A program made the position numbers and the translations under genes. Under the pieces are notes generated by a model. The model made no database searches and was not told the origin of the DNA. It saw nothing but the letters and a program-made list of their open reading frames with translations. Of a DNA stretch of 64,000 nucleotides, positions 1 to 64,000 are shown piece after piece. How positions within the stretch are numbered: position 1 is the stretch's first letter; every line of letters begins with the position of its first letter. The stretch is from a virus (taxonomy: Duplodnaviria > Caudoviricetes). Location: positions 1-64,000 of the IMG/VR virus record IMGVR_UViG_3300035208_004516. The stretch is one strand, 5' to 3'.

Positions 1-110
1 AAACATTCAGGATCGGTATATCCGCTCTGAATGCGCTACTAGTCAATCTAGCGAACCATTAGACCTTAATTAGTGGGAAGCTATGGAGCTTGTCTCCATA
101 TGCAGTTGAC
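1..110 (+). mobile_element. Right end of an IS200/IS605-family element (3' tail of tnpB plus RE hairpin), truncated by the window edge
   Basis: ORF tail NIQDRYIRSECATSQSSEPLDLN*, then GAAGC-TATGGAG CTTGT CTCCATA-TGCAGTTGAC, the typical tnpB right-end architecture; internal GTCAAT can pair with the terminal GTTGAC; locally GC-richer. Confidence 0.6.
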
Positions 111-192
111 ATTGTTTTATAATGGTGGAATTACTAAATCGTTCAATTAAAAATGTTTCTAAAAGTTGTTCAGTTAAATATTCTGTAATCAT
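111..192 (-). pseudogene. 5' part of a gene (MITEYLTEQLLETFLIERFSNSTIIKQ) interrupted by the IS element
   Basis: ATG overlaps the tmk stop (ATGA); the frame runs into the IS end at 110 and stops inside it. Confidence 0.5.
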
Positions 193-803
193 TTGACATC
201 ACAATCTTTATTTAAAATATTTTTAGCTATACTATAAACTTGTTCAGAATCCATATAAGTAGTATTTATTATTTGATAAGGAATTTTTTTGTATTCTAAA
301 TAGTATCTTAAAGGAGTTCTATATCCAGCTGCTACTTTTTTAATCATTTCTTCATTAGTCCATAAATCATGACTATGAGATTTATTAGATTCTCTTTCTG
401 AATTAACTCTTTTTATCAAAATATCATCATCTGCATCTAATAATATAACTTTATCAATTTTTTCTCCAGGGTAAATAGTGGCTTCTAAGTTTGCTATAGG
501 AAGACCTGCTATTAATATCTGATAAATAAAAGTGGACATCCACCAGCGGTCAACTATATAATTTACTGGTTTATTTTTAATGTTATCATATAAATCATTT
601 CTTATTGCACTAAATAGTAATGATCGTACTGAATCATGCAAAGTTGACCATTGATTCTCTCCTCTGCATATTGGACGTAATAATTTACCTAATTCAGTTG
701 TTCCTGGATTTTGTAAAACACTAAAATTAGTTTTTTCTTTGAATTTGTTTATCAGACTAGTTTTACCTGAACCATTTGGACCTTCTATAATTTGAAATGT
801 CAT
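189..803 (-). CDS. tmk: Thymidylate kinase
   Basis: P-loop IEGPNGSGKTS, PG(T)TELG, LLFSA.R and VDRWWMST motifs. Confidence 0.85.
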   Translation of the reverse strand: MTFQIIEGPNGSGKTSLINKFKEKTNFSVLQNPGTTELGKLLRPICRGENQWSTLHDSVRSLLFSAIRNDLYDNIKNKPVNYIVDRWWMSTFIYQILIAGLPIANLEATIYPGEKIDKVILLDADDDILIKRVNSERESNKSHSHDLWTNEEMIKKVAAGYRTPLRYYLEYKKIPYQIINTTYMDSEQVYSIAKNILNKDCDVK

Positions 804-1004
804 ATTAAACTCCTTTTATTTTTTATTCGAATATTATAAATACGAATACAATTGATCATGATTGGTGATAAAAGGAATAAATTATATATCGTATTTTATG
901 TGAAATTGTAGTTAAATTGAATTTGTTAATTAAAGGAGATTATTAAATATGTTTAATGAAAAACAAATATTAATTAATTATAAAATGTTGATGGAGAATA
1001 ATTT

Positions 1005-2049
1005 ATGATTAAAAAATTATGCGTTTTTGGGCATATTTCGCTCGTCGGTGGGGCCGATTTGGAGCTATTTCATCAGTTTTCAATATGGAAGGCACTTGGG
1101 ATAGAAGTTCATAATATCCATACGGGAATTATTCATGGGTATTTATTAGATTTAAAAAAACAATTGGAAGAACAAGGAGTAATATATCATCCATCTAAAG
1201 AATGGCATCATTGTAAAGGAATGCATGTCATTTCATATTGTAATGGTTCATTTTTAAATAATCTCCATACTATTAAACAATATTGTAAAGCAGTTCTGTG
1301 GGTAAATTCGATGACTTTCCCATTCAAGAAAGAAATAGAATGTCAAAAAGCTGGATTAATAGAATTTCAATATATATCAATCTCAACATCAAAAGGAGAA
1401 GGTATCTAAAAGTTTAATGCATCTCAGCAGATATCCATTTAGACCACTTATCAATGTTCCATATTTTGATCCAAAACCATTTACCTTTTATTATAATAGA
1501 CCGACAGATGAATTTAGATTTGGAAGAATATCAAGAGCTGATCCAGCAAAATATCATCCAGATCAATTTAAAATATATGAAAAATTTGAATCTCCAGTTC
1601 CAAAAAATGGAATTGTAATGGGATGGAATGAAAAGACAGCAACTAAATGCGGATTCAAAGAAAGTCCACTACCATATGTAAAAATACTAAAGGAAATGGG
1701 TATTACTCAACAAGAATTTTATAAGCATTCAGATGTACTTATTCAACAAGCAAACACATTCGAGAATCTTCCAAGAGTAGGAATGGAAGCAATGGCATCT
1801 GGAAGTGTATTAATTTGTGATAACAGAGGCGGATGGAAATTAGAAATTGAAGATGGGAAGACAGGATTTCTTTGTGATACAACTGAACAGTTTATTGAAA
1901 AATCAACATTTCTTGCCCATAATCCAGAAGTCAGAGAACAGATGAGACATGCAGCTTTAAAGAAATTAATGAGTACTTGGGGATTTGAACAATCCAAAGC
2001 AAGTTGGACTCAAATTTTTAACGAGGTAGAACGGCTTTATGGCGAATAA
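1005..2049 (+). CDS. GT-B (GT4-like) glycosyltransferase split by a 1-bp frameshift near 1370
   Basis: N-terminal GGA(D)LE; C-terminal FGRISR and ENLPRVGMEAMASG...DGKTGFL; the second ORF's frame is open upstream to ~1372. Confidence 0.8.
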
Positions 2050-2135
2050 ATATACAATACCTTATCCTAGTATTAACAAATATAATAATCCGTTAAAAGG
2101 CATTTAAACAAGTTTAAAATGGATATAAAATAACA

Positions 2136-3080
2136 ATGACTATAAAGGTTTTGATTGTATCAGATGTACCAAATTGGTGCTATTGGAAAAGAGCAGAAGC
2201 CCTTCAAAAATATAAACCAGCAGATTTTGAGATTGATATAACATGCTCATATAAGAATCAGTTACTCCAAAAAAATTATGATTTAGTATTCTTCTTACCA
2301 TTTAGTTATGTGGACAAATTAAGAGCATATTGTAACTCTATCAAAAAGAATCCAATAATTTTATCATCATATAATTGCGGATGGGGATATTCAAATAACT
2401 GGTTAGTTCCAGTAGTAAGAAATTCTGATGCTGTTATTATTAATAACAAAGAAATGTGGGAAAAATCTGGTAAACTTCCTAATACATATTACATTCCAAA
2501 TGGAGTAGATCAAACTATTTTTCATCCTATTATTTCTACTAACAAAAGACCACCAAAAATATTATGGTGTGGATCAGTATTTCATAAAAAAGTAAAAGGA
2601 TATGATGAAATATTAATTCCTTTACAAAAAAAATTACTACAGAAAAATATTGTATTAGATCTTAAACTAACAGAATCTACTAGCAGACATAAATTGAATT
2701 CTGCTCAAATGGCTCAATGGTATAATTCTGGTTCAATTTATATATGTACAAGTAGAACAGAAGGTACACCAAATCCAGCATTAGAAGCAGCTTCTTGTGG
2801 ATGTGCTATTGTATCATCTAGAGTAGGGAATATGCCAGAATTAATAGAGAATGGAAAGAATGGATATTTAATAGATAGGGACATTGACTCTTTTTACAAT
2901 TATATTCTTTTAGCTATAAGTAAAAAAGATTCATTATGTAGAGAGATGTTACAAATCATTAATTCTTGGGATTGGAAACTCAGAAGCAAGGAGTTTTTTG
3001 ATTTATTTCGAAATTTAATAGAACAAAGAAAAAAGAGTTTCCCAAGCGTTGATGATAAAAAAAACTTAATAAAGCGATAA
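2136..3080 (+). CDS. GT4-family glycosyltransferase
   Basis: IPNGVD, KGYD, S..EGTPNPALEAASCG, VGNMPELI.NG.NG. Confidence 0.9.
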   Translation: MTIKVLIVSDVPNWCYWKRAEALQKYKPADFEIDITCSYKNQLLQKNYDLVFFLPFSYVDKLRAYCNSIKKNPIILSSYNCGWGYSNNWLVPVVRNSDAVIINNKEMWEKSGKLPNTYYIPNGVDQTIFHPIISTNKRPPKILWCGSVFHKKVKGYDEILIPLQKKLLQKNIVLDLKLTESTSRHKLNSAQMAQWYNSGSIYICTSRTEGTPNPALEAASCGCAIVSSRVGNMPELIENGKNGYLIDRDIDSFYNYILLAISKKDSLCREMLQIINSWDWKLRSKEFFDLFRNLIEQRKKSFPSVDDKKNLIKR

Positions 3081-3082
3081 AT

Positions 3083-3934
3083 ATGAATCCGACATACAAA
3101 GAAATTTCTATTAAAAACAAGAAAAAGTGTATAGAAGAAAGAAGAAAATTTTATTATTATTATCATTCCAAAGAAAAACAAAATTTAAGTAATAAAGGTT
3201 TAAAAGATAGAATTTTATCAGCTACTAATTCTGGAAAAACTCATCATCCGCCTGTCAAAATAATTCCATATAATAAAATAGTAATTTATACTACTCTGTT
3301 TGGAAATTACGATATATTAAAAAACCAACCAAATTTTAATAAAGTACAATATATATGTTTTTCAGATAGAACTATTCGAAATTGTCACAATTGGAAAATA
3401 TCTGTAAATCCAGAAATATGTCCTAATTTAAGTCCAGTGATGCGTGCAAAGTATTTTAAGTTACATCCATTTGAATATTTTCCAGATGCTGATTATAGTA
3501 TTTATATTGATGCAAGCATTCAAATTGCAAATATTGATTTCATACAATCATTATTAAGTTATGTAACTGACAATGGAATGGCAGCATATATACATCCTAA
3601 AAGAAAATGTATATTTGAAGAAAAAAGGAGATTATTATCTTTAAATGAATATAAGCAACTTCCTATAGAAGAACAATTAAAATCTTATCAAACAGAAGGA
3701 ATGCCTTTAAATTATGGATTATGGGCAGGTGGAATATTGATAAGAAAAAATAATGATAATGCTAAAATGATATGTTCTTTGTGGTGGAATGAGATTATTA
3801 AATGGTCTTATAGAGATCAAATTAGTTTACCATATGTATTATGGAAAAATAAACTTAAAATAGATACAATCACATTAAGACAATATGCTAACAACTTATT
3901 TAAAATTCATCCTCATATTTACAGAAAAAAATGA
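3083..3934 (+). CDS. DUF616 (TOD1/MUCI70-like) glycosyltransferase with basic N-terminal extension
   Basis: IYT..FGNYD, ICFSD, KLHP..YFP..DYSIYIDAS, HP.R.CIFEE, RDQISLPYV. Confidence 0.85.
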   Translation: MNPTYKEISIKNKKKCIEERRKFYYYYHSKEKQNLSNKGLKDRILSATNSGKTHHPPVKIIPYNKIVIYTTLFGNYDILKNQPNFNKVQYICFSDRTIRNCHNWKISVNPEICPNLSPVMRAKYFKLHPFEYFPDADYSIYIDASIQIANIDFIQSLLSYVTDNGMAAYIHPKRKCIFEEKRRLLSLNEYKQLPIEEQLKSYQTEGMPLNYGLWAGGILIRKNNDNAKMICSLWWNEIIKWSYRDQISLPYVLWKNKLKIDTITLRQYANNLFKIHPHIYRKK

Positions 3935-4578
3935 TAGTAGGTCAAATATCACTATGTCGTTTTCCACTATGGGAAATGTGTTTAAAAGAATTATGTAAAC
4001 ATTGTGATGAATTGTATTTAAGATTTGATAATGTCAATGGAGATAAAGAAATTTTAAATAGAATTCCAATGGTATGTGGAACTAAATTAAAAGATATTTT
4101 AGTATCTAATAAAACTTTCCATAAATGGCATTGGAGAGAAGAAATGCTACGTCAATTAGATAATACTAAATGCGATATAGTTATCTCAATAGATGAAGAT
4201 GAAATTTTAGATAAAAGTATAGATTTAGAAATAAAAGAATTTCAAAAGAGCAACAAGAATCATATGTGGGTATCTTATAATTCTATGCCTACAGAGGATG
4301 GCAAATCAATATTAAATGGTTTATCTTATCCAAAATTTCCACACGTTAAAGTTTATAAATGGTATCCGAATATGACATATGATGGATATCATGGAAATTG
4401 TTTAATTCCAAAAATTCATAATAACAATAACAGATGGATAGCTAAATCAAAAATTACTCATTATTGTTTTTATAAAAATGAATGGATAAAAAATAAAATT
4501 GAAAACATGAAAACTTATTCAGTTAAAAATTATTTTAAAACGTATTACGGTACCACTTTATGTGGTTATGATACATAA
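3931..4578 (+). CDS. GT-A fold glycosyltransferase-like protein
   Basis: DIVISIDEDE DxD motif, late ITHY motif, located in the GT cluster. Confidence 0.55.
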   Translation: MIVGQISLCRFPLWEMCLKELCKHCDELYLRFDNVNGDKEILNRIPMVCGTKLKDILVSNKTFHKWHWREEMLRQLDNTKCDIVISIDEDEILDKSIDLEIKEFQKSNKNHMWVSYNSMPTEDGKSILNGLSYPKFPHVKVYKWYPNMTYDGYHGNCLIPKIHNNNNRWIAKSKITHYCFYKNEWIKNKIENMKTYSVKNYFKTYYGTTLCGYDT

Positions 4579-4768
4579 ACTTATTAAAGGAGATTTTTTT
4601 ATTATGCACTTATTCAATTCAGAAAGTAAAATTTTATTTAAAAAATCAGATTTGAAAAAAAAAAGAAATAGAAAAAAAGAAGATATATATTTAAAATATT
4701 TAAAAGATGTAGTAACATGTCAAAATCACTGGGCTGATAAAAGATCCCATTAACTTTGACTTGTATTT

Positions 4769-4781
4769 GAACAAATATAAA
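4769..4781 (+). promoter_or_regulatory. Candidate phage late-promoter motif GAACAAAtwtAaa
   Basis: Recurs just upstream of genes at 4769, 14049, 22887, 26934 (+) and 19010, 52494 (-). Confidence 0.5.
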
Positions 4782-4819
4782 AATTCTTAATAATATTAGT
4801 ATCTAAGGAGATTATAATC

Positions 4820-6592
4820 ATGGGTCAAAGAAGAATAACAGCGGCTAATCAATTAGCACCTATACAAGAAATTGCAGTAAACCCCTTTGCTTCATACAAT
4901 TCATCAAATGTTAATATGTTAACAAGAGCAGTAACAGGATATTCTGATCAAAATGTTGTTATTAGAGGATTAGATATAAGTGGAACTCCGATCAATGATA
5001 CAGAATTATCTACTACTATTGTTGATGATGATTTTTCTACTTTGAATGTTAATTGGACTTTAACTGATTTGGAATATCAAAGTGGAGATCAAAATTTAAA
5101 AGCTGCTCACATTTCTACTCTATCAGAATTTTGTGAATTAAAAAGATCTGATATATCATTTACTAAATATGTATGGTATAAAATAACTTTCAGTTTAAAA
5201 AATATTAAAGTAATTTATAATCCATCTCTAGGAGATGTTGCTACTGAAAATCAAGGAACTCCACTTAGAGTTAATCTAATACTAGGATCAGTAGTAAAAA
5301 CATGGGAATATCCAGCTCAACAAGATTTCAGTATATATGTCCAAGCTGAACAATTAACAACTGATTTCAGAATATCAGTTCAATTTGAAAAAACTAATCA
5401 ATTCATGTCTGATTATTGTTTAATAGATGATATCTTGGTAAAAGAATTATCAAGAAAAGGTGGAAATATAGATCCAATAACAGAATTATTATCAGATGAA
5501 ACTAAATTGACTGCTCCATATTTAAGACCTCATATGTTCTGCGAAATAACAAGTGGAGTTGCTGTGAAGGATGAAGCTGTAGTCAGCGCAGTAGGAATTG
5601 ATCCAGAAAATCAACCAATTATCACATTAGAGTATGGAAACATAAATTCTTGGATAAAAAGAAATCCATATACATCAGCAAGTTTTACAGAAGAAAAAAC
5701 TTATGTATATACTGGGGAAGGTATATTATATGACGATGGTGATCCAGATCATCTTTATGACTATACTAAAGGAAGTGATGTTCAATGGGCTTATATAGTT
5801 TTATATTATAATTTTCTTAAAAATCCACAACCGAATATATCTTACTATGGAATAATAAGACCTAGTGATTTAAGTGATCCAATATATGGAGAAGATTATT
5901 TAGTACTAGCCAAAATAAGATTTATAAAATTTAATGTAGTTGATGCTATAATATATTATCCTTATAGAAAAGATGTTGCAAGAATTAATGCAAAAAATGG
6001 TGATTATTTTTTAAGTAATTTGAAAGATTGGAGAGGAATCAGACCAGATAATGTTGCTCAAGCTTTAGATATATTAGCTGCAAGAACTAGTTTCCCTTTA
6101 ACTAAATTATCACCAGAATATCCAAATACTATTTTTTCTTTTAATAGTGAAAATAATAAAGTTCATATTAATACTAAATTTGATTATGAGTTAAGTTCAA
6201 CAGAAGGATATAATCATTCTTATTATGAAGTGACAACTCCAGAAGATGATATACAACAAGTAGATATTTTAATGAGAATATTTATCCCTGAAAATTTTAA
6301 TGAGTTTACTGGATTTAATTTATGGATCAAAACCGATTCTGAGCAAGCATCTTCTAGTTCAGCATTATCTTCATCACCAATTATTGATTTTTGGGGAATA
6401 GATTCAGAAGGAACTATTTTTTCTACTGATCAATATGAAGTTCAATCAGAAGGTGTATGGCAACAAATAACTGTACTTTTTGAAGAAGGTATTTCTATTA
6501 TTGATAATACTTGGGTTACAGTTGCTATAAGATGCAGTGTTGCATATTATCAAAAATGTTTAATAGGTGAAATGGAATTAACACTTTCATAA
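4820..6592 (+). CDS. Putative virion structural protein
   Basis: Acidic, beta-rich, Ser-run linker, DNVAQALDILAAR tail-fibre-like segment; follows the promoter motif. Confidence 0.5.
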   Translation: MGQRRITAANQLAPIQEIAVNPFASYNSSNVNMLTRAVTGYSDQNVVIRGLDISGTPINDTELSTTIVDDDFSTLNVNWTLTDLEYQSGDQNLKAAHISTLSEFCELKRSDISFTKYVWYKITFSLKNIKVIYNPSLGDVATENQGTPLRVNLILGSVVKTWEYPAQQDFSIYVQAEQLTTDFRISVQFEKTNQFMSDYCLIDDILVKELSRKGGNIDPITELLSDETKLTAPYLRPHMFCEITSGVAVKDEAVVSAVGIDPENQPIITLEYGNINSWIKRNPYTSASFTEEKTYVYTGEGILYDDGDPDHLYDYTKGSDVQWAYIVLYYNFLKNPQPNISYYGIIRPSDLSDPIYGEDYLVLAKIRFIKFNVVDAIIYYPYRKDVARINAKNGDYFLSNLKDWRGIRPDNVAQALDILAARTSFPLTKLSPEYPNTIFSFNSENNKVHINTKFDYELSSTEGYNHSYYEVTTPEDDIQQVDILMRIFIPENFNEFTGFNLWIKTDSEQASSSSALSSSPIIDFWGIDSEGTIFSTDQYEVQSEGVWQQITVLFEEGISIIDNTWVTVAIRCSVAYYQKCLIGEMELTLS

Positions 6593-6608
6593 CAAGGAAT
6601 ATATTACT

Positions 6609-8954
6609 GTGTTGAAAAATCGTTTACTTTCAAATTTTATTAATCTTAAAAATGCAAAAGATTTAGAAGAATTACCACAATTTAAAACACCAAATTCTAA
6701 AACTTTTAGAGATAAAAAAACTAATAAATTAGAATCTGTTTTTTATGCTAAACCATTGCATTATGAAAAAAATAATGAATTAATAGAAGAAGTTCATGAA
6801 TTTGTTTCAACCTCTTATGGTTGGAAAATGATTCAAGCTAATTTAGAAGCTAGGTTGCCTTTAAAATCAGATGGTGAAATGTGGGCTGGAACAATAGAGG
6901 AGAACATAAAATTTCATGCTATTGGAACTAATTCAATAGTTGGACAAAAAAAGGAAGTTGATGATTTAAATTTAAATCCTACAAAATTTCAATATCCTTT
7001 TATTCATTATATAGATGCGTGGACTGATGCTGATTTAATATATTATACTACTGGAAATTCAGTTTCTAAATACATAATTATAAAATCAAAAAATGCATCA
7101 AAACAATATGAATTTGATATTACTTTAGATAATTTATCATTAGGTTTATATACTAATAAAGAATCCGATACTTGGATTGAATCAGATGAGAATATTAAAT
7201 GTATAGATATTATTAATTCAAATAATGAAAATTCTGGATATTTATTTTATCCTTTTGCAACAGATTCAATAGGTATAAGACCTCAAGTTGGAAGAGAAAT
7301 AACTCATATTGAAGGAAATAAATTCAGAATTAAAATTACTTTAGATAATAAATTTTTTGAACATGCAGTATTCCCTATTCAATTAGATCCTTTATTTAGT
7401 ACTGCTGGATTATTATCAAGCAGTGGTTATGGAATGTGGGAAGTACATAATCCATCTGCTGGACATGGAACTGCTGGTCAATATCCTACTCTTGATACTC
7501 ATGCAAATTCAGTATATTCTACTGGAAGTGGAGTTGATACCGGAGTATGGAATCAGGCAACTCATCCAAATGGATGTTATCATGCTGTGAGACGTGGATT
7601 TATGACATGGGATACTGGATCGTTAAGAAACAGAACAGGATTTTATGTTTTATCTGCAACTATTTATATGAAACTTCTTAGTTATACTCAATTAGGAGAA
7701 TGTCATGAAGATGAAGATTATGATACTTGGCCAATCTATATTTATTCTTTAGCTCAAAGAAATAATATGAGTTCTTCTGTATGGGAAGTGACTTATGATA
7801 TTGATGCTTTTCATATAGAAGTAAGTAATGAAACTGATACATGGAATACTTCTCCATGGACCCTTGCTGTAAGAAAAGCATTAATAAGTGACAATCAACA
7901 ATATATAGCTATAAAAGTTTTTCAATCATGGGATAGAGAAGGATTTTCTTTATGGCCTGAATCTGGAGGTCCACATGGTGGAAATTATAGTAACTGCGTA
8001 AATATTTTTACATATAGTACTGATTCTTATATATCAATAAATTGGACTGCTACACCAGAAGCTCCTATTAATTTAACAGTAGAAGATACTCATCAAAATT
8101 CTTTAGAACTTAATTGGACTTCCACTTCTACAGTTTCTACTTATTATAGAATAGATAGAAAAGCAGGATCAGGAAGTTGGGTTGTAAATTATGCTACTTC
8201 TACACTTGATGCAACCACTTATACAGATATCAATACTTATCAAGATATAATTTATACATACAGAATAAGAGCTTACAATACTGATCATCCAACAGAAGCA
8301 TATAGATATTCTAGTTATTCTAATGAAGCATCTGCATCATATTCTATTTTACCTCCTACTGATTTTGATGCTGAACATGTAGGAAATAGAAATGTTGAAT
8401 TAAATTGGACTAATACGGAACCATATTTTGACACTTTAGAATTACAAAAAAATGTGAATAATGCTGGATGGAGTTCTTTAACAACTTTAGATGATTTAGT
8501 TATAACATATGATGATTTATCTGTTCAAGAAAGAGTAGTAATAGTATATAGAATTAGATCAAAAAGAAGTCCTAATAATCCATCTTATTCTGTTTGGGTA
8601 TTATCTCCAGAAATAATATGTGATTTACCAGCTCCGGTATTACTTCTTACAAATAAAACTAGATATAAAAATGAACTAGTTTGGAATGATATTGGAACTT
8701 TGTACAATTATATTTCTCTTGAAAGAAGTATCAATGGAAGTGAGTGGGAACAAATTGAAACTATAGATTATCCAACTCTAATATATTATGATAGAGATGT
8801 ATATCCAAGAGATGATTTTTATGCATATCGAGCAAGAGTATATAATCAATATTTTGTTAATCCATGGTCAAGTTATGGATTATCAACACCTCATCAATTG
8901 TGGATTTCTATAGAAATGAGAGAACGAAAATATTTCTATAATGATATTAATTAA
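6609..8954 (+). CDS. Fibronectin type III repeat protein (putative tail/adhesin)
   Basis: Three FN3-like repeats (P.AP.NL...L.W...Y.I.R...Y.YRIRA...S.YSN). Confidence 0.75.
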   Translation: MLKNRLLSNFINLKNAKDLEELPQFKTPNSKTFRDKKTNKLESVFYAKPLHYEKNNELIEEVHEFVSTSYGWKMIQANLEARLPLKSDGEMWAGTIEENIKFHAIGTNSIVGQKKEVDDLNLNPTKFQYPFIHYIDAWTDADLIYYTTGNSVSKYIIIKSKNASKQYEFDITLDNLSLGLYTNKESDTWIESDENIKCIDIINSNNENSGYLFYPFATDSIGIRPQVGREITHIEGNKFRIKITLDNKFFEHAVFPIQLDPLFSTAGLLSSSGYGMWEVHNPSAGHGTAGQYPTLDTHANSVYSTGSGVDTGVWNQATHPNGCYHAVRRGFMTWDTGSLRNRTGFYVLSATIYMKLLSYTQLGECHEDEDYDTWPIYIYSLAQRNNMSSSVWEVTYDIDAFHIEVSNETDTWNTSPWTLAVRKALISDNQQYIAIKVFQSWDREGFSLWPESGGPHGGNYSNCVNIFTYSTDSYISINWTATPEAPINLTVEDTHQNSLELNWTSTSTVSTYYRIDRKAGSGSWVVNYATSTLDATTYTDINTYQDIIYTYRIRAYNTDHPTEAYRYSSYSNEASASYSILPPTDFDAEHVGNRNVELNWTNTEPYFDTLELQKNVNNAGWSSLTTLDDLVITYDDLSVQERVVIVYRIRSKRSPNNPSYSVWVLSPEIICDLPAPVLLLTNKTRYKNELVWNDIGTLYNYISLERSINGSEWEQIETIDYPTLIYYDRDVYPRDDFYAYRARVYNQYFVNPWSSYGLSTPHQLWISIEMRERKYFYNDIN

Positions 8955-8966
8955 GGAAAAAATTAA

Positions 8967-10808
8967 ATGGCAGAATTAGATAATTTTTTTAGATATGATA
9001 CCCCTCTAAATGATACAGATCAAGAGTATTTTATCTACCCAGGAAATCCAGTTACCCCTGTCAAACCATCGGAATCTTCTAGTTCTAGTTCGATTTCAAC
9101 TGAACCAGTATGGCAAACAAGCTCCATAGGTGGAAAAGGAACAAGTCTTGTTATTAATAATACTGATTTATATTTTACTGATGATCTTTCTACTATTTCT
9201 GATTCTATAGTAAAAACTAAATGGCAAACTTCAGATTGGTTATCAAATATTTTTTCTTATGGATCTGGTATTAATCAAGTAGGAAATCCTACGGGAATTT
9301 TTTATGACAATTCTTCTGAATATTTGTATATAAATGATAGTTATAATTATCGTATAATTAAAACAAAAATAGATGGAACTGGATGGACAACTCTTGGTAG
9401 TTATGGAACTGGAACGAATCAATTCGGTGTTGGAATGTCAGGATTATCATTTGATTCTGCTTCTGGATATATTTATGTAAGTGATAGTGGAAACTCGAGA
9501 ATAGTTAAAACTAAAATAAATGGTGATGGATGGACTACTTTAGGAACAAGTGGATCAGGTTATAATCAATTCAATAATCCTCAACAATTATTTTATGATT
9601 CATCTACAGATTATTTATTCATATCTGATTTTGGTAATAGTAGAATCGTTAAAACAAAAATGGATGGAACTGGTTGGACCACTTTGGGTAGTTATGGATC
9701 TGGAGTAAATCAATTTAAAAATCCATATGGTTTAACATATGATCCTATAAATGATTATATATATGTATCAGATAATGGTAATTATAGAATAGTTAAAACA
9801 AAAATAAATGGGACTGGTTGGACTACCTTTGGAAGTAGTGGATCGGGAGTTAATAAATTTAATCAATTGAGATTTATTTATTATAATTCATTAACGGAAT
9901 TTATTTTTATATGCGATAATTATAATCATAGAATAGTTAAAACTAAAATTAATGGAGATGATTGGTATGCATTTGATAATAATTATGAAATGCAAAATCC
10001 ATACGGAATATTTTATGATTCTATTTCAGATTTTGTTTATGTCACAGATCTAAGTAGAGATACAATAATTAAAGTAAAATTAGATTCAAATTATTGGTCT
10101 AGATTAGCATCCGCATATTTTAGTAATGGACTATGGGGCATTGATTATGATCCAAATACAGAATTTTTCTTTATATCCGATAGTAATAAACATTATATAA
10201 TTAAAACAAAAATAGATGGATCTGAATTAACAACTTTAGGAACATTGGGTTATTATTATACTCCTGGATATCATTTTTATCATCCTTATGGGATTTTTTA
10301 TGATGATTCTACAGAATTTATATATGTAGCAGATGGTACAAATGATAGAATAGTGAAAACTAAAATGGATGGAAGTGGTTGGATCACTTTAGGAAGTCAT
10401 GGATCTGGAACTAATCAATTTAATGTCCCAGTCGCTGTACATTATGATAAAGCTTCAGAATATTTATACATTATAGATAGTGAGAATAACAGAATCGTTA
10501 AAACAAAAATGGATGGAACTGGTTGGACCACTTTGGGTAGTTATGGATCTGGAGTAAATCAATTTAAATATCCATATGATTTAACATATGATCCAAATAC
10601 TGATTTAATTTATATAGCAGATACATCTAATCATAGAATAGTAAAAACTAAAATTAATGGAGATGAATGGAGTTCTTATGGATCATATGGTACTGGAATA
10701 AATGAATTTAATGATCCATATAGTATATATTTAAAAGATAATAATCTATATGTGATAGATAGAAATAATAGTAGAATAGTAAATATAAATATATATAATT
10801 TTTTATAA
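8967..10808 (+). CDS. NHL-repeat beta-propeller protein (putative receptor-binding/virion protein)
   Basis: About 12 repeats of GS.GSG.NQF..P.GI.YD....IYV.D..N.RIVKTK.DG.GW. Confidence 0.9.
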   Translation: MAELDNFFRYDTPLNDTDQEYFIYPGNPVTPVKPSESSSSSSISTEPVWQTSSIGGKGTSLVINNTDLYFTDDLSTISDSIVKTKWQTSDWLSNIFSYGSGINQVGNPTGIFYDNSSEYLYINDSYNYRIIKTKIDGTGWTTLGSYGTGTNQFGVGMSGLSFDSASGYIYVSDSGNSRIVKTKINGDGWTTLGTSGSGYNQFNNPQQLFYDSSTDYLFISDFGNSRIVKTKMDGTGWTTLGSYGSGVNQFKNPYGLTYDPINDYIYVSDNGNYRIVKTKINGTGWTTFGSSGSGVNKFNQLRFIYYNSLTEFIFICDNYNHRIVKTKINGDDWYAFDNNYEMQNPYGIFYDSISDFVYVTDLSRDTIIKVKLDSNYWSRLASAYFSNGLWGIDYDPNTEFFFISDSNKHYIIKTKIDGSELTTLGTLGYYYTPGYHFYHPYGIFYDDSTEFIYVADGTNDRIVKTKMDGSGWITLGSHGSGTNQFNVPVAVHYDKASEYLYIIDSENNRIVKTKMDGTGWTTLGSYGSGVNQFKYPYDLTYDPNTDLIYIADTSNHRIVKTKINGDEWSSYGSYGTGINEFNDPYSIYLKDNNLYVIDRNNSRIVNINIYNFL

Positions 10809-10879
10809 TTACAAACTGAATAAACTATAAAATAACATTAAGAATATAAATTACTATGAACAGACAAGGAAACTAAAAA

Positions 10880-11125
10880 ATGATAAAAGAAATGGTAGAA
10901 ACAATAGCTAAAACTATAGCCGATAAACCAGAACAAGTAACTGTAAAAGAAATAGAAGGTGATAGATCATCTATAATAGAAGTACAGGTTGCAAAATCTG
11001 ATTTAGGAAAATTAATTGGACGAGATGGTAGAACAGCTGAAGCAATAAGAAATTTAGTATTTGCTTGTAGTTTTAAATGCAATAAAAAAAGATTTGCTAT
11101 AGAAATTCAATCCAACGAAGAATAA
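10880..11125 (+). CDS. khpA: KH-domain RNA-binding protein, KhpA-like
   Basis: IAKTIADKPEQV...VAKSDLGKLIGRDGRTAEAIR with GxxG loop. Confidence 0.85.
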   Translation: MIKEMVETIAKTIADKPEQVTVKEIEGDRSSIIEVQVAKSDLGKLIGRDGRTAEAIRNLVFACSFKCNKKRFAIEIQSNEE

Positions 11126-11514
11126 TATATATTTATATATTGATATAGATAAAGAAAAAATTCTTTCTAATCCAGATGATGAAAATGATAAAAAAAAATT
11201 AAAATTTATTAACCCAATTATAACTGAATTAACTGAAAATAAAAAGGTATTATTAGAATGAATGAAAATAACAAACTAGATTTTTTAAAAGGTTTATTAA
11301 AAGATGAATTGAAAACAGCAATATTAGAATTATCTGAAAAAGATATAATAATTCAAAAAGTAATAGATAAAACAAGCAATGTGCAAGATTACATAAATTC
11401 AATTACAGCAGCAATTATTTGCATTATTAGTAGAGAAAAAGAATGTTTAATTCAATTTAAAAAATTAATAGACTCAAATCCTGAATTAAAAAATATAATT
11501 GAAAGGAATGATAA

Positions 11515-12354
11515 ATGAAAAAAGCATTATTAATGGGAATTAATAGATACAGAATACCAAGAAGTGATTTAAAAGGGTGTGTTAATGATATAAAAACAAT
11601 GTTATCAATATTGACTGAAAAATTTGGTTTTGATATAAAAAATATTACAACTTTAACTGATTTTCAATGCACTACCAAAGATATGAAATTTAATATAGAA
11701 AAAATTTGTTATGATGTTAAACCTGAAGATGTTATATATATTCAATATTCTGGACATGGAAGTTCTATAGTTGATATAGATAAAGATGAAGCTGATGGAG
11801 TAGATGAAATAATAATACCTACAGATATTGATTGGAAAAAAAATATAATAACTGATGATTATTTATATTCTGTTTTTAGTAAAGTTAATCCTCAAACAGA
11901 ATTAGTATTTCACTCAGATAGTTGTCATTCTGGTTCTTTATTAAGAGTGGCTCCTGGACATTATTTATCTCCTAGATATTTAAATCCACCTATTGAAATA
12001 TTAGAAAAAATCGCAAAAATCAAATCTCAAATATATGATAATGATGCACAAATGGCACAACTTGCTAGTAATCAGAAAAAAGAAGATTTTAATAAAAGAA
12101 ATGGAATATTATTGAGCGGATGTTCTAGTACAGAAACTAGTGCAGATAGCATAATGGATAATAAGTACCAAGGGGCATTTACATTTGCATTAGCTAATAT
12201 TCTTAAAAATAATAATTATGATATTACATATTTTGATTTAATAAATAAAACTAATATATTATTACAGAAATTAGGATATTCTCAACATCCTCAATTAGAA
12301 GCAAAAGACGAATTGTTAAATATGAAATTTCTCAGAGGACCTGTTAAAAAATGA
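11515..12354 (+). CDS. Metacaspase / peptidase C14
   Basis: KKALLMGIN.Y, LKGCVND, YSGHG and DSCHSG catalytic dyad, GAFT, Q.PQL. Confidence 0.92.
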   Translation: MKKALLMGINRYRIPRSDLKGCVNDIKTMLSILTEKFGFDIKNITTLTDFQCTTKDMKFNIEKICYDVKPEDVIYIQYSGHGSSIVDIDKDEADGVDEIIIPTDIDWKKNIITDDYLYSVFSKVNPQTELVFHSDSCHSGSLLRVAPGHYLSPRYLNPPIEILEKIAKIKSQIYDNDAQMAQLASNQKKEDFNKRNGILLSGCSSTETSADSIMDNKYQGAFTFALANILKNNNYDITYFDLINKTNILLQKLGYSQHPQLEAKDELLNMKFLRGPVKK

Positions 12355-13520
12355 TATGTTTATTATGTAATAAAGAGTTTAAAAATACAATATCATTAAG
12401 TAATCATATTATACAGACTCATAAAATAAAAATAAAAAGTTATTATGATCAATACTTGAAAAATAATCAAATTGGTATATGTTTATCATGTAAAGGCATT
12501 ACTAAATTTACAGGTATTATTTCTGGATATAATAAATTTTGTAATAATAGATGTAAATCAAATTATGAGGTGGGTATACCAAAAAAATTAAATAAAAAAT
12601 ATGATAAAATGTCATGTCAAATATGTCATAAAGAATATAATGGATCAATGGGCATATCATCTCACATTGTGCAGATTCATAAAATATCAGTTAAAGAATA
12701 TTATGATAAGTTTGTACGAAAACCAAGTGAAGGGTTTTGTAAAAAATGCGGTAATCCTACTAGATATCATGGAGGATTTAATGGTTATAGTATAAATTGT
12801 AGCATCAAATGTGCACGTAAACATACTTCAACATATAAACCAACTAGAGAATATATTTTATGTCAGATATGCGATAAAAAATTTCATGGATATGAAGGTA
12901 TTGTTGCACACTGCAGAAGGTCTCATAATATATCATCAAAAGAGTATTATGATAAATATATAAAAAAAGAAAATGATGGTATATGTCTAGAATGTAAAAA
13001 ATCAACAAAATTTACAGATTTAGGTCATGGTTATAATGAATTTTGTAGTAATACTTGTGCAAATACAAGTAAAATAGTTCAAGAAAGAAAAAAAATTACA
13101 TCTAATATTCATTATAATAAAAATAATTTTAGTCAAACTACCAAAGGAAGATATATTTCTAGAACTACAGCATTTAATATGGTAAAAATACAATATTTAA
13201 ATAATGAACCTACTACTCCAAGAATAGGAACTAATGAACGAGTATGTCTGAATGAACTTCAAAATTACATCTTATATAGAATTGAACGTAATTCTCAAAT
13301 AATCGGATATTTTCCGGATGGATATATAAACGAATTGAATCTTATAATTGAATTTGATGAATCTCATCATTATGTAAATGGGCAACTGCACCCTAAAGAT
13401 ATTCAAAGAGAACATGATTTGAAACAAGAATTGAATTGTGACTTTTTTAGAATAAAAGAAAAAGATTGGTTGAACAATAAAGAATTAATAATTGAAAATT
13501 TTAAAAAATTTTTAAAATAA
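12351..13520 (+). CDS. Zn-finger repeat protein with C-terminal DUF559/Vsr-like endonuclease (homing endonuclease-like)
   Basis: Three C..C...H...H-YYD-C..C...FC...C modules; YFPDGY...IIEFDE.HH...D..R. Confidence 0.75.
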   Translation: MICLLCNKEFKNTISLSNHIIQTHKIKIKSYYDQYLKNNQIGICLSCKGITKFTGIISGYNKFCNNRCKSNYEVGIPKKLNKKYDKMSCQICHKEYNGSMGISSHIVQIHKISVKEYYDKFVRKPSEGFCKKCGNPTRYHGGFNGYSINCSIKCARKHTSTYKPTREYILCQICDKKFHGYEGIVAHCRRSHNISSKEYYDKYIKKENDGICLECKKSTKFTDLGHGYNEFCSNTCANTSKIVQERKKITSNIHYNKNNFSQTTKGRYISRTTAFNMVKIQYLNNEPTTPRIGTNERVCLNELQNYILYRIERNSQIIGYFPDGYINELNLIIEFDESHHYVNGQLHPKDIQREHDLKQELNCDFFRIKEKDWLNNKELIIENFKKFLK

Positions 13521-13529
13521 AGGAAAGTA

Positions 13530-14030
13530 ATGAAATCTATAGATACATTTTTATTAGAACAAGAAGAAAAAATATCTACAGGGGAATCTTGTAAAGCATT
13601 AGTTAAAATGGGAGATCATATTCTCATTCTTCGAATTAATGAAGATCATGGCGGAGCAGGTATGTGGGATATTCCTGGAGGTAGATCTGAAGGTGAAGAA
13701 ACTAAAGAAAATACTTTAGTAAGAGAGATCTTCGAAGAAACAAATTTGACTGTTTCTGATATAAAAAAAATAGATTCTATAAAATTAGTTATTCCAGAAC
13801 GTGGTATAGATTTAAAAGTTCATATTTTTAAATGTAATGCTGAACATTCTGATATTCAATTAAAACCATCTGCTTGGAGTGATCCTACTTCTCAAGTTCC
13901 ATTTATGTGGGGTGGAGAACAAGCACCATCTGAGCACAGCGAATATAAATGGATAGAATATAAAACAGAATTGAAAAATTTACCAATGTTAGATGTATTT
14001 AAAAATTTATTAATGAAACATTTAAAATAA
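13530..14030 (+). CDS. NUDIX hydrolase
   Basis: Nudix box WDIPGGRSEGEET...REIFEETNL. Confidence 0.9.
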   Translation: MKSIDTFLLEQEEKISTGESCKALVKMGDHILILRINEDHGGAGMWDIPGGRSEGEETKENTLVREIFEETNLTVSDIKKIDSIKLVIPERGIDLKVHIFKCNAEHSDIQLKPSAWSDPTSQVPFMWGGEQAPSEHSEYKWIEYKTELKNLPMLDVFKNLLMKHLK

Positions 14031-14093
14031 GATTTAGATTATTATCAAGAACAAATTAAAAAATACTTATATAGAAAAGTTAAAAAGGAGTAA

Positions 14094-14621
14094 ATGAATA
14101 TGTCAGTCATTCCAGAAATAAATGGAAGGTCGCAAGTAATAATGCAACCTGAAGCACAAGTGGCTATTCCTATAGTTAGTAATCCACGCACAAATAATAA
14201 TATCACTCTTTCTCAGAATATGAAATTGAGAATTGATCATAATGGAATAGTAGAAATAGAAAGTACTTTTGCATCCGCAAGAGAATATACAGAAGTAACA
14301 TGTACTGAAGCATTAGCTACTCAGTATGGATTAGCTGATGAGTGGATAGGTGAAACTATTAGCATATCAGTAGAAGCTGCTGCTAATACATTTCCTTTAG
14401 CATCTACTTCAACAGGGGATACTGATTTAACTCCGGCAAATGACGCAATGGAAGAAGATGAAAATGATTTCAATACTACTTTTTATAAAAATCTTCCTGG
14501 AAAAATGGGTGGCCCAGCTATGACAGATAGAAATTTCTTAACTGGTTCAGCAGAACAAACTAGAGGTGCTGAAGTTCCTGGTGATTTTGAAGATGAATTA
14601 AGTAGCTCAACAAGTATATAA
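14094..14621 (+). CDS. Putative virion protein, paralog of 14630..15055
   Basis: Acidic; shares LPG...GP.MT..N.L and terminal SSSTSI with the next gene; promoter motif upstream. Confidence 0.45.
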   Translation: MNMSVIPEINGRSQVIMQPEAQVAIPIVSNPRTNNNITLSQNMKLRIDHNGIVEIESTFASAREYTEVTCTEALATQYGLADEWIGETISISVEAAANTFPLASTSTGDTDLTPANDAMEEDENDFNTTFYKNLPGKMGGPAMTDRNFLTGSAEQTRGAEVPGDFEDELSSSTSI

Positions 14622-14629
14622 TATTTAAA

Positions 14630-15055
14630 ATGTCAATAATAAATTATATTCCTAATTACGATGGAGACATCACTGCAATTCCTACAGCTGGAATTGACCC
14701 GTTGACAGAAAATGATATCAGAATAGATAAATATAAACAATATGCGTTAGAACATTTAGAAGTATTAATTCTGAATGCAAATTCCTGGGGAAGTGAATGG
14801 TGGATTGATGAAGTCATAGGAGAATTAAGTTCGTCGACTTCCCCAGAATACCCAATGGCAGAAATTGATGTAGTTGATCCTACAGACAATGATGCATTAA
14901 TTATTGCTCATATTTTAGATCCGATGTTGAAAAATCATCTTCCTGGATCAAAATCCGGACCTATAATGACATCTGAGAATTATTTGTCATTATCTAGTCA
15001 TGGAGATTTGGATATTCCAGGAGATCTAAATATATCATCTAGTACTTCAATATAA
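14630..15055 (+). CDS. Putative virion protein, paralog of 14094..14621
   Basis: LPGSKSGPIMTSENYL...PGD..ISSSTSI. Confidence 0.45.
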   Translation: MSIINYIPNYDGDITAIPTAGIDPLTENDIRIDKYKQYALEHLEVLILNANSWGSEWWIDEVIGELSSSTSPEYPMAEIDVVDPTDNDALIIAHILDPMLKNHLPGSKSGPIMTSENYLSLSSHGDLDIPGDLNISSSTSI

Positions 15056-15350
15056 TTAAAACTGAATCTAAGGAGATTAATTATTTATGAGTTTTTTTTC
15101 TTTCAACATTTCAGATATAATTTCTAGTTTATGCAAAATAGGAGCTTCTTTGAGTGAACAACAATTGATTGCTTTAAAGTGGAGATTGTCTGAAAATGGA
15201 CAAAAAAATTATACTAGAGAAGAAACTAACAAATTTTACACAGCTTTAAGAAGTGGTGATACCACTGTATTAGATTTAATGAAAAAAGAAAGACAAAATT
15301 TGATTAATGATTTAAAAAATGAAATTGATTTTTATAATACAGGAGTTTAA

Positions 15351-15773
15351 ATGAAAACTAAATATTTTCAAATGGTGATTTTTTCTTGTGTATTATTAAT
15401 GTTTATTATTTTATCAATAGATATTAGTGCCGAAGAAAAAGGATTATTTTTTAACAAACCGAAACCAGATACTGAAATAGTTGATTTAGTAGAAGAAGTT
15501 TTAAATGCGACAGATAAAACTTATAAATTATATAAAGAAACAGAAATTAAAACTAATAAAGGTTTTGTAAAATTTTCTAGTGATTATTATATAGTTTCTC
15601 AAGATTACATTATTGAACATACGAAAAATCAAAATGATCTTATTTTATCATTAAATAAAATTTCTAATTTAAAATTTATTAATGAAAAATTGAAAATAGC
15701 TAGTATAACATGTTCTATATTGACACTAAGTTTTTTTATTATGATTGTTCTTTTATCTAGAAAGAGAGGTTGA
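15351..15773 (+). CDS. Membrane protein (signal/TM at N-terminus, TM at C-terminus)
   Basis: Hydrophobic segments at both ends. Confidence 0.5.
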   Translation: MKTKYFQMVIFSCVLLMFIILSIDISAEEKGLFFNKPKPDTEIVDLVEEVLNATDKTYKLYKETEIKTNKGFVKFSSDYYIVSQDYIIEHTKNQNDLILSLNKISNLKFINEKLKIASITCSILTLSFFIMIVLLSRKRG

Positions 15774-15776
15774 TAT

Positions 15777-16094
15777 ATGAATATTTCCTCATCATGTTAT
15801 TGTGATGAATGTATAAAAAATAAATCTATAGATAGAGCTCCAGCTTATTGGATAATTTTTACAAAGATTTCTAGTGGAAGATTTGTTCTTACAGTTATAG
15901 CTGCAATATGTTTTCTTGTCATTGTTATTAAAATGATGAATATACTTGGATCTAAAATAGAAGAATTAGATACTGGACAAATATTATTATTTGTAAGCAA
16001 TTTAGCTTTAGTTATTCAAAATGTATTTAATTCCTACTTTACTAAAAAAAGAGGAGATTCGGTTGATGGAGACACCCCCGGAAAAACCCAATAA
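15777..16094 (+). CDS. Small two-TM membrane protein, holin-like
   Basis: Two hydrophobic helices and a charged C-terminal tail. Confidence 0.35.
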   Translation: MNISSSCYCDECIKNKSIDRAPAYWIIFTKISSGRFVLTVIAAICFLVIVIKMMNILGSKIEELDTGQILLFVSNLALVIQNVFNSYFTKKRGDSVDGDTPGKTQ

Positions 16095-17042
16095 TAAAAA
16101 ATCTCAAGAGAGTATTAAAAGTTTTTTTGATAAAGTTAAACAACAAAAACAAGAAAATTTTCAAAAATTAAAAAAAAAGTTAAAAGTTGATGATAGTGAT
16201 GAGCTTGATAATACTAAAATAAATTTTTTTAGTGAACTTGATAAAGAGAAAAAAAATAAAGAAAAAAAACAACAAGAACGAAAAATAGAATTACAAGATA
16301 TAACAACTGAACAAAGATTTGTAACAAATGTGGTTAGATTATCTTTGGGCGGAACTGCAACTAAAGAACAATCCAAAGATATAATTAAAAATACTAAACA
16401 GCAATTTGAAAAAATAGAAAATGAAATAACTCAGCAACGAGATAAACTTAAAGAAATATATTCTACTTTTTTATTTGAAAAGAAATGTAATTGTGTATAT
16501 GTATTCTCACATATTACAGAATCTGGAGAATATGTATCAACATGTCAATTCTGCTCAAGAATTAAAAAATGGGATCCTTTTCAATGGTGCAAATACAATT
16601 TAGCTAAGCTTGGTCGTATTTATTAAATCTTTCAACTTATTATATATTTTGCAAAAGTATAATAATTGAGTTTTTAACTTTAAAGAAAATTGTTCGATGT
16701 TATTATGTTCAAATTGAAATTGTTTCAAATGATATAATATGTTACTTGATAATAAGCTTAAAGTAATAGCAAAAGGAAGTGTATTTTTTTCGAGTATCCA
16801 ACTATCTATATTCTCATCTTGTAAATGGGAAGAATATCTATTTAGGTCATCTATTGTGCTTATATTATCAGTAGTTGATATATGATCACATATTTCTTTA
16901 CTATCAATATATAATTTTTCTAAAATTTCTAATAATTGATTAGACATGGAATTAGATTCTCCAGATAGTCTTATGAATTCTCCAGAGTTTATAGAAAAAT
17001 TTAATATGGGGGAATATAATTCAGGATCTATCATTTGACATT

Positions 17043-17528
17043 TCATTTAAACTCCTTTTTTTCCCAAGGAAATACTATCCAATTTTCATTTTCTAAAATA
17101 ATTCCTGCAGCATCTGGGATCCATATTGTTTTAGATATAGTTGTACATGTAATAATAGATATTTCTTTCAAAGTTGCAGTTGCTCTAAGTTGTAACATTT
17201 TTTTACATCTGACTAATGTATTTCCAGAATCACTAATATCATCTACTAATAAAATATTTTTAAAATTTATAATAGATTCAATCATAGATATTGATATATA
17301 AGGATCTACTTTAGTTTGGGAATAACCACCCACTTCATAAGTTCTATAAGGTAAAAATATAACTTCGCTTGATAAATAATAATCAGATAACAATCTAGTT
17401 GGGATCATTCCTCCTCTACCAACGCAAATTAATACATCTGGTTTAAAATTCAATTTTGTTAATTTTGAATTAATATTATCTACACTTTGTTCCATATCTT
17501 CCCAAGTTAAAAACGTTTTATTAGGCAT
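17043..17528 (-). CDS. Type I phosphoribosyltransferase
   Basis: VGRGG, PRPP-binding ILLVDDISDSGNT, WIVFPWE. Confidence 0.9.
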   Translation of the reverse strand: MPNKTFLTWEDMEQSVDNINSKLTKLNFKPDVLICVGRGGMIPTRLLSDYYLSSEVIFLPYRTYEVGGYSQTKVDPYISISMIESIINFKNILLVDDISDSGNTLVRCKKMLQLRATATLKEISIITCTTISKTIWIPDAAGIILENENWIVFPWEKKEFK

Positions 17529-18256
17529 ATAATTTCCTTTTATATTACTTCCTGTAACGGAATATTTGATTTATAAAATAGAGATGTTTTATCTATAGAT
17601 TCTATTTTATTTACAGGTACTGCTGATGATACAGATGATTTTCTATATATTGCTCCTGAACTCGTTTTGAATTTTCTACCTATTATAATTTTATCAAAAG
17701 TAGTAGTTTTATTTCTAATCATTTTTTACATCCTTTTTATCGATCATGCTATCAAGAATCTTTTTTTCTTTTTTAGATATTGGTGTAATTTTTTCTAAAC
17801 CATTTTCTATATTTTTACAAGTTTTGCACATAGTAGCAATTCCATCTTTTACAAAAGTTCCCCAAGCTAAACATTTAGGACATTTTAAAGTGTTATTATA
17901 GGTATCTTCTTTGTTCTGAACATTGTTATTTGTACTATTTTGAACTTTATCTGTAGCATTGGGGGGATTGCTTTTTTGAATAAATTTTTTAAATATTTCC
18001 TTCATGCATTCTTTTTCTTCTTCTGGAGGATTGAAATAATCAAATTGATCTTTTAAATCTTCTTCCGTACAAAGACAACGATTAAAAAATAAATAATTTT
18101 TTTTATTTGAATCTATTTTATCATCTAAAGATAAAACAATATGTCCAGATAAATCTAGTTGATATTCTGTTTCGGGGCCAACTATAATATGAATTACATT
18201 GGTTTCATTGGTAGATTCTCTAAAAACTATCATACATAAAGTCTCCTTTAAAATTT

Positions 18257-18685
18257 TTAAACATAATATACAATTCTAGATAAAGAACCGTGGATATTAG
18301 TATCTAAACATAAATATATTTTCCATAATATAGAAATGGGACACTGATTAGAATCTAAAGAACTAATTCTAAAAATTCTAATTTTACAATTATCATTTGG
18401 AATACAGAAGTTTTCTAAATTACTAGTCACAGTCATATATATTGTAGATGACCAAGTTTTTTCTAAATTAATTAAATCAGATGCTTGTCTCCAAGATTCT
18501 TGCTTTATAGTTTGATTAGTATATTCTTTGATTTTAGTGTTCAATTTATCAATTATATTTTCATTTTCTTCTGATATGCATTTAAATCCAGTCCAAATTT
18601 TTTGATCTGTTGTTATTAACACAACTTCATCTAATTTTGAATTGAATATAAATCCATTAGCTATTTTTACATTTTTATCAGACAT
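18257..18685 (-). CDS. Degenerate NUDIX-like protein
   Basis: GFIFNSKLDEVVLI...W.G resembles phage NUDIX N-termini; Nudix box eroded. Confidence 0.3.
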   Translation of the reverse strand: MSDKNVKIANGFIFNSKLDEVVLITTDQKIWTGFKCISEENENIIDKLNTKIKEYTNQTIKQESWRQASDLINLEKTWSSTIYMTVTSNLENFCIPNDNCKIRIFRISSLDSNQCPISILWKIYLCLDTNIHGSLSRIVYYV

Positions 18686-20914
18686 AATAATAATACCCTT
18701 TTATTCCCAGTTTAAGCCGTTATAACAATACTTGTTTGTGATTAATAACCTAGTATTGAATTATAATAATAACAAGTCATAATACTTGAACTTTAGTTAT
18801 TTCTTCTTAAATAAGAGTTCTTCTAAAATCTTAGTTAGCATTTCTTCATAATTCAAAGTGTTTGCTAAATCTTTTTGGTATAATTCATCTGATACTGATG
18901 GAACTTCTATAGATGAACGTTTACCAGAAAGTTTCTTACTAGCGTCTTTAGCTGGACTTTTATAGTCAAATAAAGATTCTTTTATATTTTTCATTTTTTA
19001 ATTTTTGTTCAGTTATTTGTATTTATTATACAACCAGTACAATTCTTCTCGATCATTTTCAGCTTCTTCTTTAGTATTATATTTAAGTTCATAATACACT
19101 TCTATATTATGATCTATCGTTTTTACAAAAAATACATAATATTTGAAATCTTTTATATATGTATATTCTAGTTTGTCATATATAATAGTTATTTCAGCAA
19201 TGTAATTAACTGGTATATATTTTTTAATTTTTGAATCATTATCTGAAAATCCATAATCAGTTTTCTCTATATATGAATCATTTATCTCATACCATAGATC
19301 ACAATTTCGGTTAATAATTTCACAATAGCATGTATTAATTAAAAGTGAAAATATTAAAATGAATTTATTCATTTATTGGAACTGTAGGAATTACTGGTTG
19401 AGTAGTTGAAATTTGTTTTTGCAATTCAATATATATTTTTTCAGATAAACCTTCTTTTTTCATTATTTCTAAATTTTGTGCTTTATCACCTTTGCCAGAT
19501 AACCAATATTTATTTAAAAGACCATTATCTTTAGTATTTCTTGATGAAATTTCACTTTTAATTTTATCTATATCTGATTGAGTTATTCCTAATTTATCTA
19601 TTAATATTTTTTCCAATATTTCTATATATGTATCTGTCTCTGCTCGGGCTTGATTTATTTGAGCTTTAAACGACATAAATATTTTAGAAACTGTATCATT
19701 CATTATATCAGCTACCCAACCTTTTTTTGCTGATTGTTTTCTAATTATTGTGTCCTTGTTCATTTTTCTCCTTTTTAATATTGTAATATTTTTTGTGCTA
19801 ATTGATATGAAAATAATATATTCATCTGCTTACTGTCGAAAACATCATTTAAATTTTCAACTAAATTAATGCTAATATTTTTTAATGTATCTATATAATT
19901 TGGATAATATGTGTATACCATTGAAATTCTATAATGAATTAATAATTTCAAAATATGCACTGGAATTATATCTAATAACATATCTTCTATAGTTACAGTT
20001 TCATTTTGAATTAGTATATGTTTAGTATTAGTGTCAAAATAAGTTATAGATTTAAAATATGGTTCCGTATAAGATGTGTATCGGAATTGTTTTAAAATTG
20101 TTTTTCTCCATATATTTCTTTTACTAGTTGATATAGTTGAAAATATAGATTTATGTTCAGTATTTAAGAAATTTAAACTTTCTTTAATTTTTAATATGTG
20201 ATGATTTTCTGATTGATGATATATTATGTGGTTATTGTCATATTTCGTTATTATTAGTAACGAAGATCTTTGATGAGCATAAAATGTCAAATCGTCTATA
20301 TTTTTTTTATTCGAAAAAATATCAAAAGCCGAAAATTTCAAAATATTACTCATTTAATAATTTCTCACTTAATAAATAATCTTTTAAACCTTCATCTTCT
20401 AAAACTTTTAAAAATTCATCATCATCTGAAAATATATAGCAAAATTTTAAAGATTCAGTTTTTAATAATGTTTGCATAATTCGTATCATTTCTAAAATAG
20501 AGTAATTTGATATTAAAGCTTTTCTAAATTCTTTATTTTTACAAATATAAGCGTGTTCATTTACAAGTTCTTTCAGAGGAACTACTAATGGAGGTGGGGT
20601 TGTTGATTGAGATAATACTGAATTAGTTGATATACGAGATTTAATATTCTTAAAATTTTCTAGAATCATAATTTCATCATTGTTCAATTTAAATATTAGA
20701 TGTTTAAATTCATTATCTCTAATATAATTTATCAATGTATCTTCAGTATTTTGACAATCACAATACAAAATTTCGAAATTAGAAATTTTTAAAACATTTC
20801 CCATAATGAAACATCTCCTTTAATAATATATTTTATTCTTTGAATCGAATTAGTGATACATTATATGAGTTACTTTTTTGAAAAACTGAATTAAAATAAA
20901 AGGAGATATTACCT

Positions 20915-21307
20915 ATGAAATTTCGATCTGGATTTGTATCTAATAGTAGTTCTTGTTCTTTTGTAATAGCAATTGCTAAAATTAAAGATGAGAAAAAATT
21001 TCAAACGTGGTTAAAAAACCACAAACACGATGATATAGAAGTATGTGATCATAAAGGAGATTTGTTTGTAGAATCTTTTAATGGTTGTATTGTATCGATT
21101 CCGAAAGATAAAATTACAGATGGAGTATATGTAAAATATTATCATGGAGAAGATATTTATCCAAACGAAGATGGAGATTGTGATTATAATGTGGGGTTAA
21201 TCGATTTTAATAGTGAAGTTGAAACTATTGTTAATGATATAACTGATGAGTCATCTGAGATATTTGAACTTGGTAATTATGATTGTGGAGCAGGCTATAA
21301 TGGATAA
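20915..21307 (+). CDS. Hypothetical protein of the MKxRxGFVSNSSS family common in large phages
   Basis: N-terminus MKFRSGFVSNSSSCSFVI. Confidence 0.6.
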   Translation: MKFRSGFVSNSSSCSFVIAIAKIKDEKKFQTWLKNHKHDDIEVCDHKGDLFVESFNGCIVSIPKDKITDGVYVKYYHGEDIYPNEDGDCDYNVGLIDFNSEVETIVNDITDESSEIFELGNYDCGAGYNG

Positions 21308-22902
21308 AACTATTTTAATAAAATTGTAATAAAGGAGATTAATATATGATAATTAGCGAATTAATAACTTTACTTAAAGATGCTCAGAAATTAAGAGGTG
21401 ATGCAAGATTATATAATGCAGAATCATCTAAAGAATTTAATGGTGAACTAATTATGAACTATTTTAATGGTAAATTGGAAATACTTGATAAAAATTATAG
21501 AATGGATTGATAATATGTTATTAATGTAGTTGCGGAGGAAAAGGATTAACTAAAGATCATCCACTCTGAACAGATTCATGTTTTAGAAAATTAGCGACAG
21601 GAAAATTAATTCCTTCAAATTTCAGAACAGAATCCCGTTATTTAGAAAATTCAAATAGTATTGATTTAGATATGTGCGATGTGAATGATGACAGTATAAC
21701 AGTTTTTACTTTGAAGCAACAAAGAATGTATCATCAACATGAAACTGGAGAATGGTCATTGCCTAAAGATGAATCTAGTACTAATTCCTTAGAAGGGAAT
21801 TATTAGTGAAATTATTAACAGTTGTAACTAAATATGATGAAGAATTGAATTGTATCTTGATAAAAATAACATATCAGACACATAGAAATTCATATTTCGG
21901 TTTAAATTCTAGAGATTTTAAAACTGATGATGGATTCGTCTTTGTTTCTGATTTATACCCCAGAGTAGATATTGATAATAATATATTTTATGTCAGAGGA
22001 TCAAATTATTCATTAGATAATAAAATAGAAATTTTAAGTAATAATACCAAACATAAAAATTATATTATGTCTTTACAAACAGCTGTTAACAATTATAATG
22101 TATTTTTCATGAATCATGTTTCACATGAGTGTTCTACATCATCATGTATTATAGGTGGTAAATGTATATTAAATGATATTAAAATTTCTCAAAATAAAAC
22201 ATGTTTAAATTATAAAAAGAAATCATCCTAATTTAATTCCATTTTTCATTAATATACAAAATTCATCTTGTTCTCGATTTTGATTTAGTGTTAATAATTC
22301 TTTTGCTAAATCTTCTTTTGATGCTTTTTTAAATTCATTGTATGTTTTGATTAATTTTAATTGTTCTCGACGTCTGTAATTTAAATATATAGAAATTGGA
22401 TAGCAATAGTCGCATAAAGGAAAATTGATGGTTCCATCAATAGATTCAAAATAATTATCTACATTTAAGTCGGATATTTGAATTGTAAATTTGCAAGCAA
22501 TACAATTGTATGATTGTATAATTTTGTTACATCTAGAACAACATTTTGAATTATCAATTAATTTTAAAATTATTTTTGTATCTAAATTTGAATTAAATAA
22601 TTCTTGATAATCCGATAAATCTATATTAATACTTAAAAAATCATCCATAACTTATAAATCTCCTTATTGATATTTATTCAATTGTTTTTTAACACATACT
22701 TTACCAGAAAGGAAACCATATGAATGGAAAAGGAAGTAAACGAAGACCATATGATATAACTAAATATGATGAAAATTATGATAAAATTTTCAAAAAAATA
22801 AAACAAGAAAAAATTGAACTGGTTGAATTATTAAAAATTGAAGATCAAATTGAAACTGTAATGGGTAGTAAAAGAGAATGATTATTGAACAAAATTTAAA
22901 AT

Positions 22903-23915
22903 ATGACAGAATTAGATAATTTTTTTAGATATGATACTCCTTTAAATGATATCGATCAGGAGTATTTTATCTACCCAGGAAATCCAGTTACCCCTACTCA
23001 ACCAAATGAATTATCTAGTAGTAGTGCTGAGTCATTAAGTTCAAGCTCTAATGTAGAAATATCATCTAGTAGCTCTGTAGAAGTAGAACCTTTTTGGGAT
23101 GAAGGTACCTCCTTTCCTACTCCTTCATCAATATTTTTTGATTCTTCTACAGAATTTATTTATGGTACATGCACTGATACAATAATTAAAACTAAAATAA
23201 ATGGAGATGGGTTGATTACTTATGGTGGAATTGAATACTTCTATTACTGTACAGGAATATTTTTTGATTCTTCTACAGAATTTATTTATATATGTGATCG
23301 TGACAATTGTAGAATAGTAAAAACCAAAATAAATGGTATTGGTCGGACTGTATTCGGAAGTTATGGTTCTGGAGTTAATCAATTCAACGCCCATGCGCTA
23401 TTTTTTATGATTCTTCTACAGAATTTATTTATATATGTGATTGTGACAATCATAGAATAGTAAAAACCAAAATAAATGGAGATGGGTGGACTACATTCGG
23501 AAGTGAAGGTGGTGGAGTTAATCAATTCTATGATCCTTTAGGAATATTTTTTGATTCTTCTACAGAATTTATTTATGTTTCAGAAGCTACTGGAATAGTT
23601 AAAACTAAAATAAATGGAGATGGGTGGACTGCATTCAGAAGTTATGGTTCTGGAGTTAATCAATTCAATGAACCTTCAGGAATATTTTTTGATTCTAATA
23701 CAGAATTTATTTATATTGTAGACACGTATAATAACAGAGTAGTAAAAACTAAAATAAATGGTGATGGATGGACTACTTTGGGGAGTTATGGATCCGGAGT
23801 AAATCAATTCTCACACCCTCGTGGAATATCTTTTGATGTTATTAATAAATATTTATATGTTGCAGATGCGGAAAATCATAGAATAATAAAAACCAATATG
23901 TTAGATATTATGTAA
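22903..23915 (+). CDS. Second NHL-repeat protein, frameshifted near 23390
   Basis: 29 of the first 31 aa identical to 8967..10808; NHL repeats continue in another frame to TAA at 23913-23915. Confidence 0.85.
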
Positions 23916-23923
23916 CAAAAAAT

Positions 23924-23978
23924 TGTACAAAAAAATAAACCAGATTTCAATTAAGAATCTGGTTTATTTTTTTGTACA
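23924..23978. terminator. Bidirectional intrinsic terminator
   Basis: 23-bp perfect inverted repeat TGTACAAAAAAATAAACCAGATT between convergent genes. Confidence 0.85.
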
Positions 23979-24743
23979 TTAATTAAAATATATATTTCTT
24001 GGAAGATGACATCCAAGATCTATTGATTTTTTATTATCAAATTCTTCCTTGGTGATTTTTGTAAATACAATCTTATGCCAAAATTTTGACACAATAGACC
24101 GACAAAGGTCGCTGAATTTATCAGCTTCCTCATCACCATCTTCAGCGGCTTCATCAATTGAGGTAACAAACTCACCCCAATTCATTCCAGCCACCTCTGA
24201 TATTGCTGCTTCTATAGTGATGGCTCTTTGTAGGCGAGAATAATCATCTTCACCTACAAAGTGATGATTAAATTTACCCGACCGGGTATTATCATCTCTT
24301 CTCATTCCATCTCCCTCATAGACTTCTTCAACGAGGTCATCAAAATATTTCACTTCGAAGACATATCTAGGGAATTCAGGTGTTATTCTAAATTTTGGAG
24401 CAACTTGTAATTTTTCTTCAGATGATCCAATATAAAGAACTTCTTTCCAAAGAAATTTTGATCCCTCTGGAAGAGTTTTTGCTCCTTCAGGTAAACGGCC
24501 TCCCTGAAGTTGGGCAACCAAGAGAATATCACCAGAATTGAGTGTTATATTCTCTCTATTAAATTTTATCTCACATCCTGCGAATTGAGATAAAACTGCT
24601 GCTGTATCAGAGTGACCAATACAGCTTTTTGCATTATATACCCAACGTCGGATAACCTCTGGAGGTAGTTGTCCAAGATTTTTTATTTTGATTTCTCCCT
24701 CTCCGCACATTTGCAGAGAGAATGCATTTGATATGTATCTCAT
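23979..24743 (-). CDS. acrIII-1: AcrIII-1 (DUF1874 / STIV B116-like) cA4 ring nuclease fused to an unknown acidic C-terminal domain
   Basis: YISNAFSLQM, S.IGH.DTA, NR..I.L..GD, GRLPEG match the family motifs; about 145 extra C-terminal aa. Confidence 0.85.
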   Translation of the reverse strand: MRYISNAFSLQMCGEGEIKIKNLGQLPPEVIRRWVYNAKSCIGHSDTAAVLSQFAGCEIKFNRENITLNSGDILLVAQLQGGRLPEGAKTLPEGSKFLWKEVLYIGSSEEKLQVAPKFRITPEFPRYVFEVKYFDDLVEEVYEGDGMRRDDNTRSGKFNHHFVGEDDYSRLQRAITIEAAISEVAGMNWGEFVTSIDEAAEDGDEEADKFSDLCRSIVSKFWHKIVFTKITKEEFDNKKSIDLGCHLPRNIYFN

Positions 24744-24763
24744 ATATTTTCTCCTTATTTATT

Positions 24764-25315
24764 TTATTGCCAACTTCCAATTACATTTTTATTTCCTGCT
24801 CCTTTAGAAGCATCAAATTTAGAATAATTATCAGGCCCACAGGAATATATAACACTATAATCATTATTTAGAGCCTTTGAAGCATCCTCATTTGCAGCAA
24901 TAGTTCCATCTACAATAACATCTCCTGTTTTCAATATCGGAAACTGATAACCATATGGATTACCCCAGGGATCAAGCAACTTACCTTCATTATTAACTTG
25001 GCAATTTTTAAATTCAAAATACGGGCCAAATACTGGATTATCTCCAGTTGGATCACTGGTTCCATAAACTTCATTTTTTGTTAAAGGTTTCCCTAATTCA
25101 TCTTCTTTAATAGTTTTAGGAAAATGGCCAACGTCTCCATAAAATGAATTAACAGCATTTTGTAGATTCATTACTTCAATTCTTGCTCTAGTTATTTTTG
25201 ATTTTTCCACAGCAACATGAATCCCTACTGTTACAATGCCTATTAATAGTGCTATAATAGCCATAACAACCAATAATTCAATTAACGTAAAAGCTTTCTT
25301 TATGTTCATATACAA
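24764..25315 (-). CDS. Type IV pilin / T2SS GspG-like pseudopilin
   Basis: KKA|FTLIELLVVMAIIALL prepilin site with E+5; DPWGNPY; YSCGPD. Confidence 0.9.
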   Translation of the reverse strand: MYMNIKKAFTLIELLVVMAIIALLIGIVTVGIHVAVEKSKITRARIEVMNLQNAVNSFYGDVGHFPKTIKEDELGKPLTKNEVYGTSDPTGDNPVFGPYFEFKNCQVNNEGKLLDPWGNPYGYQFPILKTGDVIVDGTIAANEDASKALNNDYSVIYSCGPDNYSKFDASKGAGNKNVIGSWQ

Positions 25316-25324
25316 TCTCCTTTG

Positions 25325-25849
25325 TTATTGCCAACTACCAATATCATCTTTTATTGAACTTTCTATGTTTTTCTTACCATCTGGCCCCATAGAATAAATA
25401 ACAGGCCACCCATTATTTGCAGCATGCCAAGCTAAAGAATTAGCTTCTAAATTTGAAGTATCTTCTGGCATGTTATAAATATATGGATTTCCCCAAGGAT
25501 CAATTAATTTATCACCTTTCAAATTATGAGATTTAAATTGAAGATATGGGCCATATTCCGGATCTGTGTTTAATTTTTCAGGATGTGTAGATATATTTTT
25601 ATAAACATCATATTGTGATATTTTTTTTCCAAGAATATCTTCTGTTATATCTAAAGGATATCTTGTTGTATCAGAATAAAATTTTTTCACAGCATTATGA
25701 ATTGCATTCAGATCAGATCGAGCATTTGATATTCTTACTTTTTTCATTAAAACTGTTGCTCCATAAAAAGTCATCCCAATTAAAGCTATCATAATTGATA
25801 TAACAACCATCAGTTCTATTAAGGTAAAAGCTCTCTTAATTTTTTTCAT
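25325..25849 (-). CDS. Type IV pilin / T2SS GspG-like pseudopilin (paralog)
   Basis: KRA|FTLIELMVVISI; DPWGNPY; YSMGPDG; DDIGSW. Confidence 0.9.
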   Translation of the reverse strand: MKKIKRAFTLIELMVVISIMIALIGMTFYGATVLMKKVRISNARSDLNAIHNAVKKFYSDTTRYPLDITEDILGKKISQYDVYKNISTHPEKLNTDPEYGPYLQFKSHNLKGDKLIDPWGNPYIYNMPEDTSNLEANSLAWHAANNGWPVIYSMGPDGKKNIESSIKDDIGSWQ

Positions 25850-27895
25850 ATATTATCTCCTTTTTTGACGGATTACTCCGTCTGTTTTTATTTTTGCCAA
25901 CCCTAAATGTCTGGCAGTTATAATTATAGTTTAGACAGAATTTGAAATATTTTCAATATCCATTCTAATTAGTTGAAATTTTTTCATTAAGTTTGATACA
26001 TTTTTCCAATATTTCTTTTTAATAAAGAATTCTAACTTATCTTTAAAATATGGAGAAAAATGTTTAATTCCATACTTGTGTTTTCCCCATATAATTTCTA
26101 AAAAATTATATGAATAATCATAAGAAGATATTTTAAAATCCATATAATTATTATCCTTTCTGTAGTATATTTCTTAGAAACTCAGTAGAACTTTTATTGA
26201 TTCTATTTTTCAATTTAATATATTTAGAAAATATTACTGTTGAAATATAACAAATAAAAGTCAATGATGATGAAATAGCTATTGTTGTTAAAATATAAGA
26301 CATTCCAAGAACGAAATATATTTCACTTAAAAGTATTAATACAATCGAACCAATCAATACTATAAATACAAATACTAAAATTGTTTTCATATTTCTCCTT
26401 TTTTTCTTATTCTGTTAGACATTTATCTATTGCAGATATAACGAGTCACCATTATATCTGCTGATTATAAACATTAATTATTTTTTCATTTTCTTATTTG
26501 GATTCCTTTCTTGTTTAAATTTTAAAAATTACTATATTTTTAAAAACATCTAAAATAACAACCATTGTGGGAAATTTCTAATAACAGTGAATCTTGCCAT
26601 TTTAAATTGATAATTTTTTCTTCGATCTTTCTTTCGATTTTTGAATTATCAATAATGTGTTCAAAATTTCCCCCTATTATAGTTTTAAGTTCTTTTCTTA
26701 ATTCGTCATCTTGTAATTCCATAAGTTCTTTTGTTTTTTCTATCATAGTTTTACTCATAATATAATTTCCTTTATTTTATAAGTAAAAAATGGTGACTAT
26801 TTAAAAATATAAACAGTCACCGAAAATTTATGTACTACATATGACATCCTTTCTGTTATATATCAGTACAATACTTCTCCTAATTCAAATAGAAATATAT
26901 ATAGTGATTTAAATCTATTCAAAGTGATAAATAGAACAAATATAAAAAGGAATGAAACGATATGTCTATTAAAAAAGAAGTTAAATATTTAAATGAAATT
27001 TTACAAAAGAATTCCATGACACCGTTGAGTGAACAAACAATTCATGAATTGATTATTAATAAAAAAAAATTACCTAAACAAATACAAGAAGGTATTAGAA
27101 AAACAATATCTAGTATATTGGGAATTCCTGTTCTTGGATTAGTAGGGTGGGTATGGTACAGACTTATTAGAGCAACAATGGATCAAGCTACAAGAAAATG
27201 CGGAATACTAGGAATTAACACTACACGTAGACAAAATTGTATGTCATTAGCTAAAATTGAAAGTTTAGAAAACTCTAAAAATTTTATTAATTCATCACAA
27301 CTTGCTTCTGAAAAAAAGAAAAAAATATTAAATAAAATTAATATGAAAATAGAAAAATTAAGAGAAAAAATATTACATAATAACCCAACAAAAATCTCAA
27401 CTCCGTCACCATCAACGAATATGATGTAAATAATGAAAAATAAAAACATGTATGCTAAAAATGAAATTATATATTAAACCTGAAAAAGAAATATATTTAA
27501 AAATTCAACAATTTTTAAAAAATTAACTATATTGTAAAAGATCTTCATAATAGGAATTTGAAATGTTATATAAAGGATTTGTTATTAAGTTTATTTATGA
27601 CGATATAAATGACTACATAGTTTATGAACATGGTATGCAAGAAATAATCTTCAGAACTGGTGATATAGACCAGTGTAAAAATTACATTGATAATATAATA
27701 AAGGAGCATAAATAAAAGTATGTAATCATAGTAACGGGGGGGGTATATGTTTCAGTGAAATATGAATTCTGCAAGATTGAAGAAAAATTATTAGAAGCAA
27801 AAGAAAAAATAAGAGAATTAGAAAAGGAATTATCATCTACTAATTAAACTGTTACTCTCAAACTAGAACTCGAATATATTAAAAGGAAGTTAAAT

Positions 27896-28255
27896 ATGGA
27901 TATAAGATATAAAACAGATATCGTTGATTATGTTGCTAAAACTACTAAATATGGACACAGAGAAGTAAACTATGTAATCACTAATGCTCTTAATTATATA
28001 GCTAATTCATTAAGTGATGGATACTCAGTACAAATATTAGCATTTGGTGCTTTTTGTTTAGAATCTAGAAAACCAAGAATCGGAAGAAAATTTAATGAGC
28101 CTGGTAAACAAGTAGTGATTCCTGCTCAATATATTATACAATTTAAACCATGTGCTGCGTTGAAAACTAGAGTGATTAAAAATCTTGGAACCCCTACTCA
28201 ATTTAAATGCTTTGATAAAAAATTAGGATATATAAAAAAAATAAAAGCATTATAA
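27896..28255 (+). CDS. HU/IHF-family DNA-binding protein
   Basis: VQI.AFGAF...RKPRIGR...PG.Q..IPA...FKP...LK. Confidence 0.85.
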   Translation: MDIRYKTDIVDYVAKTTKYGHREVNYVITNALNYIANSLSDGYSVQILAFGAFCLESRKPRIGRKFNEPGKQVVIPAQYIIQFKPCAALKTRVIKNLGTPTQFKCFDKKLGYIKKIKAL

Positions 28256-28589
28256 AAGGAATTTACAAGTGACTAAAAACAAAAAAATTAAAATTTTAGC
28301 AGATTGGCTTAAAATAGAAATTATCACTACTGATGTAGATATTGAAGCTAGATCATATTATACATTTATATGGAATCCTTTTAAACATTCTGGTGATTCA
28401 AAAAGACTTTTAAACAAATTAGTTAAATTGAAATTTCAATATGATATTCAACTTAGACTCAATCCTAAAAGATACTATTTTAAAATGTGGAATGATAAAA
28501 AACAATATGTAATTTTTGATGCTAAGAATGAAAATATTGCTATTAGTGAAGCTTGTTTGAGATTAATTGAAGATAAAGGAAAATAATTT

Positions 28590-29672
28590 ATGTCGAGACA
28601 ATTAGCAACCATACAAAAAATTTCTTCTTTACAACCCATAATTGGAGCTGATAAAATTGAAAAAGTAACAATTCTTGGGTGGGAAGTTGTTGTAAAAAAA
28701 GATAGTTTTAAATTAAATGAATTATGTGTCTATTGTGAGATTGATTCAATACTTCCGGATAAACCAGAATTTGAATTTTTAAAAGAACGTAAATTCAGAA
28801 TAAAAACTATAAAATTGAAAAAACAAATATCACAAGGAATTTGTTTTCCTTTATCAATTTTACCAAGCAATAAAAAATATAAAGAGAATGATGATGTATC
28901 AGATATTTTAGAAATTAAAAAATATGATCCTCAATTAGAAACAGAAGAATCAGAAAATTCTAAATTTTCCACTAATAGATTTATTAAGTTTTTTTATAGA
29001 TTTTCATGGTTCAGAAAATTAATTTGTCCTAAAAAATTATCATGGCCTCAATTTATTAGAAAAACAAATGAAACTAGAATTCAACAATTTTGTGATATTT
29101 GTAATACAGAAAAAGATACCATTTTAGAAGTTACAGAGAAATTAGATGGACAATCCGCAACCTATTTTCTTATTAGAAATAAGAAAAGTTTTCTATTCGG
29201 AAATAGATATACATTCGGAGTATGCTCAAGAAATATATATTTAAAGAAACCAAATAATAGTTCTTATTGGGAAATCTCCAATGAATTAAAAATAGAAAGA
29301 AAATTAAAATTCTTTTTAGATCAGCATAATGATTTAAATTATGTTGTTTTACAAGGAGAAATTCTAGGGAAAAAAATACAAGGGAATAAATATAATATTG
29401 AAAATTATAAATTGTATTTATTTAATGCATTTACTGATAAAGATAATAATATAAAAAATCTTATTTGTTCGTTATTTAATTTAGAATCTGTTCCTTTATT
29501 AGATGGACAATTTAAATTAAAAGAAAATATTCCAGCGATGGTTGAATATAGCAAAGGAAAATCTAAAATTAATAATAAAATTCGTCGTGAAGGAATAGTG
29601 TTAAGAAATTATGAAAAAGGTTTAAGTTTGAAAGTAATCAATCCAGAATTTTTGTTAGAATATGATGAATAA
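28590..29672 (+). CDS. ATP-dependent RNA ligase, DRB0094/Rnl5 type
   Basis: N-terminal RQLATIQ..I.GADKIE..GW.VVV, YCEIDS, TEKLDG, QGE, REG, LKVI. Confidence 0.9.
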   Translation: MSRQLATIQKISSLQPIIGADKIEKVTILGWEVVVKKDSFKLNELCVYCEIDSILPDKPEFEFLKERKFRIKTIKLKKQISQGICFPLSILPSNKKYKENDDVSDILEIKKYDPQLETEESENSKFSTNRFIKFFYRFSWFRKLICPKKLSWPQFIRKTNETRIQQFCDICNTEKDTILEVTEKLDGQSATYFLIRNKKSFLFGNRYTFGVCSRNIYLKKPNNSSYWEISNELKIERKLKFFLDQHNDLNYVVLQGEILGKKIQGNKYNIENYKLYLFNAFTDKDNNIKNLICSLFNLESVPLLDGQFKLKENIPAMVEYSKGKSKINNKIRREGIVLRNYEKGLSLKVINPEFLLEYDE

Positions 29673-29830
29673 ATCAAGTAGAGATTTGATATGGAAAATA
29701 TCAGATAATTTGAGAAGTATTTCTTTAGATTCAACCGATCAAAAATTATACTACTCTATTATTAAATTGAGAATACAAAAAAATATATTAATTGATTTAG
29801 TGCAAAAATTAGAAACAGAGGAATCTTCCA

Positions 29831-30004
29831 ATGTGGATTCATGTATTTCCAGTTAATGATAAATATGAACATTCAACAGGAGATGATTATATATGCAATT
29901 GTAATCCATCAGTCGATTGGGAAAATAATATAGTTAGTCATAATGCGTATGATTTTAGAGATATAGAAGAATTTGTAAATGAAAATTATAGTAAAGGAAA
30001 TTAA
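29831..30004 (+). CDS. Small Cys/His protein missing from the ORF track (57 aa)
   Basis: MWIHVFPVND..H...CNCNP...HNAYD with GAGG upstream. Confidence 0.55.
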   Translation: MWIHVFPVNDKYEHSTGDDYICNCNPSVDWENNIVSHNAYDFRDIEEFVNENYSKGN

Positions 30005-30294
30005 AAAATGAGAAGATATAATTATATATGCATTGATAATAATATTTTAAAAATTAAAGTTCCAAAAGGTAAAAATGTTTTTGTTAAAGATGTTAAACGA
30101 TGGGCAAAAAAATAATAGATAACTCATATAAATATGAAAGTGATAGAGAATCTTATTTTTATCTTAAACATGAACTATTAAACTTATTCAAATGAATCAA
30201 ATTCCGAACTTATTAATAACAATAAATAATCTCAATAAAACTCTTGCTGATTTAAAAAGTAAACTTGTATTATTAAAAAGAAAGAAATTAGAAA

Positions 30295-30697
30295 ATGGAA
30301 TTAATAGACAAAATACAGAATCTAGAAAATGAAATAACAATTCTTAAAAAAAATAATTGAAAAATTTCCTGATGCTCAAATTGTAACTGATAGATGAACA
30401 AGATCATTATATACTTCTGAAACAGCAAATAAACATTGTGATAAAGTAGACTTTATGCATTCTTGTGGATGTTGATTGGATTCTACTTTATATGCAATGC
30501 CATATTTACTTTGTAATGATTGTAAAATTTATTGTTTTCCACATCAAATTCCGATTGGATTTAGAAGTGAACATGAGAAAAAACCAAGTGATGATTATAA
30601 AGATTTTTTGAAACGATTTCAAATATCAAATACTATTATAGACCAAGTTGATAAATATTTTGAAGATAACAAAGAAATGAAATATGAGGAACAATGA
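30295..30697 (+). pseudogene. Disrupted hypothetical gene (one poly-A indel and two in-frame TGA)
   Basis: After correcting the A8 run near 30350, the frame reads KFPDAQIVTDR*TRS...HSCGC*LDSTLYAMPY into ORF 30476..30697. Confidence 0.55.
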
Positions 30698-32764
30698 AAT
30701 CAATAATAATTAAAGATAGAGTAAATGGTCAAGTTTTGTTTCACATAAAAGAATTAAAGAATAAAAAATATAGTATTAAAGTATTAAAAATGTTAAACGA
30801 TAAAGTAGATTTTTTTATTAGAGATGAAAATAATAGGAAAGTTAATTTAGTCAGTAAGAGATCATAACTCAATATATTCAAGGAATTTTTATTTAGAAAT
30901 AAATAAAAGCTAAAGTCTGAGTATGTATAGTTCGAATATAAATATTGTTGATTGGAAGTGGGTACACTGCAGTATCTAATTGACATATTAATTAAAGCGA
31001 TGAATGATATATATTATATTTCAATTCATTATTGATTACTGACTATATTTTTAAGGAGGTTATAAATGATGTATTTAAATCAATCAGAAATTGATAAATT
31101 AGCAAAATGGTGCAATAAGACATTGATTGATAAAATTTATTGTTTTGATTCATCTACAAAAACAGGTTATTTAAGAGAGTGGAGACCTGATGAAAATGCT
31201 CAGGATTGTGGAGATTTGATAAAACAATTAAATAATGATAATTGTTATCATAAAATAGAATACAATTCAAGAATAAAAAAATACATGTTGCATTTTAAAA
31301 ATAAGGCAATTAAAAAATCATACTCTTATGCCTCTCTTTTATTAGGGATAAGTAAAGCATGTTTAACTATAATGAAAAAGACAAATATATGAGACCGACA
31401 GATAATCAAATAATAGCATTAATATGTATTATAACTATTCTGCTAATGGGCGGATTAGGTATATATGAATTACCTATAAAAATAAAATTAATATTAACCA
31501 CTCATATACATAATGAAAAATAAATACAAATATTACAAATTGAAATCCCATTCTCCTGGAATTGGATCCACTTGTGAGACAAAATGTGAATTTGATAAAA
31601 ATATTTACATAGGTAGTTATTCGTGTATTACTTGTCCAAATAATATAAAACATGAATTGAAACATCAAAGAATAATATGGAGAAATAATATGAAATATAT
31701 TTGGTCAAAAAATGATAAAAAATTTGAAGAGTTTGTTGATTGTGAATATATATATCCTTTGAACATTGATGGAGAAGAAGTAATTAATAACTATAAAAAT
31801 TTAATAAATGAATTATATTTATTTTATGAAAAAGGAGTTAATTATGAAACTAAAAGAAATGACTGATGGCCAACTGGAAGAAATTGCTGGGCTTGTAGAT
31901 AATGAAGGATTTTACTATTTATTTGCTCATCATGGTGGAATGAATTTAGATGATATATTAGAAAGTAAAGACGATATAACAAATATAGAAAATGCAATTA
32001 AAATTTTACGAGAATTTGAAAGTAGTTTGCCAGAACTATGAAAAAATAAAAACCATCTTATATAAAATAGAATTAGCAATAGTAGTAGGACTTTGGGCAT
32101 ATATAAATCATGAAATGATAAATATAAATACTTTAAAAATACTTACTGATTTTCTTGTTTTGATTCTCAAAGTGTCAACAGAAAATAAACATCTTATAAC
32201 ACATATAGGGTGCTTAGATCCACAAACTGATCAAAAACAACAAATTGTTTCTGTATGGGCTGGAGCAGGAATATCTGCAAATCCTATCCAAAGAATTGAA
32301 GAATTAATTAACGAAAATAAAATATTAAGAAGTAAATTGATAACTAAAAATTTTTAACTATCAAATATTGATTATATAGTATTTAGTTTACCCACTTTAA
32401 TAGTATAAAAGTGTAAATACTTCAACATATTGTTGATTGATAGTTAATTTTTTAAATGAGGAAAATTTATGATTGAGATAAAAGAACCACTTATAAGAAT
32501 AATTGAAGAAGGGTTTGAACATACTTGTTGTAAAAAATGCGGAAGTACTCAACGAAGAAGATTTTATTTTTTTGGAAAAATAATTGGATGCATTCAACCA
32601 GAATGTGAAAATTATTACGACAAACGTGTTACAATTCGTTCTATATTATTCCGTTGTCGTAGCAGGCTTCAACATTTTTTAAATAAAATGAATAGTTCTA
32701 ATATTGCAGATGATATTCAATTAAATTCTGCAATAAACGACGATATTGATAAAATTGTAAAAAA

Positions 32765-33010
32765 ATGGATGAGAAAATGATATATACTGATGGAATACAT
32801 ATTATTTCAGATACATCTATTGATGAACTTCATATATTTGCTGAAAAAATATCATTCAAATTAGAGTGGTTTCAAAATAACAACCGACATCCGCATTATG
32901 ATATTACAACTTCTAAAGCTAAAAATAGAGTTATAAAAGCAGGAGCAATATTGATATCATCAAAAAAACTTTTAAAAATAATACATAATAATTTAATTAA
33001 AGGACAATAA
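32765..33010 (+). CDS. DUF4031-family protein
   Basis: H..SDT..DELH.FA..I....WFQ....PHYDIT. Confidence 0.75.
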   Translation: MDEKMIYTDGIHIISDTSIDELHIFAEKISFKLEWFQNNNRHPHYDITTSKAKNRVIKAGAILISSKKLLKIIHNNLIKGQ

Positions 33011-33334
33011 AACATGTTAGTTTTAATAACATTTGAACTATTATCCGAATTGCAAATTGACCTTGCTATTGATGGTAAAGATGCTAAAAAAATTCAATCA
33101 ATTGAGTTGGATTTTGAAAAATCAGAATTGGATTCAATTAAAAAATTTTTATCCGTTAATGAGAATGGTCATTTATCAATTAATTTTCTTAACAATGAAT
33201 CATATATAACTCAAGATAAGTATGGTCATCGAACAGCATGGAGTTCATCTGATTTCTTTGTAGAAAATTGCACTATTGAAAAATTGAAACAATCTATCTT
33301 AGAATTAAAAATAAAATGGATCAATTATTAAATT

Positions 33335-34045
33335 ATGATAAATATTAAGCATCCACTCAGAAATATCAATTTAATATTCAATCCTAATAATCATAAATAT
33401 ACAGACAATTTTGATAGATCATATACATCTATTAGTGGATGGGTTCATAACTACTTTGAAAAATTTGATTCTGATAAAATAGCAACTAAATGTGCATTAA
33501 AAAGAAATGTCACAAAGGAATCTCTTTTAACTGAATGGAAAAAGGCTGGAGATGATGCAGCACTTCAAGGGGATGTAGTTCATAATATGTTAGCATCTAA
33601 ATTTAATAATATTGATTTTGAAATAAATAATACCAATGAACATATTGTTGAAAAATATAAAAAACAAGTTGATATAATATATGAAAATATATCTAAAAAA
33701 CTAGTCCCAGTATATATAGAGCAAATAATATTTAACCCAGATACTATGATAGCTGGAACATGTGATGCTTTATTTATAACTAAAGAATTAGATAAATATG
33801 TGTTGATAGATTGGAAAACTCCCAAGAAAATTGATATGTTTAGTATTTATAAAAAATATGGATTTCCTCCTTTTCAAAAATTGATGGATTGTAATTATAA
33901 TCATTTCTGTTTACAATTATCAATGTATAATTCTATTTTGAAAAGTCAAGGGTATTTAAAATATGATATTCCTGTACTTCAAAGAATAGTTCATATTTTA
34001 TCAGATAAATCAATTTCTATTAATGCTGTAAAATTTAATGTTTAA
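33335..34045 (+). CDS. PD-(D/E)XK exonuclease (Cas4/lambda-exo-like)
   Basis: H.Y....Y.S.S, GD.VH, E...IAGTCD, IDWKT, LQLSMY. Confidence 0.85.
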   Translation: MINIKHPLRNINLIFNPNNHKYTDNFDRSYTSISGWVHNYFEKFDSDKIATKCALKRNVTKESLLTEWKKAGDDAALQGDVVHNMLASKFNNIDFEINNTNEHIVEKYKKQVDIIYENISKKLVPVYIEQIIFNPDTMIAGTCDALFITKELDKYVLIDWKTPKKIDMFSIYKKYGFPPFQKLMDCNYNHFCLQLSMYNSILKSQGYLKYDIPVLQRIVHILSDKSISINAVKFNV

Positions 34046-35057
34046 TAAAAGGATTACAAGAATAAAAATTTACTAATATTATACTGCTTGGTTGTTTGTT
34101 TGTGGTATAACTGTTTTGGATTTGAATTAACTATAATTCTAGTACTCATAGATATAAGAATGATTTTAATATGTAAAGGATCTAAAGATGATAGTGAAAA
34201 GTAAAAAATTAAATTCTGATTCATTAACTCTAGAAATAACTTTAGAAAATTCAGAAGAAATAAGAGCATTAAAAAATATTTTTAATTCTTCAACTATTTT
34301 AGAGTCGATCAGGAAGACCCACAAATTACCTTATAAGTGGGGTTCTCAAATAAATGCAGTTTTACCGTATGATGAAACTTTTAATAAGTTCTCTGATGAA
34401 TTAAATAAAAGAATTAGTGGAGGTTGAATGAATAAAGTATTAAAAAAGATGATATCAGATTCTACAACTAAAACAGAGGAATTTTGCAATATATTATTTG
34501 ATTTATATATTGCTCCATTTTTAGATGAGAATAATCTGTTATTTGATTATGGGATGGGTACAACAGTTTTCAAATATAGAGATTCAATGGAAAAATGTAG
34601 TACTATTCGTGATGATCTAAAGTATTACAATTTAAATAATGAACTAGAGAAAATTTTTACTCAGTCGTGTTTTGAATATAATGACAAACTTAGTGCTATG
34701 TATAATGTTATTTCTGGAATCAAAGATAGTTCAAAAATTAAAAAATATTTATATTTCTTATTTATATAAATTTAATTAAAAAAGTTATCAGCAACATACA
34801 ACAAAAATTATTGGATAAAGAATGTGGTAATTGTTGTTGCTGTAATTATTCAAAAGGAAAAAGTGAAAATAAAAAAATATAATTACTCAAATTATAAGAT
34901 CAATTGAAGTATACTGAATGTCCGAAAAGTAGATGTTCTTTTAGAGATCAAAAAAATTATGGAGAATCTGAAAAAGGATTATGTGAAGTAGTTAGTTCTG
35001 AATCATATTATATAAATAAAGAAACCAATGAAATAAAAAATTAAAAAGGAGATTGTT

Positions 35058-35432
35058 ATGTTAAAATTGTATTTTATGCCGCAAGAATCTAAGTATTATA
35101 TTAATTTACAAATTGTTACTAAAAATGTAAAAATAGGTAAAAAAATAATTGGAAAAAATGTAGCTGGAGTTTGTAAATATAATGCCAAATCTAAAAATGA
35201 TTGTTTAGGAAAAATAATCATATCAAGCAAATGTCCTTTGTTATCAACATTAGTTCATGAAATTACCCATGCGGCTATGTATTATATATCAGATAAGATA
35301 TTAAGAAATGTTGAAGTGGAAAATATTGATGATAAATCAACGCAAAATGAAAATTTTTTTATTGAATGTTTTGCTTCTATAACAGAAAATTTGATGAGAG
35401 AGTTTGAAGAATCTATTGCTTGTCATTCATAA
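35058..35432 (+). CDS. Putative HExxH metalloprotein
   Basis: TLVHEITHAA with downstream E. Confidence 0.5.
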   Translation: MLKLYFMPQESKYYINLQIVTKNVKIGKKIIGKNVAGVCKYNAKSKNDCLGKIIISSKCPLLSTLVHEITHAAMYYISDKILRNVEVENIDDKSTQNENFFIECFASITENLMREFEESIACHS

Positions 35433-35442
35433 AGTTGTACAA

Positions 35443-35485
35443 AAAAATATAATATGGTCCCTATGTGAGACCATATTATATTTTT
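35443..35485. terminator. Bidirectional terminator
   Basis: AAAAATATAATATGGTC / GACCATATTATATTTTT stem between convergent genes. Confidence 0.75.
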
Positions 35486-35608
35486 AATTATATCATTTTA
35501 ATTGATCTAAAATTCATCCTTTCTTTTTTATATTCTGTTAATTTTCAATTATTTCATAATGACAACTGCAAAAAAATGTATCAATTATTCTTTTCTAAAA
35601 GAATTATT

Positions 35609-36292
35609 TTATTGATAAGATAAAATTACATTCTTTAAAGCAGTTTCAATTTTGTAAAGATTTAATATGTAATTTTTATCTCGTTTATATAGTAAATTAC
35701 GTTGAGATATTTTTTTTTTGCATTCTGAATCCTTTATATATTTTTCTTTGAACCATTTTAAAGATCGTTGTAATTTTTTTCTTCTATATTCTGGATCAGT
35801 TGCATATCTTTCTTTCATTCGTTGTAAATGTTTTCTTCTATATTCTACATTAGTTGCATATCTTTCTTTTGTTCGTTGTAACTTTTTTTTTCTATGTTCT
35901 GAATCAATCCAATATTTTTCTTTCTTTCTTTTGTTTAATTTTTTTCTGTATTCTGAATCAGTTGTATATCTTTCTTTCTTCTGTTGTGAATTTTTTCTTT
36001 TGTATTCTGGATCAGTTGCATATCTTTCTTTCTTTCGTTGTAAATGTTTTCTTCTATATTCTGGATCAGTTGCATATCTTTCTTTGTTTCGTTGTAACTT
36101 TTTTTTTCTATATTCTGGATCAGTCTCATATCTTTCTTTCTTTCGTTGTAAATGTTTTCTTCTATATTCTGGATCAGTTGCATATCTTTCTTTCATTCGT
36201 TGTGAAATTTTTTTTTTATATTCTGGATCAGTCTTATATTTATTTTTGCGCCAGTTTTTTATATATTCTTTCCTATAATCTGAAATTTTCAT
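35609..36292 (-). CDS. Highly basic protein of 18-aa (54-bp) tandem repeats
   Basis: About 10 copies of KERYATDPEYRRKxLQRx. Confidence 0.75.
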   Translation of the reverse strand: MKISDYRKEYIKNWRKNKYKTDPEYKKKISQRMKERYATDPEYRRKHLQRKKERYETDPEYRKKKLQRNKERYATDPEYRRKHLQRKKERYATDPEYKRKNSQQKKERYTTDSEYRKKLNKRKKEKYWIDSEHRKKKLQRTKERYATNVEYRRKHLQRMKERYATDPEYRRKKLQRSLKWFKEKYIKDSECKKKISQRNLLYKRDKNYILNLYKIETALKNVILSYQ

Positions 36293-36434
36293 TATATTTT
36301 TCCTTTAATAAAAAGAGATTAATTTTTATAATTAATCTCTTTTCATTTTAAAGTTATTTACATTTTGGAAATTATCTCTTCTAACATTTTTTTATTAAAT
36401 GTTATCGGAGCATACACTATTAACTTTTTTCCTT

Positions 36435-36710
36435 TTACTCGATAACTAGCTTTATTCGGTTCAATCTCCTGATTCTTCCCATAGTTGTGTCTATCCATCC
36501 TTCTATTACTATTTCTCCTGTATGTACCTTATCATGACATGTACCACATATGCTACTTATATTGTTTGATTGATTGTAATGTTCTACTCTTCTTCCATTT
36601 AAATGATGTGTTATTAATATTGTCTTAGTTTTACATATGTCACATGTTGCATTTCCACTTCGGTTCATCTTTGATCTTATTGACATTGTTATTGTTGTTT
36701 TTCTTTTCAT
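36435..36710 (-). CDS. Small HNH-like protein
   Basis: CDIC...THHL...N...CGTCHDKVH. Confidence 0.6.
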   Translation of the reverse strand: MKRKTTITMSIRSKMNRSGNATCDICKTKTILITHHLNGRRVEHYNQSNNISSICGTCHDKVHTGEIVIEGWIDTTMGRIRRLNRIKLVIE

Positions 36711-37459
36711 TCTATTTTCCTTGTTAACAGTTAGATTAGTGGAAGTGTATGCCTTTAAAAAAATTTATAATTATATAAATCGTTAAGTAAAAAATTGTTT
36801 CTTGTAATTAAAAATAATTTAGTGGAGGAGATATGAATGAAAACCAAATTAATTTAAAATAGAATTGTCAAAAAAGATTTGATAATTGCTATAAAGGAGT
36901 CAGTAAAACTTTATTCTCATTATGCAGTTTTATTTAATCAGTTTGACGGAGGAAAAAGATTACAGTTTTGTAATTCTGAAAAATGGGTTGAAAAATTAAT
37001 AAACTAAAAATATATCAATGTAGAAAATTAGTTTATAAGAAAGTATAATATATGGATGTGTTTATAATAGTTGGAACTACTGTATTTTGTCTTGAACATT
37101 TTAAGAATAAAGTTAACTATCTTGAAAATTTTTTAGCGGCTTTAATATGTGGTCTAATGTATCCTATAATTTTAGGAATTTTGTTATGTAATATAATACT
37201 ATTGTTGGAAAAGATAAATGAGAAAATCAATGTAATAAGAAGAATAGATGATGAAGTTAATAATTAAATTTGTAGTAGTGATACTTGTAATTAGTTTGTC
37301 ATTTGTATTCTTAAATCCATCTCTCAAAAAAAATGATATGTTGTGTCTTGTATATGGACATTGTAAATTTAAGCCTTTAAAAGATGTTAGTAAGAATTAT
37401 GAATTCAAGTGTCTATTTCAGATTCTCTTAAAGATATTGAAGGATTTGTTTTAGTTAAT

Positions 37460-40400
37460 ATAAATGTATAATGTTAATAAGTTATTAGAAATGAAAAAGT
37501 AAAATTCGTTGTTGTTGATGATAGTAAGATTTCTTGGTCTCCACTTGTCGTAATTCAAAATTAAGCCTTTTAATGCGTTGTTGGTTGTTTAGTAGGATAT
37601 GGTATTCATTCCTTTATATTTTGGTTATTATATTCTGTGGTTTTGTTTTTTAAGGGTGTTATAGTTTTTAGTTAGTCCGTTGTAAGTAATTATAGTTGAT
37701 CCTTTTTGAATCCGAGATGAGTAGTTCCTTTAAAAACCATTGTAAGTAGAATTGAAAAATTTTATAAAAAAATTTTTATAGGGTGTACTACTTATTATTA
37801 TCCCTATATTTTTGAAATTATAATCTACAAGCTCCTATAATGTCACTTTGTTATAAAATTCATTTTCAAATTTCAAAAAATAGGAAAATCTGAGGCAGCT
37901 ATTAGATCACGTACTTTTACACCCTACGGGGTTACAAATCAAACATATCTTAGGCTACGGGGGCCACCACCCTCTACTACAGTTCTAACTGAACTTATTA
38001 GATACCAAAACAAACATCTAAAACTACTCATCACTTAATTAACAATACGGGTTTATAAAATCCACATAGTCATAAATCAAAACAATGATGATACATACTT
38101 TTTTAATATGAGTAACAAGAATTGATCCAGTTTTTTTATCATATTTTATTTCCTAAACATTTAATATGAATTTTGATAAGTACAATTATATTGATTATTT
38201 AGATACATAACCTAATTTGTTTAACTTTATAATAATTTGTTGTTTTTTTGAATTTCTTGTTTTAAAATCCATGAAACTCCCATAATCATCTCTTTTAAAT
38301 ATATCACTATTTTTATGATATTTAATTTTCAATTGTGGGTAGTATATATAATAAGCTTTTATTTTTGCGCGACTGATACACAGCATGAATAAAAGAGCAG
38401 ATATTTTTTTTCTTTATAACATTGAGCTAATGCATAATCATTAATTTGTTTTTGAAAATGATTTATGATCATTAGATGTTATTCATCCCCTATGAGTAGT
38501 TTATTTTCTATTATCTTAATTCTGGTCATAATTAATTTCCTTCTAATTTTTTGTGTAGAAATAAGACTATACTATTTAAATTATATCTACAATACTTAAT
38601 CCACCCAAGATATTATATTATCTATAACATCTTGCAACCACCCATCTTAATAAAACTATATAGGACAGCGTTTGGTTATTGACCGATCTATACTACTTAT
38701 CCTGTAGCACCTATAATCATCTTAAAATAAGATAACAGAATTAAATTTCCTTAATAACTACTTAAAGTTATTTAAAATCTACTCTATATAATTTATTCAT
38801 TGAAACATATAAGATCGAATTATTAATAAAAAATACAATTCATGAAACAGTATATGAAATATGTATAAACCACCAACAATGGCATTATAAGAGCTTGTAG
38901 AGGAATTTAAGTAAATAAAACAATGACTTTTCTATATAGGTCACAATGAATTTAATAAAAAATATAATAAGATAAACATTAAACAAACAAAAGAAATCTA
39001 GATTAAGTAGAAATTATATAGTTATTAAAAAAATTAATATGTATAATAAACTACTCTATCATTAAACCTTATATATAACAATCATTAATAAGTAACTAAA
39101 TTACAAAATCTATTTATAAAGGATAAAAAATTACTTCTTACTATAAAAACTTGTATATAAACCATAAGTAAAGTATATAAATTCAATAACATCTTGTAAT
39201 ATAAATAACCCATAATAAAGTAGACCATTTATAATAATTTTACTTATAACTATCCTTATTATATAAACAATGACTTCTCCATATAGGTTTCAATGATTTA
39301 ATCTGTTATAAAGTAGTTATTAAAGCAACCTTGAAATCTTATCTCTTTATCCTTATCATTCAATGACTTTCCTATATAGGTCACAATGATTTTTATTTTC
39401 CACTTTATTACTCATAATTTTCTTGTAAGTAGTTGAACTTGTAAGCCGTTACAGAAGAACTTCTTTTAAAAACCTTTTTGATTGATCTATCCATTCCACT
39501 CCATTTCTGTTTTAAAGTGGTTTAATTTAATAATTATTGTGGTTCAATGACTTTCCTGTATAGGTCATCATGATTTTTTATTTTCCTTTGTTAAGTAGTT
39601 TGTCTTCTGATTATCTTGAATGTGTTTTCTGTTGAGTAGTTGATAGTTTTGATTTGTTAGTTGTATAATATGTGTAACCACTTGAACTTGTTAGCCGTTA
39701 TCCAGTTTTAAGTTTTATTCCATCTATTTTTGTTTTTTGTAAAATATTTGTAAGCCAGTATCTAAGTTTAAATTAAGTAGAGTAGTAAAATAGTGATTGA
39801 TTTGTGATAAGATAGAATATGAAAGGATCTGGCTTTCTGTAAAATATTTGTAAGTAGTTGTATTTGTAAGCCAGTATCTAAGTTTAGATTTGGATTGGTG
39901 ATGGGATTTAGATGAGTAGAAATAAGGGTTTTGGAGCAGTTTTAAGTAGATGATAGATTGTGATAAGTAGTCTTTTAACTTACTCTGAGTAGAACAATCT
40001 CTCGGACTTCTACTCACAAATATCTACTCATTAGCAATCAAACAGAATCAAAAACGACATAACAACAGATTCATTAACAGATCAGAATCAAAAACAAAAA
40101 TCTGATTCTCAACAGAAATCAATCAATCTGAAAACTTGATCTTACAAACTGCAAAAAAACCAGGATACAAGAATCAGAAACTACTTATCAAGGATAACAG
40201 TATTATATAGCTACTTAGCAGAGTCAAAAACTAACAAACTCAAAAAACAAACAATAATTAAGAAAATAACATAAAAAACAAAGATAGGACTATATAGACA
40301 GGAGACAACAAGAAAGATAACCAAGGATAAACAACACTAACAAAACCACATTAAACGACTTAAAAGGGATAAAGGAAGATATACAGGACTTACTTTGAAT

Positions 40401-40480
40401 ATAGGATCACTGTTATATATATAAATCTTTGAATATAGGACTTTATTCAACAAACTAATTAAATCAACAGAAAGGAGGGA
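37460..40480. other. ~3 kb largely non-coding region, origin or genome-terminus candidate
   Basis: No credible long ORFs, iterated repeats, strand composition flips near 40000. Confidence 0.55.
38921..39573 (+). repeat. Four copies of a 29-bp repeat CAATGACTTTCCTATATAGGTCACAATGA
   Basis: Copies at 38921, 39268, 39361 and 39545, with irregular spacing. Confidence 0.9.
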
Positions 40481-40483
40481 AAC

Positions 40484-41065
40484 ATGATAATATACAAAAA
40501 GTACACAATAGGGATAACATTTAGGATAGAAGTAGGATATTACGTACACAACACAACAGAAAGGATACAAAAGGACACATTATATTACATATCAGATATG
40601 CATCAACTTTTTATATTTACAAAAGAACCAATAGAAATAGAACTTAAGGATATAATCTTAATAGATTTAGAAAGATATAATAAACGATTAAACAACATAG
40701 GCATATATCCAGATCAAATGGAATTAAAAATATTAACAGTATATATAGGGGTAAAAGAAATAACTACCATAGGTACATACAGATTTATAACAACAAACGA
40801 TCCCAGAATGTTTTTTTCATCTAACTTAGTAGTGGATGAAACTACTATACCAGAGATCAACAAAAGATTTATAAGATTATTATCAACTGAAGGTCTAACA
40901 GAATATATAGTAACATGTTGTACATGTAATATAGACATAACAAAAACAACAGCACATTACTTAAAATATCCAGGATACTGTCCAACATGTTTAGGTGACA
41001 AAGGATACGAATCATACAAATCTATATTAGACGCACAGATAGCATACAAACTACTAACAACTTAA
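40484..41065 (+). CDS. Constant-tail Zn-finger paralog 1
   Basis: CxxC...CxxC then DAQIAYKLLTT*. Confidence 0.85.
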   Translation: MIIYKKYTIGITFRIEVGYYVHNTTERIQKDTLYYISDMHQLFIFTKEPIEIELKDIILIDLERYNKRLNNIGIYPDQMELKILTVYIGVKEITTIGTYRFITTNDPRMFFSSNLVVDETTIPEINKRFIRLLSTEGLTEYIVTCCTCNIDITKTTAHYLKYPGYCPTCLGDKGYESYKSILDAQIAYKLLTT

Positions 41066-41081
41066 CAAAGAAAGGAATTTA

Positions 41082-41684
41082 ATGAAGATAGAAGAAGCAT
41101 TATACTTTATAAAGGTAACATTTAAAGATCAAACAACTTTGGATACATTAACAAAATTGGCATTAAAAGAAAAAAGGACTAAACACTTCATAACAATAAA
41201 AAACAAATCATCTACACACTACACTAAATCTGAATTAGAATTTTATTATTATCATAGTATATATGAAACATTTCAACCTGAAATAGCATTAACACAATCT
41301 AAAAACCCTGCACATTATAGACATTTACATGAAACAATACATACTATCAATTACCTTCAAAACATAATAGAATCTTATTTACCATCAGAAACATACAAAG
41401 TAGAAACTGTATATAATTATATAATGACAGGCAAATTACAAATAATATCTAATTATATATTTCACAGTACAGATATTGAATCTTGGAGCATGATTCCATA
41501 CTCAGCAATAATATTTGAACACCTGCCGCAACTACCATTATACATATGTGACAACTGTCATATTTTAACATGTTATGGAACATCCATAGATTATGATCAT
41601 CATTTATGTTCAGTATGTAATAACACATCTAACGATCAAAGGATTAAAGACGCACAGATAGCATACAAACTACTAACAACTTAA
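41082..41684 (+). CDS. Constant-tail Zn-finger paralog 2
   Basis: CDNC...CSVC then DAQIAYKLLTT*. Confidence 0.85.
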   Translation: MKIEEALYFIKVTFKDQTTLDTLTKLALKEKRTKHFITIKNKSSTHYTKSELEFYYYHSIYETFQPEIALTQSKNPAHYRHLHETIHTINYLQNIIESYLPSETYKVETVYNYIMTGKLQIISNYIFHSTDIESWSMIPYSAIIFEHLPQLPLYICDNCHILTCYGTSIDYDHHLCSVCNNTSNDQRIKDAQIAYKLLTT

Positions 41685-41705
41685 CAAAGAAAGGGATAAG
41701 AAGGA

Positions 41706-42326
41706 ATGAAAATAGAACAACTTTACTTTATAAAGGTAACATTTAAAGACGCATTAACATTAGATACATTAATAGAAAAGACAATAATAGAAAAGACAAT
41801 AAGAAGGAAAAGTAATCAAAATTTTATATCAATAACAAACAAAAAGAACAAAGATTCCACTTGTTCTGAATTAGAATTTTACTATGATCGGAGCCCATCT
41901 CTGGCATCTCCATTTGCAATGGCATTAACTCAAACTGAAAAGCCAACACATTATAATTATTTACATGAAACAACAGATACTATCAATTACATCAGTAAAA
42001 TAATGGAATCTTATTTACCATCAGAAACATATAAAATAGAATCTGTATATAATTATATAATAAAAGGCAAAATCCAAATAATATCTGAATATATGTTTCA
42101 CAGTAGAGATATAAAATCTTGGATTATGATTCCATATAATGATAACAACACTAAAAGAAATATACATACACCATTATACATATGTGACAACTGTCATATT
42201 TTAACATATTATGGATCATCTAAAGGTAATAGTTATAATCAACATATATGCGCAGTATGTGATAACACATCTAACGATCAAAGGATTAAAGACGCACAGT
42301 TAGCCTATAAACTATTAACTACTTAA
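41706..42326 (+). CDS. Constant-tail Zn-finger paralog 3
   Basis: CDNC...CAVC then DAQLAYKLLTT*. Confidence 0.85.
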   Translation: MKIEQLYFIKVTFKDALTLDTLIEKTIIEKTIRRKSNQNFISITNKKNKDSTCSELEFYYDRSPSLASPFAMALTQTEKPTHYNYLHETTDTINYISKIMESYLPSETYKIESVYNYIIKGKIQIISEYMFHSRDIKSWIMIPYNDNNTKRNIHTPLYICDNCHILTYYGSSKGNSYNQHICAVCDNTSNDQRIKDAQLAYKLLTT

Positions 42327-42347
42327 AAGGACAAAGAAAGGGATTTA

Positions 42348-42938
42348 ATGAAGATGTACCCATATTACAATATAAAAGTAACATTTAAGAATAAGGAGAC
42401 TATAAATGAATTAAATAGATTACTAACATTTTACAAAGACACATTATTTAACAATTCTTCAAATCAACATTACACTAAATCTGAATTAGAATTTTATTTA
42501 AGCAAACCCTCATTACCAAGTCGAGAATTGACTCAAACTAATTATCCTACATATTATAGACAATTAAAAGATACAAAAAACGATTACAACTTAATAAGTC
42601 ACAAATTAGGAACTTATTTGGATTCTAACTCTTACAGAATAGACACTCTATTAAATTACATATTTATAGGTCAAATATACAACATATCTGAATACATGTT
42701 TTATTATATGCATATTGATTTATATACTATAATTCCATACAGAGGTGCAAATAGAGACAATTCATATGAATCACTATATGCATGTAATAAATGCAACATA
42801 TTAACAACGTCTGCTGAATATTATAATAACCACTTACATGAAATTGATGATCACCATTTATGTCATGTATGCAATGGGACCAGCAATGATCAAAAGATTA
42901 AAGATGCACAAATAGCATACAAACTACTAACAACTTAA
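42348..42938 (+). CDS. Constant-tail Zn-finger paralog 4
   Basis: CNKC...CHVC then DAQIAYKLLTT*. Confidence 0.85.
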   Translation: MKMYPYYNIKVTFKNKETINELNRLLTFYKDTLFNNSSNQHYTKSELEFYLSKPSLPSRELTQTNYPTYYRQLKDTKNDYNLISHKLGTYLDSNSYRIDTLLNYIFIGQIYNISEYMFYYMHIDLYTIIPYRGANRDNSYESLYACNKCNILTTSAEYYNNHLHEIDDHHLCHVCNGTSNDQKIKDAQIAYKLLTT

Positions 42939-42967
42939 CTATTTAAAAACAAGAAAGGAGAGAATAG

Positions 42968-43513
42968 ATGATAATAAACAAAAAATACTGCATAGGAATA
43001 ATAACAAAAGACATTAACTTCTGGAATCGTAATTGGGTAGACAACGATGGATATATGTTAACTAAGTTAACTAAGAACAAAGAATATATTTATTGGTTAA
43101 CTAGTAAATATAACACATTCAGATTATCTTTATATGAAACATTTTATGATGATTTACCAACATGTGAATCTATATATAAAGAATTTCATGAATATATAAC
43201 TACAATGGAATATACAGTGGATATTAATATTTACTCTATTTACATAAAAGTAAAGATACATGATATAGGAACATATAGATTTATAAAATTGAACTCTAAT
43301 AATGATGGTAGGAATACTACTATATTGGATGATAGAGTAGATTCAAACATGTATATTTATATATGTGATAAATGCGGAATTGATCTTAGTGATATAGATG
43401 TACATAAGGATTGTTATAAATCACATTGTCCAGTATGTAAAGAAGACAAAAATCACAAATCTTATCAACAAATAAGAGATGCTCAGATAGCATACAAACT
43501 ACTAACAACTTAA
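42968..43513 (+). CDS. Constant-tail Zn-finger paralog 5
   Basis: CDKC...CPVC then DAQIAYKLLTT*. Confidence 0.85.
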   Translation: MIINKKYCIGIITKDINFWNRNWVDNDGYMLTKLTKNKEYIYWLTSKYNTFRLSLYETFYDDLPTCESIYKEFHEYITTMEYTVDINIYSIYIKVKIHDIGTYRFIKLNSNNDGRNTTILDDRVDSNMYIYICDKCGIDLSDIDVHKDCYKSHCPVCKEDKNHKSYQQIRDAQIAYKLLTT

Positions 43514-43531
43514 CAAGAAAGAAGATAAATA

Positions 43532-44065
43532 ATGATGATACAAAAGAAATACATAATAGGAATAACAACTCAAGATACAAAGTTCTGGAATTACAAATGG
43601 ATGGATGAAGATACGTATTTAACAAAAAGCACTAATAAATATATCATTTATTTTTTATATTTTCAAAATGACAATATGAAACTATCTAAAAATCCAACAT
43701 ATTATTACACAAGTATAAACTTATTAAAATCTCGAATTGTAGAATTTAATATGTTTCTATTAATCAACAATTATAAAGCAGATGTTAAAATATATACTAT
43801 TTATATAAATATACCATCTATTTATAACATAGGAATATATAGATTTTTCACAATTGAATATAATACTAGACATATAATATTAGATAATAAGATAGATTCA
43901 ACGTATACTCATATTTGTGATAAATGCGGAATTGATCTTAGTGATATAGATGTACAGATGGATTGTGATAAAGCTTGTTGTCCAGCATGTAAAGAAAATA
44001 AAAACCACAAATTTTATCAACAAATAAGAGATGCACAATTAGCATTAAAATTAATTAATTCGTAG
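43532..44065 (+). CDS. Constant-tail Zn-finger paralog 6
   Basis: CDKC...CPAC then DAQLALKLINS*. Confidence 0.85.
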   Translation: MMIQKKYIIGITTQDTKFWNYKWMDEDTYLTKSTNKYIIYFLYFQNDNMKLSKNPTYYYTSINLLKSRIVEFNMFLLINNYKADVKIYTIYINIPSIYNIGIYRFFTIEYNTRHIILDNKIDSTYTHICDKCGIDLSDIDVQMDCDKACCPACKENKNHKFYQQIRDAQLALKLINS

Positions 44066-44077
44066 AAAGGAGAACGT

Positions 44078-44606
44078 ATGAATACAATGCAAATGAATGG
44101 TATACATTTAGATATAGGATGTGGATATGGAAAGATTCAAGGATACGTAGGGATGGATAAAAAGATATAAAAGGACATGTTGATATAGTTCATGACATGG
44201 AAACATTTCCATATCCACTCAGCTCAGATTCATGTGAAACTATCAGATGCAATCAAGTAGTAGAACATTTAAAACCATGGTTAATAATGGACATATTTGA
44301 TGAAATGTGGAGAATACTTATAGAAACTGGAAAGATATACATAACAACACCAGTAGCTGGATCTTTTCTATTTGAATTAGATCCAACTCATACAAAAGGA
44401 TGGACTAAGAACACAATTCAATATTTTGATCCAAGGAGATTCTTATATTCAATATACAGATCAAAACCATGGTTAATAAGATCTATAGAAGAAAAAATGA
44501 CATATTAACATTTATAATAGAAAAGATATCAGAAACAGAAGGTGACAGACTATACAAAGAATCTCAAATAAAAGGATTTGATAAAGAAATAAAATTGATA
44601 CTATAG
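44078..44606 (+). CDS. Class I SAM methyltransferase with two poly-A frameshifts
   Basis: HLDIGCG..K..GYVGMD, DIVHD...FPYP, VVEHL, DE.WRIL...G, DPTH; indels near 44160 and 44495. Confidence 0.75.
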
Positions 44607-44617
44607 AAAGGAGATAA

Positions 44618-45154
44618 ATGATAATTAGTCATGGAATGAATTTTTTAAAAGTAAAATTTCACAATTTAAATCTTTTAAAATGGTTAATTAATTCAGATAT
44701 AATAAAAATAGAAACTAGCAATGGGGAAGGATATATTAATGAGTTACAAATAGATCCAATATCAATAAGAAGAAAAATTGAATATACCAATAATTATTAT
44801 ATATCAACTTCACCTCTTAATTTTTCTCATGTTATTGCATTATTGACTTATTATTGCAAAAAGGAAGATTTGGATATAAACGTAGGATTTTTATTTCATT
44901 CTTATTATTATACATTAGTAACTGTTGGAAATTATGAATTTATTATAGAATCTGAAGTACCTAATCATTTTGAATCCTATCAAACTACTAAAAATGAAAT
45001 AACCATATGTACACAATGCAATATTAATGCTAGTAATATAACTTACGATACTCAAGATTTTGATTGTATATGTGATGTATGTAGAAATAAAAAAGTAAAG
45101 GATAAGGAGAAAATAAAAGCTGCACAAATAGCATATAAACTGATATATCAATAG
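44618..45154 (+). CDS. Constant-tail Zn-finger paralog 7
   Basis: CTQC...CDVC then AAQIAYKLIYQ*. Confidence 0.8.
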   Translation: MIISHGMNFLKVKFHNLNLLKWLINSDIIKIETSNGEGYINELQIDPISIRRKIEYTNNYYISTSPLNFSHVIALLTYYCKKEDLDINVGFLFHSYYYTLVTVGNYEFIIESEVPNHFESYQTTKNEITICTQCNINASNITYDTQDFDCICDVCRNKKVKDKEKIKAAQIAYKLIYQ

Positions 45155-45164
45155 AAAGGAGAAT

Positions 45165-45689
45165 ATGAAAATATCTAATAAAGCTATAATAGAATGTATT
45201 TTTGAATATAATAATTTAAAAAGATACATAGACAATTCTGATATTGAATTAAGTGATGGAGTCATATTACCTGATAAAAAATATATAAAATTATACTATC
45301 ATTACATAAATTCTACCTCATACGCATTTAGAATCGATGCTCGATGCTGTACAATGTCTAATAAATCTGATTGTGAAATTATTAAAAAAAGCATTACAGA
45401 ACAATTCATATCAAAGAATATTAAAGCTAACATTAAAATTTCATCAATAGTCTGTTTACCAGGGAAATTATACACAATAAATAATTATAGATTTTGTAAT
45501 ATATATGAATCTTTAAATGGAGATATGATAAAAACAAAATATCATATTTTAATATGTGATAAATGCGGATTGATAGATTATCATATGAAAAATAGAAGAT
45601 ATCAAAATATATGCGAATCATGTATTGGACAATCTAAAAATCAAAAATTGAAAGATGCTCAACTTATATTTGAATTGATGCGTCAATAA
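45165..45689 (+). CDS. Constant-tail Zn-finger paralog 8 (most diverged)
   Basis: CDKC...CESC then DAQLIFELMRQ*. Confidence 0.75.
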   Translation: MKISNKAIIECIFEYNNLKRYIDNSDIELSDGVILPDKKYIKLYYHYINSTSYAFRIDARCCTMSNKSDCEIIKKSITEQFISKNIKANIKISSIVCLPGKLYTINNYRFCNIYESLNGDMIKTKYHILICDKCGLIDYHMKNRRYQNICESCIGQSKNQKLKDAQLIFELMRQ

Positions 45690-47056
45690 AAGGACATTAA
45701 TATGTTAGAAAATAAAACACAAGATGAAATTTGGGAAATGAGAACTGATGAAAATTGGGAAGTGAGAGGAGAAGTTGTAAACAAACTAGAAGGAGATTAC
45801 AAATTAGCACATCTTTTATTAGAACAATAAAATTAAGAGGAATATAAAAAATGCAACGAATAACTACGATATTATTATGCATGATAATTCATACACTTTC
45901 TGCTAATAATTTTTATATTGATATGACTCAAGAATATGCAAAAAGAACATTGATTAATAAAAACATACAATATGAACATTTAAAATACAACAAACTTAAT
46001 TCTGATATTGAATTTTTTTATTACAATAAAGGATATTTCATTAAACAAAGATTATCTTTTATGAATGGGGCATGTGTGGATATAATAGACATGTTAAAAA
46101 TTGGCAAAGGAAATTTAAGTAATAAACTTAAAAACTTTAAAATTATTAAAAAAAAGAAAGGGGAATGGATAATTGAGGTAAATTATGAAACTTATAAAAT
46201 ATTTATTTCAGAATCAACAAAAAAAATAATAAAAATAGAACCAGTAATAAAAACTACTTAGAAAAAAACAGGAGACAACTATGACAACTAAACAAATCAT
46301 TCAATATTTAACATCAGAAATACCAGAAGAAGGGGTATTTAACAAAAATCTTTTACTAAAATGGTACAAAGAATGCAACATAGAATTAGTATACAAATAC
46401 ATTATTTTTAAAAAGAATTTATGCAGAGTATTAAACAAAGAAATTAAATTATGGAAACGTATAAAAATTGACAATAAATATAATATTTATAAAAAACTAA
46501 TATAAAAAGAAAGGAAAAACATGAACTGGATTATAGTAATAACTAAAAACGACAGAAAACCTATGCAAAAATTTTTAACTATACAAAAAAATAATGATAT
46601 AAAAAAGATATGTGAAAACACATCTATACAATATCGAGATCATGATATTATATTAGTACTTGAACATTATAGCAAACTAAATACATTTTCTAGATTTAGA
46701 ATGATATGGAAGAATGGAGAATTACAGAAAGAATTTAATTTTCCAGAAGATCTTTACATTATTAATACTGAGCAGAACAAAGTTGCTTGGAAAGAATTAT
46801 TAATGAATTTTGAGTTAAAAAATAAAAATTAAAAGAGACTAAAGAAAGGAATTTACCATGCTAGAAGAAATTAATGATTATTTTAAATTCAGAGAACAAC
46901 AAATTATTGGTTCTAATCCTATAATTAGAAACAAGATAACGCAAACAGATTTAAAAAGAGTTGATAAAATAAGTTTATTAGAAAAAGTAATTTTATTTGA
47001 TTCATACGAATATACAGAAGAAATCGATATTATATTAAACAGAAAGGTAAAAGAAT

Positions 47057-48232
47057 ATGAATATCACGGAAGAAATTAATTATTACATTGATATATTTCT
47101 TGATAATTTTCAAATGATGTGTTCAAAAGAACATGCAGATGAACTTATAACTGCCCACATTGAAAATCTATTAACAGAAAATTATGAAAAGAAGATATCA
47201 AAAAAAGAAACATATGCAGAATTAAGAAAAAGTATTTTGGTTATAAAAGTGATAAACAAAATCACAACTTATTTAATAATAAGATTCAATCGTAACAAAG
47301 ACAAACAACTTCTTAATTTTGAATATCTAAGAATCTTTTTTATATCTGATAAAGATGGAGAAGGTAATACAACTAACAAAGGCACCTTCTTTGTCAAATT
47401 TCCAGACTTATTTACTACTAAAGTATTTATAATATTATCTCATGTATTGGATCGTATAAATTTAAGATTAGACGAAAAGAAAACAAAAACGATAAGATAC
47501 GCTGGAGAAAAATTCCCAGACAGAATAGATGCTTTAGCAGAATTATTAGAGTCATGTAATTTTTTAATAGATGTATATCATTCTACGGAACAAAATGATA
47601 GTATATCTTCAATAGAGTATGGATCATTCCTTGGACACATAACAACAACATTTATTAAAAAATACAATCGTCCATTCATATTTGTGTTTTGGAAAACATT
47701 TATTGATAATAAATTACTAAGAGATGATCAATTGGAAAGAATTTCAAAATCTCAAAAGTTAGAGGAATTAGAAAGATCATTTCTTAAAGATATAGTATCA
47801 ATTATTTCTACAGAAGATATAAAAAGTGTTAATAAAGATCAAAATTTAACACAGATTTTTACTAAATCACTAATTAAATCTTCTAAAGCAAAAGTATCTT
47901 TCGGAATGAATAATGATGCAAAGATAACAGATTGCATTCAAAAAATGAGAGTATGTTTTATAGAAAAAGAATTCGATTTATTCTATCATGGAAAGAAATA
48001 CTATCTCATGTTAATATATTCATTTCTTATAAACAATGGAAAAATAGAAAAGAATGAACATCAATGTATAGAAAGTATAAGAAAAATCGAACCGCCTTGG
48101 CCAAAAGGGACTCCATATTGGTTAGGTATTTTTCCAGAATTAGATTCTGAAAATACTGAATTTAGAAAAGCATTTAATGATGCTTGCAACGAATGTAAAA
48201 AAATATTAAATGAGGAAGGAATTTATGAATGA
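47057..48232 (+). CDS. Hypothetical protein
   Basis: 391-aa ORF in operon context. Confidence 0.7.
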   Translation: MNITEEINYYIDIFLDNFQMMCSKEHADELITAHIENLLTENYEKKISKKETYAELRKSILVIKVINKITTYLIIRFNRNKDKQLLNFEYLRIFFISDKDGEGNTTNKGTFFVKFPDLFTTKVFIILSHVLDRINLRLDEKKTKTIRYAGEKFPDRIDALAELLESCNFLIDVYHSTEQNDSISSIEYGSFLGHITTTFIKKYNRPFIFVFWKTFIDNKLLRDDQLERISKSQKLEELERSFLKDIVSIISTEDIKSVNKDQNLTQIFTKSLIKSSKAKVSFGMNNDAKITDCIQKMRVCFIEKEFDLFYHGKKYYLMLIYSFLINNGKIEKNEHQCIESIRKIEPPWPKGTPYWLGIFPELDSENTEFRKAFNDACNECKKILNEEGIYE

Positions 48233-49524
48233 GAAAAATAAATAGAGTTCATTTTACGATTACAGGTGAATGGCTAACTTGGATGCTCAGACATTTATGG
48301 GTAGAAGGCAGTGAAGTAAAAGCTGTCAATGTATGGTGTGGAGCATTTCCCAAATTATCTAGTGAAAAAATAATCAAAACACATTTTCTTAATGTCGTGT
48401 CAGGCAGAAAGAAACTTGTTGGTAATAATGAATATGACCTTGTGGATGATGATAAAAAATATTGGAGTACATATCAAGATGGGGAAGAAAATACTGATTT
48501 TCCTCTACTTCAAAGTTGGGAAGATGTAATTCTCCTAAAAAAAGTAAAATTGTATTTTTCCGAGATGGATCTTCGAGCAGTCAGATTGAACAGAAGATTT
48601 GCCACTACTCAAAAAGGCAATGGAAATAATTCTATGAGATGGGAACAAGCGGTAGAAGAAAATAAGGTAGAAAATGTTTATCGCAAACACGTAAGTGATA
48701 ATTGGTCAGAAATCAGGAATTTAACAATGCGTTTGAAAATGGATCTGGATTTACAAATACTTACAGCACCTGATGCTCCACTTCCTGTTACTCTTACATT
48801 CAATACCAAAAAAGCATATTTTTCTAAATCTCAAAAAATTAATGGAAACATCGATCAATGTTTTAATTTACAAGATGAGATTGAAGCGATTCTTACACCG
48901 ATAAGAATTTATTTTGAAACAAAATATGAAGGTCATATTCATATTAATGACACAATGAATTACAGTGGATTATCTCAGTTCAATAAATGGGATGTTGCCG
49001 CAGAAGAAAAACGAAGAGGAAAAGAATCAAATATTAGCAAATTAGCTCTTGAAGAACGAGATCAAGAGAATAAATCAGAATCTTTGATTGAAAAAGTTGA
49101 AAAGGGTAAATCTTTAGATGTTATGGCTTATGTCCATAATCTTCTTGAAGATAGCAAACGTGAAGATCGCTTTAAACCAGATCATCCAGAAAATACTAAA
49201 TGGACTTCAGGGTATATTGATAGAGAAGGAAGACTTTATGCATGTGCTGATTTACAGCATATTAATTTTGCTGATGAATTGTGTATACATTTCGGATTGA
49301 AACAAAAAGAATCGGATGAAGATGGACAAATTATATTAGATAATGTAGGATGGATAAAAATATCATTATTAAGATTTTTTTGGGAAGAGACTAAAAAAAT
49401 TACAGATTCTCAAAAAGAAACAATTTTAAAATATATGATAGCAAAAAAAATAAAAAAGACTCTTTTTAATTCTATATCATCATATAATTTAAAAACATTT
49501 GATGAACAATTTAATTCAGAATAA
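48229..49524 (+). CDS. Hypothetical protein
   Basis: 431-aa ORF, ATGA overlap with upstream gene. Confidence 0.75.
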   Translation: MRKINRVHFTITGEWLTWMLRHLWVEGSEVKAVNVWCGAFPKLSSEKIIKTHFLNVVSGRKKLVGNNEYDLVDDDKKYWSTYQDGEENTDFPLLQSWEDVILLKKVKLYFSEMDLRAVRLNRRFATTQKGNGNNSMRWEQAVEENKVENVYRKHVSDNWSEIRNLTMRLKMDLDLQILTAPDAPLPVTLTFNTKKAYFSKSQKINGNIDQCFNLQDEIEAILTPIRIYFETKYEGHIHINDTMNYSGLSQFNKWDVAAEEKRRGKESNISKLALEERDQENKSESLIEKVEKGKSLDVMAYVHNLLEDSKREDRFKPDHPENTKWTSGYIDREGRLYACADLQHINFADELCIHFGLKQKESDEDGQIILDNVGWIKISLLRFFWEETKKITDSQKETILKYMIAKKIKKTLFNSISSYNLKTFDEQFNSE

Positions 49525-50032
49525 GTATATTTATTGTATTTTATAATAAGAAAAAGAAAGAATATAAATTTTCTAATGTTGAAGAATTGAGTCGGATAGA
49601 TTTTAAATTAAAATATTTAGAAAAGATTTTTTTAAAAAATATAAATAAGGAATCTACTTATGAGTGAACTGTATTCTGAATTAGAAAAATTAGTTAATGA
49701 AAAAAAAGAAATACAAAAAATGTTAATTCAAAGTGACAACGCAATAAAGAACATAGAGAGATTGGTTATAGATACTAAATTGAAACTAACCAATTTGGGT
49801 CATTTTGATTCTAAAAATATAATTACTAAAAACAAAGGAGTTTAATAGAAGACACTTTATGGAGAAATGAATTTAAAAATATATTTAATTAAGATAAAAA
49901 GGAGGTACAGATATTATGCAGAAAAGTAATAAATGGTATAATGAAAAATTTCAGATATATTCTCATATCATTTCATATGGAGCAGTCTTAATGTGGATTG
50001 TATTAATGGTTGTAACTATAAGAAATTAAAAT

Positions 50033-50062
50033 AAAAAGCCAGGATAATTCCTGGCTTTTTTT
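50033..50062 (+). terminator. Intrinsic terminator
   Basis: AAAAAGCCAGGA-TAAT-TCCTGGCTTTTTTT. Confidence 0.85.
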
Positions 50063-50133
50063 ATAATTTTTTTAAAAACCTTCTACTTTGAATAACTTTA
50101 ATTCACTACATATATTTATTTATGGAACAGAAG

Positions 50134-50195
50134 AAGATTTGGGTGTGATAGGACGCATTATTTTATATGGGCTGGGGTCAAGTCCCAGAAATCTA
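50134..50195 (+). ncRNA. tRNA-like structure (degenerate tRNA or tRNA mimic)
   Basis: Acceptor-like AGATTT/AAATCT, D-like GTGT-GATAGG-ACGC, T-like CTGGG-GTCAAGT-CCCAG; no proper anticodon arm. Confidence 0.4.
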
Positions 50196-50336
50196 TTCTT
50201 TTTTTGTACAACTTTTTGATCTTCTTAAAAATTCTCAAGAATAAATTAAAAATAATTATTGACTGAACATCAAGGTCAATGTGGAAAAGTGTAAAACGAA
50301 AATATAGTAAACAATGCATATAAAGGAGATTTATTT

Positions 50337-51269
50337 ATGCAAACAGACATTGAAAAAATAGATAGTCTAAAAGATAAAATCAAAAGATGTGCTAAAGTTA
50401 TTAAACAAAGTTTAATAAATACCACTGTTGGTATACCACAAGATATCTTAGTAGAAAATTTTATAATAAACAAATTAAAAGCATTAGGTATTTATTCAGA
50501 TTCAGAAAGTTACGATCTTTTATTATCAGAAGATTGTAAAGAAGGAGATTTTAGAAAGATTTTTTGCGAAGGAACTGATCCAATTCCTCTACCAAGATTT
50601 AGAAAGATTTGGAGCATACTAAGAGAAGGTTCAACTTCTACTACCCAGAAACAACAATTAATTAATTCAGATCCATCAACATATGCTTTAAACATATTAA
50701 AACCAATAGGTCAATATTCAGATGAGGAATTATTAAAAAAATATGTTTCTAATAACGAAGATTCAGAATCAGAAAAAGAATTAAGAGAACGAAGTAAAGA
50801 TAGGAATTTTATAATTTTTAAAAACAATAAAGAAATAGATATTGAGCTTTCTTTAAAAATGTTAAGAGAAGCAAGAAGAAGAGTAACAACATCTGTTTGG
50901 AATGATGGAACTATGACTTATATTGTTTATAAAATTGGAGAATTTCCAAATGAAATTTATGATATCTGTCCAGTTACAGGGGAAACTTTGCTTGATAATT
51001 ATTCAGAAAAATTGGGAATCAATTGGGGAAAATTAAACTTAGATGCTAGACAGTTTATATGGATAATGCATGATCAAGGTATTGAAATTAATCCTTTGAT
51101 AGTTAGAACTTTAACTGAAGTATATGAAAAAGATGGAGTAGAAGGATTAAAAGATCTCTATTCTAAAATTGGGTTAATATATGAAGATTTGAAACTTCAA
51201 GGTAATTTACCGTCTTTAAAATCTAAAAATAAAATTTCTAAAAAAGATCCTTTCGGAAAAAGATTTTAA
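50337..51269 (+). CDS. Hypothetical protein
   Basis: 310-aa ORF with AAGGAG RBS. Confidence 0.75.
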   Translation: MQTDIEKIDSLKDKIKRCAKVIKQSLINTTVGIPQDILVENFIINKLKALGIYSDSESYDLLLSEDCKEGDFRKIFCEGTDPIPLPRFRKIWSILREGSTSTTQKQQLINSDPSTYALNILKPIGQYSDEELLKKYVSNNEDSESEKELRERSKDRNFIIFKNNKEIDIELSLKMLREARRRVTTSVWNDGTMTYIVYKIGEFPNEIYDICPVTGETLLDNYSEKLGINWGKLNLDARQFIWIMHDQGIEINPLIVRTLTEVYEKDGVEGLKDLYSKIGLIYEDLKLQGNLPSLKSKNKISKKDPFGKRF

Positions 51270-51287
51270 TCAGAAAGGATTTCTATT

Positions 51288-52328
51288 ATGATATCATTAA
51301 ATGATGTTTCTTTATATCAGATGAACCACATTGGATATTCTGCTAAAATAATGAAATCTAAAAGATTAAAAGGAGAAGAAGTATTTGGATTACCTAGTGG
51401 AGAATCCATGAAAGTAATCCCTTTAGATTGTCTACCAGGATGTCCAGATGAGTGGATTAAAGATGCTGGAAGTTATATTGTTCCAGTAGAATCTGAATGT
51501 GGAATTTGGTTCGATTGGACAACTAATAAAAATGATACAGCTATTATTGCTAGTATTAAAGGTATAAATCCTATTACTGGAATAAAGATAGACCAATTAG
51601 AATTAGAACAGTATAGAGAAAAATGTCCAATTCATAAAAAACCATTTTCTCATAATTTGTTTTGTGGGTCGTGTGGTTATGAGTGGCCTGGGCAGAATTT
51701 TATAAGCTGGCCTAATGCTCTGTGGTGGGATGGATTTAGACAGCCAGATGGAACGGTTAGACAATTCTTTTTTACATCAGATGAAATAAGAGATGTAGCT
51801 AGTGCATTAATAGGTAAAGAAAATACAGTTCCAGCATTTGGATTTGCTTTTTTTAGAAGCAAAAATGAACGACTAACAAATAAATCATCTCGACCACTTT
51901 CAACTGATTACTTTGGTTCTGGAATATGGGATATAATTAATAATCCATTTAAACCAACTTATAAAGATTATTTTTATCCTGATCATAATTCAAATCCAGT
52001 ATGGATATGTGATAACAATAATGGTGATCACATGATATCAAATACAAATTCAGATTATAGATTAATGAAAGCTGATACTTGTTGCAGTGTATCATCTAAT
52101 CAATTAAATTATATTAATGATGTTTCTATTGGAGCTGGAGCTAAAATAGATCAAAAAATAGAAATAGATACATTACCATTATCAGAATGGTTTTCAGAAC
52201 CTCAAGCTTTGATAAGATTATATTTTGTATTTAAAGATGATCTGGATACAATAATTAGAAAAGGTGGAATAAAAAAATTAGAAAGTATTAAAAATGGATA
52301 CTTATCTGATAAGGTATTAGTTGGATAA
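51288..52328 (+). CDS. Conserved hypothetical protein (WxDG...VRQF...GAG family) with inserted Zn ribbon
   Basis: WWDGF..DG.VRQF, SIGAGAKI.Q.I..D, CPIH...CGSC. Confidence 0.6.
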   Translation: MISLNDVSLYQMNHIGYSAKIMKSKRLKGEEVFGLPSGESMKVIPLDCLPGCPDEWIKDAGSYIVPVESECGIWFDWTTNKNDTAIIASIKGINPITGIKIDQLELEQYREKCPIHKKPFSHNLFCGSCGYEWPGQNFISWPNALWWDGFRQPDGTVRQFFFTSDEIRDVASALIGKENTVPAFGFAFFRSKNERLTNKSSRPLSTDYFGSGIWDIINNPFKPTYKDYFYPDHNSNPVWICDNNNGDHMISNTNSDYRLMKADTCCSVSSNQLNYINDVSIGAGAKIDQKIEIDTLPLSEWFSEPQALIRLYFVFKDDLDTIIRKGGIKKLESIKNGYLSDKVLVG

Positions 52329-52776
52329 TTTGAGATCGTTCAAATGATTAAGTAGTTTAATTTCCTTGATAGTTAATACATCGCAATTTTTACATAATGT
52401 TCGTTGCTTACGAAAAATAGAACCAAGTATATATTTTTTGCAATGAGAACAAGTAAAAAAATGTGCCATATATTTTCATCCTCTATATTTGTTCATTATA
52501 AGTTGTATTAGCCAAAGTTTAAACGGTATAAAGCATGTTCTTATAATTAGGTTAATAGGTTATGGATAGTAGATGAAAATCGTTTAAATAACTGCTTTGA
52601 TAGTTAACATAAATATGGAGAACAAATTTTAGAAATGAGAATAAGTATACTACTTTCTTATTATCATGTACCTTCTTATTAGAAGGGAATCCATACAGGA
52701 TCGAGCTGGATATTTAAAATTTAAAGTGGGTTATTTTTTAACTCACTTCAAATTTCACCACTCAAAAAGTTGTACA

Positions 52777-52803
52777 AAAAAAGCCAGGAATTGCCCTGGC
52801 TTT
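52777..52803 (-). terminator. Intrinsic terminator
   Basis: AAAGCCAGG...CCTGGCTTT with a T-run on the minus strand after 52812..53315. Confidence 0.75.
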
Positions 52804-53675
52804 AAATGAAATTATTTTTGAGTCAATATTGTATTAGGAATTTTGTGATTATTTTTTTGTGGGAAATAAAACTTCCAAACATCTGTAAGATATTGCTCTG
52901 ATGTATTTTTTAAATTATACATATAAGTAGATATCTTTTGACTCTGAATAACTTTAAATTTTTCTTCATTTATTATTCTTTCTATTTTTATTTGATTCTG
53001 TAATGTTTTTAATTCATTATTCGTTAATTCAATTTGATTAACTAATAAATCAATAGTACTCTTTTGATTATCCAGAATAGTAAATAAATGATCTACATTT
53101 CTGCGATTATTGTTTATTATATGTTCCTGTGGTTCAGTTACAAAATTACAAATTACAGATCTTACTCCCCAGATTCCTTCTCTAATAAGATTTCTGAAAC
53201 TTGTTAAATCGGAATTAATTTTGGGAAATGGTAAAAGTCCTATTAACAGAACAATTACTAATAAATACACATAAATAATAATTCCTTTTTTTATTGATGA
53301 TAATAATGTTTTCATTTTGATTTCCTTTCTATTTATTTTTTTAGTTATTTCTTTGTTTCGTTATTATTTTTCCAATTAATGATATACCAAAAATTAAAAC
53401 TCCAATTCCAATTTGAGAAGTAAATTTGAAACTAGATATTGTAGACAATATACTAATCAATATTAATATTTGTAAAATATTGATTTCTTTTAATGGATTA
53501 TTTATTTCTACAGATTCGAATAGAATATTCATAATATATAATCCTATCATAATCCCCACAATCAAGTTAACAGAAAATCCATTACAACTCATACAGTATG
53601 CAAGGATGACAATTCCTTGAATTTTTAAATACATATTTCCCAATTCTTTTAAATACTTCATCAATTATTCCTTTC

Positions 53676-54277
53676 TTATTTTCTTTTAAACACAAACAAT
53701 TCATCATATATTCCAATAAATTGTGGAATAATTACGGTTTCAACTTCCACAAATTCAGAATCAAGAATATTGAAAAATTCATCATTTACACAACATCCAG
53801 TTTTAGATTCTCCGATATTAATAAAATACTGATTATTTATAATTCGAAGAATGGATTCGGCCCAAGATTTATTATAATATGGCCAACTCATTAATACATT
53901 TCTATACGGATATTTTAAAAGAGCATGTTTAGCATCTAATTGTTCCACATTAAATTTGGAACTATGATTGAACCCGTACAGATTATATCAATCCCGGCAT
54001 CAGAAGCCATTTTGCTAATATAACCTGAACCACCTCCAATTTCTAATATTGGATTATATTTTGACAATGTATTTATTACTTCTTTGGTTATTATAGAGAA
54101 CCCAAATTCTGAAACATAAGCTTGTTTTAATTCAAAAATCTTAAGTATTCCTCTAAATTTGTTTTGGCACCTTACTACCTCATCATAATCGGGCAATATT
54201 TTTTGTCTGAACATATTTAGAAAATTAACAATCTGATCATTTTTATTATAGACGATGTCATTATATATATCCTCCAC
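53676..54277 (-). CDS. SAM-methyltransferase-like protein split into two ORFs
   Basis: PILEIGGGSGY...GIDII and RNVLMSWPYY...IGE..GC look like two halves of one fold; ORFs overlap near 53940. Confidence 0.55.
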
Positions 54278-55011
54278 TTATTCTACCAGTATAAATATAT
54301 TTTTTGTCTGAGTAGTTAATTGTTTCAGTTCCAGAAAAACTAAGAACAGAACTGTCAGAAGTCAAATGTAAATTATAACAAAAAGAATCTACATGAAAAT
54401 TTTTATGAGACAATGGGCCTCTTATAGGAATATGATATTCTGGATTAAGATTTAGAACAATATCTTCTAATATATTTTTTATTTCAGGATATGATAACAT
54501 TCCATGAACAAAGCATAACCATATTAATTTATTTTTATAATATACTTCCTCTCTTTGCACTAATACATGTCCATCATCAAAATATTTTGATATTAATTGA
54601 TTCTTCCAATTATTAGAATAGAATTTTGTTGTTCTTCTATGTCTTAAAAAATGTTCCAATTCTCCATATATTGAAATCATTAGATAAATTCCTTTCTTTT
54701 AATTTTCTATATCAACGTCTAATAAGTTTGACAGTTTTTGGCACTACATGTCAAAATTAAATATTTTCTAAAAATAAAAACTCCATGATTTGTTCCAGAT
54801 ACAGTAATAAAAAATTTATTAATGGATAATGGAACTTTAATATGTATAACTTTATAATTCATAAACTCCTTTTTAATCATCATTATTTTCTTCTTCAAAT
54901 TCTATTTCATTTTCTTCTTTATCATCTTCTGTTGATTCTAATAATTGTGCTAATTGTTTTTTAATTTTTTCAGGATCATTTTTTATTTCGTCCATGAGTT
55001 CCTTTTTATAT

Positions 55012-55422
55012 TTATGGGTTGAATAATAATATTCCATTTGATCTATACAGATATCTACAATCTATATGAACCCAATTAGTATTTTTTTCTATAGCAGTAA
55101 CAAATGGAAATAATTCTTGTTTAGATATAATAATTTTTCTTATTTCCTCTGATGAATAACTATTTACATCAAAATCTATTGCTCTTCCAAATCTATGTTG
55201 TGAATATTTTGATCCAATAGATAGATCTCTATATCCTCTTTGAGAAAATGTTCCTCCCCATTTCCAATTATTAATAGTAATTTTTTTTCCAATATATAAT
55301 CTTAATTCATCAACGGTAATTAATATTCTTTCATCTAGTAATTTCCAAGAATCATTTTTTAATTCATTATATATTTTAGATGATACAAATTCTTCGATTA
55401 TAAAATTTTTACATATATACAT
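55012..55422 (-). CDS. Peptidase M15A-like Zn peptidase (putative endolysin)
   Basis: RGYR, SQHRFGRAIDF, WVHID. Confidence 0.85.
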   Translation of the reverse strand: MYICKNFIIEEFVSSKIYNELKNDSWKLLDERILITVDELRLYIGKKITINNWKWGGTFSQRGYRDLSIGSKYSQHRFGRAIDFDVNSYSSEEIRKIIISKQELFPFVTAIEKNTNWVHIDCRYLYRSNGILLFNP

Positions 55423-55782
55423 ATTATGATTCGTTAACTTTAATAAGATCCATGATATATTTTTTCATAATTTTATGATCATTCACACTTCTAGCAGTGG
55501 ATTCTATTTTTTTAGATTCTTGTTCAGCGACTTCGAATTTAATTTTTTTAGTTTTCATTAAAGCTCGTTCATATAATTCATGAATGACTATAAAAAGAAT
55601 TTCAGAATCTTGAACTTTGTTACTAATCCATACTTCATTTAAAGGAATAAAATCATATTTGAAATGATGACCACCTTTTAAAATGGAAGTATCATTAACT
55701 ACGAAAATTCCTAATTTATCACCTTTGTAAATAGTATTATTATTGGTTTGAGAATGCTCTGTCATTTCAACCTCATTTCTCT

Positions 55783-56178
55783 TTAAAATTCATTTCTATT
55801 TTCTATATATAATTTATTTTCTGCCCATATACAATCAAAAGAACCAAACGGCAATCTTTTTACATCCATTCCTTTTAATACACTCATCATGTTAGAAACT
55901 CCAACAGGATTCAAACTGTGAATTATAATTTCAGAATTATCATTGATAGATTTAGGGATATTTTTAGATACTTGATATCCAGTATTATTTTCATCTGATT
56001 GAACATATACTAATCCACCCAAATCATGATCTAAAAATATAAGATCGAACTTCTCAGTTAAAATTTTATCTATTCCTGATTTAGCATCTTCACAAACTGT
56101 TAATTCACAGAATGCTTGTAGTTTAAGTTCAAACCATTTTATCCTAATATAATTATCTTCAACGATTAAAATTTTCAA
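55783..56178 (-). CDS. Cyclic-phosphate-processing receiver-domain protein
   Basis: ILIVED...R...F, FLDHDLGG, TGY.V, IIHSLNPVG..NM. Confidence 0.75.
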   Translation of the reverse strand: MKILIVEDNYIRIKWFELKLQAFCELTVCEDAKSGIDKILTEKFDLIFLDHDLGGLVYVQSDENNTGYQVSKNIPKSINDNSEIIIHSLNPVGVSNMMSVLKGMDVKRLPFGSFDCIWAENKLYIENRNEF

Positions 56179-56248
56179 TTTTGTATCTCCTTTTTTTTGT
56201 TTAATAATCTCTTACTGTTCAAATATAAATATATATAGTGCTTTGATT

Positions 56249-56926
56249 CTATACCAACTTTCTAAGAGGCTTCTCAACTACATCGCAAATGTAGAAATTC
56301 TTCGTTAAAGAGTATCTAGATATATGTATACCATTTTCTTTCATTGAACTTAAATCTAAATTTATCATTCCAGATCGTTTATTTCTACCTGGTTTATCGA
56401 CAGTTATTTTATCAGATTCTAATGATATTAAAGTAGTTTTTATAAGTTGTTTTAATTCATTAACATTATACTTCTTATCTAGATATATATTCATATGTAT
56501 ACCATTAGCACTACTATTAAGAGATTCTATATTATGAGATAATTTGTCATTTATTAGTTTTTTACATAGGTTCATAGTTAATATAGTATCTTTACGAGAT
56601 GTATTAGGAGATGGATCTATATCTATAATAGCATAGTTTGTTTCAGTTGGGATAGTTACATATACAGCATTTAATCTGCCATTAATTATATCTATATAAT
56701 TGTCATTGGATAACTTAATAAATTTATCTTTGATTTTTCTTTTAAATATTAATTGATCATCAATTCTTAATAACAAAGTTATGTATCTATTATCTATCCA
56801 TTTAAGTAGTAGTTGTTCAACAGATGCCCAGTAATTCCATATTTCAAATTCCGTAATGTTTTGATAAACTTTAGTAGTTGGATGATCAGGATATTTTTCA
56901 GTCAGGAATGTAGTTATCACTTTCAT
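56249..56926 (-). CDS. Stand-alone LigD-type primase-polymerase (AEP) domain
   Basis: YW..V...LL..I..R...L.R, IIDIDP, SSANGIH, INLD, YSL. Confidence 0.6.
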   Translation of the reverse strand: MKVITTFLTEKYPDHPTTKVYQNITEFEIWNYWASVEQLLLKWIDNRYITLLLRIDDQLIFKRKIKDKFIKLSNDNYIDIINGRLNAVYVTIPTETNYAIIDIDPSPNTSRKDTILTMNLCKKLINDKLSHNIESLNSSANGIHMNIYLDKKYNVNELKQLIKTTLISLESDKITVDKPGRNKRSGMINLDLSSMKENGIHISRYSLTKNFYICDVVEKPLRKLV

Positions 56927-57454
56927 ATTTTTCCTTATTATTAGTATTAATTTCCCAAGTAGTTTTATCTAATCCACTTTGTTCAATATAAGATTTCATG
57001 AGTGGATCTTTTAATGCTATAATAAATGCATCTATCCAATTTCCATTAAAGTTAGGAAATATTTTATTTTTATTGTTTTGAAAATTTTGATAATTTTTTA
57101 TATGTTATGATCTTATTTTATTTGCTAATTTTATCCATAATTGTAATTCTTGTTCTCCATATTCTTTCATAGCTTTTAATTCATTATAAGATGGTCTATT
57201 TTTATTCATAAATTCAAAATGAGTAGAATACTAAATTCTAGTTAATTCTCCAGATTTGCTATGTTCTAATCTACCAATTACAGCATTATATTTGAATTCG
57301 GGTTCTCAATCATTTGATCCACTAAAATTATATATTTATATTTATCATCTTTAGTTTGAGTTTTACCACTTTCCGGACCTGTTTTGTAAACTTTCCAATT
57401 TTCAGGGATACTTAAAGAAGTTTTAGAATTTAAAAAATAATCAACAGCTTTCAT
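56923..57454 (-). pseudogene. Frameshifted hypothetical gene starting MKAVDYFLNS
   Basis: AAAGGA RBS and ATG at 57454; coding-like sequence broken by indels. Confidence 0.45.
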
Positions 57455-57574
57455 AGTTTTCCTTTTTGATTATATGCAATTTTATTATGATTATAAGAAC
57501 AAGAAATAAATTCTTTATTAGATAGATTCAAAGCTTGTTTAATACATTTCATTTTGTAGTAGTTTAATTTTTTA

Positions 57575-58084
57575 TCATAATTTATCTTTAAAAAGTTTTT
57601 TGATTTGTTTAATTGTATTTTCAAAAGATGTATGAAATATTGGAATACCACCATGTTCTTTCCAAGGAACAAGTTTGCTCAATGAATCATCAATTAATAT
57701 AGAATTTGGAGTAGCATATTTAAATTTATCTTTATCTAATATATATTTGATATTTGAACCTAATTCTCTTTTGATCCATTTTATTTTTCCACTTTTACTA
57801 TCTGGATCTGTTGTAGGAGCAGATAGTATAGTAGGATTAAATTGTTTAAGAAAATCCCAAAGAATTTTCCCATCCGACATCCAGTTCATTTCCGACCATA
57901 ATGATTCTCCTGCTTTAGCTAAAATTTTAAAAAATTCTGATTGTTTATTAATATAATCTTCGTTTTTTCCGTAACCGAGTTTTTCAAATGCTTCATTAAA
58001 ATTTGTGAGCACACCATCCAAATCAATATAAATTATATACTTATTAGTATTATTTTCTTGTAAATAATTATTCACAATCTTCAT
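57575..58084 (-). CDS. 5'(3')-deoxyribonucleotidase (NT5C, HAD family)
   Basis: IYIDLDGVL.NF, ILSAP, GK..W, ILIDD, W...GG. Confidence 0.88.
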   Translation of the reverse strand: MKIVNNYLQENNTNKYIIYIDLDGVLTNFNEAFEKLGYGKNEDYINKQSEFFKILAKAGESLWSEMNWMSDGKILWDFLKQFNPTILSAPTTDPDSKSGKIKWIKRELGSNIKYILDKDKFKYATPNSILIDDSLSKLVPWKEHGGIPIFHTSFENTIKQIKKLFKDKL

Positions 58085-59073
58085 TTTTGTTCCTCTAATA
58101 ATTTTAAAATAGATTCTTCTATTTGAGTAGAAGATGGTTGTATAAGATCTATCATATTTTTTCTGAATCTACTAAATTGAAATAATCTTCTACTGAATCC
58201 ACATACAATTGCAGGTTTATTTAAATAAAAGTTAAGGCATGTAAGGGATGAGTGTATACCCACATATAATTTACTTTCAAGTATTAATTTAGCAACTTCT
58301 TCTAAACTTTTACCTCTACAATCTTCACTTCCTGGAATGATTTCTTCTCCGGGCAATCCTAATGATTTTATAGGTAAAGGATAATTAACTTCTTTTAATG
58401 CTGGTATTTTTTTCCATTCATGAACACTAGAATATTGTACACATATATAATCTTTATTTTTTCGTTCTATTCCCCACTCAAAATCTAGATTGTATTTATC
58501 CATGTCCGGTTTGATTTCATGTTGCCATTCAAAAGTAGCATATGGATCTAATATTTCTTTATCAAATGATTCAAGTTGAAGATTATTTTTATGTTTATTA
58601 AAAGTCTCTATAAACTTTTCTCTATCTCTAATTCCTTTTGGAAAACCATCTTCTAAATGTATTAATTTAATTATTCCTGAATTTGGTCTAGAAGCAATAA
58701 AAGAACTTCCAACTTTTGAATAAGTACCGGTTACCCAAGTTATATCATTATATCCTTCTTCTTTATACTTATTAATATATGGGAGTAAGTGAAAATTATC
58801 TCCCAGTAATAAACCTCCGCATACAAGTAATAATTTCATTTTACTTTCCTTATTATAATTTATAAATCCAAAATGATTATCTTGGAACATATTCATATCA
58901 TGAAAATCTCCAAATACATTAGCTGTAGTTAATGAGTCATGCATAATTTTAGCTTTGTCAAATCTAACATAATCAAAATCAAATATCATACAATGCCCGC
59001 AACCTATATCTATTACAGGCATTGGTTGATTATATTTTTTCCAAACACTTCTTATTAATGTTATTCTATTCAT
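58081..59073 (-). CDS. GT9-like glycosyltransferase (probable start MKLLL at 58839) read in frame with a truncated methyltransferase fragment
   Basis: LGDNF, DCRGKSLEEVAKLI..SKLYVGI.SS; upstream IDIGCG...GDFHD fragment; internal AAGGA RBS. Confidence 0.7.
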   Translation of the reverse strand: MNRITLIRSVWKKYNQPMPVIDIGCGHCMIFDFDYVRFDKAKIMHDSLTTANVFGDFHDMNMFQDNHFGFINYNKESKMKLLLVCGGLLLGDNFHLLPYINKYKEEGYNDITWVTGTYSKVGSSFIASRPNSGIIKLIHLEDGFPKGIRDREKFIETFNKHKNNLQLESFDKEILDPYATFEWQHEIKPDMDKYNLDFEWGIERKNKDYICVQYSSVHEWKKIPALKEVNYPLPIKSLGLPGEEIIPGSEDCRGKSLEEVAKLILESKLYVGIHSSLTCLNFYLNKPAIVCGFSRRLFQFSRFRKNMIDLIQPSSTQIEESILKLLEEQK

Positions 59074-59747
59074 ATAGATTTTTTCTTAAATATAATCCAG
59101 AAATTTCTTTTACCACTATCACCTTTCCAACCACTAGAATCAATAATTTCAACTATATCTGATTTAGTTAAATATGATTGAAAATTTGTTGAACTTAAAC
59201 CTACACCATAACCACAAGTAACTTCTCTATTACTTTTCCACTCTTCATGCTGCAACATCAATTTAGCTATTCCATTAGGTTTTAAGATTCTTTCTATTTC
59301 AGAAATATATTTTAATTGGATATCTTTATAAGGCATATGTTGAAAACAAATAATAGATATAACAAACGAGATAGTATTATCTGGAATATCTATAGTTCCT
59401 AATCCATCACTAACTATAAATTTATTTCTTTCAGAATTATATGGAGGAAGTTGTTTAGCAAATTTTATCATTCCCTCATCTATATCTACACCGTATGTAT
59501 TTTTAAATCTATCTTTAGTAGCATATAACATTCTACCCATTCCACATCCAATTTCCAAAATAACATCCTTATCCGGAATAATAGAATTTTCTTCTTTAAG
59601 AAAAAATTGATTATAATCTTCAGTACCACTTTTCAAGAAATCATCTAATTTCCAATTTTTGTTGTCGGACCTAATAATATACATTGCTTTAGTCATATCT
59701 TTAGTAAATCCAGCCCAATAGTTTTTCATATAAATATTATCTGTCAT
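59070..59747 (-). CDS. Class I SAM methyltransferase
   Basis: LEIGCGMGR, GVDID, FQHM, RILKPNG. Confidence 0.9.
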   Translation of the reverse strand: MTDNIYMKNYWAGFTKDMTKAMYIIRSDNKNWKLDDFLKSGTEDYNQFFLKEENSIIPDKDVILEIGCGMGRMLYATKDRFKNTYGVDIDEGMIKFAKQLPPYNSERNKFIVSDGLGTIDIPDNTISFVISIICFQHMPYKDIQLKYISEIERILKPNGIAKLMLQHEEWKSNREVTCGYGVGLSSTNFQSYLTKSDIVEIIDSSGWKGDSGKRNFWIIFKKKSI

Positions 59748-59811
59748 TGTTAATTTCCTTTAATCTAATGTTACATGTTTCCATTTATTATATACAGCTT
59801 TTAAACTATCA

Positions 59812-60246
59812 TCATGCATTTTCCAATCCATCTTTTTTTAATACTCTAATTATTTCTTCCATCGTTTTAATTGCACATTCATTACTCATATGATCTAAAC
59901 AATTTAAAGCTAAAATATTATCAAAATAATTATTTTGATATAATAATTCTTCTGAACTTTTATTTGATCTGTGTTGAGCTTTATATACAGTTTGATAAGA
60001 ATTGGGTTCTAATTTTAAATATTCATCCATAAGAGGATCTATTAAAAAAATTTTACTATTTTGATCAGCTGCAAATAAAGATACAGGAACAGCTCCGCAT
60101 CCAATATCAAGTATGTTTCCTTGTAATGAAGTTTCTTTATTATTCCATATATTATAAAAATCAAAATATTTTTTAGTATATAATTGTTCAAATGGCCATT
60201 TTCTACCAGCCCAAAATTTAAGTTCTGATTGTTCTCTTGTATTCAT
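59812..60246 (-). CDS. Class I SAM methyltransferase (probable start MNTREQ at 60246; C-terminus looks truncated)
   Basis: LDIGCG, IDPL, NCLDH, RVLK.DG; the upstream ORF extension lies inside the mini-IS. Confidence 0.75.
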   Translation of the reverse strand: MNTREQSELKFWAGRKWPFEQLYTKKYFDFYNIWNNKETSLQGNILDIGCGAVPVSLFAADQNSKIFLIDPLMDEYLKLEPNSYQTVYKAQHRSNKSSEELLYQNNYFDNILALNCLDHMSNECAIKTMEEIIRVLKKDGLENA

Positions 60247-60466
60247 AAGTTCTCTCGGATGGAAAATATGGAGCTTATCTCCATGGACAGAATCCGACCT
60301 TTCATGTTTTATAATTTGTTCTGAACCATGATAAAACATATGAAATCATTTAATTTCAAATATTTTAACTCACTTTTAAAACCGATGTTTTTAAAGTATC
60401 AATTGAAACTAATTAATTAAATCTAGTTAGATACAAGCTATGGAGATCGTCCCCATAGTTATTGAC
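60247..60466 (+). mobile_element. 220-bp non-autonomous IS200/IS605-type element
   Basis: LE hairpin ATGGAG CTTAT CTCCAT and RE CAAGCTATGGAGATCGTCCCCATAGTTATTGAC, both matching the RE at 77-110; lies exactly between a stop and a start codon. Confidence 0.7.
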
Positions 60467-61144
60467 TTAAAATTCTATCCTTATATGAACAGTGTTAGCT
60501 TGTTCTGGAGTTGCAACTTTATAAATTGTTTGTTTAAGAAAATTAAATAGAGAATATTCTACCATTATATTTTGTATTTTGTGCACTTTGTTAATTGGAT
60601 TTAATATTCTTTCACTTAACTGTTCAAAAGAATATTTTCTAAGATCCCCATCACTTCTACCAATATCAAGTTTTTCTTTATCATAATTAAATTCGTTTGT
60701 TATAAATAAAAATCTATTACATATTTCGGCAGCTTTTTGATAACATTCTATATCTTTATTAATATTATGTTGTAGTGCGTAAATTGATGTTACTATATCA
60801 TATTTAGTAAAATCTAAATCTAATAAATCGTTTATATATAAATTATAATTTGTTTTAAATTCATTTTTATATTTATTTTGTAATTTTATAATTGAACCAT
60901 CTCGTTCTACACAATCAACTATGTAACCTAAAGATGCCATATAAGCAGGAAATTTGCTTTCTCTACAACCTATATCAAGTAATTTTTTAGAATGAGGAAT
61001 TTTTTCTAAATAATTCATTATTAAATTGTAAGAATACATTCGTATCGGATCTGAAAGTTTTTCTTTTATCATTTTTTTAATCCTTTTAAAAATAACATTT
61101 CCATAAAGCTCGTCTTTTATTATCTGTAAATCCGAGAAATTCAT
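60467..61144 (-). CDS. Methyltransferase-like protein
   Basis: LLDIGCR, YDIVTSIYALQH. Confidence 0.75.
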   Translation of the reverse strand: MNFSDLQIIKDELYGNVIFKRIKKMIKEKLSDPIRMYSYNLIMNYLEKIPHSKKLLDIGCRESKFPAYMASLGYIVDCVERDGSIIKLQNKYKNEFKTNYNLYINDLLDLDFTKYDIVTSIYALQHNINKDIECYQKAAEICNRFLFITNEFNYDKEKLDIGRSDGDLRKYSFEQLSERILNPINKVHKIQNIMVEYSLFNFLKQTIYKVATPEQANTVHIRIEF

Positions 61145-61706
61145 AATTGATTTTTAAAACGTTATTTAATATATGATTCCATGATTTGTAAGTTCTACCT
61201 TTTTCAATAATATCATTTTCTATTCTGACTTCTCCATCTGCATGAGATTCAATAAAAATAAATCCAGATGATATATTTTTTAATAAATATTTAATTTGCC
61301 CAGGATTTTGAAAATAATCCCATACAGCAAGTAAAAAAATATTATCATATTTTTTATTAAATATTTTATGATTTAATTCATTATTTAAATCTATACAGAA
61401 ATATTTACCCTCTGGATTTATTTTTTTTGCCCATTTTATAAATTGTGGATTTATATCTATTCCAATAGTTTCATTTCCTAATAATGTATAATATCTAGAA
61501 ATTGATCCTATATTACATCCAATATCTAATATAGATCCATTTAATTTATGTCCTATTAAATTAATTCTATCAATACTTGATCTAATTCCTTTTACTATTG
61601 TATTTTTATTTTGATCAATAATATCTTGATATATTCCGTGGGTTCCTCCCCCGGAAGTTTGTGGTTTTAAATCTTTTATCATTTCATCTATTAATTTTTT
61701 TTCCAT
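61086..61706 (-). CDS. Class I SAM methyltransferase (probable start MEKK)
   Basis: ILDIGCNIG, GIDIN, YDNIFLLAV; GAGG RBS. Confidence 0.8.
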   Translation of the reverse strand: MEKKLIDEMIKDLKPQTSGGGTHGIYQDIIDQNKNTIVKGIRSSIDRINLIGHKLNGSILDIGCNIGSISRYYTLLGNETIGIDINPQFIKWAKKINPEGKYFCIDLNNELNHKIFNKKYDNIFLLAVWDYFQNPGQIKYLLKNISSGFIFIESHADGEVRIENDIIEKGRTYKSWNHILNNVLKINYEFLGFTDNKRRALWKCYF

Positions 61707-62335
61707 ATTTCCTCTTTTAAATCTTGATAACTTTTTGCTCTGCATGTTCCGCAGCAATTAGGAATCATAAGATTTTTTTGTTGACACATATCAGTGCATA
61801 ATTCAAAAATTGAATTTTGGACTGTTCTTTTTGCTATTTGAAAATCTATAAGAACTGGATAAATATTATTTTTTAAAAGAATATTTTTAGTAGTTAAATC
61901 ATAATGTGAAATTTGATTTTTCCACAAATAAAAAATAATATTTCTTGCATCAGACAATATTCTATTTTTTTCTTGGTGATCCAGTTTATGCAAAACATTT
62001 TTCAAAGTTGTTGGGATATAATCATATACACAGAATGTAACATTATCATTTGAATAAAATCCATGATTCTTTATTATACCATCATATTTTAAATCTTTAG
62101 TCATATAATATCCATTTTCTATAGTTTTGCAATGAATTAAATTTTGATCTAATTTTGTATGAGCACATTTGATAGCATATTGATTTTTGTATTTATAAAT
62201 TCTCAAACAATTATTTATATGCCCTTTTTCGTTATTCCATGGATCAATAATTTCTAAATTATTATATCTAATTTCATTAGATATCTCAATAAGTTCATCT
62301 TTAGTTAGCATTTTATCTCCGTTAAGTGATAGCAC
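61691..62335 (-). CDS. Protein-kinase-like (Kdo/RIO-type) kinase
   Basis: YAIK, SHYDLTTKNILL, VLIDF. Confidence 0.75.
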   Translation of the reverse strand: MLSLNGDKMLTKDELIEISNEIRYNNLEIIDPWNNEKGHINNCLRIYKYKNQYAIKCAHTKLDQNLIHCKTIENGYYMTKDLKYDGIIKNHGFYSNDNVTFCVYDYIPTTLKNVLHKLDHQEKNRILSDARNIIFYLWKNQISHYDLTTKNILLKNNIYPVLIDFQIAKRTVQNSIFELCTDMCQQKNLMIPNCCGTCRAKSYQDLKEEIWKKN

Positions 62336-62916
62336 ATCAAGTAATTTTCTGGCATTGTATTTATTCTATGAATAGTATCTTTAATTGATTCGTGGAAAGA
62401 ATAGTATATGCCTTCTGAATGATATTTTTTTAAAGTATGATAATTCAAATTGGTATGATAAGTGAATGTTTTTGTTTCTGGGCCTGTGCATACAAAAGAG
62501 AAATTAAATTCATCTAAAATATCCAAAATACATTGATTAAAAGAATTAAATGGGAAAATGATACCACCAATATCAAAACAAGAAAATCTATAGCAAAAAT
62601 CTCTCATTTTGGTTTTAAGATATTCTGGGGTTCTACCGTCAAATTCATTTCTCCACCCAATAGTTTTTTTTGGAAGATCCCATCTATCTACGTTATGTGT
62701 AAACCCATGAAGCAGAGGTACAGCATTTGGTAATTTGTTTATAATAAAATCTATATCCTCATCAGTAGTATAATCACCAACTACTCCCAAATAATATTCA
62801 ATATTCCGATCTTCAAAATATGAAAGAATTTTAGTGGTTTGATCATAGGTAACTCTCTCACAATACTTGCCCCAAATAGGAAAATCATCTATTCTTATTT
62901 TAACATTAGATTCCAT
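62305..62916 (-). CDS. Polysaccharide deacetylase-like (DUF2334/NodB fold)
   Basis: IRIDD, LGVV, LHGFTH, EF, PFN. Confidence 0.75.
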   Translation of the reverse strand: MESNVKIRIDDFPIWGKYCERVTYDQTTKILSYFEDRNIEYYLGVVGDYTTDEDIDFIINKLPNAVPLLHGFTHNVDRWDLPKKTIGWRNEFDGRTPEYLKTKMRDFCYRFSCFDIGGIIFPFNSFNQCILDILDEFNFSFVCTGPETKTFTYHTNLNYHTLKKYHSEGIYYSFHESIKDTIHRINTMPENYLMCYHLTEIKC

Positions 62917-63817
62917 TAATAAATTCTATCCATTCTTTTTTAAATTTGTTAAAATCTGCATACTTTTCTGCCCATTGTCTTGGTTGAATAGGCAGCTTGT
63001 TATTTTTAACTAATTCCCATAATTCATGTAATTTATTTATTACTAATTCAATATTTCTTGATTCTTGCCATGGAATAATTAATCCAGGAAATTCATTCTC
63101 ATCACTTGTTTCAAGTACTCCAGTTTTAGTGGCTAGTACTGGTAATCCAGATGATATTCCCTCACTCAATGCATAACTATTTCCTTCATATTGAGATAAT
63201 TGCAAAAATAAATCTCCCCTTCTAAACTTCTCGGATTCTTCTCCAACTGCAGCATTTAAATATTCAAATTCAAAATCAGTACATTTCTTTTGTAATTTTT
63301 CTATAAATTCTTTACCTTTATTATAATCATTAGCACAATGTATAACTATTGGTTTTTGGTTAGTATTATTTATTTCTTTAGTACAGAATTCATTTAAATC
63401 TATTCCATTAAGAATGATTTTATCTGCTTCAACTCCATGATGGTTTTTTAAATAGTAAGCTGATGCTGGTGATACAGCTACCTTGTAATTACATCGGTTA
63501 GTCCACATTTCATGTTGCTTATTAATTTCATTTTTAAATCTTGATAGTTTGTCAGTTCTGATTGCAAATTCCTTCCAAGTTCCATGTACTATGCTGATTA
63601 TTATATTCTCTTTAGGTATAGTATATAATCCATCTGCTCCATCTACTATAAATATAGTAGTTTTATTTAAATACAATGGAATATCTTTTGTTAATATCAA
63701 TTTGCATCCAATAGTAGTTTCTAAATAACTAGCAAATTTTGGAACACCTCCAGTATGACCTTGACTTCTGAGAGATGAGCTAACATGAATTATTTCTTTA
63801 TTAATTAATTCATTCAT
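62906..63817 (-). CDS. GT4-family glycosyltransferase
   Basis: GGV, VAVS, ILNGID, KG, S.YEGNSYALSEGISSGLPV. Confidence 0.88.
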   Translation of the reverse strand: MNELINKEIIHVSSSLRSQGHTGGVPKFASYLETTIGCKLILTKDIPLYLNKTTIFIVDGADGLYTIPKENIIISIVHGTWKEFAIRTDKLSRFKNEINKQHEMWTNRCNYKVAVSPASAYYLKNHHGVEADKIILNGIDLNEFCTKEINNTNQKPIVIHCANDYNKGKEFIEKLQKKCTDFEFEYLNAAVGEESEKFRRGDLFLQLSQYEGNSYALSEGISSGLPVLATKTGVLETSDENEFPGLIIPWQESRNIELVINKLHELWELVKNNKLPIQPRQWAEKYADFNKFKKEWIEFINGI

Positions 63818-64000
63818 ATTAACTTCTCCAATATTTTTCTCATATCAAAATTATTTATATAATCATCATATATTTGTTCACATATTTCTCTTTTTACTTT
63901 TTCATTTTTAAAATACTTTTCTATAATGGAATCATATTCATTTAGATTGAAATTAATAATTCCTTTAATAGGACAATATATAGATTCAGTAATAAAAAAA

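Follow-up and report, generated by a model that had tools for sequence, protein, structure and literature searches.

Viral AcrIII-1, which degrades cyclic tetra-adenylate (cA4), the molecule that raises the alarm in type III CRISPR immunity, is treated in the literature as a small single-domain enzyme, and the gene at 23979..24743 (minus strand) raises the question of what such a ring nuclease is doing as the front part of a longer viral protein and of what the domain attached to it contributes. The gene lies in a window of 64 kb (the whole stretch of DNA that was analysed, 64,000 nucleotides), which is the first part of a linear IMG/VR virus record of 100,327 bp with a CheckV completeness of 51%. 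The record has a GC content of 26.6%, the majority of its ORFs are without a family assignment, and its recognisable genes include those for an RNA ligase, an HU protein, NHL-repeat proteins, glycosyltransferases, and an AAA ATPase; the record most likely represents part of the genome of a large uncultured, very AT-rich phage. We found no RAMP or Csm1/Cas10 match and no cas gene in the 100-kb record, and no CRISPR-like array in the 64-kb window. Because RAMP and Cas10 genes are absent from the record, the setting is that of a viral AcrIII-1 and not of a cellular Crn2.

The gene and its surroundings

The ORF proposed in an earlier sequence-only reading was recovered unchanged, with 254 amino acids and a TAA stop on the minus strand. 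A ribosome-binding site, AAGGAG (24751..24756, minus strand), can be read directly from the sequence 7 nt upstream of the ATG, and the start codon is certain because the frame upstream of it is closed five codons earlier. The encoded protein consists of an AcrIII-1 domain, a linker, and an orphan C-terminal domain. Directly 3' of the stop codon stands an intrinsic (bidirectional) terminator hairpin (23925..23977, minus strand; dG -26.8 kcal/mol, z -9.8), with an A-run before it, a U-run after it, and convergent genes on either side.

Two pseudopilin-like genes (24764-25315 and 25325-25849; together 24764..25849, minus strand), both of which match PF07963 (N_methyl) and PF08334 (T2SSG), lie directly upstream on the same strand, and the gap between them and the ring-nuclease gene is 20 nt. 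The three genes are probably co-transcribed; a promoter search of the pseudopilin/ring-nuclease region gave no signal above chance. When the pseudopilin gene was used for host inference, it gave a single weak match, to a MAG.

The N-terminal ring nuclease domain

Residues 1-105 (24429..24743, minus strand) had been assigned to the DUF1874 family, i.e., AcrIII-1 (Crn2), from four motifs, and these motifs (NAFSLQM, IGH, NR, and GGRLPEG) are not only present but correspond to invariant columns of the family alignment. The DUF1874 HMM search that had been proposed as a check matched PF08960 (STIV_B116-like, formerly DUF1874) over residues 3-87 with 36.3 bits against a cut-off of 26, and a six-frame search of the record returned the same family with 38.1 bits. 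The domain also matched phrog_5063 (1e-14) and the PADLOC model for Csx16, a related ring-nuclease family (8.6e-8), and a search of the PDB by sequence retrieved AFV3-109, STIV B116, and SIRV1 gp29 (ORF114). Structure prediction gave the same answer. Residues 1-105 of the full-length AlphaFold2 model have pLDDT values of 91-97, and in a Foldseek search of the PDB all 15 matches with E <= 0.001 were DUF1874 structures (6scf, 2x4i, 2j85, 2j6b, 8y7f, and 8y7g), with 6scf at E 1.4e-6. TM scores by target lay at 0.68-0.77 for the viral proteins that stand alone (6scf, 2x4i, 2j85, and 2j6b); the long Csx1-Crn2 chains scored lower.

In SIRV1 gp29, His47 serves as the general acid, and N8, S11, N13, S49, T50, R66, Q81, and R85 contact cA4 (10.1101/778746). 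His44 of the phage protein (codon 24612..24614, minus strand) aligns with this catalytic histidine and is invariant in the eight aligned homologues, among them the protein of phage THSA-485A. Six of the eight cA4-contact side chains are identical (N8, S11, T50, R66, Q81, and R85 correspond to N6, S9, T47, R63, Q78, and R83). The two exceptions, N13 replaced by Gln11 and S49 replaced by Asp46, are both common to the whole bacterial/phage subfamily that includes the THSA-485A protein, and Asp46 is invariant within this GGRLPEG subfamily. With HMM, fold, and catalytic residues in agreement, we conclude that the N-terminal domain is almost certainly a member of the AcrIII-1-type family, as judged from sequence and model, and, by analogy with its characterised relatives, it is quite probably active as a cA4 ring nuclease. 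The catalytic residues and most cA4-contact residues are conserved, which therefore argues for selection on cA4 cleavage.

Whether an active ring nuclease also means an anti-CRISPR is less straightforward, and the role of AcrIII-1 as an anti-CRISPR in native infection is disputed; a Matters Arising exchange exists on this point. SIRV2 gp37 showed no Acr effect in native infection, is expressed too late to act as an Acr, and binds a host lysine methyltransferase (10.1101/2023.01.10.523387). By extension, the DUF1874 domain described here could be something other than an anti-type III factor, either removing the cA4 of another signalling system or engaging a non-enzymatic host target, with the C-terminal domain responsible for targeting or for a second host interaction. 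The position of the gene, behind two pseudopilin genes and outside any recognisable early or anti-defence cluster, fits such a role. We nevertheless consider this rather unlikely: the catalytic residues are all retained, as are most of those that contact cA4, the closest characterised relative, from THSA-485A, blocks cA4-dependent type III immunity, and the authors of the AcrIII-2 study see no other plausible role for such enzymes (PMC12751052).

Comparison with other DUF1874 proteins

The closest annotated phage relative is the AcrIII-1 of the Thermoanaerobacterium phage THSA-485A (Tsac_2833, 102 aa), which is 45% identical over residues 3-102, belongs to the same bacterial/phage subfamily (GGRLPEG..TLPxG), and has every invariant residue in common with the protein described here. 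In the study that first described AcrIII-1, this DUF1874 protein abolished cA4-based but not cA6-based type III immunity (10.1101/778746). It consists of a single domain, whereas the fused protein adds a 20-residue linker and a 129-residue folded domain. The AcrIII-1 proteins of archaeal viruses, represented by SIRV1 gp29 (2X4I; 6SCF with cA4), STIV B116 (2J85), and AFV3-109 (2J6B), have the same fold (Foldseek probability 1.00) and share the catalytic histidine and most cA4-contact residues, but they are only 22-32% identical to the fused protein in the Foldseek structural alignments and lack the extra domain. Their lid region is also different; in the fused protein it is formed by GGRLPEG and a beta-strand.

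The sole multidomain DUF1874 ring nuclease in the literature is Csx1-Crn2 of Marinitoga (8Y6Z, 8Y7F, and 8Y7G; Samolygo et al. 2020, PMC7293037; PMC11317161), which demonstrates that a DUF1874 domain tolerates fusion and stays functional. Csx1-Crn2 is, however, a cellular, CRISPR-associated, self-limiting effector, and the partner of its Crn2 domain is a cA4-activated CARF-HEPN RNase located on the N-terminal side. The protein described here is viral, and its partner is C-terminal, has no known fold family, and contains neither CARF nor HEPN.

That viral AcrIII-1 normally comes as a single domain, another claim of the sequence-only reading, was borne out by the 80 IMG/VR loci of the same AcrIII-1 subfamily, most of which encode about 100 aa. 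A C-terminal extension longer than 20 aa was seen in three of these loci (124, 46, and 25 aa), an N-terminal extension of 39-87 aa is possible in about 10, and one has a tandem duplication. For DUF1874 proteins with lengths of 139-445 aa, the protein database contains at least 282 clusters, among them a tandem form (P0003) and a class of 288 aa whose N-terminal region is conserved; the extra parts of other extended proteins (P0015 and P0102) are unrelated to the C-terminal domain studied here. Extended DUF1874 forms are thus a minority but recurrent. With 254 aa and a second folded domain, the fused protein departs from the canonical viral form (single domain, about 100-120 aa): the ring nuclease is of a known kind, and its two-domain viral architecture is new.

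The C-terminal orphan domain

The remainder of the protein had been described as a stretch of about 145 acidic residues. The acidity is real (149 aa in all, with a pI of 4.7 for residues 126-254), but the region holds a conserved globular domain. Residues 106-125 (24369..24428, minus strand) form a flexible, unconserved linker that stays below a pLDDT of 50 in both models. Residues 126-254 (23982..24368, minus strand), as delimited by homologue search, alignments, and AlphaFold2, form an orphan domain of the alpha/beta type, which belongs to a rare family not described before.

An exhaustive HMMER search of residues 106-254 against 1.84 billion representative proteins gave 13 matches, eight of which (leaving out the protein itself) were judged true relatives because they aligned well over a single stretch. 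Five of the eight are stand-alone proteins of 131-159 aa, and three are longer: P0122 (284 aa), P0125 (501 aa), and P0132 (309 aa). The fusion partners in these three show no relationship to one another or to DUF1874, and no hidden DUF1874 domain was found in any of them. A profile search added four more stand-alone members. The stand-alone proteins (P0123, P0126-P0128, P0130, and P0134-P0137) are 24-37% identical to residues 126-254 and have the same motifs and core length; unlike the fused form, they are separate small unannotated proteins.

Three core motifs are shared across the family, (W/Y)EGD(G/E)xR..DNxRSG, G..WGxY, and EAxEDG. The best conserved of them covers residues 143-156 (EGDGMRRDDNTRSG; 24276..24317, minus strand), where at least 12 of the 14 members retain E143, G144, D145, R148, D151, N152, R154, and G156. 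The EDG at residues 201-203 (24135..24143, minus strand) forms an invariant loop in the alignment, with E201 and D202 present in all 14 members and G203 in 13. Apart from a Tyr to Phe change at position 192, the fused protein has every family-conserved residue.

In an AlphaFold2 model built from the 14-sequence alignment, the domain reached a pLDDT of 82 and was predicted to contain a long beta-hairpin, with the first motif at its tip, four helices, and three short strands; the EDG loop joins helices 3 and 4. In the full-length model (pTM 0.50), the linker is again below a pLDDT of 50 and there is no confident interdomain contact, and the picture from prediction is one of two independent modules on a tether. 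A two-copy complex prediction of the C-terminal domain scored 0.00, which is evidence neither way. As placed by alignment and model, the conserved Glu, Asp, Arg, Asn, and Gly residues of the two loops suggest a defined site that may bind a metal, a nucleotide or other small ligand, or a protein.

Searching the C-terminal domain alone, as had been proposed, thus revealed a rare conserved family with no detectable relative of known function. The domain had no match in Pfam, PHROG, NCBIfam, or PADLOC, its relatives contain no Pfam domain, and neither sequence/profile searches of the PDB nor the ESM Atlas returned anything consistent. With the predicted structure, Foldseek found nothing in the PDB at E <= 0.001 (rows for STING and RNase H, with TM of about 0.1, are noise) and no match among the viral structures of BFVD, and the best Z in a VIA-align comparison with 48,161 chain representatives was 4.0, from helices only. 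Alignments of the domain yielded no related loci in IMG/VR or in GTDB genomes, and tblastn with the domain and with P0137 against 50,697 GenBank phage records found no match. One PDB entry, 9rox, came up as a candidate relative at a marginal E of 0.07 and was lost with a larger profile; we found no mention of it in the literature. We conclude with high confidence that the C-terminal region is a real autonomous domain and not a low-complexity acidic tail, and its family is very rare, undescribed, and outside Pfam.

Association of the two domains in a second locus

Among the matches listed, the one other family member that could be read in its genomic context lies on a 1179-nt metagenome contig (L002), which was found with the C-terminal domain as query and not with DUF1874. 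This contig has a stand-alone gene for the C-terminal domain (455-874, P0136, stop TAG) and, 13 nt downstream and in a different frame, a 94-aa DUF1874 ORF (888-1172) with its own ribosome-binding site, AAAGGAGG. By sequence, the ORF is clearly an AcrIII-1: it matches the DUF1874 structures 2X4I (2.6e-11), 2J85 (4.2e-11), and 6SCF (1.3e-9), and its identity to the N-terminal domain of the fused protein is 34%. A partial ORF upstream in the same contig had no relative in the PDB.

The two contexts differ in two respects. The AcrIII-1 of L002 is of the archaeal-virus-like type, while that of the fused protein is of the GGRLPEG type, and the order is reversed: in L002 the gene for the C-terminal domain precedes AcrIII-1, whereas in the fused protein AcrIII-1 comes first. 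Since the order is reversed, neither arrangement can have arisen simply by fusing or splitting the genes of the other. There are two separate links between the orphan family and AcrIII-1, each with its own gene arrangement and its own AcrIII-1 subfamily. A published survey detected AcrIII-1 in no more than 36 of 28,114 phage genomes (10.1101/2024.09.24.614671), and because it is so rare, its presence, fused or adjoining, in both of the two contexts that could be read is unlikely to reflect chance.

The association has its bounds. An HMM for the C-terminal domain found no match within +/-4 kb of the 80 related IMG/VR AcrIII-1 loci, and because it is absent from all of them, the domain is not a general AcrIII-1 partner. 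Because the two modules are fused here and adjacent in reversed order in L002, we argue that they work together; on the strength of these two contexts, we regard functional cooperation between AcrIII-1 and the orphan domain as likely, with moderate confidence. Guilt-by-association evidence of this kind has led to new anti-defence proteins.

Proposed function and alternatives

We favor, with moderate confidence, a counter-defence explanation that covers both domains of the fused protein. By analogy with SIRV1 gp29 and the THSA-485A DUF1874 protein, the N-terminal domain would dimerise and clamp cA4 at the dimer interface. Homology further predicts that it would use His44 as the general acid in cutting cA4 to linear A2>P, and that loss of cA4 would switch off the type III CRISPR effectors that cA4 activates. 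The disordered linker of about 20 residues would tether the C-terminal domain, which might add a second step to the same counter-defence, conceivably by binding or processing a nucleotide signal or product or by blocking an effector.

On this explanation the C-terminal domain is probably a co-acting anti-defence module. Its family may, more tentatively, comprise new phage counter-defence proteins that operate with AcrIII-1, as a sponge or hydrolase for a second signal or for A2>P, or as an inhibitor of a cA4 effector; we see this as a possibility worth naming and would not bet on it. If this more tentative reading is true, the fused gene would combine two anti-defence functions in one natural protein, and the family members that stand alone would be undiscovered anti-defence genes. 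Its association with AcrIII-1 gives an anonymous family a first functional clue and a testable hypothesis, and a partner with an activity of its own would lengthen the short list of viral means of countering cyclic-nucleotide immunity.

The main rival for the C-terminal domain comes from the company that anti-CRISPR genes keep. Helix-turn-helix regulators (Aca) are classical neighbours of Acr genes and in some cases their fusion partners, and an Aca-like transcriptional regulator that autoregulates the acr operon, fused in the phage protein and adjacent in L002, would fit both contexts of the domain. The helical part (residues 69-115 of the domain) does show weak matches to LacI- and MarR-type DNA-binding domains (Z 3.1-3.6), but these Z values are far below a meaningful level and cover 40-60 residues. 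No helix-turn-helix family in Pfam or PHROGs was matched by any of the 14 members, 13 of which are acidic (pI 4.2-5.3). Conservation is highest in the acidic loop and at the tip of the beta-hairpin and not in a recognition helix, and elsewhere the domain is joined to large unrelated regions. Together, these observations make a regulatory role unlikely.

The sequence-only reading had offered two functions for the extra domain, a second anti-defence module and a DNA mimic, and these fared differently. The first is plausible and was strengthened by the autonomy of the domain and by the adjoining AcrIII-1 gene in L002. The second, mimicry of DNA or, more broadly, an unspecific acidic decoy, was suggested by composition: residues 126-254 have 28 Asp and Glu against 17 Lys and Arg, with a pI of 4.7 and a local acidic run, DEAAEDGDEEAD. 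However, the net charge over the aligned domain is only -11 and ranges from -14 to +7 across the 14 members, one of which (P0128) has a pI of 9.6. The acidic run itself contains the invariant E201-D202-G203 loop between variable flanking residues, the conserved positions include Arg, Asn, Gly, and Trp/Tyr, and the compact alpha/beta fold has no match to solved DNA mimics. We consider a mimic or decoy very unlikely, and the counter-defence explanation remains the one we prefer.

Integrity and origin of the fused gene

A stop codon between the domains, which the sequence-only reading had named as the observation that would overturn a fusion, is absent from independent assemblies. Two contigs from different studies match the gene over its full length with no mismatch and no gap, one of 1473 nt from a landfill run and one of 9768 nt from a groundwater run that is possibly the source of the record. 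Both runs contain DNA nearly identical to the record, and no RNA data set was among the sequencing runs listed. No internal ribosome-binding site or start was found at the domain junction. The databases searched yielded no second example of the exact fusion, which is known only from this phage lineage, and a word-index search for longer fused forms, which is weak evidence, found none. An artefact, in which an assembly chimera or a frameshift had merged two adjacent genes, would fit the separate genes of L002 and the single instance of the fusion, but it is so improbable as to be negligible given that both contigs cross the junction intact, that read-through of an L002-like pair cannot yield a fusion of the opposite order, that the junction has no internal ribosome-binding site or start, and that the two halves are equal in GC and GC3.

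Base composition also bears on the origin of the gene. It had been noticed that the gene is GC-richer than its neighbours, and of the record's 109 ORFs with 80 aa or more it is in fact the GC-richest (36.5% versus 26.4 +/- 3.5; z 2.9), with a GC3 of 22.7% versus 14.7 +/- 3.8 for the ORFs of the record (z 2.1). Because GC and GC3 are nearly the same in the N- and C-terminal halves, this composition suggests that the whole fused gene arrived, or aged, as a single unit.

Stand-alone and alternative domain arrangements

On the metagenome contig Ga0123519_10244751 (L002), we found a gene pair at positions 455-1172 consisting of P0136, a stand-alone homologue of the ring-nuclease protein's C-terminal domain, followed by a stand-alone AcrIII-1 gene (94 aa) which begins 13 nt after the P0136 gene. 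Upstream of P0136 lies a 61-aa ORF (L002 289-474) with two CxxC pairs.

Other DUF1874 proteins are also extended. A viral DUF1874 gene in IMG/VR (L049:901-1671) carries a C-terminal extension of 124 aa; the HMM of the C-terminal domain (domain 2) does not recognize this extension, which is a different fusion partner. A recurrent class of ∼288-aa DUF1874 proteins (P0015, P0022, P0024, P0033, P0035, P0038, P0043, P0069, P0075, and P0097) shares a conserved, acidic N-terminal region of ∼190 aa, which has no family assignment and is unrelated to domain 2. The 221-aa protein P0003 is a tandem DUF1874–DUF1874 protein in which the catalytic His is replaced by Phe in the first copy (VGFPDT) and kept in the second (IGHADT), and it may be a pseudo-dimer formed by a single polypeptide chain and carrying one active site. 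A single ORF with two DUF1874 domains was also seen at an IMG/VR locus (L016).

Genomic neighborhood and occurrence

The ring-nuclease gene is immediately preceded by two pseudopilin-like genes that share its orientation (24764-25315 and 25325-25849, minus strand), which are paralogues of each other and each encode an N-terminal methylation motif and a T2SS protein G domain. The pair and the ring-nuclease gene probably form one operon, and the pseudopilin-like genes are unusual phage cargo. Their conserved prepilin N-termini drew in contigs from numerous other organisms, with depth peaks at 25201-25362. On the other side, convergent with the ring-nuclease gene and sharing a terminator with it, is an NHL-repeat coding sequence (22903-23915, plus strand; tandem period 143-144 nt). 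It is divided among several short ORFs (22903-23460, 23778-23915) and thus looks frame-broken or degenerate.

The region 23500-25900 was matched at 100% identity by contigs of two metagenomes from different studies, one of groundwater (2022) and one of a landfill (2018); therefore, the same phage lineage is present in both habitats.

Few genes in the window have a family. Among them, a few kb from the ring-nuclease gene, are genes for an HU-type DNA-binding protein (27896-28255, plus strand) and an RNA ligase (28590-29672, plus strand; PHA02142 OB domain and RNA_ligase). Elsewhere, overlapping ORFs on both strands (35609-36292) enclose a tandem repeat at 35765-36232 (period 54 nt, 8.7 copies, 83% matches).

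Follow-up and report, generated by a model that had tools for sequence, protein, structure and literature searches.

Why should a phage carry genes for two pilus subunits directly next to a gene for an anti-CRISPR protein? This question is raised by a locus in a stretch of 64,000 nucleotides of viral DNA (Duplodnaviria; Caudoviricetes; positions 1 to 64,000 of the IMG/VR record IMGVR_UViG_3300035208_004516), which is referred to as the window in the following. Here, we analysed the locus, its cellular and viral relatives and the likely function of its products, following up an original prediction made from the DNA letters of the window.

A compact three-gene locus

On the minus strand, three closely packed ORFs, all of them intact, are separated by only 15 and 20 bp. 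They encode a GspG-type prepilin of 174 aa (pilin 1, 25849..25325), its paralogue of 181 aa counted from the ATG (pilin 2, 25309..24764) and an AcrIII-1/DUF1874 protein of 254 aa (24743..23979). An AAGGAG ribosome binding site (RBS) is located about 7 nt 5' of the ATG of each ORF. The TTG at 25315 listed for pilin 2 lies only 1 nt past the RBS, which makes the ATG at 25309 the true start codon. The locus is closed by a bidirectional intrinsic terminator (23924..23978), whose stem of about 23 bp is perfectly paired and lies between an A-run and a T-run. It separates the locus from a convergent plus-strand gene ending at 23915. In RNA folding, the terminator hairpin reached -29.2 kcal/mol (z = -9.9), and none of 200 shuffles was as stable.

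The leader/intergenic region of 81 bp upstream of pilin 1 (25850..25930, minus strand; fold z = -3.3) contains the RBS AAGGAG (25862..25857), two small hairpins (one at 25882..25867) and a TATAAT sequence (25928..25923) without a good -35 box. Sigma-70-like sites were not in excess in the region (14 found, 18.6 expected from shuffles), the 13-mer around the TATAAT was not repeated above chance and a conserved promoter motif was not found. The TATAAT box is a chance-level occurrence in AT-rich DNA and a promoter is not established. Of the operon originally predicted, the three ORFs, their RBSs and the 23-bp terminator were thus confirmed, while the TATAAT as its promoter was not, since such sites did not exceed the shuffles. 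Three small ORFs of 72, 79 and 70 aa follow upstream on the same strand (25931..26758). None of them matched a Pfam or PHROG family, and the product of 79 aa is strongly hydrophobic. All three possibly share one leftward transcription unit with the locus, and this unit would then start at the divergent region 26759-26961.

Two diverged prepilins of the GspG type

Both pilins exceeded the Pfam gathering cut-offs of T2SSG (PF08334; 32.1 bits, E = 1.2e-7 for pilin 1 and 28.9 bits, E = 1.2e-6 for pilin 2; cut-off 21) and of N_methyl (23.9 bits, E = 2.9e-5 and 31.1 bits, E = 1.5e-7, respectively; cut-off 21.2). Their leaders are short, basic and of class III (MKKIKRA/FTLIE in pilin 1, MNIKKA/FTLIE in pilin 2; the slash separates positions -1 and +1), and both proteins have Ala at -1, Phe at +1, Glu at +5, a hydrophobic helix and a DPWGNPY motif. 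The prediction that the pair retains the prepilin site, E+5 and the DPWG.PY motif of GspG was therefore borne out by Pfam scores and intact motifs alike. Ala at -1 stands in place of the usual Gly, as it does in several cellular members of the subfamily described below; in model systems, this residue is tolerated yet less efficiently processed.

Pilin 2 is 42% identical to pilin 1 (BLASTP 2e-41). An AF2 model of pilin 1 reached a pLDDT of 90.7, and its top 15 Foldseek matches in the PDB were all major pseudopilins (EpsG, PulG, XcpT and GspG; probability 0.94-1.0, target-normalised TM 0.49-0.63). Judged by sequence and predicted fold, both phage proteins are GspG-like. With GspG, PulG, EpsG and XcpT (PF08334) they share the class III signal, F+1, E+5, DPWG..Y and the fold, and pilin 1 also the calcium-loop motifs GPDG...DDIG. 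However, the alpha-beta loop of the phage proteins carries an insertion and their length is greater by about 35-40 residues, no gsp gene adjoins them, neither in the phage nor in the cellular relatives, and pilin 2 lacks the Asp pair of the loop.

Phage pilins without assembly genes in the 100-kb record

The complete record is a fragment of 100,327 bp with a CheckV completeness of 51%, the phage being estimated at about 200 kb. Tail-fibre (4.6e-41), gp6-like baseplate wedge (7e-15) and virion proteins are also encoded on it, as is an RNA ligase (5e-67), and the phage is large, tailed and probably virulent. The pilin loci are flanked by phage genes on both sides, and the GC3 values of the two pilin genes (0.149 and 0.159) equal the phage mean (0.143 ± 0.035 for the contig). 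Therefore, misassembled host DNA was ruled out as the source of the locus. The same GC3 values, along with a maximum of 51% identity to any cellular protein, indicate a long residence of the pilins in the phage.

Profiles for T2SSE, T2SSF, Peptidase_A24 and Secretin gave no match in the whole 100,327-bp record, which is 51% complete. The absence of an assembly ATPase, a secretin and a prepilin peptidase, first noted for the window, hence holds for all 100,327 bp, and a platform protein is absent as well. Assembly genes may still be encoded in the other half of the phage genome.

But, what could a phage gain from subunits without assembly genes of its own in the record? We tentatively suggest, with a probability close to even, an accessory operon that joins two protections: pilins excluding rival phages via a host filament, and an anti-CRISPR. 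After their synthesis in the infected cell, the prepilins would enter the inner membrane, where the host prepilin peptidase would cleave and N-methylate them. A type IV pilus or T2SS-type machine of the host would then polymerise the phage subunits, either replacing the host subunit or beside it. The filament, re-surfaced or disabled in this way, would become unusable by pilus-binding phages, which would amount to superinfection exclusion or receptor masking as shown for P-FimU. The third protein would degrade cyclic tetra-adenylate (cA4) and thereby blunt type III CRISPR and other cA4-dependent defence, and we infer an early co-transcription of pilins and anti-CRISPR.

P-FimU of Pseudomonas aeruginosa F10-like prophages is built into the pilus, and phages that bind the pilus tip then fail to adsorb (Sztanko et al., Cell Rep 2026, PMC12952977). 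The mechanism put forward for the two pilins, in which the host peptidase processes them and they join a filament of the host and re-coat a receptor, has thus been demonstrated experimentally for this prophage protein. Xylella prophages and several virulent phages encode P-PilA homologues with about 50% identity to the PilA of the host (PMC12952977), and the phage pilins analysed here show a similar identity of 36-51% to their cellular homologues. In all these cases, homologues of pilus subunits are phage-borne without phage assembly machinery, given a record that is 51% complete in our case. They differ in that the pilins of our phage belong to the GspG/T2SSG family with its calcium-site fold instead of being PilA or FimU, and in that two diverged paralogues share an operon with an anti-CRISPR. 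Most likely, the locus repeats the published strategy of placing own subunits in the host pilus against rival phages. If the pilins indeed enter a host filament, replacement of receptor components would extend beyond its one proven case, the Pseudomonas prophages, and the strategy would cover subunits of the GspG family, large phages of the virulent type and uncultured low-GC hosts that are possibly related to PVC bacteria.

A prepilin leader without nearby assembly genes is also found in DUF1559 (PF07596) proteins on IMG/VR viral contigs, a family typical of PVC bacteria. These proteins have another globular domain, however, are single products of 290-410 aa and lack the DPWG motif. A literature search found no paper on pilin-like DUF1559 proteins on viral contigs.

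Loss of predicted calcium ligands in the second pilin

Besides the GspG-type fold and the duplication, the loss of predicted calcium ligands in the second copy is noteworthy. Positions were referenced to the PulG ligands D117, S/T122, D125 and possibly D124, the loop of the phage proteins being longer than that of PulG. Pilin 1 keeps the calcium-site motifs GPDG...DDIG. Pilin 2 keeps the first Asp of the site, but its DD is replaced (KNVIG), so that N and V are found where PulG has D124 and D125. The missing Asp pair is the counterpart of the main calcium ligands in PulG/OutG. Two Cys residues are present in pilin 2, neither of them in pilin 1. From these residues, pilin 1 looks like a competent subunit, whereas pilin 2 is perhaps no regular building block. 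The paralogues with and without predicted calcium ligands offer a natural comparison of assembly competence in pseudopilins.

The replaced Asp pair is also the main argument for a dominant-negative takeover, in which the phage subunits, especially pilin 2, would poison or over-extend the host filament and shut down twitching, the uptake of DNA or type II secretion instead of yielding a working re-coated pilus. The calcium site governs the stability of pilin and pilus, and the phage proteins are of the major-pseudopilin type. PulG or XcpT, when over-produced, gives rise to long surface pseudopili and disturbs secretion. For a truncated phage PilA, a role as assembly inhibitor has been suggested as possible (PMC12952977). 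Still, pilin 1 with all its calcium-site motifs resembles a competent subunit, the two Cys of pilin 2 might stabilise the protein instead of calcium, and pilus function stays intact with P-FimU, the sole case studied experimentally. We consider such a takeover unlikely. A two-part device acting on a T2SS-type or other endopilus, not on a surface type IV pilus, appears improbable: pilin 1 would serve as competent subunit and pilin 2 as cap or poison, fixing the filament in a state of use to the phage, for example with the secretin plugged or DNA uptake blocked, and both would be expressed on one early transcript with the cA4-degrading anti-CRISPR.

Cellular relatives and the host

The nearest relatives of the phage pilins, at 36-51% identity, form a small cellular subfamily of uncultured bacteria. 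In the phylogenetic tree, nine cellular or metagenomic proteins and the two phage pilins constitute a clade of 11 members (support 90/93), and its defining motifs are all present in both phage proteins. The phage copies remain unresolved at the base of the clade, where the order of duplication and acquisition is not separable. Close relatives of either pilin were found neither in IMG/VR nor in INPHARED (tblastn), and JGI metagenome contigs as well as subfamily-specific patterns yielded none either; a fold search of BFVD with pilin 1 returned no similar viral structure (best E = 0.14). The subfamily is of cellular origin.

The closest relatives are chromosomal and were found on three bacterial contigs in a conserved locus of a type A pilin, a type B pilin and maf, which lies near DAHP synthase, Rho and RuvB-like genes without adjoining gsp genes. 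Both phage pilins correspond to the type B partner, so that the phage carries one half of the two-pilin module in two copies. Two genomes of this lineage encode many PilB/GspE-type ATPases, PilM and 2-3 prepilin peptidases; T2SSK gave no match in the two genomes carrying the closest relatives. A more distant homologue, P0003, is located in a full T2SS operon.

The conserved housekeeping neighbourhood suggests a core function of the cellular homologues, and host envelope genes have been found in large phages (10.64898/2026.10.24.761521). Both points would suit auxiliary genes that supply fresh subunits once host transcription is shut off and so sustain a pilus-dependent function, such as adhering to a surface or partner cell or taking up DNA or nutrients. 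We regard this as quite unlikely, given that identity between the phage copies and any cellular homologue is a mere 36-51% and that the type B partner alone is carried, twice, a pattern more in line with diversification under conflict than with a simple replacement.

PVC phyla frequently contain looser relatives of the pilins. With a threshold of E <= 1e-15, the subfamily profile matched 59 of 201 genomes of Verrucomicrobiota and 21 of 201 of Omnitrophota, and none of 201 of Elusimicrobiota; the original hint at a PVC host thereby gains some support. The genome carrying the relative P0137 belongs to a small phylum of 79 species. Other routes to the host were less informative: IGPS, taken from the best cellular locus, was about 45% identical to genes of both Omnitrophota and Verrucomicrobiota and did not discriminate between them, neither the RNA ligase nor the baseplate protein of the phage pointed to a host in a useful way, and tRNA genes are absent from the window. 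The subfamily and its conserved pilin-pilin-maf locus provide a handle for host prediction.

The anti-CRISPR protein and its pairing with the pilins

Residues 3-87 of the third protein match PF08960 (STIV_B116-like; 36.3 bits, cut-off 26, E = 6.6e-9), and phrog_5063 is matched with 1e-14. The AcrIII-1/DUF1874 ring-nuclease domain is N-terminal (approximately residues 1-110) and was modelled with a pLDDT above 90, while the C-terminal part stayed below 65 without a confident fold. Foldseek retrieved 6SCF, 2J85, 2X4I and Csx1-Crn2 with a probability of 1.0. The IGH motif aligned with IGH of AFV3-109, B116 and ORF114, and H44 and GGRLPEG were invariant across 25 homologues of the domain. Its counterpart in SIRV1 gp29 is H47, the absolutely conserved catalytic His (10.1101/778746), and the family further has a mobile loop that closes over cA4. 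Assignment of the third gene as acrIII-1 was thus confirmed by PF08960, fold and catalytic His.

An acidic C-terminal extension of about 150 residues, which the earlier description did not include, had no homologue among 5.8e9 proteins and no neighbour in the Atlas. The protein hence shares family, fold and the invariant catalytic His with AcrIII-1 (SIRV1 gp29, STIV B116, DUF1874 of phage THSA-485A) and Crn2, but differs from them by an extension without detectable relatives. Other members of the DUF1874 family have different N- or C-terminal extensions or tandem duplications, and tailed phages with DUF1874 anti-CRISPR genes have been described before (10.1101/778746). The anti-CRISPR part is ordinary, its novelty being limited to the orphan extension.

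Is the neighbourhood of pilins and anti-CRISPR a recurrent one? The original prediction had called for a search for it in other phages. None of 52 other pilin-bearing IMG/VR loci contains a DUF1874 gene within 6 kb, and the closest relative of the anti-CRISPR gene has no pilin neighbour. A recurrent pilin-acr module was therefore rejected, a functional link between the pilins and the anti-CRISPR gene is not supported, and the genes may be adjacent by chance. Moreover, G+C on the contig peaks in the anti-CRISPR gene (0.365; GC3 z = 2.4), which, set against pilins at the phage mean, suggests separate times of acquisition. Both observations speak for three unrelated adjacent morons, with pilins of little, no or non-pilus function, for example as membrane anchor for another phage process. 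We nevertheless judge this very unlikely, as both pilin ORFs are intact despite their divergence to 42% identity, the clade motifs are conserved and both genes have good RBSs, which argues for selection on a pilin-type function.

Results and discussion

Pilin 1, pilin 2 and the acr gene were found as intact ORFs on the minus strand (25849..25325, 174 aa; 25309..24764, 181 aa counted from ATG; and 24743..23979, 254 aa, respectively), separated by intergenic gaps of 15 and 20 bp. An AAGGAG lies about 7 nt ahead of the ATG in all three genes, in agreement with the original prediction of a three-gene unit with individual ribosome binding sites (RBS). The listed start of pilin 2, TTG 25315, is located only 1 nt past the RBS and we thus assigned the start to ATG 25309. 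The 23-bp terminator proposed to close the operon was recovered as a hairpin at 23924-23978 with a perfect stem of about 23 bp (−29.2 kcal/mol, z = −9.9 in RNA folding). As an A-run and a T-run flank this hairpin, it can stop both the operon and the convergent plus-strand gene ending at 23915. The TATAAT box regarded as promoter is present at 25928..25923, but we give it no weight in that function: it lacks a good −35 box, its sequence context does not recur as a motif and sigma-70-like sites in the region do not exceed those in shuffled sequences (14 vs 18.6 expected). Since three small ORFs on the operon strand (25931-26758) and a divergent intergenic region (26759-26961) are located upstream of pilin 1, the transcription unit may begin further upstream.

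Three minor features were observed in this upstream region. A GC-rich hairpin in the pilin 1 leader (25867-25882), which reads as an intrinsic terminator (stem and T-run) on the plus strand, could block antisense transcription into the operon or act as a 5' UTR structure. A second terminator-like hairpin with a 12-bp stem (26792-26821, minus strand), of a kind for which none is expected in shuffles, was found in the divergent region just upstream of a 72-aa ORF. The 79-aa ORF at 26151-26390, the second gene ahead of pilin 1 and co-oriented with it, is very hydrophobic, with two or three membrane helices predicted by eye, and its product could be a small membrane partner.

Both pilins score above the curated Pfam thresholds for T2SSG and the N-terminal methylation motif. 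They share 42% identity, a short basic leader followed by Ala −1, Phe +1, Glu +5 and a hydrophobic helix, the motif DPWGNPY and a C-terminal IGSWQ, so that the claimed retention of the prepilin site, E+5 and the GspG signature holds for both copies. The AlphaFold2 model of pilin 1 (44-sequence alignment) reached a mean pLDDT of 90.7, and each of its best 15 PDB matches is a major pseudopilin from a type II secretion system (T2SS), namely EpsG, PulG, XcpT or EHEC GspG; a library of predicted viral structures yielded no significant match to it (best E = 0.14). In PulG and OutG, calcium is bound by D117, S/T122, D125 and possibly D124 (PMC13081927). Mapping these published ligands by profile alignment of the phage pilins to PulG, we found that pilin 1 keeps GPDG and DDIG, while pilin 2 keeps the first Asp of the site and carries Asn-Val where the Asp pair is expected. 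Pilin 2 also contains two Cys absent from pilin 1. The ligands missing from pilin 2 suggest a dominant-negative subunit that jams the host filament, an explanation which we consider unlikely.

Are these pilins native phage genes? The window covers the first 64 kb of a linear IMG/VR virus record of 100,327 bp with a CheckV completeness estimate of 51%, corresponding to a full phage genome of roughly 200 kb. Most proteins of the record have no assigned family; those that do, among them a tail-fibre protein (phrog_5668, 4.6e-41), a gp6-like baseplate wedge (7e-15), two virion structural proteins and a T4-type RNA ligase (5e-67), point to a tailed phage. The best match of the RNA ligase (28590-29672) among deposited phages is an uncultured 735-kb megaphage (39.8% identity), with Microcystis phage Mic1 ranking second. 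G+C rises to 0.327 at 24-26 kb vs about 0.25 in the flanks, mainly through codon positions 1 and 2 and above all in the acr gene. In the pilins, G+C at third positions (0.149 and 0.159) matches the contig mean (0.143 ± 0.035), which argues against misassembled host DNA as their source and marks them as long-resident phage genes. With the highest G+C of the 85 contig genes (0.365) and a GC3 of 0.227 (z = 2.4), the acr gene (23979-24743) may have been acquired more recently than the adjoining pilins. The absence of an assembly ATPase, secretin and prepilin peptidase noted for the window extends to the whole 51%-complete record, in which Pfam models for the assembly ATPase (T2SSE), the platform protein (T2SSF), prepilin peptidase and secretin found no match; the same searches matched 9 to 14 of 14 control genomes. 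A motif scan of the record revealed no further pilin.

A word-indexed search for relatives of the pilins returned only distant GspG-like proteins (≤35% identity), such as P0003, a true GspG within a full gspE-F-G-H-I-J-K-L...D operon. Searched exhaustively by profile, 1.84 billion representative sequences yielded 30,041 matches at E ≤ 1e-3 and only nine at E ≤ 1e-30, i.e. the two phage pilins and seven others. Together with two slightly weaker matches, these nine form an 11-member clade (support 90/93 in a maximum-likelihood tree) of 163-188 aa, with 36-51% identity to pilin 1 and the motifs FGPYxEFK, DPWGNPY, NGFxIVxSxGPDG and a C-terminal DDIGSWQ. Within it, at least 90% of members conserve the first position of the calcium-site Asp pair, pilin 2 being the exception; at the second position pilin 2 (Val) and the homologue P0140 (Asn) depart. 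Both phage copies branch at the clade base, in an order that is compatible either with one acquisition followed by duplication or with two acquisitions. Four of the five members whose contigs were examined lie on clearly cellular contigs, and the fifth (L013) on only 1.2 kb. Three independent contigs of uncultured bacteria share a conserved chromosomal module (L011:9387-11127, L118:7324-9149, L120:7402-9106) of a different pilin of about 200-226 aa, the GspG-like clade pilin of about 175 aa with the DDIGSWQ end, and maf, surrounded by housekeeping genes including RuvB, Rho, DAHP synthase, IGPS and PRAI. The same pilin pair also occurs on the 1.2-kb contig, and another clade member is solitary on a contig of 27.8% G+C, near the 26.6% of the phage. 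No pilus or T2SS assembly genes adjoin the clade loci examined. Of the two pilin types in this module, the phage has only the downstream one (type B), in two copies.

Sampling 201 genomes per phylum with the clade profile (E ≤ 1e-15), we obtained matches in 59 genomes of Verrucomicrobiota (best 85 bits), 21 of Omnitrophota (best 105 bits) and none of Elusimicrobiota. This mildly favours the suggested link to hosts from the PVC group. The genome encoding the clade homologue P0137, from a small phylum of 79 species, and one relative encode many PilB/GspE- and PilT-type ATPases, several PilM and 2-3 prepilin peptidases, with no T2SSK match in either; judging from this gene content, the lineage would clearly be able to process such pilins and assemble them into a filament, which may be either a pilus or a secretion endopilus. 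That the phage pilins maintain host pilus function during infection appears distinctly unlikely to us.

Phage-borne prepilin-like genes as such are already known. N_methyl Pfam matches in T4-like Aeromonas phages were tabulated in 2006 (PMC1524935) and PHROGs includes a 'pilin' moron family. That the genes of the present operon are unrelated morons, or morons nearly devoid of function, strikes us as improbable. In Pseudomonas, FimU homologues encoded by prophages (P-FimU) are built into the type IV pilus, where they leave pilus function intact and block adsorption of tip-binding phages, as demonstrated by Sztanko et al. (Cell Rep 2026, PMC12952977); the authors also described homologues of PilA in virulent phages of four groups and in Xylella prophages, the latter about 50% identical to the PilA of the host. 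A broad scan of IMG/VR detected a pilin-type N-terminus at 52 viral loci (L129-L180), nearly all single proteins of 290-410 aa, on at least 40 viral contigs of up to 229 kb. All four proteins of this size checked against Pfam contain DUF1559 (PF07596), a domain of pilin-like proteins that is characteristic of Planctomycetota and Verrucomicrobiota; we found no paper mentioning DUF1559 together with phage. One such gene (L151:5995-7068), on a 171-kb contig, lies between primase and exonuclease genes in a replication module that also encodes DnaB helicase and DNA polymerase, and is thus truly phage-encoded. None of the 52 loci has the DPWG motif, leaving the GspG-type pair as the sole example found among the viral loci surveyed, nor does a DUF1874 gene lie within 6 kb of any of them. 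The pairing of pilins with an acr gene did not recur in these loci, and the genes probably just happen to lie next to each other in an accessory or anti-defence region.

The original interpretation is supported in part, and the predicted host processing, filament entry and receptor re-coating have a published precedent in P-FimU. Following this argumentation, a host prepilin peptidase would process pilin 1 and pilin 2, the host machine would incorporate both in its filament, and the surface available for binding by other phages, or by the progeny of this phage itself, would be altered, while the acr domain would clear the cA4 alarm signal. This is the best-supported reading, to which we tentatively give slightly less than an even chance. 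We infer every one of these functional steps; what the data themselves establish is the identity, integrity, context and ancestry of the genes.

The PF08960 (DUF1874) match spans residues 3-87 of the acr product, which can be aligned with AFV3-109, STIV B116 and SIRV1 ORF114 through the IGH and RLxEG motifs. When the protein is aligned with 24 metagenomic homologues, neither the GGRLPEG loop nor H44 shows any variation; H44 is the counterpart of H47, which acts as general acid in the ring nuclease SIRV1 gp29 (10.1101/778746). The N-domain model (pLDDT > 90) best matches AcrIII-1 (6SCF), B116, ORF114, AFV3-109 and the Crn2 part of Csx1-Crn2. The rest of the protein, from about residue 110 to residue 254, is acidic and poorly predicted in the model; with no relative in 5.8 billion proteins save a near-identical copy on a 1.6-kb contig, and no Atlas neighbour, this C-terminal region of about 150 aa is a true orphan at the sequence level. 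Variable extensions are common among DUF1874 proteins, some of them N-terminal and about 140-190 residues long. The closest relative of the acr product, P0014 (L007:5450-6115), has no pilins in its neighbourhood and is a single-chain DUF1874-DUF1874 tandem that retains IGH in the second copy and has VGF in the first. P0026, P0033 and P0046 belong to a separate group of DUF1874 ring-nuclease variants of about 288 aa, whose N-terminal extension of about 190 aa is conserved.

Follow-up and report, generated by a model that had tools for sequence, protein, structure and literature searches.

The eight paralogous genes located between positions 40484 and 45689 of the window, i.e., of the whole analyzed stretch of 64,000 nucleotides, encode an orphan protein family in which diverged bodies are joined to a near-constant C-terminal tail. 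Judged from sequence comparisons and structure models, the array may have arisen by lineage-specific expansion of a family of binding proteins without enzymatic activity, all sharing a single constant C-terminal interface, a reading to which a probability of roughly 40% was assigned. The source genome is that of an uncultured tailed phage with a G+C content of 25%; the available 100-kb record was rated ~51% complete by CheckV, and the complete genome probably measures ~200 kb.

All eight open reading frames (ORFs) are encoded on the plus strand and comprise 174–206 aa each. As stated in the preliminary description, each gene features its own ribosome-binding site, an AAAGGA(G)-type Shine–Dalgarno (SD) sequence being placed 6–10 nt ahead of the ATG in 8/8 copies. 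Copy 1 (40484–41065, 193 aa) belongs to subtype A (MIIYKKYTIGI...), carries the tail DAQIAYKLLTT, and matched the family profile with an E-value of 5.7e-47. It is followed by three members of subtype B (MKI..YFIKVTFK), namely copy 2 (41082–41684, 200 aa, tail DAQIAYKLLTT) and copy 3 (41706–42326, 206 aa, tail DAQLAYKLLTT), both with ORF, SD sequence, and profile match, and copy 4 (42348–42938, 196 aa, tail DAQIAYKLLTT), which has the longest zinc-ribbon spacer (22 residues). Subtype A is represented again by copy 5 (42968–43513, 181 aa, tail DAQIAYKLLTT, with ORF and profile match) and copy 6 (43532–44065, 177 aa, drifted tail DAQLALKLINS), the final copy ahead of an interrupting gene. Copy 7 (44618–45154, 178 aa, tail AAQIAYKLIYQ, profile match with E 5.4e-44) and copy 8 (45165–45689, 174 aa, ten Cys, pI 9.0, the most drifted tail DAQLIFELMRQ) are outliers. 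Consequently, the division of the N-domains into two subtypes held for copies {1,5,6} and {2,3,4}, but copies 7 and 8 fall into neither of them (3+3 plus two singletons).

The genes are arranged head to tail with spacers of 10–29 nt, only copies 6 and 7 being set apart by a 552-nt interruption, and terminators are lacking between the eight genes. Because of the short spacers, the lack of intervening terminators, and the SD sequence of each gene, they most likely constitute one co-transcribed unit, in which each gene would be translated from its own ribosome site. The array had been described as tandem, which is correct for the order and orientation of the genes, but it is not continuous, since positions 44066–44617 are occupied by a frameshifted methyltransferase-like gene. 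This interrupter (44078–44508, plus strand) resembles class I SAM-methyltransferases, lies outside the paralog family, and is split into two stop-to-stop frames, with motif I (LDIGCGYG) in the frame 44078–44170 and the remainder in 44161–44508, overlapping at an A5G run (44159–44164). Its match to Methyltransf_11 (E 0.0019) remained under the cut-off, and a second assembly carries the identical interrupter sequence.

Upstream of copy 1, the array directly abuts an essentially non-coding, repeat-rich leader of ~3.7 kb (36711–40483) without credible ORFs, in agreement with the initial observation of a non-coding region at this place. Within the leader, a hairpin unit of ~41 nt around CCTATATAGG occurs four times (at 38919, 39266, 39359, and 39543), the units at 39359 and 39543 being followed by T-runs, and CTTTGAATATAGGA occurs twice (at 40392 and 40428). 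These repeat families are local and absent from the remainder of the 100 kb. Searches of the leader against Rfam and for tRNAs returned no match, and promoter-like sites occurred at chance frequency, with no signal above it.

Regarding protein architecture, the proposed combination of a variable body and a constant tail was borne out. Mean pairwise identity amounted to 62% in the last 15 alignment columns, compared to 22% in the first 130 columns, 26% in the YxF strands, and 31% in the zinc ribbon; this contrast between tail and body is real and far above chance, all evolutionary comparisons being based on eight sequences from one genome, without independent evolutionary replication. Columns that are invariant across the eight copies comprise M1, both aromatic residues (Y and F) of an [IV][GSN]xYxF strand, four Cys residues, and, in the tail, A, Q, and L. 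The four Cys belong to a predicted zinc ribbon (CxxC-x15-22-CxxC) present in 8/8 copies, the spacer being 17 residues long in 4/8 of them (range 15–22). According to the structure models, the ribbon is followed by a short polar linker (6–11 residues) and a 15-residue amphipathic C-terminal helix, which begins 8–11 residues past the second Cys knuckle. The AlphaFold2 model of copy 5 (m5a1de5540421; pLDDT 80.6, pTM 0.70) predicted an alpha/beta N-domain, with the N-terminus forming strand 1 of the fold, and placed the helix at residues 166–180 with a pLDDT of ~92. The model obtained for copy 2 (m4992ec12a2b5) was poorer (pLDDT 61.7), with ~90 for the C-terminal helix. A helix that packs against its own domain would be just as consistent with the high helix pLDDT and the short linker.

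The N-domain, introduced as a strongly diverged ~140-aa unit, deserves this characterization for its first ~50 residues, which gave no alignment across subtypes, but its second half (PTxY, helix, and YxF hairpin) can be aligned across them (hhalign E 0.005). Copies 2 and 3 are 62% identical and copies 5 and 6 are 49% identical, the zinc-ribbon DNA of the latter pair showing 86% identity. Whole-gene dN/dS values of the youngest pairs ranged between 0.54 and 0.74 (0.74 for copies 2/3), with some windows >1. Such values resemble those of fast-evolving interaction genes, and dN/dS values of ~0.6–0.7 are also compatible with relaxed constraint after duplication.

As suspected from the letters alone, the family is an orphan. 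Its profile was searched, as had been suggested, in phage and metagenome proteins (1.84 billion representative proteins, 5.8 billion clusters, IMG/VR, and JGI contigs) and retrieved no relative elsewhere, the sole sources of the family being this phage and one identical contig. Likewise, a DNA search of 50,697 phage records provided no match outside this phage, no family match was obtained from Pfam, PHROGs, NCBIfam, PADLOC, or PDB, and fold searches yielded no significant structural match. The best fold matches were ClpS chains (Z 4.7, rmsd 2.8–3.3 Å, 74–76 residues, model residues 1–93), which falls short of what the search tool regards as meaningful; no Pfam match was obtained, and the N-domain alignment contains no invariant polar residue. 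Weak sub-threshold matches to many zinc-ribbon families were recorded, including the ClpX N-terminal zinc-binding domain (PF06689) in 1/8 copies (E 0.0078), many other zinc-finger families being equally weak. The C4 zinc finger of DksA/TraR (PF01258) was rejected, as it was absent from the Pfam matches even at E ≤ 1 and features a fixed CxxC-x17-CxxC with an immediately following helix, unlike the spacer of 15–22 residues and the later helix described above. A language-model lead towards GIY-YIG homing endonucleases (Seg/I-TevI) scored 0.82–0.83, which is in the noise range, and was also discarded: no Pfam match (PF01541) was obtained, and the alignment is devoid of an invariant Arg, Glu, or Asn.

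For the tail, alignment confirmed the sequence DAQ[IL]AYKLLTT for copies 1–5 and its drift in copies 6–8. When selection was compared by domain, as also suggested in the preliminary description, the tail showed a pooled pN/pS of 0.39 versus ~0.9 elsewhere, and synonymous variation affects its D, A, and Q codons in copies 1–5, which together indicate that the tail is held by purifying selection at the protein level. The peptide itself is under selection, because copy 3 keeps it through four synonymous changes within the last 8 codons and copies 6–8 retain A-Q-[IL]-x-[YFL]-x-L with differing codons. Since the helix is near-constant under protein-level selection while the rest diverges, it would most likely serve as an intermolecular interface, either to one common partner or, in homo- or hetero-oligomers, between the paralogs themselves. 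Conservation extends over eight consecutive positions of the tail, the polar D, Q, and K among them, and these positions span all faces of the helix, which would exceed the need of a helix packing with one side only. Furthermore, the helix and strands at the core of the N-domain have diverged to 20–30%, so that a merely packed tail should have drifted too. For the proteins, we infer a role as binders rather than enzymes from the lack of any invariant catalytic-type residue.

A different function, which is possible but on balance doubtful, would be that of DNA- or RNA-binding regulators or structural nucleic-acid binders, with nucleic acid bound by the zinc ribbon, the helix being a fold cap or dimerization element and the paralogs reading different repeats, such as those of the leader. 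The C4 zinc ribbon of all copies, the adjacent leader full of local repeats, and the high helix pLDDT in combination with the short linker are consistent with this function. Moreover, the jumbo Bacillus phage G harbors a lineage-specific expansion of ~35 copies of a zinc-ribbon protein, for which transcription-factor or structural DNA-binding roles were proposed (Iyer et al. 2021, PMC7824862). Both cases concern large phages in which one small zinc-ribbon protein (here a predicted ribbon with two CxxC knuckles) has given rise to many diverged paralogs. However, the present family adds an alpha/beta N-domain of ~130 residues and a conserved C-terminal helix, and its eight copies reside in one tandem array; no sequence relationship to the phage G family is apparent from the profile search, which retrieved only copies of this phage among 1.84 billion representatives. 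Nucleic-acid binding is at odds with the pI values of 6.2–9.0 (5/8 copies near neutral or acidic), a range that fits acidic DNA mimics as little as typical basic DNA binders. The eight copies matched no helix–turn–helix and no named nucleic-acid-binding family, the weak SSB, HNH, and ribosomal zinc-ribbon matches being confined to the Cys knuckles, and such a function leaves unexplained why the tail is 62% identical and the zinc ribbon only 31%.

A second layer, overlooked in the preliminary description, is present at the DNA level. The last 24 nt, GCATACAAACTACTAACAACTTAA, are identical in copies 1, 2, 4, and 5, where 48/48 comparisons of codons for the same residue were identical, versus 68% elsewhere, even though TAC, CTA, and ACT within this block are minority codons. 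Codon comparison indicates that this identity exceeds what protein selection and codon bias account for, and the near-invariance of the tail is therefore partly a DNA-level effect. That it is mainly such an effect, with the 3' end of each gene and the adjoining spacer forming a junction that stays uniform through the unequal crossing-over or micro gene conversion by which the array was built, or through its use as an unstructured A/C-rich translation leader or promoter-like signal for the next gene, is considered quite unlikely. In line with such a cause, a tail-junction-like sequence, ACAAACTAATTAA..GAAAGGAGG, occurs outside coding sequence, 34 nt upstream of copy 1, with an inverted near-copy at 39583–39603; the perfect KLLTT end is restricted to copies 1–5, each followed by the next copy 16–29 nt downstream; and the junctions are unstructured like a standby site (MFE −0.8 to −5 kcal/mol, z ~0). 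However, the peptide was retained in copy 3 and copies 6–8 despite differing codons, and the seven residues ahead of the identical block (QxIKDAQ) are maintained at the protein level, whereas their codons show an ordinary degree of synonymous divergence (14/28 codons identical). Furthermore, a conversion tract of ~30 nt amid saturated sequence would be mechanistically unlikely, the SD sequence sits past the stop codon and hence outside the tail, and the regions ahead of other genes show no enrichment of the junction motif.

Constant terminal peptides are also known from virion-packaged proteins. In the T4 IP hyperplastic locus, which encodes the anti-restriction protein IPI*, neighboring variable genes share one constant terminal peptide that addresses the bodies to one destination; the T4 capsid-targeting sequence is N-terminal, comprises ~10 residues, and is removed by the prohead protease, which cuts after LxE, and encapsulin cargo-loading peptides likewise dock cargo. 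The array resembles the T4 locus in its variable neighboring genes with a constant terminal peptide, but here the peptide is C-terminal and predicted to be helical. A T4-type internal protein with an N-terminal targeting leader was rejected on account of this C-terminal position and the subtype-specific N-termini. It is very unlikely that the paralogs are internal or ejected virion proteins whose helix docks different cargo bodies to the scaffold or the inside of the procapsid, a function that their variable body and constant terminal peptide would fit: within the 100 kb (~51% of the genome), the tail was found on no protein outside the family and always together with the zinc ribbon, which argues against a general address tag; all neighboring genes are small orphans, far from the baseplate and tail-fiber block (73–97 kb); and none of the virion protein families showed similarity to the paralogs.

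That the copies are redundant duplicates in neutral decay without distinct functions, their shared features being residual ancestry, is hardly credible. The dN/dS values of the youngest pairs, the limitation of the family to one phage lineage, and the broken methyltransferase gene within the array would agree with it, but 8/8 frames are open over 174–206 codons despite frequent stop codons at 25% G+C, the SD sequence, four Cys, YxF strand, and tail are kept in 8/8 copies with the other positions close to saturation, and no decayed family copies are detectable.

Under the favored reading of a family of binding proteins, the array would provide a repertoire of differing binding surfaces on one constant module, as large phages use for host interaction. 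A more specific form of it, in which the helix serves as a portable tag that docks to one host or phage hub (protease, sliding clamp, RNA polymerase, or similar) and the bodies act as adaptors or decoys that deliver different targets to this hub or block it, is regarded as unlikely. The adaptor, early-gene, and anti-defence roles suggested in the preliminary description found no support in these analyses. Tails binding one hub each are known from T4 gp43, gp33, and gp55, which bind the gp45 clamp, from the C-terminal tail of SSB, and from beta-clamp motifs of the QLxLxh type; they are extended peptides on flexible linkers and occur in otherwise unrelated proteins. QIAYKL loosely resembles the pattern Q-h-x-h-x-h, but the tail studied here, for which an amphipathic helix is predicted, follows a short linker and is confined to a single family. 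By analogy only, the array is similar to the poxvirus ankyrin/PRANC families, which are also multigene families of large viruses combining a variable recognition part with a constant C-terminal element; a relationship was rejected, as no ankyrin, PRANC, or F-box match was found in Pfam at E ≤ 1, and host domain and fold differ. If the docking-tag form holds true, the array would be the equivalent, in a bacterial virus and with a new fold, of the strategy that poxviruses pursue with their ankyrin/F-box proteins.

The region at 40484–45689 comprises eight + strand open reading frames encoding paralogous proteins of 193 (copy 1, 40484–41065), 200 (copy 2, 41082–41684), 206 (copy 3, 41706–42326), 196 (copy 4, 42348–42938), 181 (copy 5, 42968–43513), 177 (copy 6, 43532–44065), 178 (copy 7, 44618–45154), and 174 aa (copy 8, 45165–45689). 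All eight are preceded by an AAAGGA(G) Shine–Dalgarno (SD) sequence, the spacers between copies measure 10–29 nt, except for 552 nt between copies 6 and 7, and terminator-like sites were not found between copies. Open reading frames, SD sequences, and the alignment described below confirm the eight-gene array with a constant C-terminal tail proposed in the preliminary description; however, the array is not continuous, since a class I SAM-methyltransferase-like gene (44078–44508, +) separates copies 6 and 7. This gene is split into two overlapping frames, with motif I (LDIGCGYG) encoded in 44078–44170 and the remainder in the −1 frame (44161–44508); the two meet at an A5G run (44159–44164), where a −1 slip would yield a continuous, sensible methyltransferase. 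An identical sequence is present in the second assembly (L009). Candidate explanations for the split are an assembly error in the homopolymer, a pseudogene, and programmed frameshifting. The genes flanking the array are all orphans, and no further or decayed family copies were detectable within the 100-kb record. As CheckV rated the record (100,327 bp, ~25% G+C) as 51% complete, the whole phage genome is probably ~200 kb in size; beyond the window, which covers its initial 64 kb, the record carries baseplate-wedge, tail-fibre, and virion-protein genes.

All eight proteins could be aligned along their full length, the invariant columns being M1, the Y and F of the strand motif [IV][GSN]xYxF (YxF), four Cys, and the A, Q, and L of the tail. 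The zinc ribbon follows the pattern CxxC, 15–22 residues, CxxC in all copies, and the N-domain lacks any invariant polar residue in this alignment. Two subtypes, as previously suggested, were recovered for copies 1, 5, and 6 and copies 2, 3, and 4, whereas copies 7 and 8 are outliers that fit neither. The N-domain, earlier described as one strongly diverged body of ~140 aa, consists of two parts: profile–profile comparison gave no alignment between the subtypes for its first ~50 residues, and its second half (PTxY, long helix, and YxF hairpin) still aligned with an E-value of 0.005. Since the subtypes of zinc ribbon and linker track those of the N-domain, the array was built by whole-gene duplication, and shuffling of domains or cassettes between copies was ruled out as the source of variation.

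Database searches agreed with the earlier impression that the proteins belong to no known family. A profile of the eight copies matched sequences from this phage alone among 5.8 billion protein clusters, HMMER, run exhaustively on 1.84 billion representatives, returned only proteins of this phage, pattern scans of IMG/VR and JGI metagenome contigs yielded nothing beyond it, and blastn against 50,697 phage records detected no family member outside it. One extra match was an 8.5-kb ENA contig (ERZ27247350) 100% identical to 41047–49546. Pfam, PHROGs, NCBIfam, PADLOC, and PDB sequences provided only sub-threshold generic zinc-ribbon matches. Regarding the phage as a whole, no close relatives were found in IMG/VR or by means of its ATPase and RNA ligase, and the pseudopilin gene, used to search for the host, gave distant matches alone, in unrelated MAGs. 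The 431-aa orphan downstream of the array (48229–49524, +; and L012 10001–11275) shares 81% identity with a protein from the 106-kb viral contig IMGVR_UViG_3300037067_017690, which contains no array and has one other protein in common with the phage (window 55012–55422, 46%); judged from these sequences, the 431-aa gene appears to have been exchanged between unrelated phages.

The AlphaFold2 model of copy 5, computed from the eight-sequence alignment, was fairly confident (pLDDT 80.6, pTM 0.70). It predicts strands at residues 2–12 and 41–54 with a poorly defined stretch at 25–40, a long helix (63–80), a three-stranded sheet with the YxF motif (85–108), and a pair of short strands that run into the first knuckle. 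The zinc ribbon and a polar linker follow, and the model closes with a helix at 166–180 (pLDDT ~92). The model of copy 2 was poor (pLDDT 61.7), with the C-terminal helix confident there too. Foldseek gave no match at E ≤ 0.001 (best E 1.0 in PDB and 0.2 in BFVD), and ESM Atlas provided noise-level leads only (GIY-YIG, 0.83; assorted zinc ribbons, 0.89–0.90). The best result of the exhaustive VIA fold search was obtained for ClpS chains (residues 1–93, rmsd 2.8–3.3 Å, 74–76 aligned) with a Z of 4.7, which is under the level deemed meaningful by the tool's own calibration; the modeled resemblance is a lead, not evidence of a protease-adaptor role.

The tail reads DAQ[IL]AYKLLTT in copies 1–5 and has drifted to DAQLALKLINS, AAQIAYKLIYQ, and DAQLIFELMRQ in copies 6, 7, and 8, respectively. 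Its near-constancy relative to the variable body was confirmed, mean pairwise identity being 62% in the last 15 alignment columns (73–93% among copies 1–5) compared to 22% in the first 130 columns, 26% in the YxF strands, and 31% in the zinc ribbon. Pooled pN/pS was 0.39 for the tail versus ~0.9 elsewhere, where both site classes are near saturation, and the dN/dS values of the youngest pairs (0.74, 0.61, and 0.54, with some windows >1) indicate fast evolution. The tail D, A, and Q codons differ synonymously among copies 1–5 (GAC/GAT, GCA/GCT, and CAG/CAA), copy 3 retains the peptide despite four synonymous changes, and copies 6–8 retain A-Q-[IL]-x-[YFL]-x-L with other codons, showing that the tail peptide itself is under selection. 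Furthermore, the tail is conserved on every face of the predicted helix, polar D, Q, and K included, and far better than the core helix and strands available for packing. Since this exceeds the conservation expected of a purely intramolecular packing helix drifting with a diverging core, an external constraint on the tail is indicated. No other protein in the 100-kb record ends in the tail motif; a general 'address tag' role is disfavoured because the tail was seen solely together with the family's zinc ribbon. The lack of invariant catalytic-type residues and the pI values of the eight proteins (6.2–9.0) suggest that they bind other molecules and are neither enzymes nor mimics of nucleic acid. 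The reading we favor, with a probability of roughly 40%, is that the tail would form an intermolecular interface, contacting either a shared partner or other paralogs, and that the array would represent a set of variable heads mounted on one constant module. The narrower proposal, in which the tail docks eight adaptor or decoy heads onto a single hub, appears doubtful.

A different explanation, possible although less probable than the favored one, is that the proteins are nucleic-acid-binding regulators, perhaps acting on the adjacent repeat-rich, essentially non-coding leader (36711–40483); such roles were proposed by Iyer et al. (2021) for the zinc-ribbon expansion of phage G (PMC7824862).

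Flanking the non-coding region on its left are two genes on the − strand, encoding a 227-aa protein (35609–36292) that consists almost wholly of some nine tandem ERYATDPEYRRKxLQRxK-type repeats, with a weak PHROG 'transcriptional regulator' match, and an adjoining 91-aa Cys/His-rich HNH-like product (36435–36710). No Rfam or tRNA matches were obtained in the leader. A patch of visibly higher G+C in this AT-rich region (37870–38010) folds only slightly better than shuffles (z −1.75 on the + and −1.2 on the − strand) and has no Rfam match; a structured RNA is unsupported. A ~41-nt unit around the palindrome CCTATATAGG, absent from the rest of the 100 kb, occurs four times within 38919–39590 (+; at 38919, 39266, 39359, and 39543); its third copy forms a + strand hairpin (−8.7 kcal/mol, z −2.7), and copies 3 and 4 of the unit are followed by T-runs, which gives them the look of AT-rich intrinsic terminators placed immediately before the leader of the array. 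A good-looking promoter site at 39640–39669 was dismissed because sigma-70-like sites occur at chance level, both locally (86 vs. 88.8 expected) and genome-wide (15 matches of at least 11/12 vs. 12.1 ± 3 expected). Neither these promoter counts nor the orphan flanking genes lend support to the early expression and anti-defence role suggested in the preliminary description. The 460 nt before copy 1 (40020–40480, +) are strongly A/C-rich and G/T-poor, look like a long unstructured leader, and include CAGA[AG]TCAAAAAC three times (about 40046, 40083, and 40219). CTTTGAATATAGGA occurs twice in direct orientation, at a distance of 34 nt and on either side of TATATATATAAAT, ~45–90 nt before copy 1 (40392–40441, +); the record has this pair nowhere else, and it could serve the array as an operator or promoter.

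The tail is also conserved at the DNA level. Copies 1, 2, 4, and 5 have exactly the same final 24 nt and stop codon (GCATACAAACTACTAACAACTTAA), with matches in 48 out of 48 comparisons of same-residue codons versus 68% elsewhere in those genes, and TAC, CTA, CTA, and ACT of this block are minority codons within the array. Neither protein selection nor codon bias accounts for this identity, which may derive from micro-conversion or unequal crossing-over, or from a nucleotide-level signal. Non-coding DNA contains a diverged version of the tail junction (ACAAACTAATTAAATCAACAGAAAGGAGG), 34 nt upstream of copy 1, and an inverted near-copy at 39583–39603. Folding revealed no RNA structure at the gene junctions, and the junction motif is not enriched upstream of other genes. 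Given the peptide-level selection, the invariance of the tail is considered unlikely to have arisen mainly at the DNA level. Packaged internal proteins carrying a targeting peptide represent a still weaker, very improbable alternative. Neutral decay of the copies is hardly credible: although stop codons are very frequent in this genome, none of the eight frames is interrupted, and every copy has kept its SD, the Cys ligands, the YxF strand, and the tail, which excludes simple decay.

Large phages devote much of their genome to lineage-specific, fast-evolving paralog families without assigned function, and such families are foremost candidates for a role in host takeover and counter-defence. 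Bacillus phage G, for example, encodes about 35 zinc-ribbon copies, representing a lineage-specific expansion (PMC7824862). The array is similar in being an expansion of small, fast-evolving zinc-ribbon proteins within one large phage lineage; however, no sequence relation was detected in the search of 1.84 billion representatives, which returned this phage's own proteins alone, and the architecture of alpha/beta domain, zinc ribbon, and constant helix is distinct. Lineage-specific zinc-ribbon expansions in large phages are already described, and this family stands apart by its sequence and architecture. For the present, its value is restricted because it is confined to one uncultured phage, so that further work needs synthesis and a surrogate host. 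The array is unusually clean: its eight copies combine a hypervariable N-terminus with a clearly delimited constant element (four Cys and a 15-residue helix), and this offers a simple experimental handle on the tail. If the tail docks, a 'one anchor, many heads' principle would be documented in phages, with a new fold.

Follow-up and report, generated by a model that had tools for sequence, protein, structure and literature searches.

Several tandem clusters of paralogous genes contain conserved nucleotide blocks at which recombination takes place. In the lpl cluster of Staphylococcus aureus the evolutionary unit runs from the 3' end of one gene, crosses the intergenic spacer and continues into the gene that follows (Tsuru and Kobayashi 2008, PMC2568036), and the esaG and streptococcal tipC immunity genes likewise carry such blocks at their gene ends (Garrett et al. 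2022, PMC9484751), which in tipC means both the 5' and the 3' ends (PMC9484751). Copy gain, loss and re-ordering between strains have been documented for lpl and esaG (PMC2568036, PMC9484751). In T4-type phages, promoter-early stem-loop (PeSL) elements are intergenic regulatory units in which a sigma-70-type promoter is combined with a stem-loop terminator (Arbiol et al. 2010, PMC2839356), and both their shuffling between related genomes and the formation of mini-circles have been demonstrated (PMC2839356).

We analysed a window of 64,000 nucleotides, representing positions 1 to 64,000 of the IMG/VR record IMGVR_UViG_3300035208_004516, an uncultured-virus contig (Duplodnaviria; Caudoviricetes) of 100,327 bp with an estimated completeness of ~51%. 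Using the list of open reading frames, a family alignment and profile matches, we identified eight tandem, co-oriented paralogs (g1 to g8) on the + strand between 40484 and 45689, rather than six, and a profile search found no other member of the family in the contig. These are g1 (40484..41065, 193 aa), g2 (41082..41684, 200 aa), g3 (41706..42326, 206 aa), g4 (42348..42938, 196 aa), g5 (42968..43513, 181 aa), g6 (43532..44065, 177 aa), g7 (44618..45154, 178 aa) and g8 (45165..45689, 174 aa). All eight open reading frames are intact, the proteins share 19-62% pairwise identity, and the array forms a tightly packed operon with spacers of 10-29 nt and a Shine-Dalgarno sequence in every spacer. 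Proteins exactly identical to those of g1 and g3 are on record for a second contig, probably a 13.4-kb NCBI contig on which g8 is called shorter, and the records of these two proteins are present in several sources (NCBI, JGI/IMG and ENA).

Four of the paralogs end in the same 28 nucleotides. The 28-mer ATAGCATACAAACTACTAACAACTTAAC has exactly four copies, all on the + strand (0 expected), at the ends of g1 (41039..41066, covering the last eight codons, the stop codon and one further nucleotide), g2 (41658..41685), g4 (42912..42939) and g5 (43487..43514). No additional match was observed with up to 3 mismatches, nor was any found in 100 shuffles, and elsewhere in the 100,327-bp contig the 28-mer is absent, the next best site being the tail of g3 with 6 mismatches. 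Between g1 and g2 the identity extends to 47 bp (41029..41075 = 41648-41694, + strand), from an Asp codon in the tail through the stop codon and into the ribosome-binding site (RBS) of the next gene; this is the longest repeat in the region and joins two genes that share 25% protein identity and 45% DNA identity over aligned columns. The g5 copy matches g1 and g2 over 33 bp (43484-43516), and the maximal exact matches are nested at 47 bp (g1/g2), 33 bp (g1/g5 and g2/g5) and 28 bp (with g4). The four sites and the 47-bp identity had been reported in an earlier note on this DNA, and all proved to be exact. The 28-mer is not shared by g3, which encodes nearly the same tail peptide and differs at 6 of 28 nt, nor by g6 (12 of 28 nt differ, with a TAG stop), g7 or g8, whose tails have diverged, that of g8 the most.

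This arrangement resembles lpl, esaG and tipC in that non-identical tandem paralogs of the same orientation carry short, near-identical nucleotide blocks, and in that the phylogeny changes across the block, here between the tails and bodies of g2 and g5. As in lpl, the 47-bp g1/g2 tract runs from the 3' end into the spacer. Unlike these three clusters, the present array is phage-borne and its family is an orphan, and the block is very short (28-47 bp) and found in only four of the eight copies. The likeness to PeSL lies in short repeats at gene boundaries, in a large phage genome of lytic type and within a plastic part of it that has many genes of no assigned function; recombination of direct copies there would lead to the deletion, duplication or circularisation of whole genes. 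In contrast to PeSL, the repeat consists of coding sequence and a stop codon, without stem-loop or promoter, and the spacers measure 10-29 nt; PeSL-type cassettes were rejected, the junctions having neither a sigma-70-type promoter nor a stable stem-loop terminator. Integron cassettes also form a row of co-oriented genes with repeated sequence at the 3' ends, but they are unrelated genes whereas these are paralogs; the repeat here is inside the coding sequence and has no attC-type imperfect palindrome, and no integrase was found in the contig, which covers about half of the genome. Genomic accordions arise through transient tandem amplification followed by collapse, as in the poxvirus K3L case. 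What is presented as a gene accordion has also been described in S. aureus (PMC7360770). The array shares with accordions the tandem layout, in which homologous recombination between copies can alter copy number. Accordion copies are, however, recent and near-identical whole genes, whereas the copies here are ancient (19-62% protein identity) and homogenised over the last 28-47 bp only. A recent accordion is excluded, as the closest copies are 78% identical in DNA.

The phylogeny of the gene bodies conflicts with that of the tails. In the body tree, g2, g3 and g4 form a group with support of 98/99 and g5 and g6 form another (86/91), and g1, g7 and g8 lie on branches of 1.9-3.1 substitutions per site. 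Within the bodies g2 is sister to g3, and g5 to g6; over the final ~30 nt, however, both g2 and g5 agree with the distant g1 rather than with these body sisters, and the tail of g5 equals those of g1, g2 and g4. Triplet tests with Fisher p-values were used to quantify the conflict. For g2, 199 sites in the body favoured the sister g3 versus 31, whereas the last 28-36 nt together with 10 nt downstream favoured g1 by 11 to 0 (p=1.4e-9). For g5, the corresponding counts were 133 to 47 in the body versus 3 to 14 in the tail (p ~1e-6). The breakpoints were picked post hoc and these p-values are therefore nominal, although they survive correction for ~700 possible breakpoints. A Sawyer-type permutation gave p<=0.001 for the tail runs, which is the floor of the test. 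Gene-conversion tests had been suggested in the earlier note, and the triplet tests place a switch of phylogeny at the tail. The note's proposal of recombination at the gene ends is thereby supported for exchange between paralogs, but not for the excision, duplication or swapping of whole genes: identity is confined to patches of 28-47 bp with diverged sequence on either side, and the array holds no recent duplicated unit.

Identical patches also occur elsewhere in the genes. All the patches previously described as a mosaic exist, namely 38, 38, 26 and 26 bp between g2 and g3, 41 and 21 bp between g5 and g6, and a 28-bp patch in the bodies of g2 and g4 (41220..41247 = 42471-42498, + strand). 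Those of g2/g3 and g5/g6 need no special explanation because these are sister pairs, with 78% and 68% nucleotide identity respectively; g2/g3 is the closest pair of all (78% DNA and 62% protein identity, every other pair being lower). The long runs of g2/g3 are marginally longer than expected (permutation p=0.026), and those of g5/g6 fall on the constrained zinc knuckle. The g2/g4 patch, at which the sister g3 differs (p=0.002), may represent a second conversion tract.

The identity of the tails exceeds the expectation from both codon bias and shared descent. The tail codons are rare genome-wide (GAC 8%, CAG 11%, TAC 13%, CTA 7%) and rare even inside the array (CTA twice, CAG, TAC and GAC), so that codon bias was ruled out as the cause. 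In the bodies of the array, CTA accounts for 7-8% and CAG for 2-4% (1 of 37 Gln codons is CAG), and the chance of one copy choosing these 8 codons is 1-2e-4. The tail of g3 differs from the 36-nt consensus at five positions, four of them synonymous and one an Ile-to-Leu change. The peptide is therefore under selection too, as the earlier note had argued from the synonymous changes in g3.

The conserved C-terminal helix encoded by the tail carries the motif [DA]AQ[IL][AI][YLF][KE]L. An AlphaFold model of g5 (pLDDT 80.6) shows an alpha/beta N-domain, a Cys4 zinc ribbon and a C-terminal helix at residues 166-180, and the helix encoded by the 28-mer is confidently modelled. The invariant columns of the alignment comprise only M, Y, F, four Cys, A, Q and L. 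As judged from the model, the paralogs are orphan phage proteins that combine the conserved C-terminal helix and the Cys4 zinc ribbon with an alpha/beta N-domain that varies between copies. No significant Pfam or PHROGs family was found for them, with no Pfam match at E<=1, and Foldseek of the model against PDB and BFVD gave no match at E<=0.001. VIA-align of the model returned ClpS as its best hit with a Z of 4.7, inside the noise range, and structural comparison of the C-terminal module alone gave Z values no higher than 2.0. GIY-YIG homing endonucleases, suggested by the protein atlas, were rejected: the cosine of 0.83 is at chance level, a PDB profile search returned only rubredoxin-like zinc knuckles, and the catalytic domain with its conserved Arg and Glu is not recognisable, neither residue being among the invariant columns.

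Searches for relatives of the family returned only the window's own proteins from IMG/VR (pattern and tblastn), from a word-indexed search of 5.8 billion proteins and from a profile search of 1.84 billion representatives. No family relative was found among ~15 billion public proteins, in profile-guided scans of metagenome and genome contigs, or by tblastn and megablast against GenBank phages. Equally, searches of IMG/VR and JGI metagenomes with the exact 28-mer, and of GTDB genomes with a 24-mer, gave no match other than the window. Of the flanking genes, the downstream gene at 48229-49524 has a relative on IMGVR_UViG_3300037067_017690 (81% protein and 85% DNA identity), a record with nothing else in common over 20 kb and no member of the family; searches with two other flanking genes gave no matches. 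The nearest relatives of a structural protein are only 37-43% identical.

The tails are identical beyond the expectation from codon bias, their phylogeny switches relative to the bodies and the tract ends are nested (47, 33 and 28 bp). We consider it probable that these identical ends arose through repeated short-tract gene conversion seeded in the most conserved segment of the genes. In the family, the DNA that diverges most slowly comprises the codons of the C-terminal helix together with the stop codon and the following RBS, and for that reason it would remain the best substrate for homologous pairing between copies. Misaligned copies would then undergo repeated, short-tract, non-reciprocal exchange, either gene conversion or replication template switching, and the last 28-47 bp of g1, g2, g4 and g5 would have been overwritten with a single sequence much later than the divergence of the gene bodies, with g3, g6, g7 and g8 left as they were. 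The mechanism appears to be conversion rather than crossover because both flanks of the tracts are diverged and there is no duplicated unit; a recent unequal crossover would leave long duplicated segments, and none are present. In length, the four stop-spanning direct repeats probably equal or slightly exceed the minimum that homologous or slippage-type recombination requires, and rare crossovers between them could, as a by-product, remove or duplicate genes whole and intact, in steps of 575, 619, 1254, 1829, 1873 or 2448 bp. There is no indication of an evolved cassette system directed by an enzyme. The conversion reading draws on one genome, in which neither the events nor the direction of transfer would be directly visible.

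Alternatively, the 28-mer could be a functional nucleotide-level element at the gene end that purifying selection keeps identical in the four copies. It might act as an unstructured A/C-rich signal that enhances or couples translation of the next gene, mark a site of RNA processing, or be bound by a phage protein or a small RNA. The 28-mer is indeed A/C-rich and wholly unstructured (no self-complementarity, 0 kcal/mol fold) and lies directly upstream of the Shine-Dalgarno sequence of the next gene, and a loosely similar ACAAACTA...CAAC...AGAAAGG stretch is found in the upstream leader of g1. Its codon choices are atypical for the array, as expected where the bases themselves matter, and an element relaxed in g3 and g6 would likewise yield identity and shared rare codons. 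Nevertheless, four of the eight paralogs have the same kind of junction in the operon without the 28-mer, the extent of identity varies by pair (47, 33 or 28 bp), the 28-mer is missing from the remainder of the contig, and an enhancer would not require base-perfect identity. No Rfam match was found, and a known RNA family was rejected; neither structure, promoter nor terminator signals were detected: the junctions fold no better than shuffles (z-scores -1.3 to +0.7), the gene ends have no local inverted repeats, no terminator-like sites were found, and promoter-like sites show no excess and are absent from the junctions. We regard such an element as unlikely. An artefact of metagenome assembly or polishing, in which reads from diverged copies were merged at a short repeat or genes were joined in the wrong order, is barely credible, even though the record is an uncultured-virus contig of ~51% estimated completeness and the adjacent methyltransferase is broken twice at homopolymer A-runs that could be sequencing errors. 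The repeats of 28-47 bp are shorter than ordinary reads, so reads span them; every copy has unique flanks, the eight open reading frames are intact, and the identical g1 and g3 proteins occur on a second contig and in several sources.

The unrelated gene inside the array bears on whether a dedicated cassette-exchange system, either integron-like or a coding-region counterpart of PeSL, uses the 28-mer for crossover, with the methyltransferase as a captured cassette. Stop-spanning direct repeats at gene boundaries mean that any exchange would move whole intact genes, and PeSL-mediated mini-circles are documented in T4-type phages (PMC2839356). The gene concerned (44078..44606, + strand) is a small class I SAM-methyltransferase-like gene unrelated to the paralogs, with a weak Methyltransf_11 match and weak matches to phage methyltransferases; its translations fall into three reading-frame pieces, with two frame breaks at A-runs near 44160 and 44490. 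It lies between two copies not of the 28-mer but of the 11-mer TAGAAAGGAGA, which comprises a stop codon and Shine-Dalgarno sequence at the g6/methyltransferase junction (44063..44073, + strand) and has only two further copies in the contig, at 44604 and 45152; the preceding g6 tail differs from the 28-mer at 12 of 28 positions. The suggestion in the earlier note that this gene may be a captured cassette finds no support here, and its comparison with integrons fares no better: the 28-mer and its surroundings have no hairpin or inverted repeat, and no tyrosine recombinase was found in the ~51%-complete, 100-kb contig, where PF00589 (Phage_integrase) gave no match at E<=1 and the controls matched. 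RecA, RecT and ERF were likewise not found in the contig, about half of the genome. Moreover, spacers of 10-29 nt could not accommodate both a promoter and a stem-loop, the array contains no recently duplicated unit, and the identity tracts are patches rather than crossover products. A dedicated exchange system is accordingly very improbable. Only slightly less doubtful, and still a long shot, is the idea that the stop-spanning 28-mer is a maintained recombination site inside coding sequence, the functional counterpart of PeSL cassettes, which would vary the number and combination of host-interaction (possibly anti-defence) genes within the population through scarless whole-gene deletion, duplication or mini-circles.

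The recombination signal itself is ordinary multigene-family behaviour, as multigene-family theory predicts. What the locus offers is a clean, statistically supported case of concerted evolution that affects only a few codons at the ends of tandem phage genes, in which a conserved peptide module can sustain a recombination seed within a highly diverged family. If whole-gene gain and loss at these repeats does take place in the population, the locus would exemplify how large phages adjust an accessory gene family without dedicated enzymes.

The eight co-oriented ORFs of the array (g1 to g8, numbered 5' to 3'; 174-206 aa; plus strand, 40484-45689) constitute one family, with no further member elsewhere in the contig. 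The intergenic spacers are 10-29 nt long and every one carries a Shine-Dalgarno sequence, an arrangement resembling that of a single operon. An exact 28-mer, made up of the eight terminal codons (IAYKLLTT), the stop TAA and a single base beyond it, was found at the ends of g1, g2, g4 and g5 (41039, 41658, 42912 and 43487) and nowhere else in the contig, confirming the earlier note, which had claimed four gene ends identical even at synonymous sites. Looser searching (up to three mismatches) gave no additional matches, and shuffled sequences gave none. The 47 bp reported as common to g1 and g2 (41029-41075 = 41648-41694), reaching the ribosome-binding site of the next gene, were also recovered, and g5 shares 33 bp with each of these two genes. 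As had been noted, g3 ends in nearly the same peptide (DAQLAYKLLTT); four of its changes are synonymous and one is conservative.

The identity of the tails (the last codons of each gene) exceeds that due to chance, codon bias and shared descent, as judged from codon usage, divergence of the gene bodies and a phylogenetic switch at the tail. The tail codons are ones avoided by the genome, with genome-wide shares of 8% for GAC, 11% for CAG, 13% for TAC and 7% for CTA. In the array bodies CTA reaches 7-8% and CAG 2-4% (1 of 37 Gln codons is CAG). Given the peptide, the probability of one copy choosing the eight codons of the tail is 1-2 × 10⁻⁴. Synonymous identity by descent is implausible because the bodies are too diverged: the g1 and g2 proteins are 25% identical, and the maximum-likelihood body tree places g1, g7 and g8 on branches of 1.9-3.1 substitutions per site, with support of 98/99 for (g2,g3,g4) and 86/91 for (g5,g6). 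In triplet tests, with the tail defined as the final 28-36 nt plus 10 nt downstream, g2 scored 199 vs 31 for its sister g3 over g1 in the body but 0 vs 11 in the tail (Fisher p = 1.4 × 10⁻⁹), and g5 scored 133 vs 47 for its sister g6 over g1 in the body but 3 vs 14 in the tail (Fisher p ~ 10⁻⁶). Breakpoints were chosen post hoc; corrected for all breakpoints that were possible, the p-values still hold. When polymorphic sites were permuted in a Sawyer-type test, every tail run gave p ≤ 0.001, the floor of the test.

The mosaic of further patches described previously is present, and as a sign of exchange it is weaker than the tails. A 28-bp patch common to g2 and g4 (41220/42471), at which g3 differs (p = 0.002, Sawyer-type permutation), is plausibly a second conversion tract; for the g2/g3 and g5/g6 runs, similarity of sister pairs together with constraint on the zinc knuckle suffices as a fit. 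A stretch of 15-18 bp on the first zinc knuckle (ATATGTGATAAATGCGGA) is identical in g5, g6 and the more remote g8 (43361, 43916 and 45552), down to the TGT...TGC codon choice. This patch, not significant by a codon-frequency estimate, could be another small conversion tract.

The identical tracts are short patches with diverged sequence on either side, and their ends vary by pair (47, 33 and 28 bp). A duplicated segment of several genes is absent from the array, where the closest pair has 78% DNA identity. Unequal crossover duplicating genes would be expected to leave long identical segments, and crossover deleting genes a single hybrid tail. Neither outcome would put one and the same tail on four diverged bodies. 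Gene conversion in repeated short tracts, or template switching, would do so and is the probable origin of the tails. The tract falls on the most conserved peptide of the family, a C-terminal helix modelled with confidence (g5 residues 166-180, pLDDT ~90); by the usual feedback, the slowest-diverging segment would remain recombinogenic and be homogenised further. The 28-mers are direct repeats spanning the stop, about the shortest that homologous or slippage-type recombination can use, and deletion or duplication units between them would measure 575-2448 bp. From this repeat geometry we infer that whole-gene excision or duplication could occur there.

Other readings of the tails were weighed against conversion. 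That the 28-mer is a nucleotide-level element is improbable: it is unstructured, the junction folds no better than shuffled sequence, terminator-like sites are absent, promoter-like sites show no excess, Rfam gave no match, and four paralogs of the same operon lack it. We keep a small chance for this reading because an unstructured A/C-rich leader could aid translation of the next gene. The integron-like behaviour suggested before is improbable, and the more exotic cassette reading has no positive support. No attC-type palindrome was found at the 28-mer or the junctions, and the array genes are paralogs, not unrelated cassettes; no tyrosine recombinase was found in the 100,327-bp contig, which covers about half of the genome. 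Accordion behaviour, also proposed, is ruled out by the age of the copies, as seen in their closest pair. PeSL cassettes, the intergenic promoter plus stem-loop units of T4-type phages (PMC2839356), are absent from the array; the outcome of PeSL-mediated shuffling is analogous and the anatomy different. An assembly artefact is unlikely: a single read is longer than the repeats, and proteins identical to g1 and g3 are on record for a second contig and in several sources.

Between g6 and g7 lies a small class I SAM-methyltransferase-like gene (44078-44606; LDIGCGYG motif), unrelated to the array family. It is in three reading frames, with breaks at A-runs near 44160 and 44490, reflecting either decay or homopolymer sequencing error. 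It had been put forward as a possible captured cassette. The 28-mer does not border it, and the adjoining g6 tail differs at 12 of 28 nt. Instead, the 11-mer TAGAAAGGAGA, in which a TAG stop is joined directly to a strong Shine-Dalgarno sequence, occurs just three times in the contig, at the consecutive junctions g6|methyltransferase (44063), methyltransferase|g7 (44604) and g7|g8 (45152), so that the gene is flanked by an 11-bp direct repeat. These flanks are compatible with insertion or loss through microhomology at stop-RBS junctions, and could equally be a strong RBS directly following a TAG stop.

The 64 kb analysed here open an uncultured-virus contig (25% G+C; completeness ~51% by CheckV) that has no end repeats and few identifiable genes, namely those for tail, baseplate and virion proteins, RNA ligase and NHL-repeat proteins. 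The array begins directly after a stretch poor in genes and rich in repeats, of about 4 kb, with repeats within 36003-36272 and 38919-39583 and at 40393 and 40427. These comprise four tandem 54-nt repeats, four copies of a 41-nt family (TTCAATGACTTTCCTATATAGGTCACAATGA...) and, immediately 5' of g1, two copies of CTTTGAATATAGGA; they may serve in regulation or as an origin. Base composition switches from T/G-rich to A/C-rich at ~40000. Third-codon-position composition also shifts along the array: g1 has 58% A and 21% T, A is down to ~42% in g4-g7, and T is up to 46% in g7. The consensus tail, which is A/C-rich, is similar to the g1 end of this gradient. Downstream, a 431-aa ORF (48229-49524) is 81% identical in protein and 85% in DNA to a gene of IMGVR_UViG_3300037067_017690 (105,868 bp; 10001-11275 in the compared stretch). 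That record showed no other similarity to the surrounding 20 kb and no array-family member; with only this ORF in common, the two large phages seem to have exchanged a single gene.

No relatives of the array family were found in IMG/VR, JGI metagenomes, GTDB, GenBank phages or protein sets, no Pfam or PHROG family matched, and no fold match rose above noise. A protein-atlas hint of a GIY-YIG nuclease failed every direct check. The array protein has a variable body, a zinc ribbon and a constant helix, and the array heads a plus-strand gene block right after the non-coding region. Architecture and position together suggest, as a conjecture, that these are early host-interaction proteins which have diversified and dock on one partner. 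The nearest known parallels are tandem paralog clusters of bacteria in which recombination takes place at conserved blocks: lpl (PMC2568036), and esaG together with tipC (PMC9484751). What is new is the orphan phage gene family; the evolutionary process is a known one, of which the array is a genuine and well-supported example.
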